From an uncultured virus (IMG/VR IMGVR_UViG_3300025154_000083) (Duplodnaviria > Heunggongvirae > Uroviricota > Caudoviricetes): DNA of 20,000 nucleotides. The stretch lies in IMG/VR virus record IMGVR_UViG_3300025154_000083, positions 47,214 to 67,213 of that record; one strand, 5' to 3'. The number at the start of each line of letters is the position of its first letter. Position 1 is the stretch's first letter. A program made the translations under genes and the position numbers. Positions 1 through 20,000 of this stretch are shown here, piece after piece. The notes beneath the pieces are model-generated. The model saw only the letters and a list, made by a program, of their open reading frames with translations. It was not told the DNA's origin and made no database searches.

Positions 1-17
1 CCAGCCCTGGGTTAGGC
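1..17 (-). other. attC site, partial (R'' box and start of left arm)
   Basis: Minus strand reads GCCTAAC CCAGG GCTGG, 3 nt after the stop of ORF 21-197. It has the same CTAACCCAG start as the attCs beginning at 311 and 1428. Confidence 0.75.
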
Positions 18-20
18 CAT

Positions 21-197
21 TTACTCCGTGATATTAATCCCATCCGAAAACTCGAATTGCGACGGATATATGCCGTATTCTTTCCTGGCCGCCTCGTTCA
101 AAGCTTTCATTGCCTCCGTATGCTCGCATCCAGTCTCATCTACTTCGAATTCCGCCTCGACCAAGAGATGGGCATAGCCCCACGCTTTCATTTTCAT
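21..197 (-). CDS. Hypothetical acidic protein, 58 aa (cassette D); not in the ORF track
   Basis: MKMKAWGYAHLLVEAEFEVDETGCEHTEAMKALNEAARKEYGIYPSQFEFSDGINITE*. It has a GAGGAG RBS upstream and fills the space between two attC sites. Confidence 0.8.
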   Translation of the reverse strand: MKMKAWGYAHLLVEAEFEVDETGCEHTEAMKALNEAARKEYGIYPSQFEFSDGINITE

Positions 198-218
198 TCC
201 GTCTCCTCGGGCCTCGCG

Positions 219-311
219 GCCTAACGTGGCGATAACCCGCGCCGGCCTTAACGGGTTTCCGTAGCACGACTCACGCGCGTGGCCGGCGTCGGGTTCATTG
301 CTGGGTTAGAC
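219..311 (-). other. attC recombination site (93 bp)
   Basis: Minus strand: R'' GTCTAAC, CCAGC, L'' AATGAACC, CGACGCCGGCC ... GGCCGGCGCG, L' GGTTAT, CGCCAC, R' GTTAGGC. Imperfect palindrome with the extra base in L''. Confidence 0.92.
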
Positions 312-448
312 CCCTTTGGCACCCAAGCGTTGGGTGCGGTTGTTCCGCACTTGCGGCACCTCAATGTGGTGCGCGTCACGATAACCTTTCCGCCGCAGGC
401 GCAGCACGAGATACCTCTGTCGCCCGCCGGGAAACTCACTGTTACCAT
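248..448 (-). CDS. Small zinc-ribbon protein (cassette C)
   Basis: Two CxxC pairs (CCACGG...CRKCG). The GAGGAGG RBS at 460-454 favours the ATG at 448 over the track start at 454. The ORF reads into the attC and stops inside it. Confidence 0.7.
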   Translation of the reverse strand: MVTVSFPAGDRGISCCACGGKVIVTRTTLRCRKCGTTAPNAWVPKGSNPAMNPTPATRVSRATETR

Positions 449-463
449 CACCACCTCCTCGCC

Positions 464-571
464 GTCTAACGCTGCGCATCAGCGGCACCGATCACGCGGG
501 CCGAGGACTCGAAGAGACGCAACTGAATTGCCCCCGCGTGGTCGGTGTCCGGCTGCATGCGCTTGTTAGAT
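464..571 (-). other. attC recombination site (108 bp)
   Basis: Minus strand: R'' ATCTAAC, AAGCG, L'' CATGCAGC, CGGACACCGACCACGCGGG ... CCCGCGTGATCGGTGCC, L' GCTGATG, CGCAGC, R' GTTAGAC. Confidence 0.93.
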
Positions 572-1317
572 GATTTGAATCCACGGTACCATGCGTCCAG
601 GTATGCTTTGGGTGTGGGCCAGCGAGTCTTGTCTTCGCCAGCCTTGTTCCAGAACCACCATGTGACCGCATGCTCAAAAACCCGATAACATCCGGGCCAC
701 CTTTGCCTGTGCTGCTTCACCTTACCCATCCCGACCGAGACGATTAAAGGGCACACCATTCAGCCGATCCGGTCAAAGCCCTGGTCATACAGTTCGCAAA
801 ATGGCAGGCCAAGACCTTCGATGAACTCCCAGACGTGCCATTCGTGCCACTCGAAAATGGGAGAATACTGCCATTTGCCGCGAAACCTTGAAATCCTCCC
901 ACGCTCTTTCCTCCCTGGAGACTCTTCGGCCCGTATGCCAACCAGTTTGTGTTTCAAGGGGATAGCTTTCGTTGGGTCTTTCTTTAGTACGTCGCAACAC
1001 CAGCGCTTATTAAAAACGGGAGGAAACTTAGCTCTGATGCCTTCCCACATAGACATGACGGGACGGTAAATACGAGTATCAGGGTATGTCTTGAGCCCGA
1101 ACTTGATCGCCTCAGGTGGATCAATGCCGGTGAAGCTGTGGACCGGAAAGCATTTAACTCCAGCCATTTTCACCAACTCCATGAGCACAACTGAGTCTTT
1201 GCCGAAACTATTGCAAACCATATACCCCTCAGATGGTTCATGAGCCTGCATAAAACCCACGGACTCAGCGACCACGTTTTGCAATGGTACTACCGACATT
1301 TGCTGTGCTCTTGGCAT
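466..1317 (-). CDS. PAPS reductase-family (PP-loop, Fe-S) protein, 283 aa if the in-frame UGA at 760-762 is read as selenocysteine (cassette B)
   Basis: Motifs SFGKDS, FTGIDPPE, RWCCDVLK, GIRAEES..R, PIFEW..VW and LYDQGFDRIG-[TGA]-MVCP. Track ORFs 760-1317 and 466-759 are contiguous and in the same frame. The family call is strong; Sec readthrough is inferred. Confidence 0.85.
723..753 (-). promoter_or_regulatory. Putative bacterial SECIS element
   Basis: mRNA: UGA AUGGUG UGCCC UUUAAUC GUCUC [GGUC] GGGAU GGGUA. The upper stem GUCUC/GGGAU closes a GGUC loop that begins after a 23-nt spacer from the UGA; the lower stem is UGCCC/GGGUA. Confidence 0.65.
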
Positions 1318-1335
1318 TGACTTTACTCTCGCGCG

Positions 1336-1428
1336 GCCTAACTTTGGCGATAACCAGCGGGCACCCTAGCACCGCCGACTGCATAAAACCAAGGCGTGGT
1401 ACCCGTCTGGTTCATTACTGGGTTAGGC
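1336..1428 (-). other. attC recombination site (93 bp)
   Basis: Minus strand: R'' GCCTAAC (contains the TAA stop of the upstream ORF), CCAGT, L'' AATGAACC, AGACGGGTACC ... GGTGCCCGCT, L' GGTTAT, CGCCAAA, R' GTTAGGC. Confidence 0.92.
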
Positions 1429-1671
1429 TTCCGCAAACGCGAAAACCTTAATGGCCTTTCCGTCAAAATCAACCGTGACCGGGTTGAGCCCAAAGAGCCC
1501 CCCGCCGGCGTAATTGCATGGCCCGCCCGTTTTATCGAAAATCTGCTTATCAGAATTCATCGCTCGTCCCACACAGGAGAAAGCCGCTTCCCGGTCTGAT
1601 GCCCCGGCATCCTTCCAATCCTTAACGCTGGCAACGTAGCCACAGGAGGGGCACACAAACTTCCAGCCCAT
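1423..1671 (-). CDS. VVA0879-family-like Cys-containing phage protein (cassette A), possibly N-terminally truncated
   Basis: WKFVCPSCG.V.SV.DW..AGA...FSCVGR...PCNYAGGGLF pattern, recognised from memory of the family. The stop codon lies within the attC R'' box, as is typical for cassettes. Confidence 0.7.
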   Translation of the reverse strand: MGWKFVCPSCGYVASVKDWKDAGASDREAAFSCVGRAMNSDKQIFDKTGGPCNYAGGGLFGLNPVTVDFDGKAIKVFAFAEA

Positions 1672-1717
1672 TGGATCTTTCCCGAATCGCTGGGTTGTCT
1701 ACTCACCGAGCCCAACA

Positions 1718-2479
1718 TCACACTTCAATATGACGCCACGTCATACCAACAGCTATGTGAGAAAGATTGGATTTTTTCATATTAAACATCTTTTGTATAA
1801 TCTTTCTATCAATATTGGCGTTAAGCAGTTTCTTTATGAGCCAAACTTCACCATCTTTCCATTTGGACTTGAAGTGACGCTCTCCATAATCATCTGTTTT
1901 GTATTTAACTGGCGAAACTTCATCATAAGATATGTCAATGTCTCCCCACAACTCATCTCTTCCTATTCTAGCCGTATGATGAGGAGTTACTTTGAACATC
2001 TTGCCTATTAGTATTGACGGTATTCCAGAAAGCCATAGCTTCTTAATAAGCCACACTTCACCATCTTTTAGTTTACTCCTTCCGCTTTTCTCTCCACGCA
2101 GACCATGCTTTAACTCAGTTTTATATGAATGGATTACATTTTCTTGATGAGTTACCCATTCAAGATTAAAATCAAAATTGTTATTCTTATTTCCATCTTT
2201 ATGATTAGCATTTTTGCCACTGGGTCGCTTGCATACAAATGCTTCCAAAACCAAAACATGAATTCTGCAACATTTTACCTTGCCATTCTGACACAGGGCA
2301 ACTTGCAAATAGCCCCACTGGTTTGGACATGCAGAAAGTATTATTGGTAATTTCCTTTTTCTCGATCTCACCCTTCCAAAATTCGATACATCATAATCCT
2401 GGCACCACCACACTGGAATCCAGGTCTCTTTATTGACCTCTGAGCCTTCTTGCAAGATTTGTAAATCTATTGCTTGCAT
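1718..2479 (-). CDS. NUMOD4-HNH homing endonuclease with duplicated C-terminal DNA-binding modules
   Basis: NUMOD4 motif ETWIPV...YDVSNFGRVRS; HNH motif RIHVLVLEAF...NHKDGNKNNN...NLEWVT..EN; two copies of SK.KDGEVWLIKKL. The gene is AT-rich and its start codon is uncertain. Confidence 0.9.
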   Translation of the reverse strand: MQAIDLQILQEGSEVNKETWIPVWWCQDYDVSNFGRVRSRKRKLPIILSACPNQWGYLQVALCQNGKVKCCRIHVLVLEAFVCKRPSGKNANHKDGNKNNNFDFNLEWVTHQENVIHSYKTELKHGLRGEKSGRSKLKDGEVWLIKKLWLSGIPSILIGKMFKVTPHHTARIGRDELWGDIDISYDEVSPVKYKTDDYGERHFKSKWKDGEVWLIKKLLNANIDRKIIQKMFNMKKSNLSHIAVGMTWRHIEV

Positions 2480-4706
2480 CTGTCGTCCTTATGCAAAGGT
2501 TTATTGCCTTTTGTTGGCCTACCAAGACAACATACCTTTTAGCACGAGTGATGGCAGTATACAAGAGATTTCTCCGGAGTTGAATATAATTTGTGGTGTG
2601 TACCGGGATCACAACAACGGGAAATTCACTCCCTTGTGATCGGTGAACAGTAAGCGCATAAGCCATCTGTAGTTGCTCAAAATCCTTGGAAGCATACTCG
2701 ACTTCCCGATCATCGATCATGACCACAACGGCACTCGCATCCCCTCCAAGCACAATCCCCATGTCCCCGTTGAACACCATCTTCTTGTAATCGTTCCTCG
2801 TCTGGATGACCCTATCCCCTGTCAAAAAAGGCGTCCCGCCTATAGCCACCCCTTCGACGTTGATCACGGGCCTCAATCGCCTATTCAGTTCTATCGTCCC
2901 GGCCGGCCCCTTCTTCATGGGACACAACACCTGGATATCCTTCAGGTCAAACCCATAGTGCGCGGAGAATTTCACGCACACCTTCTCTATCATGGGGGCG
3001 ATGCCGTGCTTGTCCTCCTCGGTCACAAAGAAGAAATCCGAGTCGCCATCATTTTTGAGCTCAACCTTCTCGCCGCGATTGATTCGCTGAGCGTTCCGGT
3101 TGATGTAACTCTTCGCGGCCTGGCGATGAAGGGTGGTGAGATGCACTGTGGGGATTATCCACGATTCGATGATGTCTCCCAACACCCTCCCGGCACTCAC
3201 CGACGGCAACTGGGCCGGGTCCCCAACGAGGATAAGCTGCGTCTTCTCCGGGTTGACCGCGGATAACAGGCTCGCCATGAGTTGCACATCCACCATGGAG
3301 GTCTCATCGATCACGAGCACGTCCACGTCGAGGGGGTTGTCCTGGTTGTGGCGGAATCCCACCTCGGGATGAAAGGCGAGCAGGCGGTGAATGGTCATGG
3401 CCGCACGACCGCCGGTTGCCTCGGACATGCGTTTGGCCGCCTTTCCCGTGGGGGCGGCCAGGGCAATATTCAAATCTCGACCCATGGCTCGGATGATGAA
3501 GTTGATCAAGTGGGTTTTGCCAACTCCGGGCCCACCCGCTAGAACCATGATTTTTGACGTCATGGCGAGGTCCAGGCCTCGAAGCTGGTCTTGGTCGAGG
3601 GAGTTGATTTCATCCGAGGAGAGCTCGCTTATCATGGCTGCATGGGGGGTTGAGACGAACTTTAGGAGGGACTGTGCCACGTCGATTTCAGCGGTCCACA
3701 TTTCTGCCGTGTAGATGTAGGTGACGGGGGCGGGAGTGGTTGCATCGACTTTGCCTGCATCACCCTCGAAGGGAAGGGCTTCTTCCTTCAAGGCATCGCT
3801 CTTTTTCTGCGCCTCCATTCCCATCATTTCCCTCCCCGGCGTAAAATCCACCAGCTTCCCCGCGGCGATCATCTCGCTTAGCACCTCAACAACCTTCTCC
3901 TTCCCGGCCTCGAGGATCTCCACGGCGCGCTTGACCAGTTCCTCGAAGGGGAGACAGGTGTGCCCTTCTCTACCGGATGCTTCCTGCAGAACATACCTGA
4001 TTCCGGCCGTCAGACGACGCCTGCTTTCCTTTTTTATCCCGGTGGACACGGCAATGGCGTCGGCTTTCTTGAAGCCTATCCCCCACACATCGTCGGCCAG
4101 AAGGTACACGTTGGCCTCGATCTGCTTCTTGGCTTTCTCCTTGGTGCCGTAAGTGTCCATGAGGCGGTTCAGAAGGGAGGGCGTTATCCCGTGGGTGCTG
4201 AAGTACACGTCAATCGTGCGATCCGACATGATGGAGATGTATTTCTCGTGGATCTCCTGGGCTCGGGCCGGGGTGATGCCATTGACCTCGGAGAGCTTCC
4301 CGGGAGAGTGCTCAATCACTTCGAAGAGGGCTGGGCCGAAGGCCTCCACGAGACGACGCGCAAGAGTAGGTCCGACCCAGCGCAGGCGGTCGAGGTAGTG
4401 GATGATTCCCATGGTATCCCTGGGAAGCTCGCGGGTGGCGTTGGAGAATTTGAATTGCCGGCCGTACCCCGTCTCTTCGTACTTCCCTTCCAGGGTTACG
4501 CAATCCCCGACCTCGAAGTCCAGCGGAAGAACACCGGTAGCCTTTTCTGGAATGCCACTGATCCGGATAATTCTCCAACCTCCCGTGAAGGGGCGGCTCA
4601 TGTCCTTTATGGTCCCGGATATGGTTTCTACGGCGTTGATGGTGGTGGGAGCGGAAGATTGAGATGCGTTGCAAGGTGATGGCGTCTTCCTGGCCAGCTT
4701 AGACAT
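2430..4706 (-). CDS. recD2: RecD2-like SF1B DNA helicase
   Basis: N-terminal OB-like and HhH region; Walker A GGPGVGKT; APTGKAAKRM; TIHRLL; DETSMVD; VGDPAQLPSV; AYALTVHRSQGSEF; LLYTAITRAK. Confidence 0.95.
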   Translation of the reverse strand: MSKLARKTPSPCNASQSSAPTTINAVETISGTIKDMSRPFTGGWRIIRISGIPEKATGVLPLDFEVGDCVTLEGKYEETGYGRQFKFSNATRELPRDTMGIIHYLDRLRWVGPTLARRLVEAFGPALFEVIEHSPGKLSEVNGITPARAQEIHEKYISIMSDRTIDVYFSTHGITPSLLNRLMDTYGTKEKAKKQIEANVYLLADDVWGIGFKKADAIAVSTGIKKESRRRLTAGIRYVLQEASGREGHTCLPFEELVKRAVEILEAGKEKVVEVLSEMIAAGKLVDFTPGREMMGMEAQKKSDALKEEALPFEGDAGKVDATTPAPVTYIYTAEMWTAEIDVAQSLLKFVSTPHAAMISELSSDEINSLDQDQLRGLDLAMTSKIMVLAGGPGVGKTHLINFIIRAMGRDLNIALAAPTGKAAKRMSEATGGRAAMTIHRLLAFHPEVGFRHNQDNPLDVDVLVIDETSMVDVQLMASLLSAVNPEKTQLILVGDPAQLPSVSAGRVLGDIIESWIIPTVHLTTLHRQAAKSYINRNAQRINRGEKVELKNDGDSDFFFVTEEDKHGIAPMIEKVCVKFSAHYGFDLKDIQVLCPMKKGPAGTIELNRRLRPVINVEGVAIGGTPFLTGDRVIQTRNDYKKMVFNGDMGIVLGGDASAVVVMIDDREVEYASKDFEQLQMAYALTVHRSQGSEFPVVVIPVHTTNYIQLRRNLLYTAITRAKRYVVLVGQQKAINLCIRTTDASNRFTNLARRLRGQ

Positions 4707-4719
4707 GACACTCTCCTCG

Positions 4720-5001
4720 CTATGCGATATCGTTCCGATCTATCTTCCCGGCATCGGCCAAGACTTCACCAATGGCTTTCACCATGGCGTGGTGGATTTT
4801 GAGGTCCAGGCCGCTTTCTTCGCCATGCCTGTCTATGGGCACCCACACGGCCATAGAATACATTGTTCCCTGTTTTGGTGAGCCGTCGCTATTGGTTCCG
4901 CTTGTTGCGCGGCTCATGCTCATGCTTCGCCATGAAGGACGTTTGTCAAGTTCTACTTCACGCCATTCTCCGGTTTCCTTGTCTTTCACTCTTACTCCCA
5001 T
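4720..5001 (-). CDS. Hypothetical protein
   Basis: Co-oriented ORF with an AAGGA RBS, ending 13 nt before the recD2 start. Confidence 0.7.
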   Translation of the reverse strand: MGVRVKDKETGEWREVELDKRPSWRSMSMSRATSGTNSDGSPKQGTMYSMAVWVPIDRHGEESGLDLKIHHAMVKAIGEVLADAGKIDRNDIA

Positions 5002-5046
5002 GATATGATTCCTTACTTTTTTGGGATGTTGGGTATTGAAGTAATG

Positions 5047-5484
5047 TTAAACTAAAATCACTTCAAATTTGACCATTTTTATTCTCTCTCCGCACTCTTC
5101 CATTTCTGGAAAATCAGGATACTTCTTATGCAGAAATGTGCTTCGGTTACAATCGCATTCATAGTTTCCATCAGTGAACAGATACTCGGCCGAATCAGGT
5201 GGGTAGCCATAACCAAAATCATAATCCAGGCAGTATTCCTTGTCTTCATATTCGAAAACTATTTTGGCTATAGTCTTTTTGCGAACGTCCAAACCTTCAT
5301 GTTCTGCAAAGGCAATGATTGCGCCACGCTCCCTTGCAAAATCATAAAGTCTTCGCTTGAATTCTTCGCGCTCTTGCTTGGTAGAGAACCAGAAGTCCTG
5401 ACCTTTTATTCCCAAGTCTCTTTCAATGAGGTCCTCATTCATTACTTCACCCCAAACGTGGAGCAGAAATTCATATTGAGCCAT
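5047..5484 (-). CDS. Hypothetical protein (AT-rich, ECDCNRS motif)
   Basis: Co-oriented ORF. The MAQYEF start at 5484 follows a G-rich RBS-like sequence; the track start is 5514. Confidence 0.75.
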   Translation of the reverse strand: MAQYEFLLHVWGEVMNEDLIERDLGIKGQDFWFSTKQEREEFKRRLYDFARERGAIIAFAEHEGLDVRKKTIAKIVFEYEDKEYCLDYDFGYGYPPDSAEYLFTDGNYECDCNRSTFLHKKYPDFPEMEECGERIKMVKFEVILV

Positions 5485-5576
5485 AGCGAAACCCCCACTC
5501 TTAATGGAAAGCATGGTTGCCTTGAAGGGTGGAATCTGGAGGACCCTCCCCCCAAGGCTTGTGATTACACTTTTCG

Positions 5577-6719
5577 CTAAAACGGTGACTTCTCTCCCGC
5601 TCCGCTTCCGGTTCCACCAGCAGCCCCACCCTTCTTGGCCTGGCCCGCGCTGGAATCCTTGGCGCCAGCATCCTTAACTTGGCTCGCGCTGGCCCCTCCA
5701 GCAGGCTTCATAAACTCGGGCTCTCCGGGCCTGCTTTCTGTGCCGCCAGCACCCTCGCCTGCTCCGCCATATCCTCCACCAGCGCCACCTTCCCCGCCCA
5801 TCCTGGCCGCGGTAGCTTCCGCAGCCTCTTCCGCCTCGAACGTAGTCTGAACGCTGGCATCCTTCAGGGACTCGACCGTCGGGATGATGATCTCGTTCAG
5901 CAGCACCTCGTCAACCGGCTTCGGCATGGTGAACTTCGCGCGATAGTGCTTCTGAGGCTCGAGCCTTTTTTCCAGGGATATCTCGGTCTGGAACATGAAG
6001 AAGGGCTTGCGGCGGAGCATGACTCCCGAAATAAAACCCTTGGTGGGCTTGATGCTTACGCCGTGGAGCGTCAACCAAAATGGGATAGAGTCTTCCAGCC
6101 CGATGCAGAGGAGATTGTAGGACATGCCGCACGGAGGCTTGGTTTTCCCGTCCTCATCCCAGGCACCGAAGGGACAAACCTGCTTGGGGCGATTCCCAGG
6201 CCCCATTACGGCGCAGACCTTTGAAGGAGGAAGCGGATGGCGCGGATCGGGCTCCCAGTAGTTGTACGAGCGACAGAGCAAGTCACCGCCGTCTCCGGAA
6301 GCGAGCCATTCACTGTTCTTGCCGGTTTCGGAAATCAGGTCCTGTATGTAGGCGTTGACTTCGGGGGAGTTTTTGGAGCGGTCCTGCTGCGACCAGAAGC
6401 TACGGCCTTTGTCGGCCTTCACGATCACCACGTTCAGGGTTTCCACCTCTTCGCCGGTAAGGTTGCAAAGAAAGTTTCCTTCCGTGCCTGTCTTGCTGGT
6501 CGGCTGGATGACCCGGTATCGCGGGATTACCAGATCGGATGAATCGAAGGCCTCCCATCCGGTGTAGCCCTGGAGGCTTTCCGGGATGGCTATGGTGCCG
6601 GCGTGGGAGTGGACGGCGGGGACTTGTGCCTGAGACTGCACTTGGGACTGGTCTTTGTCGGACATGATGTTTTCCTTTCCATGTTTACGCTGTTCTCTGA
6701 GTTTTGCAAAATCAACCAT
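5577..6719 (-). CDS. Putative single-stranded DNA-binding / recombination protein
   Basis: SDLVIPRYRVIQPTS N-terminal motif, long Gly/Ala-rich disordered tail ending in SPF (SSB-like tip), and position between the exonuclease and helicase. Function is inferred; an alternative start is at 6665. Confidence 0.6.
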   Translation of the reverse strand: MVDFAKLREQRKHGKENIMSDKDQSQVQSQAQVPAVHSHAGTIAIPESLQGYTGWEAFDSSDLVIPRYRVIQPTSKTGTEGNFLCNLTGEEVETLNVVIVKADKGRSFWSQQDRSKNSPEVNAYIQDLISETGKNSEWLASGDGGDLLCRSYNYWEPDPRHPLPPSKVCAVMGPGNRPKQVCPFGAWDEDGKTKPPCGMSYNLLCIGLEDSIPFWLTLHGVSIKPTKGFISGVMLRRKPFFMFQTEISLEKRLEPQKHYRAKFTMPKPVDEVLLNEIIIPTVESLKDASVQTTFEAEEAAEATAARMGGEGGAGGGYGGAGEGAGGTESRPGEPEFMKPAGGASASQVKDAGAKDSSAGQAKKGGAAGGTGSGAGEKSPF

Positions 6720-6744
6720 AGCGCGGTCCTTTCAAAAAGATCGT

Positions 6745-7464
6745 TCAATCCACGATCCAGGGCTCCACCCTCCTGAAAAGCCCGGTCAGTAGATCGACAT
6801 CCCACTTATTGTAAAGAAGGATATCTTCATACATTCCCTCAAGGTATGCCGGGTAAACCTTGCTCCCATCCCACCCAGTCGGTTTTGCTCCCACCCCGAA
6901 GTAGGCGCACCAGTATTCCATTTTCTTTAAGATGGGCTTGTTTGAAAAGGGAGTTTTCATTCCCAGGGAAAGCTCGACATCAACATGCGCCTTGTTTTCG
7001 AGGCGAGTGTCCACGAGCTTTTGGTACATGGACGGCTTGACTGCCGCGACGTCGAGCATCATGGAGCGCCGGTGCATGACCTGGCAATCAAACGTTTTGC
7101 CATTGTAGGAAACAAGCGTGATCCCAGATTGCATAGCCTCGCGCATCCAGTCCCACGCCGCAATGAGGAGCTTCTTTTCTTCTTCCTCGTTCGTGGCAAA
7201 AAGCTCCAGGTACTCCTCGCTCTTCGAATCATACCCCACGAAAGAGCAGGGCCGGCAGAACTCGGGCTTGACCCCCAGGTCCTTCTTGGACTTCTCCCTG
7301 AACTTGTCGCGCTCGGCGTTGATCTTTTTTTGCGCAGCATCGGGTCCCCAATTGGCGGGGATGGCCACCTCTGCCGGGTCGAACACGGGGAGACATTCCT
7401 CGGGGATGTTATCCGCTGGAATCGTTTCCGCATCAAAACTGCGAATGTGCATGAGGTCTGACAT
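6745..7464 (-). CDS. DEDD-type 3'-5' exonuclease (PolB-exonuclease / RNase H-like fold)
   Basis: ExoI FDAET, ExoII SYNGKTFD, HVDV, ExoIII YNKWDV. An AAGGAG RBS precedes the ATG at 7464. Confidence 0.85.
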   Translation of the reverse strand: MSDLMHIRSFDAETIPADNIPEECLPVFDPAEVAIPANWGPDAAQKKINAERDKFREKSKKDLGVKPEFCRPCSFVGYDSKSEEYLELFATNEEEEKKLLIAAWDWMREAMQSGITLVSYNGKTFDCQVMHRRSMMLDVAAVKPSMYQKLVDTRLENKAHVDVELSLGMKTPFSNKPILKKMEYWCAYFGVGAKPTGWDGSKVYPAYLEGMYEDILLYNKWDVDLLTGLFRRVEPWIVD

Positions 7465-7469
7465 TTTGA

Positions 7470-7847
7470 TTATTCTCCTTTCTCGGAATTCTTTTTCGTA
7501 CCATCTTTCTCGCGCTCCAGCACGGCCCATCCCTGCTTTTCAAAAGTCAAAACATACCCGTCCAGGACGGTGATGATTTTATGCGGATCAAGCTGAAATG
7601 TGATCTTCTTGTCTTCTCCGCCTGTCGCGCCCATCGCCGTGAAGCACGCACCAAAACCGGCACCGTATGCTTCATGTCGAGATGACTCCATGGCTGCGGC
7701 ATGTTTTGACGTGAGGGTGGAAAGTTCCTCCTCGTGGTCCGCCATGATCATCCATGTGGAGAGACTCATCGACACAAAGAATGACAACGCTGAAATCCAA
7801 AGCAAGTAAATCGGAACTGGACTCATGAAAAGCGTTTTTACTTTCAT
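7470..7847 (-). CDS. Hypothetical membrane-anchored protein
   Basis: N-terminal hydrophobic stretch PIYLLWISALSFFVSMSLSTWMIM; AAGGAG RBS; tightly packed in the operon. Confidence 0.7.
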   Translation of the reverse strand: MKVKTLFMSPVPIYLLWISALSFFVSMSLSTWMIMADHEEELSTLTSKHAAAMESSRHEAYGAGFGACFTAMGATGGEDKKITFQLDPHKIITVLDGYVLTFEKQGWAVLEREKDGTKKNSEKGE

Positions 7848-7852
7848 TGCGG

Positions 7853-9688
7853 CTACTCTCCTTTCTCGGAATCAGCAGTCTTCCGGCTCAACCTCGGGGG
7901 AAGCTCGGAGCCTTGAAGGGAAGGGGGTGTTTTCTTGTCCGTTGAACCCAGAAAAGCAGGGGACGACAGATCATTATCAGACGAAGTTTTCAGCGATGCG
8001 GCAACCATTTCTTCGCTGAATGGATCGCTGGCCCCCTCTTCCCATCCGCCTTCTTCCTCGTCAGTCTTTCCATTCCCGGCCCCACCTTCCTCCCCGCCCT
8101 TCTTTTTGCTTCCACCCTTCCCCCGCTTCTTACGCTTATCCTCCAGCGCCTCCGGCTTTTCCGGCCTTCCCTCGACCGGCACGCCATTCACGGCGACCAC
8201 TTCCCCCTCCACCAAGTGCCATCCGTTCTCTTCCGGCTGCTCGGCGACCTTCGTCACAATGATATGTGCCCCGATCTTCGCGGCCCACTCCCGGAGCACT
8301 CGCTGGCTATCCAGGTCCAGCTCGGCCCACGCCTTGTCGATGGTCAGCAATCCAATGTCAGGGTGGGACGCCATGCACACGGCGCAACCCACGTGGATCT
8401 GCTCGGCGCCGGATGCCAGGGAGAGAGGATGACCATTGTACGTGACGACACCCTCGTCAAAGCCCAGCCCGAGAACCGGCATGCCGGCGGCCTCGATCAG
8501 CTCACCCTTGTAGTTTTTGAGTGCTGCCATGCGGTCGGTGTAGGATTGCGAAACGGCGCGCTGCGTTTCGAGGGAGGTCGTCGACGCTTTCCATGAAGTA
8601 ATGGCGTTGAAGGTCTTGTTGGTGGCGTCGGCCGTGGATATGCGGGTGTCGACGTCCTGGAAGAGTGGAGTGAGGTCTTCGAGGGTGGTGAGGTGCTGTT
8701 CCATGGCCGCATGCTCATTTAGCATATTGGTAACTTCGATACGATGCGCTTCTTGTTCTGTTTTCATGACATCCAACGCTCGTTGTAGATCTGCAATTTG
8801 CTCTGCGATGTCTTGCATACTAAATTCACGCTCATTAATTCTGCGTTCTTGCGCTATAATCAATGTCTGGTAGTCTCTGGCCTTCTTCCGCTCATCGTCC
8901 TGCGCCGTCCTCCTCTCTTCCAGCGCCTTCCGCTCTTCAAACAAATCCTTGACCTTGACCTCCTCGACGCTCTCCCACCCTTCAGGCGGCGTAAAGCTGG
9001 CCTTCACCCCTTCAAGGCGCTTCACTTCGGCATTCACTTCCTTCCTGAGCTCGAAGAGCTTCTTGTGTGCCCGGTCGAAGGCTCCCACGGAATCACGCAG
9101 GTGCTCGGCCTTGACGCCGGTAAATCCGGATCGCTTCATGAATTCATCGGGATCCGGGCGAAAGGTGATGAGGCGCTGGAGGGTCTCTATCTTCTCGGAC
9201 TCACTCAGGCGGTTGAAGGCGATGGGGTCCTGGACGTTCTCACCGAGCCTTGAGGAGAGGAACTCCTGCGGCGACGGAGCGATGAAGCCGCCCTTGCCGA
9301 TAATGGAAAGCGTGGTGGTATATCCTCCGGATGGAGATCCGTCTTTCCCTTCCTTGCGATTGATCACGCGCTTCACCAGATAATCCCCGAAGTCGATCAA
9401 CCCCTCGGCCCGGTCGGTGCCGTCCCGGATGATGTCAGCGGAGATGTGTTTCTCGCCAAGCAGCATTCCCCACAGGCACTCGAGGAGGGAGCTTTTGCCT
9501 TGGCGGTTTTTGCCCGTGAGCAAGACTATGGGGTCGGAGGGATCGGGGCGGATGTCCACGACCTTGAGCTTCTTGAAGTTCTCGGCGTAGATCTGGACTA
9601 CGCGGAGAGGGGTGGGGAGGGGCGCGGTGGTGGTGGTTGAAGCAGGATTGTCTTTCATTTCTTCATTGTCTTGTGTCTTATTTGGCAT
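7853..9688 (-). CDS. SbcC/Rad50/SMC-like ABC ATPase with coiled coil
   Basis: IYAENFKKLK start motif, Walker A GKNRQGKSS, long heptad region, signature ASGAEQ, Walker B-like LLTIDK...ELD. An AAGGA RBS precedes the ATG at 9688. Confidence 0.88.
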   Translation of the reverse strand: MPNKTQDNEEMKDNPASTTTTAPLPTPLRVVQIYAENFKKLKVVDIRPDPSDPIVLLTGKNRQGKSSLLECLWGMLLGEKHISADIIRDGTDRAEGLIDFGDYLVKRVINRKEGKDGSPSGGYTTTLSIIGKGGFIAPSPQEFLSSRLGENVQDPIAFNRLSESEKIETLQRLITFRPDPDEFMKRSGFTGVKAEHLRDSVGAFDRAHKKLFELRKEVNAEVKRLEGVKASFTPPEGWESVEEVKVKDLFEERKALEERRTAQDDERKKARDYQTLIIAQERRINEREFSMQDIAEQIADLQRALDVMKTEQEAHRIEVTNMLNEHAAMEQHLTTLEDLTPLFQDVDTRISTADATNKTFNAITSWKASTTSLETQRAVSQSYTDRMAALKNYKGELIEAAGMPVLGLGFDEGVVTYNGHPLSLASGAEQIHVGCAVCMASHPDIGLLTIDKAWAELDLDSQRVLREWAAKIGAHIIVTKVAEQPEENGWHLVEGEVVAVNGVPVEGRPEKPEALEDKRKKRGKGGSKKKGGEEGGAGNGKTDEEEGGWEEGASDPFSEEMVAASLKTSSDNDLSSPAFLGSTDKKTPPSLQGSELPPRLSRKTADSEKGE

Positions 9689-9923
9689 TTTCGGTTTTCC
9701 TTTCTTCAAGTCGCGTCTTGATGAATCCGTAGACCTTGGAAGACATGAGCCGCTCCAGCCTGGAGATGATGGCATACTCCGTGCGGCCATGCTTTCCCAC
9801 TGCATCATCCAGAAAGGCGAGGAAGGCGACGGTCAATTCCATGTCTTCCTTGTCGGTCCATGGCTGGCCTTTCTTAATGGAACGTGTTGAAGGTTTGATG
9901 TCGTAGTCGTCCGCATCCATCAT
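9678..9923 (-). CDS. Small Myb/HTH-like protein
   Basis: GQPWTDKEDMEL...HGRTEYAIISRL pattern; ATGA overlap with the upstream stop at 9920-9922. Confidence 0.65.
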   Translation of the reverse strand: MMDADDYDIKPSTRSIKKGQPWTDKEDMELTVAFLAFLDDAVGKHGRTEYAIISRLERLMSSKVYGFIKTRLEERKTENAK

Positions 9924-10669
9924 GACCCTTGCCCTTCTCTCCACAAAACAGGCACCGTATCAGGGTTGGGACATCGAAACGACCACCACCAGATTTCTCT
10001 GCGCTCCAAAACAAGACAATAGCCACCAGACAAGAAAGGACACATGAAAATCAACGCTCGATTCTCGCTTGATATTTTGTACATACCAAAGCGATTTCTA
10101 GCTGATTCAATGCCATTAGTCTTCCACTCCCGAAAGACCATGGGAGCCAAGTCTATCGCATCGGATAGGTCTGAAAGACACATTAAGTCGCCTATTTTTG
10201 CCCCGTTGAGGGATGCCCCGTCGAGGGATGCCCCGTCGAGGAATGCCCCGTTGAGGGATGCCCCGTTGAGGGATGCCCCGTTGAGGGATGCCCTGTTGAG
10301 GAATGCCCCGTTGAGGAATGCCCCGTTGAGGGATGCCCTGTTGAGGGATGCCCCGACGAGGGATGCCCCGACGAGGGATGCCCCGTTGAGGGATGCCCCG
10401 ACGAGGGATGCCCCGACGAGGCATCCCCCGACGAGGGATGCCCTGTTGAGGGATGCCCTGTTGAGGGATGCCCCGTTGAGGAATGCCCCGTTGAGGGATG
10501 CCCCGTCGAGGAATGCCCCGTTGAGGGATGCCCTGTTGAGATTGACTTTTAATCTTACAGCCAGTTCAAGCGCGGCTTTTAAGGCATAACGCTCATTGCT
10601 TACATCTACTTCTGTCTCGAAAAGCACGGAAGCATCAAACCAAGATTTGATCTGTGTCAATACCTTCAT
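9920..10669 (-). CDS. Pentapeptide repeat protein
   Basis: 23 consecutive xL(N/D/V)(G/R)A pentapeptides; N-terminal IKSWF...VLFE...LKAALELAV as in phage pentapeptide proteins; AGGAG RBS. Confidence 0.93.
   Translation of the reverse strand: MKVLTQIKSWFDASVLFETEVDVSNERYALKAALELAVRLKVNLNRASLNGAFLDGASLNGAFLNGASLNRASLNRASLVGGCLVGASLVGASLNGASLVGASLVGASLNRASLNGAFLNGAFLNRASLNGASLNGASLNGAFLDGASLDGASLNGAKIGDLMCLSDLSDAIDLAPMVFREWKTNGIESARNRFGMYKISSENRALIFMCPFLSGGYCLVLERREIWWWSFRCPNPDTVPVLWREGQGS
10199..10543. repeat. 15-bp tandem repeat, 23 units (consensus TGCCCCGTTGAGGGA), coding for the pentapeptide repeat
   Basis: Directly visible near-identical 15-mers without spacers. Confidence 0.97.
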
Positions 10670-10684
10670 TGAGCATTCTCCTCT

Positions 10685-10951
10685 TTATTGCCAATCATCA
10701 TCTTCGTTATTGTCGTTGTTTCCATCCCTTCCGTTCCCGCCCTTCCACTTCCCCTTATCCTCATCCAACTCCCCATGCCTCTCCCGGTAGGCAAGCTCCG
10801 TCTGGATGGCCTTGATGGCGCGGTCGTTGCCGTTGGCCGGGTCGCAGAACCACGATTGCTCCAGGAGCCACTCGAGGTAGCTACGCGGGATGTCCTCGAC
10901 GGGCTTGCCCTTGTGGGCTTTGAAGGGGCAGGTCCAGAGTGATTGTGCCAT
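10685..10951 (-). CDS. Small protein resembling the exonuclease X C-terminal / DUF3820 domain
   Basis: CPFKAHKGKPVEDIPRSYLEWL matches the PFGKHKG..I.DIP..YL.WL pattern; AGGAGGAG RBS; acidic tail. Confidence 0.8.
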   Translation of the reverse strand: MAQSLWTCPFKAHKGKPVEDIPRSYLEWLLEQSWFCDPANGNDRAIKAIQTELAYRERHGELDEDKGKWKGGNGRDGNNDNNEDDDWQ

Positions 10952-11023
10952 GGTGATAAGCTCCTCCTTTCATAAGATTGTATTTTTTCGTGTTTCGCAG
11001 AATTGCAATTCCAATGCTTCGCG

Positions 11024-11356
11024 CTACTCCTCCAACTCCACCCGCAACCTCACCCTTGCCCGCGCCTCGCCGTTCCGAACGCTCAGCCGGTTTAGCTTGC
11101 GTTTGAGCTCGTGGTAGATCTCCATGCCGAAGAGATCAGCGAAGGAGTCTTCGTGGAGGGCTACGAAGTCTTCTGTAGGGTCGGGCTGATTGTCCGGATG
11201 ACGCATCGGGTCGTATTTTGCCCCATAGCCAGCAACACTCTTCGCGGCATTCTCCCTTCCAAGGTGGACGAGGTTGCCGTGGAGGGTGGCGATTATGGTG
11301 ATGGGGTCGGGGGTGAGGCGTGGCGGTGGCATTATGCTCGTCTTAATGGGTGGCAT
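11024..11356 (-). CDS. Hypothetical protein
   Basis: Co-oriented ORF with an AAGGAG RBS. Confidence 0.65.
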   Translation of the reverse strand: MPPIKTSIMPPPRLTPDPITIIATLHGNLVHLGRENAAKSVAGYGAKYDPMRHPDNQPDPTEDFVALHEDSFADLFGMEIYHELKRKLNRLSVRNGEARARVRLRVELEE

Positions 11357-11492
11357 GGCTTGACTCCTTCTTTTTTAGACTTAAAATCCAATTCCACAAA
11401 AATTCATTAACTTTTCCCTCTGACTTTCCCCTCCATTTTCAAACAATCCACAAACCCGCATGGCTACAACTTGAAAACGACTTCATGACATC

Positions 11493-12065
11493 TCACTCCT
11501 TGAACTTTGCCAGCTTTCCGGCGGCGTGAAAGATCTCATGGCAGTCAGAGCACAAAACCACCAAGTCGGTGAGTAACTCATGAAAAATCCGCTCATAGGT
11601 TCGGTGATGAACATTCAAACCCTTCCCGCCCGCTAGATTTTGAGCGTTGCAGACTTGGCATCGATACTCGGCCTCCTCGAGCTTTGCGCCTCTTACCGCG
11701 GACCACTCGGGGGACATGAGGTATTCATGGTAGATTTGGCGTCTGGTCTTGGGCGGAGGAGGCTGCGACAAAGACTGCGGGGCGGATTGAGAAATAATAA
11801 TTTTGTTCCTTGCCCCCAAAATTACGTATTGAGACCAGCCGAATAACGTACCAACAAGATCTTCCCACTGGCCTTCGGTTATCTCTGATTCATTAATATA
11901 ATGTGTTATCTCATTGAGATTATTGTCGATAACAGAAATCCACGCATCTCTTTCCCTGGATCTTTTATTTTCTTCCAGACATTTTATGAAATCATAATCG
12001 TCATGGACCTTCTTTTCGTGTGGACTTTCTTCCCTGCCCATTTGAATCAATTCATCAAGCGTCAT
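11493..12065 (-). CDS. HNH endonuclease domain protein (Zn-binding type)
   Basis: YHEYLMSPEW..VR......YRCQVC...LNVHHRTYE......DLVVLCSDCHEIFH; AAGGAG RBS. Confidence 0.88.
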   Translation of the reverse strand: MTLDELIQMGREESPHEKKVHDDYDFIKCLEENKRSRERDAWISVIDNNLNEITHYINESEITEGQWEDLVGTLFGWSQYVILGARNKIIISQSAPQSLSQPPPPKTRRQIYHEYLMSPEWSAVRGAKLEEAEYRCQVCNAQNLAGGKGLNVHHRTYERIFHELLTDLVVLCSDCHEIFHAAGKLAKFKE

Positions 12066-12098
12066 CCCGATTTCTCCTTTTCTCTAAAAAGTTTCTTC

Positions 12099-12127
12099 AT
12101 TGAAACATGGCTCAAAAGAGAATGCAA
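12099..12127 (-). promoter_or_regulatory. Possible leftward sigma70-type promoter
   Basis: TTGCAT-17 bp-TTCAAT with a TG extension, upstream of the first leftward gene. The -10 match is weak. Confidence 0.35.
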
Positions 12128-12176
12128 GGAAATTTTCACATGGGCAACAAAAAAATAATTCCCAATGAGAAATGAT

Positions 12177-12204
12177 TTGACAAGCTGGTTGAAGTCGCTA
12201 GAAT
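12177..12204 (+). promoter_or_regulatory. Rightward sigma70-type promoter
   Basis: TTGACA-16 bp-TAGAAT, followed by a GGAGG RBS and the ATG at 12226. Confidence 0.75.
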
Positions 12205-12225
12205 TGCGATGGAGGTTAAAATATC

Positions 12226-12411
12226 ATGCCAAAAGTCCCAATGAAGATGATTCCAAAGAAAACCATACGAGCGGCAGTAACGAAGGCCGGGAGTCTCGTG
12301 GCCCTGGCTGCCGTACTGGGTAAGAATCGCAGATCTATCTATGTTTATCTGGCAAAAAGGAAAGCTCCTGTTTCGGTTATAGAGCAAATTAACGCATTTC
12401 TTGGCCGCTAA
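12226..12411 (+). CDS. Cro-like HTH transcriptional regulator
   Basis: 61-aa basic protein with the pattern IRAAVTKAGSLVALAAVLGKNRRSIYVYL; first gene after the divergent promoter. Confidence 0.75.
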   Translation: MPKVPMKMIPKKTIRAAVTKAGSLVALAAVLGKNRRSIYVYLAKRKAPVSVIEQINAFLGR

Positions 12412-12429
12412 GCACGGGAGCATTCCATT

Positions 12430-15348
12430 ATGGCTCACAAGCTCTTCGATGAAGTGAAGGCTGCTTCGGATTGTCGAGAATTGATCCGCCGCTTTTGGCC
12501 CGATCATTTCAAGGAAGTCGGAAATATCAAGTGTCCCTTTCATGGCGATTCCGGCCCGTCCATGTCGATCAAAAAGGAATTTGCCGTTTGCCACGGAGCT
12601 TGTCAAAAGTCGTGGAGCGCCATTGATTTGTATCAGGAGCATCATGGAAAGACGGGATGCTCCAAGAAAGAATTGATGGAGTTGGTCAAGGAGATGGCGC
12701 GGGAGCTTGGCTTTCCAGATTACGACAAAACTCCGACTCCCGGACACGCTGCAAGCAGAACATCATCCCCACCAACATCAGCCACCCTCAAGAACCGTTG
12801 GACAAAGTTCTGGGAAACTCCACTCTCCGAGAAAGCCAGGGAATACCTTGAAAAAGAACGTGGCATACCCAGAGATATCATTGATGAGTTGAACAAGAAC
12901 TATCTTATTGGATTTCAGCCAAGTTTTGGAGAGCATGGAGCCATCGAGTTTCCAGTTCTTGACTGGCACAAGAAAACACTTCTGTCTATTCAGCATGTTC
13001 CTGTTGGTGGTGGAGATAAGAAGTTTGTCAAGGGCGCATCCCCAAAAGACGGATTCTTCAAGCATGGGAACGGAGGAGACTACTGTGTTATTTCAGAAGC
13101 CGTGATTGATTCCCTTTCAATATACGCCGCATGTAGAAGCCAGATATTTCTCGATTCTGTTTCCATCTATTCTTCCGGAACATTTCAAAAGGTCAAGTTG
13201 ATCCCTGGAAGCGTTCCTATTTTCTTTTTGGATGACGATCCAAGCGGCATCACCAACACGGTTCGGGCGCTACGAATGCTTGGTCCTGGAAGGGGGAAGT
13301 CCGTTGACTGGAGTCTTGCCGAGAAGGATAGTGGGAGTGGCGGTGAGGATGGAGCAACGTACCGCAGGGCAGCAAAAGACACCAATGATTTATGGAAGGC
13401 TGGCAAGGGAGATGTCATCCTTAGGATGGTAAAGGGGGCCACGGGGAGCAGGGATGAAGACGGCTTAAAGGCAAGGTTGCTGTCTCTCGTGGATCGGGCA
13501 AGACAGAAAATACTCCATAAAGAATATAAGAAAGAGGATGACCGCGACAAGGACCTCATTGTTTTGGACAGGCTTGAAGCCGAGGTAAAGGCGCCGCCGA
13601 CGGAAAAGGCAAAGAAAGACCCGTCCCAGCGCGAGGAAGCAATTAGCATCACAAAAAAAGATGGGGCCTACTGGAAAACAGAGTACACTGCGACCGGCCC
13701 AGCCCCAAAGAAGATATCGAATTTTACCCTCTCCATCCTTCGCAACTTTTCTTCCCCCTCCGGGATGACCCGCCTCATCAAAATCACCCACGAAAACGGA
13801 TTCTCGGCTGAATCGGAGGTGTCCTCCACGATCATGGTGTCCCGGCAGACATTCGCCGCGTGGATTCTCGGGCAAGGGAACTTCCTCTTCAAGGGGACGC
13901 AAGCCGACCTCGAGAAGATGTGGGAGCTTGAGCTCGACGCCAATGACGGGAAGATCATTTATCGGCCGGACCATATCGGGTGGGTGCCAAGACAGGGCCT
14001 GTGGTTGTTCGGGGACTGCGCCGTGAAGGATGGAGACGTATTTGAGCCGGATACGGACGGCATCTATTGGGTGGATGAATCCGGGTATCAGCCCATGGCA
14101 ATCGATCTTTCCGAGACAAAGGAAGAGATTTGCAGTTCTGTCCCATCCCTTGAGTGGAGGGTGTCCGCGGAGGTATCCGAAAAGGCCAGGAAGGGGATAG
14201 TTGAAAAGCTCAAGCAGAACCTTGGGGGGTTCGAGGCGTATCTTGCCCTTGGGTTCGTGGCCGGCTGCGCGTACCTGGATGAGATTTTCCGGGAGTACAA
14301 GTTTCCCATCCTCTTCATCTTCGGTCGGCGCCAGTGCGGAAAGAACACCCTGGCCAACACGCTCATGTCTCATTGGGGACTCGGAGAATGGTCGAGTGAT
14401 AACGTGGTATCGATCACCAAGGCCGCGCTCTCGCGCAAGCTGGCGTACTATAGCAACATCCCCGTGTGGGTGGATGAGTACAGGTCCGGAGATCCCAAGT
14501 GCCAGGAAAAGGATTCACTGCTGAGATCCGCATACGACCGGGTGGGCGGGAGCAAGGGAACGTTGGGACCAGGGGTATTGAGCCCGAAGGTGCGGGCTCC
14601 GCTTATCGTCACTGGAGAGGGGTTCCCGTCGGACTCCGCGCTGACTTCCCGGTGTGCCATGATCCAGCTCAGCGAGATACGGAGGAAGGACGACCTTTAT
14701 AGTGACATCAGGGATTACATGCCGAACCTGAGTGCCGTGTTTCTCTCTTTTCTAAGAAGCAAAACGCCGGGCAAGGCCAAGAAACTCTTGGAGCAGATCG
14801 AAAAATCAAAGAAGTGGCTTGAAGGGAAGGGCATGGACCCTAGGCTTTCCAGTGTATATGCCACGCTCAGCACGTCATTCTTGCAGACCTATTATCCGGA
14901 GATTGACAGAGGCGAGGCCGAATTATTCAGGGACTGGATTCTCAAAGAAGCCCATGTCATGAAGGCAGAGAAGGAAGAGAAGCTCCTCACGCATGAATTT
15001 CTGTATGACATGGAGGTGCTCAGGGCCCGTGGAATATTGAATGGATCGCATGTTGAGATTGAGAGGAAAGTGGTTGATGGATACATGACTCCCAGCCTCG
15101 TGTTTATTTGGCTCAAGGCTGTTTACAACATCTGGGCGGAAGACAGGAAGAGACGTGGAGAATCGGTATGGTCATATCAGGATCTCCAGAAATATTTCAG
15201 GGAAGAGCCATATTTTGTCGAGGATTCCAAGCTCAAAAAGATCAATCTGATACCAAGGAGATCCCTTGTTTTTGCATGGGATAAAATTCCGATTGACATC
15301 CAGGAGGTTTTTAATGCAGGATGGAAAAATAAAGAGAAAACCTCTTAG
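12430..15348 (+). CDS. DNA primase-helicase (CHC2 zinc finger, TOPRIM, C-terminal P-loop NTPase)
   Basis: CPFHGD..PS...CHGAC; EYLEKERGI; SEAVIDSLS; LDDDPSG; KDTND; Walker A GRRQCGKNT; Walker B VWVDEY. Confidence 0.9.
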   Translation: MAHKLFDEVKAASDCRELIRRFWPDHFKEVGNIKCPFHGDSGPSMSIKKEFAVCHGACQKSWSAIDLYQEHHGKTGCSKKELMELVKEMARELGFPDYDKTPTPGHAASRTSSPPTSATLKNRWTKFWETPLSEKAREYLEKERGIPRDIIDELNKNYLIGFQPSFGEHGAIEFPVLDWHKKTLLSIQHVPVGGGDKKFVKGASPKDGFFKHGNGGDYCVISEAVIDSLSIYAACRSQIFLDSVSIYSSGTFQKVKLIPGSVPIFFLDDDPSGITNTVRALRMLGPGRGKSVDWSLAEKDSGSGGEDGATYRRAAKDTNDLWKAGKGDVILRMVKGATGSRDEDGLKARLLSLVDRARQKILHKEYKKEDDRDKDLIVLDRLEAEVKAPPTEKAKKDPSQREEAISITKKDGAYWKTEYTATGPAPKKISNFTLSILRNFSSPSGMTRLIKITHENGFSAESEVSSTIMVSRQTFAAWILGQGNFLFKGTQADLEKMWELELDANDGKIIYRPDHIGWVPRQGLWLFGDCAVKDGDVFEPDTDGIYWVDESGYQPMAIDLSETKEEICSSVPSLEWRVSAEVSEKARKGIVEKLKQNLGGFEAYLALGFVAGCAYLDEIFREYKFPILFIFGRRQCGKNTLANTLMSHWGLGEWSSDNVVSITKAALSRKLAYYSNIPVWVDEYRSGDPKCQEKDSLLRSAYDRVGGSKGTLGPGVLSPKVRAPLIVTGEGFPSDSALTSRCAMIQLSEIRRKDDLYSDIRDYMPNLSAVFLSFLRSKTPGKAKKLLEQIEKSKKWLEGKGMDPRLSSVYATLSTSFLQTYYPEIDRGEAELFRDWILKEAHVMKAEKEEKLLTHEFLYDMEVLRARGILNGSHVEIERKVVDGYMTPSLVFIWLKAVYNIWAEDRKRRGESVWSYQDLQKYFREEPYFVEDSKLKKINLIPRRSLVFAWDKIPIDIQEVFNAGWKNKEKTS

Positions 15349-15393
15349 AAAATTGAATACTTATGATTAGTTATCAAGCGACATAAATCCGCT

Positions 15394-15763
15394 GGTAACA
15401 GCAGGGGGACTACTGTTACCTTACTGTTACCGATCTGTTACCGAAAAAAACAAAGCAAAAACATATAGTTAAATCCATCAGTAACAGAGTAACAGCGATT
15501 CCCGAAAAACACCCTTACCAAAAGAATCCAGATCAAGAAGAAAAATTCAAAGAAGGTCGGTTTGGATTTTTTCTTTGCGTGGAGCTCCAAAAATTTTGGA
15601 TGATATGATTTTTGCTGTTACCTGGCATTTTGCTGTTACCGAGGCCTTTGCGACAGGGATTTGATGGCCCCCTATATATATATTTTATTAATAAATACAA
15701 TAATATAATATAAGGGGGCTTTTCATTTTGTGTGGTAACAGCGCGGTAACATCTCGGTAACAG
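15394..15763. repeat. Putative replication origin: CTGTTACC/GGTAACAG iterons around an AT-rich core
   Basis: CTGTTACC at 15413, 15424, 15435, 15615 and 15633. GGTAACA(G/T) at 15394, 15734, 15745 and 15756. AGTAACAG at 15480 and 15488. An almost pure A/T tract (15673-15713) is bracketed by GCCCCCT/AGGGGGC. The region lies directly downstream of the primase-helicase. Confidence 0.85.
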
Positions 15764-15855
15764 TTGAAGTAAAAATGATGGATAAAAGTCTATAGATCGG
15801 CATGGATTCTAAGTTTTCGTGTGTTACTTGACAGGTTTTGATACCCAAAAAACCG

Positions 15856-15883
15856 TTGACAATAATCAAAAACACACTATGAT
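15856..15883 (+). promoter_or_regulatory. Sigma70-type promoter
   Basis: TTGACA-16 bp-TATGAT, 9 nt before the ATG at 15893. Confidence 0.75.
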
Positions 15884-15892
15884 AAAGGCACT

Positions 15893-16120
15893 ATGAAAGA
15901 AAATAGTCAATCTCGCCAACCAACAAGCATCGTAATGTCCCTTGAGGCCAAGCGGCTTCGGGACAAAATCGCCAGCAAACTCGGCATTTCAAAGTCCGCC
16001 GTGTGGGAGATCGCCGTCCGGAGACTCGCGGAGATGGAGGGGGTTGGGGCCGACCGTGAAGAGGGCACCGGAGAGAAGGCGGACCGGGAGACAGAGGAGA
16101 AAAGCCATGGATTGGGATGA
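15893..16120 (+). CDS. Ribbon-helix-helix (CopG/Arc-like) DNA-binding protein
   Basis: PTSIVMS.EAKRLRDKIASKLGISKSAVWEIAVRRL fits the beta-alpha-alpha RHH pattern. Confidence 0.8.
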   Translation: MKENSQSRQPTSIVMSLEAKRLRDKIASKLGISKSAVWEIAVRRLAEMEGVGADREEGTGEKADRETEEKSHGLG

Positions 16121-16760
16121 ACTGCTACCCGAGAAGGAGCGGGCGCCACAAGCCAAGCAACAACCCCTCGAAGAGGAAGGGCTTCCATCTTTAGGGCAAG
16201 ACACCAATCCAGCTCTTCAAGGCGTGACCGGCCAGGCCACCACAATTGATCAGGCCGCATCTTCTGTTCCCCCACCCACCCCCACACCACCACCAGGCTT
16301 CACCCTCCCTCCAGGCTGGACCTTCCCCGCCCCCGACACATCCGGAGCCCCGCTGAACCGCGTCATCAACGCCGCCTACCAGCAGATCCACGGGGTTTAC
16401 CTTACAATCAAGGCAAAGGAAGCGGAGGGGGAATTGACCCCGGAGCGCGCGGCGGAGCTGAGAGCGCGCCTCAACGCCGTCCTGAAATCCGAGAAGGTAG
16501 TGAATGCCGAGGAGGCCATCGCCCGGGAATTCCGTTCCTTCCAGGATGCCGTGAATGGGAAGGGGGTGGCGTCAGACGGATCGGAAAGGAAGGCCGCGGG
16601 CGTCACGGGCGTCACGGACCACAAGGGCAAGGCGGCGGCGGCCGGGAATGTGCGGGCCGGGTGCGCTTGGCTCGTGAAGTATGTGCGATGGTGGGTGTGG
16701 AGCGAGGAAGGAAAAGAAGGATCATCTCTTCAGGGCCAGGAAGGAGAGAAGGCGGTATGA
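16107..16760 (+). CDS. Hypothetical protein with Pro-rich linker
   Basis: A GAGGAG RBS precedes the ATG at 16107 (MDWDELL); the longer track start at 15942 overlaps the RHH gene. Confidence 0.7.
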   Translation: MDWDELLPEKERAPQAKQQPLEEEGLPSLGQDTNPALQGVTGQATTIDQAASSVPPPTPTPPPGFTLPPGWTFPAPDTSGAPLNRVINAAYQQIHGVYLTIKAKEAEGELTPERAAELRARLNAVLKSEKVVNAEEAIAREFRSFQDAVNGKGVASDGSERKAAGVTGVTDHKGKAAAAGNVRAGCAWLVKYVRWWVWSEEGKEGSSLQGQEGEKAV

Positions 16761-17188
16761 GCGGTATGGTTGGAACAGGCGGCATAATGGCGAGCATTCA
16801 TAACTACTATCATGGCAAGCACAAATGGGTGGAAGGCCTTGGCGAAATTGTCACCGCACATGGAAAGCGGGATACCATCGCATTCAGGACGGCCATGATG
16901 CCCGGGCTTTCGATTACCTACGAGGGTTGCGGATTTTGGTCCTTAACGCATGACGAAAGCGGGATGAAGCTGAGCGGTGAGTATCAGCGCATTGACGATG
17001 CAATAAGGACGGCCGAGGAGCTTGCATCGCGGATCGACTGGAGAAAGATTGTCATAGAGGATATACCGGATCAAAAGATCCCTGATGAAATGTTTGATTT
17101 GTTGTTTGAAATCGAATGCACGGCCATGGAAATTCAGGACAGGATTGATGCTGCGATGGATGATGGAGGCGGGGAAAATAAGCCATGA
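16757..17188 (+). CDS. Hypothetical protein
   Basis: ATGA overlaps at both ends; AAGGAG upstream. Confidence 0.7.
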   Translation: MSGMVGTGGIMASIHNYYHGKHKWVEGLGEIVTAHGKRDTIAFRTAMMPGLSITYEGCGFWSLTHDESGMKLSGEYQRIDDAIRTAEELASRIDWRKIVIEDIPDQKIPDEMFDLLFEIECTAMEIQDRIDAAMDDGGGENKP

Positions 17189-17442
17189 CAGAGCAACAAG
17201 AAAGAGATCTCCAATCCGCGTTGGTCGAGTGCCGCAGGTTTGTCAGTGCCGCGAAGTTGGCGCTTGAGAAGCACCATGAAAACATGCAGTGCATTTCCGT
17301 GAGAGAAAAGTTCGGGGACGGAGTGCGCGACGATAAGAAAATTCACGTTAAGGGGATGACTTCATCTCTGGCGGCCGCCAAGCGTGCAAGCATGGATCTC
17401 GCACGAGCCCTGACAAGATTTCGAAGGAGGCCATTGAAGTGA
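17185..17442 (+). CDS. Hypothetical protein
   Basis: ATGA/GTGA overlaps with both neighbours. Confidence 0.7.
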   Translation: MTEQQERDLQSALVECRRFVSAAKLALEKHHENMQCISVREKFGDGVRDDKKIHVKGMTSSLAAAKRASMDLARALTRFRRRPLK

Positions 17443-17690
17443 AAGACATCGAAGTGAAATACCCAACTCTCCCGACATGCGCCTGCCCTCCGGGCTATCA
17501 CGACATCCATGGATCATATTGCCATGACGACTTGCGCCGAGCTTTCGTGGCCGGCGCCGCATGGTGGGAATTTCACAGCAACTCGGGCACGATGTGGTCG
17601 AGCGACAGGGATATTGCCGAGATGGAGGCCGAGAAGAGGTATCCTGGAGGAGGGCCTCGAAATGAAGAGCCACAAGGGGAGCGGTCATGA
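17439..17690 (+). CDS. Hypothetical phage protein
   Basis: GGAGG RBS; GTG start overlapping the previous stop; RRAFVAGAAW motif common in small phage proteins. Confidence 0.7.
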   Translation: MKDIEVKYPTLPTCACPPGYHDIHGSYCHDDLRRAFVAGAAWWEFHSNSGTMWSSDRDIAEMEAEKRYPGGGPRNEEPQGERS

Positions 17691-18961
17691 TAACCCGGGT
17701 GTCCATGCCATCATCGGATACCTCTTCTCCGGCAACGCTCGAAAACCCCTGCAAGCTCTGCCATGAGCGCGAGGCAACCCCTGGGCTCAGGACCTGCCCG
17801 ACGTGTCGCGGGGAAGGGGAGGACGTGACGTTTGAAGCGGGGATGTGCGATGTAGGGATGTGCAAGGGTGGAGCATGCGGGACAATGCTGATGCCACCAA
17901 AGAATGATGCCCTAAAGAATGAGGCCCCAAAGAGAGAGAAGGCTCACAAGGCAAAAACTCCATCCCCTTCAAGGCCAATACCTTCTCCTTCAAGGCCAGC
18001 ATCATTGCAGAACCTTCCAATTCAATCCGAACCATCCATCGCCACATCCACTGCCCCGCCCCGCCCCTTAACCGGAATCTCCCTCGAAGCCCAAGAAAAG
18101 TGGGAGCAGGCCCGCGCTGGATCCGGAACCAGCACTCGCAAGCCTCCGCCAAACAAAAAGCCCCGAGAGAAAGTGTATTGCGCCTGCGGGTGTGGCAAGG
18201 CCTTCGCCAGGGTGATCGGTGGGTACTGGGAGAGCAGGAAATATTACAACGCGGAATGCAAGCGCAGACATTTCAAGCCAAACTTCGGCTGGCCAGGGGA
18301 TGGCAGTGGTGGCGAAAAAAATGGAGGCAAACCGGAAAAATACACAATCACCCCGGAAGGCGACGAGCTTATAAAGCAGCTCTATGCCGAGAAGGTGGGG
18401 ATGGATCGCAAAAGCCACGTCAAGGCCCTGGCCGAGCAGCTCGGCGTTCCTCCTTGGAAGGTTTCCCGACGGGCGTCGGCGCTCGGGGTCCTGTTTTCAC
18501 CAAGGGCCGAAGCCCCGTGGAGCGAGGAAGAGCTTGCCTGCCTCAAGGAAAACGCCCACTGGTCCCCCGTGGTGATCGCAAGGAACATGCGGAAGGCTGG
18601 ATTCCAGCGGAGCGCTACGGCGATCAAAATCAAAATGACGAGGCTTGGCGGGAAGGAAGTGGTGCTGAACGGGGAGAGCTTCACTTCTCGGGGACTGGGT
18701 AGGCTGTTCGGGGTGGACAGTCAAGCTGTTGTGCGGTGGATCGATCGGGGGTTGCTCATTGCCGAGCGGATGGGGACCGCGAGAACCGAGGCGCAGCACG
18801 GGGATATTTGGAGGATCAAGCGGGAGGATGTTCGGCGGTTTGTGCTGGCGCATGTGAACGTGATAGACTTCCGTAAGATCGCGGATCGGTGGTGGTTTGT
18901 CGAGTTGGTGGCTGGGGTTGGTGGGAATGGTGGGGGGGGCGGTAGGGATGAAGGAAGGTGA
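17687..18961 (+). CDS. Multidomain DNA-binding protein (Zn-finger motifs, Myb-like segment, C-terminal excisionase/MerR-like HTH)
   Basis: CKLC..CPTC; YCACGCGK; PWSEEELACLKEN; FTSRGLGRLFGVDSQAVVRWIDRGLL.A...WRIKREDV. Confidence 0.7.
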   Translation: MITRVSMPSSDTSSPATLENPCKLCHEREATPGLRTCPTCRGEGEDVTFEAGMCDVGMCKGGACGTMLMPPKNDALKNEAPKREKAHKAKTPSPSRPIPSPSRPASLQNLPIQSEPSIATSTAPPRPLTGISLEAQEKWEQARAGSGTSTRKPPPNKKPREKVYCACGCGKAFARVIGGYWESRKYYNAECKRRHFKPNFGWPGDGSGGEKNGGKPEKYTITPEGDELIKQLYAEKVGMDRKSHVKALAEQLGVPPWKVSRRASALGVLFSPRAEAPWSEEELACLKENAHWSPVVIARNMRKAGFQRSATAIKIKMTRLGGKEVVLNGESFTSRGLGRLFGVDSQAVVRWIDRGLLIAERMGTARTEAQHGDIWRIKREDVRRFVLAHVNVIDFRKIADRWWFVELVAGVGGNGGGGGRDEGR

Positions 18962-18976
18962 GAGAAGGGGAAAAGT

Positions 18977-19417
18977 ATGAAAATCTATGTGGCGTCTTCA
19001 TGGAGAAACACGAGACAGCCTGAAGTGGTCAAGGCACTCAGGGCCGAGGGTTTTGATGTTTACGACTTCAAGAATCCCAGGGAAGGAGATAACGGCTTCC
19101 ATTGGTCCGAGATTGACCAGGACTGGAAGAGCTGGACGCCGGGACAGTTCAGGGAAGCTCTTAAAGATCCCATTGCAAGGATAGGATTTGAGAGCGACAA
19201 GAAAGCTCTGGACGATTGCGATGCCTGCGTTCTCGTGCTTCCTTGCGGTCGAAGCGCTCATCTCGAGCTTGGGTATGCCATCGGGGAGTTGAAGGCAACC
19301 TATGTGCTCATCGAGGAGCCTTCCGAACCGGAGCTCATGTATGCCATGGTGAACAGGATATGCTTGAATCTGGATGAGCTGGTTAAAGTGATTGTGAGTG
19401 ATTTCTTGCCGTTTTGA
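18977..19417 (+). CDS. Nucleoside 2-deoxyribosyltransferase-like protein
   Basis: KIYVASSWRN...FESDKKALDDCDACVLVLPCGRSAHLELGYAIG matches the NDT-like fold with the conserved Glu in ELGYA. Confidence 0.8.
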   Translation: MKIYVASSWRNTRQPEVVKALRAEGFDVYDFKNPREGDNGFHWSEIDQDWKSWTPGQFREALKDPIARIGFESDKKALDDCDACVLVLPCGRSAHLELGYAIGELKATYVLIEEPSEPELMYAMVNRICLNLDELVKVIVSDFLPF

Positions 19418-19434
19418 AGGAGAACCAACCTTGT

Positions 19435-19746
19435 ATGGCGGTATCACAGAAAGACAATGAGTCCATTACCACAGCCACTATCACCACAGCCACCATCATT
19501 ACCGTCCACGAGGTGACCTACGCCTCCGGCACCAAGCGGGTGAGTGTACTATGTGACGACGTCGAGGAGGTCCGGGGCATGGTGGATAAGTTTTTGCGGG
19601 CCGGCGGCGGGGCGGGAGGGGCCGGCAGCGGTGGAGGTGCGGTGGGCGGCAATAATGACCACGAGCCCGCGCTCAAGATCACAAGGAAGGCGATGAGGCG
19701 GGATGAGTTTGACGCCCTTGAAGAGTGGGAGAGCACGAAGCCATGA
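19435..19746 (+). CDS. Hypothetical protein
   Basis: AAGGAG upstream; ATGA overlap with the next gene; start uncertain (track gives 19414). Confidence 0.6.
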   Translation: MAVSQKDNESITTATITTATIITVHEVTYASGTKRVSVLCDDVEEVRGMVDKFLRAGGGAGGAGSGGGAVGGNNDHEPALKITRKAMRRDEFDALEEWESTKP

Positions 19747-20000
19747 CGCCCCCATCCTTCCTCGCGGACCTCACTGTCATTTCCTGCCAACGCTGCGGTG
19801 CGAATTATGCTGCATCTCAGTCGATCTGCCCTCGGTGCAGGGGAATGGGTGGGAAGAAGCATGAATGCGCTGAAGAGGCCAAAAACGACATCAAAGAGCC
19901 CCCTCTCTTCGAGGCAACAGAGGGCAAGGAATCGGATCTCCAAAAAGAGGTGGAGGATTGGCTTGATGAGCGGCACTGGTACTACCACCATGATAGTACC
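19743..20000 (+). CDS. Zinc-ribbon plus probable VRR-NUC-like nuclease, 5' partial; not in the ORF track
   Basis: MTPPSFLADLTVISCQRCGANYAASQSICPRC...KESDLQKEVEDWLDERHWYYHHDST, open to the window end. ESDLQ...W.YH.DS resembles VRR-NUC N-termini, but the catalytic PD motif would lie outside the window. Confidence 0.6.
   Translation, partial: MTPPSFLADLTVISCQRCGANYAASQSICPRCRGMGGKKHECAEEAKNDIKEPPLFEATEGKESDLQKEVEDWLDERHWYYHHDST

Follow-up and report, generated by a model that had tools for sequence, protein, structure and literature searches.

Integron cassettes are usually seen as a bacterial property, moved by plasmids and transposons, and the locus described here raises the question of how a cassette array comes to lie in the genome of a phage, and whether its cassettes are exchanged there. 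The window, a stretch of 20,000 nucleotides (G000:C1:47214-67213) from the 67-kb virus record IMGVR_UViG_3300025154_000083, begins within this array. Its features are given below in window coordinates; R1 and R2 are covariance models built, respectively, on the phage attC sites and on 10 attCs of two complete bacterial integrons only.

1..17, + strand (= attC bottom strand): 3′ end of attC S3 with its GTTAGGC core; R1 93.8 bits, R2 44.3 bits (L006 14139-14231)
21..197, − strand: cassette 4 ORF, 58 aa, acidic, of no family, preceded by GAGGAG
219..311, attC bottom strand on +: attC S4, 93 nt; R1 87.4 bits, R2 55.6 bits; DNA fold −29 kcal/mol, z −4.5
248..448, − strand: cassette 3 ORF, zinc-ribbon-like (CxxC...CxxC), 66 aa from an ATG after GGAGGTG, or 68 aa from a GTG at 454
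464..571, attC bottom strand on +: attC S5, 108 nt; R1 64.3 bits, R2 42.5 bits; fold −36.8 kcal/mol, z −7.0
466..1317, − strand: cassette 2, PAPS-reductase-like, two adjacent in-frame ORFs (760-1317, 185 aa; 466-759, 97 aa) with a TGA at 760-762 between them; PF01507 78.1 bits, 87 bits when read through
1336..1428, attC bottom strand on +: attC S6, 93 nt; R1 92.6 bits, R2 50.3 bits; fold z only −1.9
1423..1671, − strand: cassette 1 ORF, 82 aa, VVA0879-family CxxC protein; NF041591 78 bits (cut-off 37), phrog_32023 E 1e-5
1710..1716, + strand: upstream array boundary GCCCAA|C (coding strand G|TTGGGC), in agreement with GTTRRRY and with the G|WT motif for insertion
1718..2479, − strand: HNH/NUMOD4 homing-endonuclease gene of low G+C between the helicase gene and the array, absent from the relative
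2430..4706, − strand: RecD2-like helicase gene, the conserved backbone gene nearest to the array on its upstream side (83% aa identity in the relative, G004)
12155..12183, − strand: candidate leftward sigma-70-like promoter, a consensus match only (9/12 positions)

The record contains six attC-type sites, five in the array and one that stands alone 11 kb away. Both covariance models place the three complete sites of the window at exactly the coordinates given by an earlier note on this DNA (219-311, 464-571 and 1336-1428 on the + strand), and what the note had read as the start of a fourth site at 17-1 belongs to a complete 93-nt attC (genome 47138-47230), of which it is the final 17 nt. Two further sites lie left of the window, at genome 46909-46998 in the array and at genome 36350-36442 for the lone cassette. 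All six hairpins have attC structure. The terminal boxes RYYYAAC and GTTRRRY, also described in the note, are exact in 10 of 12 cases; the two with a single mismatch, GCATAAC (S3) and GTTATGC (S2), sit at the two ends of cassette 5. Site lengths range from 90 to 108 nt, with central parts that cannot be aligned and arms that covary: under a 24-pair model, standard pairs occupy 95.1% of the 144 pair cells in the six sites, dropping to 26.8-38.4% in a control in which partners were slid by 1-3 columns. Compensatory changes with both sides altered occur in 13/24 stem pairs, and none of 500 shuffles matched the observed pairing values. DNA fold z-scores across the six sites run from −1.9 to −7.9, S6 (1336-1428) being the weakest. 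Two single-base bulges, a T and a C, are present at fixed spacing on the 3′ arm of the + strand in every site. The first bulged base is a C, the canonical attC having a G there, and in S1 and S4 most of the spacer separating the R and L boxes is paired.

The model built on bacterial attCs recovers all six phage sites at 42.5-56.5 bits, a test that is not fully independent since the training sites of R2 were themselves picked by R1, and it gives zero matches elsewhere in the 67-kb record. It is strand-specific, scoring a site of the relative at 48.9 bits versus 11.7 bits on the opposite strand. The species-representative genomes were searched with an 18-nt attC-arm pattern, which returned 69 single matches; as a signal this number was discarded, being about or below chance by our own arithmetic (16 fixed bases, 596 Gb). 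R1 supported attC arrays at only 5 of the 69 loci, and two of these arrays adjoin an integron integrase gene (489.8 and 473.6 bits; cut-off 265). In both of these complete integrons, intI is on the same strand as the model-strand attCs and downstream of them, so the + strand of the phage sites corresponds to the attC bottom strand. The attC top strand is therefore the − strand throughout the cassette array, and each cassette unit, the five in the array as well as the lone one, consists of a − strand ORF followed by a co-oriented attC. Checked in this way against two complete integrons, the orientation of the sites with the leftward genes is as the note had it.

The phage sites resemble the attCs of complete betaproteobacterial integrons, both by sequence and by the way the strands are oriented. 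The sedentary chromosomal integrons in question (Betaproteobacteria/Burkholderiales, MAG loci L018 and L039) share the attC architecture and the arm sequences with the phage, the attC at L039 5940-6020 having in common with it the arms GCGATAACCCGC...GGTCGGGTTCATTGC..GGGTTAGGC and the T and C bulges. The strand logic and the promoterless state of the cassettes in the array are likewise common to both. However, L018 and L039 possess an intI (474 and 490 bits), presumably with attI and Pc alongside, whereas in the phage the positions expected for attI and intI are occupied by a helicase/HNH gene. The phage sites are closer to one another than to any bacterial attC of the species-representative genomes (best R1 score 44 bits), and they are 83-92% identical at the nucleotide level to sites in long cassette arrays on otherwise unrelated contigs. 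Rfam, against which the window was also scanned, has no attC family; sub-threshold matches to mir-9242, mir-754 and suhB were far under the gathering scores and were taken as chance.

The cassette genes bear out the cargo predicted from the bare sequence, namely a VVA0879-family protein, a PAPS_reduct protein and a small CxxC...CxxC protein. The claim that one ORF precedes each site holds insofar as a − strand ORF is found before every attC, but not for cassette 2, which comprises two adjacent in-frame ORFs and whose 3′ end overlaps attC S5. A tblastn search against phages with the 97-aa second half of this cassette gave no match. In cassette 3, the last ~21 codons lie within attC S4 and family searches give only a weak rubrerythrin-like match, while the ORF of cassette 4 has no match in Pfam, PHROG or NCBIfam. 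For this 58-aa ORF and the lone 118-aa ORF, the best hits in a protein atlas (0.81-0.84, below 0.9) are leads only, to viral clusters that include some ASCH. A search for promoter-like sites on the − strand inside the array found none.

The five-cassette array (locus A) occupies the 3′ end of the leftward run of phage replication genes, flanked on one side by the RecD2-like helicase and HNH genes and on the other by a conserved gene of 127 aa with a terminator behind it; the single-cassette site 11 kb away is locus B. The candidate promoter at 12155..12183 lies in a divergent region heading the − strand gene run that ends in the array. Whether phage genes resume left of the array had been posed as a check, and structural and other phage genes are indeed found there, so that both flanks are phage sequence on a single contig. 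An identical copy of the array is present in a second record (G005; 89,432 bp, rated 100% complete). TIGR02249 (integron integrase) has 0 matches in the record containing the window, which has no tyrosine recombinase either, and PF00589 (tyrosine recombinase) and PF00239 (serine recombinase) have 0 matches in G005 and in the relative G004. The phage is about 89 kb in size and is without a tyrosine or serine recombinase of its own. The absence of intI seen in the window extends accordingly to the record, while the suggestion that an integrase might be encoded beyond the left edge fails on the complete genome, which leaves only supply in trans. Because no intI, attI or Pc adjoins the array and its upstream neighbours are a helicase gene and an HNH gene, we file it as a CALIN, an integrase-less array, rather than as an integron.

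Right of the boundary at 1710..1716, neither attI nor attC was detected. A possible remnant attC upstream of cassette 1 (coding strand ~1686-1700, GACAACCCAGCGAT, resembling an R″-L″ start) was left unscored by both models and was rejected. Another attC-bearing viral record (G007) encodes an integrase that reaches 49 bits with TIGR02249 (cut-off 265) and was set aside as a generic phage tyrosine integrase. The whole window had no megablast match among INPHARED phages, and the conserved 127-aa downstream gene, used as a query for related loci, retrieved the same two phages only.

The two related phages differ in cassette content at both loci. Across a backbone of 78-95% nucleotide identity, G004 has one cassette at locus A versus five here and two at locus B versus one here, and no cassette ORF is common to both phages at either locus. 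The earlier reading of the array as shufflable gains comparative support, because the relative's cassettes differ at both loci. G004 keeps an attC by locus A although it lacks the adjoining HNH gene. Other differences between the two phages are free of attC, at genome 44.5-46.4 kb and at HNH insertions, and the cassette differences could also arise through homologous recombination between similar attCs and leaders. The base at position −1 of the first-cassette junctions is a G in one of four cases, the others being A, A and T.

Elsewhere, two of the cassettes recur as units of ORF plus attC, in the manner of mobile units. Cassette 5 recurs in an array on the metagenome contig L106 (57% aa identity; attC 92% nucleotide identity) and the lone cassette on L098 (50% aa identity; attC 76-86% nucleotide identity), both with flanks unlike those of the phage and otherwise unrelated to it. 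Similarity of the recurring cassettes ends immediately past GTTAGGCC. In both contexts, the odd 5′ end of cassette 5, TTATGC, matches its own odd inverse core, GCATAA. In the Logan contigs, neither a recombination event nor an excised circle nor a change of cassette order was seen. One read joint, from L006 14230 to 14431 (X5, one contig, depth 4.4, side 31), is off the crossover points expected for attC x attC and was left uninterpreted.

We consider it probable that this is an integrase-less array carried by a phage, with its cassettes moved by a host IntI. During infection, the host integron integrase would act in trans to insert, excise or swap cassettes. A cassette would probably enter first at a secondary site of the G|WT type, and resident attCs would serve for subsequent events. 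Lacking promoters, the cassettes would probably depend on read-through transcription started at phage promoters upstream, and on Shine-Dalgarno sites of their own for translation. From co-orientation and the promoter-free − strand only, we infer that the array is expressed from the early/replication promoter; IntI-mediated movement of cassettes in this phage we likewise infer, from the comparisons above.

An improbable alternative is that pieces of a host array were acquired by illegitimate or homologous recombination, that the attCs are now inert, and that the differences between the phages are ordinary mosaicism at homology patches in attCs and leaders. The phage has no integrase and no recombination product was seen, such patches could be provided by the attCs and by the 5′ leaders that follow the core, which are sufficiently alike, and the genomes vary at other places without attC (genome 44.5-46.4 kb, HNH insertions); Qi et al. 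(PMC9892861) discuss illegitimate and homologous recombination as a route of entry into phages. Against it stand the differences by cassette units at two separate loci, the whole cassettes that recur elsewhere with similarity ending right after GTTAGGCC, and the variant core of cassette 5, which is matched at both ends; moreover, all six sites retain complete pairing, the two bulges and their core boxes, which argues for maintained function. It is much less plausible still that the hairpins are intergenic elements of the phage itself, such as terminators, RNA-processing sites or phage-nuclease targets, which resemble attC by convergence. They do sit between genes of one transcription unit with HNH endonuclease genes close by, and attCs are thought to be weak terminators (PMC9892861), but a model trained solely on intI-adjacent attCs scores them at 42.5-56.5 bits in a strand-specific manner, their 83-92% nucleotide identity is to cassette-array sites on contigs otherwise without similarity to the phage, and the relative still has the attC where the HNH gene is missing.

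An assembly chimera or host contamination, in which a bacterial chromosomal array was joined to phage sequence, had been a worry for the junction near 1716 and is scarcely credible. Although the Logan assembly of the probable source sample has contig breaks at attC S4, a repeated site, this junction is bridged with 0 differences by an independent Logan contig of 10 kb (from window 219 to past 2500), and two overlapping Logan contigs span both array junctions, again with 0 differences. Phage genes on both flanks within one contig, the identical array in the 89-kb record and the presence of same-family attCs at both positions in the relative also speak against it.

That a host IntI moves cassettes of this phage remains our preferred reading, and the idea of phage CALINs is not new, such arrays having been published, including in virulent phages and with recombination assays (PMC9892861; 2023, Front Microbiol). 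That survey covered 10,705 NCBI phage genomes, not IMG/VR, and IntI1 recombined 5/6 attCs from virulent phages. As here, those phages have co-oriented attC cassettes, no intI and cargo mostly of unknown function, and a host integrase acting in trans is proposed. Unlike them, the present case is an uncultivated groundwater phage of ~89 kb with two cassette loci (5 + 1), known from sequence alone, and it goes beyond them in having a related phage with other cassettes at both loci and cassettes common to metagenomic arrays. What is new beyond the 2023 survey is thus a pair of related integrase-less groundwater phages that differ cassette by cassette, with cassettes recurring in other arrays. Such turnover is the pattern expected if phage genomes join cassette exchange during infection, in which case phages could both ferry cassettes from host to host and use the host integrase to refresh their accessory genes.

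For the initial entry, Loot et al. (10.1101/2022.09.11.507474) describe cassette insertion by IntI into ordinary double-stranded DNA, the target being a short G|WT motif. Both the lone cassette and the first junction, G|TTGGGC, would be accounted for by insertion of this attG type, although its demonstration was in the E. coli chromosome rather than in phage DNA, and the published GWT motif differs from 3/4 of the first-cassette junctions here, which have A or T rather than G at −1. Moron or accessory hot spots of phages likewise hold small, variable, promoter-poor genes at the end of early/replication operons that differ between close relatives. Here, however, the variable units are bounded by structured attCs and G|TTRRRY cores, which points to site-specific rather than illegitimate recombination.

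A wider proposal, which we regard as doubtful, is that phages and host integrons share one cassette pool with gene flow in both directions, host IntI acting in trans to swap cassettes at two fixed loci and some cassettes being born from phage genes, with the PAPS-reductase-like gene as the lead and as a phage selenoprotein besides. If true, phages would be a source of integron cassettes, and the long-standing question of how cassettes arise would gain a tangible example. The PAPS-reductase-like gene is an ordinary, attC-free gene in the relative and an attC-bearing cassette here, and offers a testable lead on cassette origin as well as a lead on selenocysteine use by phages.

The in-frame TGA of cassette 2 (760-762) is a candidate selenocysteine codon. 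It aligns with the invariant Cys of RIGCxxCP, a position at which 80 viral homologue loci have Cys in 78 cases and TGA in 2, the two carriers being this cassette and the relative's copy. Global recoding of TGA was rejected, because TGA is the normal stop of 20/49 ORFs. In both phages, hairpins with GGUC or GUC apical loops, possible SECIS elements by general criteria, are situated 23-30 nt away from the UGA; their stem sequences differ, and their energy z-scores are −0.2 to −1.5. A literature search that included a review found no selenocysteine use by a phage gene in print. A tree was built from 40 PAPS-reductase homologues out of the 80, namely the top-ranking entries together with a spread of others; in it the two TGA-bearing genes are not sisters, although the starred branches still allow one origin. 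Both halves of the gene are conserved between the two phages.

The window spans bases 47214-67213 of a 67,213-bp virus record, and the attC array lies at its left end, where the coding-strand (minus) order is helicase, HNH gene, boundary, cassettes 1 to 5, a 127-aa gene and a hairpin. Its components and the further features referred to here are as follows.

Features of the array and its surroundings (window coordinates unless genome coordinates are stated)
2430-4706, minus strand: RecD2-like helicase, a replication function
1716-1710, minus strand: array boundary G|TTGGGC, after the helicase and HNH gene
minus strand: cassette 1, VVA0879-family protein of 82 aa (NF041591, 78 bits), then attC S6
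466-1317, minus strand: cassette 2, PAPS-reductase-like gene, then S5
minus strand: cassette 3, CxxC...CxxC protein of 66 aa, then S4
minus strand: cassette 4, 58 aa, then S3
minus strand: cassette 5, 69 aa, mostly beyond the window, then S2
end of array: conserved 127-aa gene (phrog_23101), then a terminator-like hairpin
genome 46909-46998: further array attC
genome 36350-36442: lone sixth attC
9920-10669: pentapeptide-repeat protein of 249 aa, within the replication operon
genome 18740-32470: single 4576-aa ORF among the structural genes

The three attC sites and partial fourth described in the earlier note were recovered at exactly the same coordinates, and the partial site proved to be a full 93-nt attC at genome 47138-47230, read leftward into the record. 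Across the six sites, RYYYAAC/GTTRRRY is exact in 10 of 12 end boxes, and every plus strand, as single-stranded DNA, forms a long, imperfect hairpin whose 3′ arm carries two single-base bulges, T and C (fold z-scores -1.9 to -7.9). A 24-pair structure over the six-site alignment has 95.1% of cells paired, compared with 27-38% when partners are slid, and shows both-sided changes in 13 pairs; the observed values were reached by none of 500 shuffles.

Since Rfam has no attC family, we built a covariance model (R1) from the six phage sites, which found arrays in five of 69 bacterial loci having the 18-nt arm pattern. In two of these loci the matches are closely followed, on their own strand, by a true integron integrase gene, which scores 489.8 bits in G001 and, in G002, 473.6 bits, confirmed at 474 bits on L018 4847-5788 (cut-off 265 bits). 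This is the arrangement predicted for a model of the attC bottom strand; the phage plus strand is therefore the bottom strand and the cassettes are read leftward with the phage genes, which bears out the orientation proposed earlier. A second model (R2), based on ten attCs from these two intI-bearing integrons and nothing else, served as a surrogate for the whole-contig attC model search that had been suggested, and recovered all six phage sites on the right strand (42.5-56.5 bits) with zero further sites in the whole 67 kb. This test has some circularity, as the training sites were selected with R1, although their intI-adjacent position counts as independent evidence. The arms of one bacterial site (L039 5940-6020) nearly match those of window 219-311, T and C bulges included. 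Identification of these elements as attC sites and cassettes is well supported.

The phage-borne location of the array is secure. The record's initial 35 kb encodes head, tail-fibre and internal virion proteins, and the window adds further replication genes (HNH endonucleases, a PolB-type exonuclease, an SbcC-like ATPase and, on the plus strand, a primase). An identical array, together with the same helicase (100% identity), is present in G005, an IMG/VR record of 89,432 bp with a completeness rating of 100%. The 67-kb record is probably a large piece of this genome, since it starts inside a major-head ORF despite a 97% completeness rating; judging from site spacing, the 89-kb contig seems to close on itself with an overlap of ~126 nt. 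The chimeric junction near 1716 that had been raised as a concern finds no counterpart in Logan contigs from groundwater runs, which contain the stretch: in the probable source sample, two contigs cover L006 (the array-bearing stretch) at 12500-14455 and 14433-16501 with 0 differences, and both array junctions lie inside them, the sole break being the repeated attC S4. The same sample holds related attCs in other contexts on other contigs, and runs from other studies hold a relative resembling the 85-kb phage G004 together with low-depth pieces identical to the array. A mir-9242 match at window 10405-10517 is spurious, because this stretch encodes the pentapeptide repeats of the 249-aa protein.

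Transcription of the array by read-through is plausible from sequence, since the minus strand within it has no sigma-70-like site and the nearest candidate promoters lie upstream; one of them is weak and falls within the HNH gene, the other is at 12183-12155 in the divergent region. A Shine-Dalgarno-like sequence precedes every array ORF. The first ~25 nt after the core are conserved in several cassettes (TTAGGCCGCGAGGCC..GGAGG on the coding strand; window 198-225 and 1318-1342, genome 36794-36823, L106 ~6310-6342, L098 ~1375-1415), and this leader, which includes the ribosome-binding site, travels with cassettes of unrelated ORFs. Between the first array boundary and the cassette 1 start codon, the coding strand at window 1686-1700 reads GACAACCCAGCGAT; it resembles the R''-spacer-L'' start of the phage attCs and may be a remnant half-site, scored by neither R1 nor R2.

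Comparison with G004 (helicase 83% identical, backbone 78-95% nucleotide identity) revealed that cassette content differs at both loci, and no cassette ORF is common to the two phages. The G004 array locus holds a single cassette, an unrelated 73-aa ORF with an S2-family attC (48.9-69 bits at this locus), after which comes the same 127-aa gene, 96% identical in aa. The lone-site locus holds two cassettes in G004, with ORFs of 72 and 69 aa and with one complete and one short attC, whereas our phage has one (118 aa), and backbone homology picks up again just outside the core sites. The array-adjoining HNH gene, one of three of low G+C (window 1718-2479 and 11493-12065, genome 42710-43390), is missing from G004, where the last ~50 helicase codons differ, as after a homing event. 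Also not in the relative is a 1.9-kb block at genome 44503-46372, with three plus-strand genes (phrog_3230, phrog_13321 and a 142-aa ORF) converging on the array terminator and edges without attC.

On metagenome contigs with nothing else in common with the phage (L103, L106), the same attC family builds arrays with as many as six or seven sites. Cassette 5 recurs in L106 (57% aa identity, attC 92% identical), with similarity stopping right after GTTAGGCC, and the lone cassette recurs in L098 (50% aa identity). The unusual ends of cassette 5, 5′ TTATGC and inverse-core GCATAA, match each other in both contexts, as expected of a circularising unit.

Profile searches found no tyrosine or serine recombinase in the 67-kb record, G005 or G004. 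The earlier note had placed the integrase in trans or beyond the left edge; the G005 record, rated complete, argues against the latter, and supply in trans stands as an inference. Cassette exchange by a host IntI acting in trans is the best explanation and, in our judgement, a likely one. The main rival is capture of a now fossil array that is reshuffled by homologous recombination; no excision product was demonstrable in the Logan contigs, and the matched ends of cassette 5 are as expected of a circularising unit. From a screen of 10,705 phage genomes, Qi et al. 2023 (PMC9892861) reported 17 CALINs (attC clusters without an integron integrase), some in virulent phages, and five of six phage-CALIN attCs were recombined by IntI1. 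Loot et al. (bioRxiv 10.1101/2022.09.11.507474) showed that IntI can insert cassettes at G|WT sites wherever these lie in a genome, which could allow phage DNA to acquire a first cassette. The array is therefore of a known kind; our data add two-locus turnover between relatives and shared cassettes.

The cassette 2 gene is split by a single in-frame TGA at window 760-762 (minus strand). Read-through lengthens the Pfam PAPS_reduct match (78.1 to 87 bits). The TGA aligns with the first Cys of the invariant RIGCxxCP motif, a position at which 78 of the 80 viral homologue loci encode Cys (65 caught by regular expression, 13 read by eye) and only two have TGA, one from this phage (represented by its twin G005) and the other from G004. 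Our preferred reading of the TGA is a candidate selenocysteine, which would make the product a candidate phage-encoded selenoprotein. Alternatively, the gene may be split with re-initiation, for which an ATG or GTG directly after the TGA speaks. TGA is otherwise a common stop (20 of 49 ORFs). Conservation between the two phages extends to both halves of the gene. In both mRNAs a hairpin whose loop is GGUC or GUC can be folded 23-30 nt after the UGA (here about window 718-750), with non-significant fold energies. No phage selenoprotein appeared in literature listings or in a term search of a 2026 prokaryotic selenoproteome review (0 mentions of phage, virus or PAPS), which is no proof of absence in print. 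The TGA-bearing genes share only ~50% aa identity; in a tree of 40 of the 80 homologues both belong to a strongly supported clade of 15 members without being sisters. The G004 homologue (L092 12427-13365) is an ordinary gene without attC, at a locus that our phage leaves unoccupied (genome ~42.38-42.44 kb); the attC-bearing copy here versus the attC-free one in G004 could hint at cassette birth or attC loss.

Sets of 3-8 co-oriented attC-like sites unaccompanied by an integron integrase also occur in further IMG/VR records (L012/L007 from G007/G006, L014 from G008, L013 from G009). G007 (39 kb, rated complete) encodes a generic phage tyrosine integrase 6 kb from its sites, and L013 packs eight of them inside 3 kb.

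Follow-up and report, generated by a model that had tools for sequence, protein, structure and literature searches.

Bacterial SECIS elements are stem-loops with a G-containing apical loop that lie 16–37 nt after the UGA (main text of PMC13188914). The gene analysed here resembles the bacterial selenoprotein genes treated in that text, such as fdhF and the UxxC-type families, in its in-frame UGA at a conserved critical Cys with conservation on both sides, in the interspersion of candidate selenocysteine (Sec) forms and Cys forms on its tree, in the UxxC arrangement, and in an intra-ORF stem-loop with a G-containing loop. Unlike them, it is borne by a phage and by a cassette, and its fold is that of the PAPS-reductase/PP-loop family and not thioredoxin-like. 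Selenoprotein catalogues are built from cellular genomes, and the literature that we searched held no report of a bacteriophage selenoprotein or of a Sec form of the PAPS-reductase family. None of the six terms phage, virus, viral, PAPS, phosphoadenosine and PF01507 is found in the main text of the inventory in PMC13188914, in the main text and the searchable part of the supplement of BSepDB (PMC13326102), or in deep-Sep (PMC12013277). If, as is most likely, its UGA encodes Sec, the gene would represent a selenoprotein family absent from the catalogues searched.

Three further systems are close to this locus. According to the available text of PMC1175818, the [4Fe-4S] motif of APS reductase reads CC-X~80-CXXC, and a C-terminal catalytic Cys is essential in all sulfonucleotide reductases. 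Compared with the APS reductases of P. aeruginosa (2GOY) and M. tuberculosis (7LHR), our protein has the same PAPS_reduct fold and a CC-X77-[U/C]xxC set in register with the cluster motif, whereas the conserved C-terminal catalytic Cys is absent and a helical C-terminal domain is found. With DndC and BrxP it has a PAPS-reductase domain in common and, in its relatives, a setting among DNA-modification and anti-restriction genes; here, however, the matches are to the domain only, and no Dnd or BREX partners lie nearby. Lastly, integrase-less attC cassette arrays (CALINs) have been described in phage genomes (available text of PMC9892861), and the present locus is like them in that a gene lies between attC-like hairpins with no integrase match in the scanned ORFs; it differs in that the cargo is a candidate selenoprotein gene, the reading frame of which extends into the attC of its own cassette.

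Results

A PAPS-reductase-family gene with one in-frame TGA

We refer to the whole stretch of DNA analysed, 20,000 nucleotides long, as the window; it comprises bases 47,214–67,213 of a 67,213-bp IMG/VR virus record with a completeness of 97%. A preliminary description of this DNA had treated two ORFs as one reading frame broken by a single TGA, giving GFDRIG-U-MVCP and open for 97 codons beyond. Read-through translation bore this out. The ORFs at 760–1317 (185 aa, ATG start) and 466–759 (97 aa), both on the minus strand, lie in the same frame and form a complete PAPS-reductase-family ORF (466–1317, minus strand) of 283 codons, one of which is the UGA at residue 186. This in-frame TGA, the proposed Sec codon U186, occupies 760–762 (762→760, minus strand) at the first position of UxxC, and the frame past it runs to a TAG at 466–468. 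The read-through protein matches Pfam PAPS_reduct with an E-value of 2e-24, and it also matches phrog_424.

Elsewhere in the window phage, which uses the standard code, TGA is a normal stop. Table 11 gives a coding density of 93%, and although TGA terminates 30 of the 74 greedy ORFs, only the PAPS-reductase gene has a long, homology-backed extension past it. Logan contigs from two groundwater runs (depth ~12x) are identical to window 300–1500 including the TGA and may be the source data themselves; for the runs X5 and X7, from other studies, the TGA codon lies outside their coverage. No RNA data set is among the runs listed for this sequence.

TGA and Cys codons at one column

Homology to the window gene retrieved 60 viral loci, one of which was reported without coverage of the TGA column. 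As the preliminary description had anticipated for a Sec codon, independent homologues carry TGA where others have Cys: across the approximately 60 related loci the aligned codon is TGA in L001, L002, L005 and L009, and TGC or TGT in the other 56. L001 and L002 (an 89,432-bp record, 100% identical) constitute the window lineage, while the L005 and L009 proteins are 49% and 47% identical, respectively, to that of the window. The TGA is thus not private to the window lineage. Within each of these three lineages duplicate assemblies are 100% identical and therefore add no independent sequence.

We also searched with a degenerate GF.R.G-TGA-..CP pattern. All three matches in IMG/VR were true and represented the three known lineages; 4 of the 12 in JGI/ENA metagenome contigs were true, again from the same three lineages; and in GTDB genomes none of five was true, the rest being short non-coding chance matches. 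In the protein database, products of the TGA forms from public gene callers are stubs of 153–224 aa. Two proteins among the 120 listed database matches, P0068 (184 aa) and P0112 (187 aa), and two among the best 150 representatives, P0124 (from the L005 lineage) and P0272 (182 aa), terminate exactly at ...R[IL]G. For P0068, P0112 and P0272 the stop codon at the column is presumably TGA. A protein search with the C-terminal ORF alone found only itself.

In each of the window, L005 and L009 genes there is exactly one internal stop, followed by 62–97 open codons (62–68 in L005 and L009). The frames beyond the TGA keep the family motifs RWP..FEH..W..YRGF in all three lineages, and they end at different stops: TAG in the window, a second and genuine TGA in L005, and TAA in L009. 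On a maximum-likelihood tree of 72 proteins the Sec label requires four changes, at least three of them forced by well-supported branches; the lineages concerned are the window lineage, L005 with P0068, P0112, and L009.

Hairpins downstream of the UGA

A SECIS-like hairpin after the UGA had been predicted from the window alone, with a GUCUC/GGGAU stem, a GGUC loop, a 23-nt spacer and a UGCCC/GGGUA lower stem. We find the stem-loop at 718–750 (minus strand), with a 7-bp upper stem (726–732 paired with 737–743), the loop GGUC at 733–736 and a 6-bp lower stem; the upper part reads UCGUCUC-GGUC-GGGAUGG, its loop starts 23 nt past the UGA, and the extended element folds at −16.4 kcal/mol. Stem, loop and spacer are thus as predicted, but the lower stem of the MFE fold is CCUUUA/UAAGG.G instead. 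The hairpin of L005 is UGCUCAU-CGGGA-AUGGGCA, with its loop starting 25 nt after the UGA, and that of L009 is GUUCUUGU-GUC-ACAAGAAC, with its loop starting 19 nt after the UGA. All three TGA lineages accordingly have a perfect stem of 7–8 bp and a G-containing loop of 3–5 nt (GGUC, CGGGA, GUC) placed 19–25 nt downstream, and the three hairpin sequences are not homologous to one another. By a stricter description drawn up post hoc (a perfect stem no shorter than 7 bp and a loop no longer than 5 nt), 3/3 candidate Sec forms qualify versus 2/56 Cys forms.

The Cys gene L004 and the TGA gene L005 encode the same peptide, ICSSGMG, here. Their arms differ by two synonymous changes and one Gln/Lys replacement, and through these differences only L005 has Watson-Crick pairs where there would otherwise be mismatches and wobbles.

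As evidence, the hairpins are weaker than the preliminary description had implied, even though they are present in all three lineages. With our own implementation of the bSECIS rule given in the main text of PMC13188914 (cut-off −7.5), the window (−16.4) and L009 (−11.2) pass and L005 (−7.3) narrowly misses, but 13 of the 56 Cys forms pass too. None of the three is more stable than its dinucleotide shuffles (z −0.73 for the window, −0.12 and −1.10 for the other two), and 47 of 200 shuffles of the window hairpin fold at least as well. An Rfam scan of window 400–1400 (E <= 10) gave no match. We consider the hairpins supportive of Sec and not decisive.

Alternative readings of the TGA

The alternative that survives best, although we regard it as unlikely, is that the gene is split: the UGA would end a 185-aa N-terminal subunit, reinitiation at the adjacent AUG or GUG would give a 97-aa C-terminal subunit, and the three remaining Cys would hold the cluster. 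Sites in which three Cys hold a [4Fe-4S] cluster are known from related sulfurtransferases, for example TtuA, a Foldseek neighbour of the window protein, and conservation of the downstream part is predicted by this arrangement too. A start-capable codon does follow the TGA directly in 3/3 lineages (ATG in the window gene and GTG in the other two), but GTG, as a Val codon, is already the commonest at that place in Cys forms (L004, L007, L010, L022), and no Shine-Dalgarno-like sequence was found within 5–10 nt upstream. Moreover, C-terminally truncated homologues that end at a conserved motif all end at the TGA column, with no other split point seen, and all three visible stops are TGA, despite the minority share of TGA among stops in the window phage (30/74). 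Termination and reinitiation is disfavoured because the stop substitutes codon for codon, with no indel, for a ligand Cys that is invariant in 50/50 aligned homologues, and is always TGA.

It is very unlikely that the codon is simply leaky, such that low-level insertion by a near-cognate Trp or Cys tRNA would yield a little full-length protein in the absence of dedicated machinery. Such read-through would need no host Sec system and would also keep the downstream region under selection. However, a protein with Trp at the invariant Cys ligand would probably be inactive, and leakiness leaves unexplained both why the stop is always at the same Cys and always TGA, and why a hairpin lies at a fixed distance in 3/3 lineages.

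A nonsense mutation, leaving either a pseudogene or a truncated 185-aa N-terminal domain in use by itself, is strongly disfavoured. TGC or TGT does become TGA by a single base change, and public gene callers annotate only truncated products, but a mutation of this kind would have had to occur independently at least three times at one column and to be followed, in three lineages, by 62–97 codons with neither a further stop nor a frameshift. The preliminary description had proposed comparing constraint on the two sides of the TGA, and the comparison shows the same constraint as in intact Cys forms: the ratio of C-part to N-part identity of the three candidate Sec forms against 66 Cys forms is 0.73–0.81, versus a median of 0.69 (5th–95th percentile 0.46–0.93) for Cys–Cys pairs. 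Conservation past the TGA thus matches that of Cys forms, from which we conclude that this part is translated and subject to ordinary purifying selection; this removes the pseudogene and truncation readings. Finally, a sequencing or assembly error, or genome-wide reassignment of TGA in the window phage, can practically be dismissed, since, for all that the DNA comes from metagenome assemblies and the runs covering the codon may be source data, the identical TGA stands in window-lineage records of 67, 89 and 10 kb and the same codon in two other, unrelated lineages, for both of which there is more than one assembly, while the 93% coding density and the other 29 TGA-ended ORFs, none with a homology-backed extension, speak against reassignment.

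The window copy is an integron gene cassette

Integron attC sites are bounded by an RYYYAAC inverse core and a GTTRRRY core. In window 1–1700, attC-like hairpins separate a series of promoterless short ORFs (of 58 aa, 68 aa, 82 aa and, between the last two, the PAPS-reductase gene). We delimited three of these hairpins, all imperfect, 93–108 nt long and with RYYYAAC...GTTRRRY ends. The attC of the PAPS-reductase cassette (464–571, minus strand) has a DNA fold of −35.7 kcal/mol (z −6.45). That of the preceding cassette (1336–1428, minus strand; z −1.84) lies immediately upstream of the PAPS-reductase start, and that of the next cassette, with the 68-aa ORF at 248–454, is at 219–311 (minus strand; z −3.54). 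The two 93-nt sites (219–311 and 1336–1428) share 78% identity, and their inner stems show compensatory changes. The box CTAACCCAG occurs three times in window 1–1700, versus 0.07 expected; besides the attC-like sites, it is seen at 7–15. The claim that the gene is phage- and cassette-borne thus held up: attC sites flank it, and the window copy is an integron gene cassette. No integrase was matched among the scanned ORFs of the window phage.

The attC at 464–571 overlaps the 3′ end of the gene and encodes a non-homologous C-terminal tail (approximately residues 249–283) together with the TAG stop. In the AF2 model, pLDDT is below 50 for most of residues 253–283, and the homologues end at YRGF[EK]. 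At the L005 and L009 genes no attC-type flanking sites were found under the crude rule used. Outside the window, an isolated attC-like hairpin, GTCTAACCCGGC...GTTAGAC, occurs at 36,350–36,442 of G000, the genome of the window phage.

Fold, motifs and likely role of the protein

The AF2 model of the protein has a mean pLDDT of 88 and contains a distinct helical C-terminal domain. Its nearest solved structures in Foldseek are CysH/APS reductases, with target-normalised TM-scores of 0.53–0.65. In the motif S-F-G-K-D-S (1192–1209, minus strand), which we take to be PP-loop-like, S37, G39, K40, D41 and S42 are invariant. The pair Cys107-Cys108 (RWCC; 994–999, minus strand) is invariant in 50 aligned homologues, as is Cys189 (751–753, minus strand), the second position of UxxC/CxxC, and residue 186 is Cys in 50/50 aligned sequences when the read-through U of the window is counted as C. 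All four positions of the CC-X77-UxxC set are hence invariant on that count. Profile alignment onto the APS reductase 2GOY places WCC on ECC and RIG[C/U]xxCP on SIGCEPCT. The position of U at a conserved Fe-S cysteine, as first claimed from the window alone, was upheld in that U aligns with the first Cys of CxxC in the APS reductase CC...CxxC motif (2GOY; available text of PMC1175818).

We rejected a CysH-type reductase of sulfate assimilation as the function. The C-terminal catalytic Cys is lacking, the sole Cys past CxxC being C211, which lies outside the invariant or near-invariant columns, and with every NCBIfam CysH/APS model the score falls far short of the cut-off (PRK02090, 50.9 vs 154; TIGR00434, 43.3 vs 165; TIGR02055, 36.3 vs 235). 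No NCBIfam selenoprotein model matched the window protein. Nor does it appear to be a full DndC/BrxP phosphorothioation enzyme: the best match in the defence library, the PAPS-reductase domain of BrxP (E 2.4e-15), covers only positions 135–316 of a 779-position model, and no Dnd (dndBDE) or BREX type 4 partner genes were found in the neighbourhood of the window gene or of related loci.

The window gene is set in a replication and recombination module comprising HNH, a RecD-like helicase, an exonuclease, an SbcC-like ATPase and a primase. In 12 related loci a C5 DNA methylase is adjacent in five, Lar in two and an integrase in two. Since the catalytic C-terminal Cys is absent and relatives adjoin C5 methylases and Lar, we infer a role in DNA modification or anti-restriction and not in sulfate assimilation; the protein is probably an enzyme of that kind, by analogy with the sulfur-inserting enzymes DndC and BrxP. 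In a related viral contig (L022:2–2986), where a C5 DNA methylase precedes the Cys-form gene, this methylase contains intein/Hint and LAGLIDADG domains.

A sister phage and hints about the host

The L009 locus lies in an 85-kb phage whose flanking genes are 83–100% identical at the amino acid level to those of the window phage (at 39.0, 44.0, 46.4–47.0 and 49.7–50.5 kb of genome G000), a similarity that marks it as closely related and built on the same backbone. Its own Sec-type copy is only 47% identical to that of the window, belongs to another branch of the family, and sits at a different locus, in another variable region, adjoining a Ros/MucR regulator. At the position of the window's array both the cassettes and the HNH gene are absent from this phage, and a lone attC-like site is found (L009:5727–5819). 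That two sister phages separately acquired a rare Sec state (three lineages in 59 viral loci) suggests a link between that state and the host of these phages, the simplest case being a host that decodes Sec.

We found no tRNA genes in the window phage with aragorn, and neither tRNA-Sec nor SelB in the four phage records. Basilisk-like Bacillus phages are reported to carry both a gene predicted for tRNA-SeC and one for a PAPS reductase, gp11 (available text of PMC6145125). Identity to the nearest isolate phages does not exceed 31%, which gives no hint of a host. Some Cys homologues (48–51% identity) are labelled as Desulfovibrio or Deltaproteobacteria MAGs, and these labels, like the Ros/MucR neighbour in L009, are only weak hints. 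Among 401 genomes of one phylum, centred on a chance-match genome, there was no close homologue (best 30% identity), and in the same 401 genomes of this chance-chosen phylum the attC-box pattern gave one one-mismatch match versus two control matches; neither result bears on the host.

Two other features of the phage were observed. Next to the genes for internal virion proteins and tail fibres, the structural region has a single ORF of 4,576 aa (18,740–32,470 of genome G000, outside the window), which may encode a giant virion protein of N4-like type. A pentapeptide-repeat protein gene (window 9920–10669, minus strand) has a 15-nt tandem periodicity over ~500 nt, with repeats at 10124–10618.

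Discussion

The reading first proposed from the window alone, that UGA encodes Sec in a UxxC motif of a mobile gene, is supported by the distribution of TGA and Cys codons at the column, the downstream constraint, the normal use of TGA as a stop elsewhere in the phage, the alignment of the Fe-S motif, and the flanking attC sites. We put at roughly three in four the probability that the UGA is a genuine Sec codon, dependent on the host for its decoding, in the gene of an Fe-S PP-loop enzyme carried by phage and cassette. On this reading, the gene product would be a full-length protein of the PAPS-reductase/PP-loop family, of ~250 aa plus the attC-encoded tail, in which UGA-186 would be decoded as Sec by the SelA, SelB, SelC and SelD of the host, presumably under the direction of the intra-ORF stem-loop 19–25 nt downstream of the UGA. 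The promoterless cassette copy would be transcribed with the minus-strand replication operon. Sec would replace the first Cys of the CC...CxxC set, whose members are cluster ligands in APS reductases, and the protein therefore probably holds a [4Fe-4S] cluster in which a selenolate is one of the ligands, or else a cluster accompanied by a Se-S redox pair.

We hold a broader version of this proposal at slightly better than even odds, namely that groundwater phages depend on the Sec decoding of their host for an Fe-S PP-loop DNA-modification enzyme with Sec as a cluster ligand, that Cys was switched to Sec at least three times in phage copies, and that one such copy circulates as a cassette.

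On this broader version, no selenoprotein family of bacteriophages and no gene cassette for a selenoprotein would have been described before. If the Sec reading is correct, the phage would be one of the few that rely on the selenium-decoding machinery of the host. The family would not have a thioredoxin fold and would have Sec at a [4Fe-4S] ligand position, which would make it useful for studies of selenolate-ligated clusters. Because public gene callers cut these genes to stubs, phage "PAPS reductases" are miscounted and mis-sized. Horizontal transfer would carry Sec-coding genes along with their cis element, and such genes would function only where the host is Sec-competent; this would place a new constraint on the host range and expression of mobile genes and, on the broader version, would tie the fitness of the phage to the selenium status of its host.
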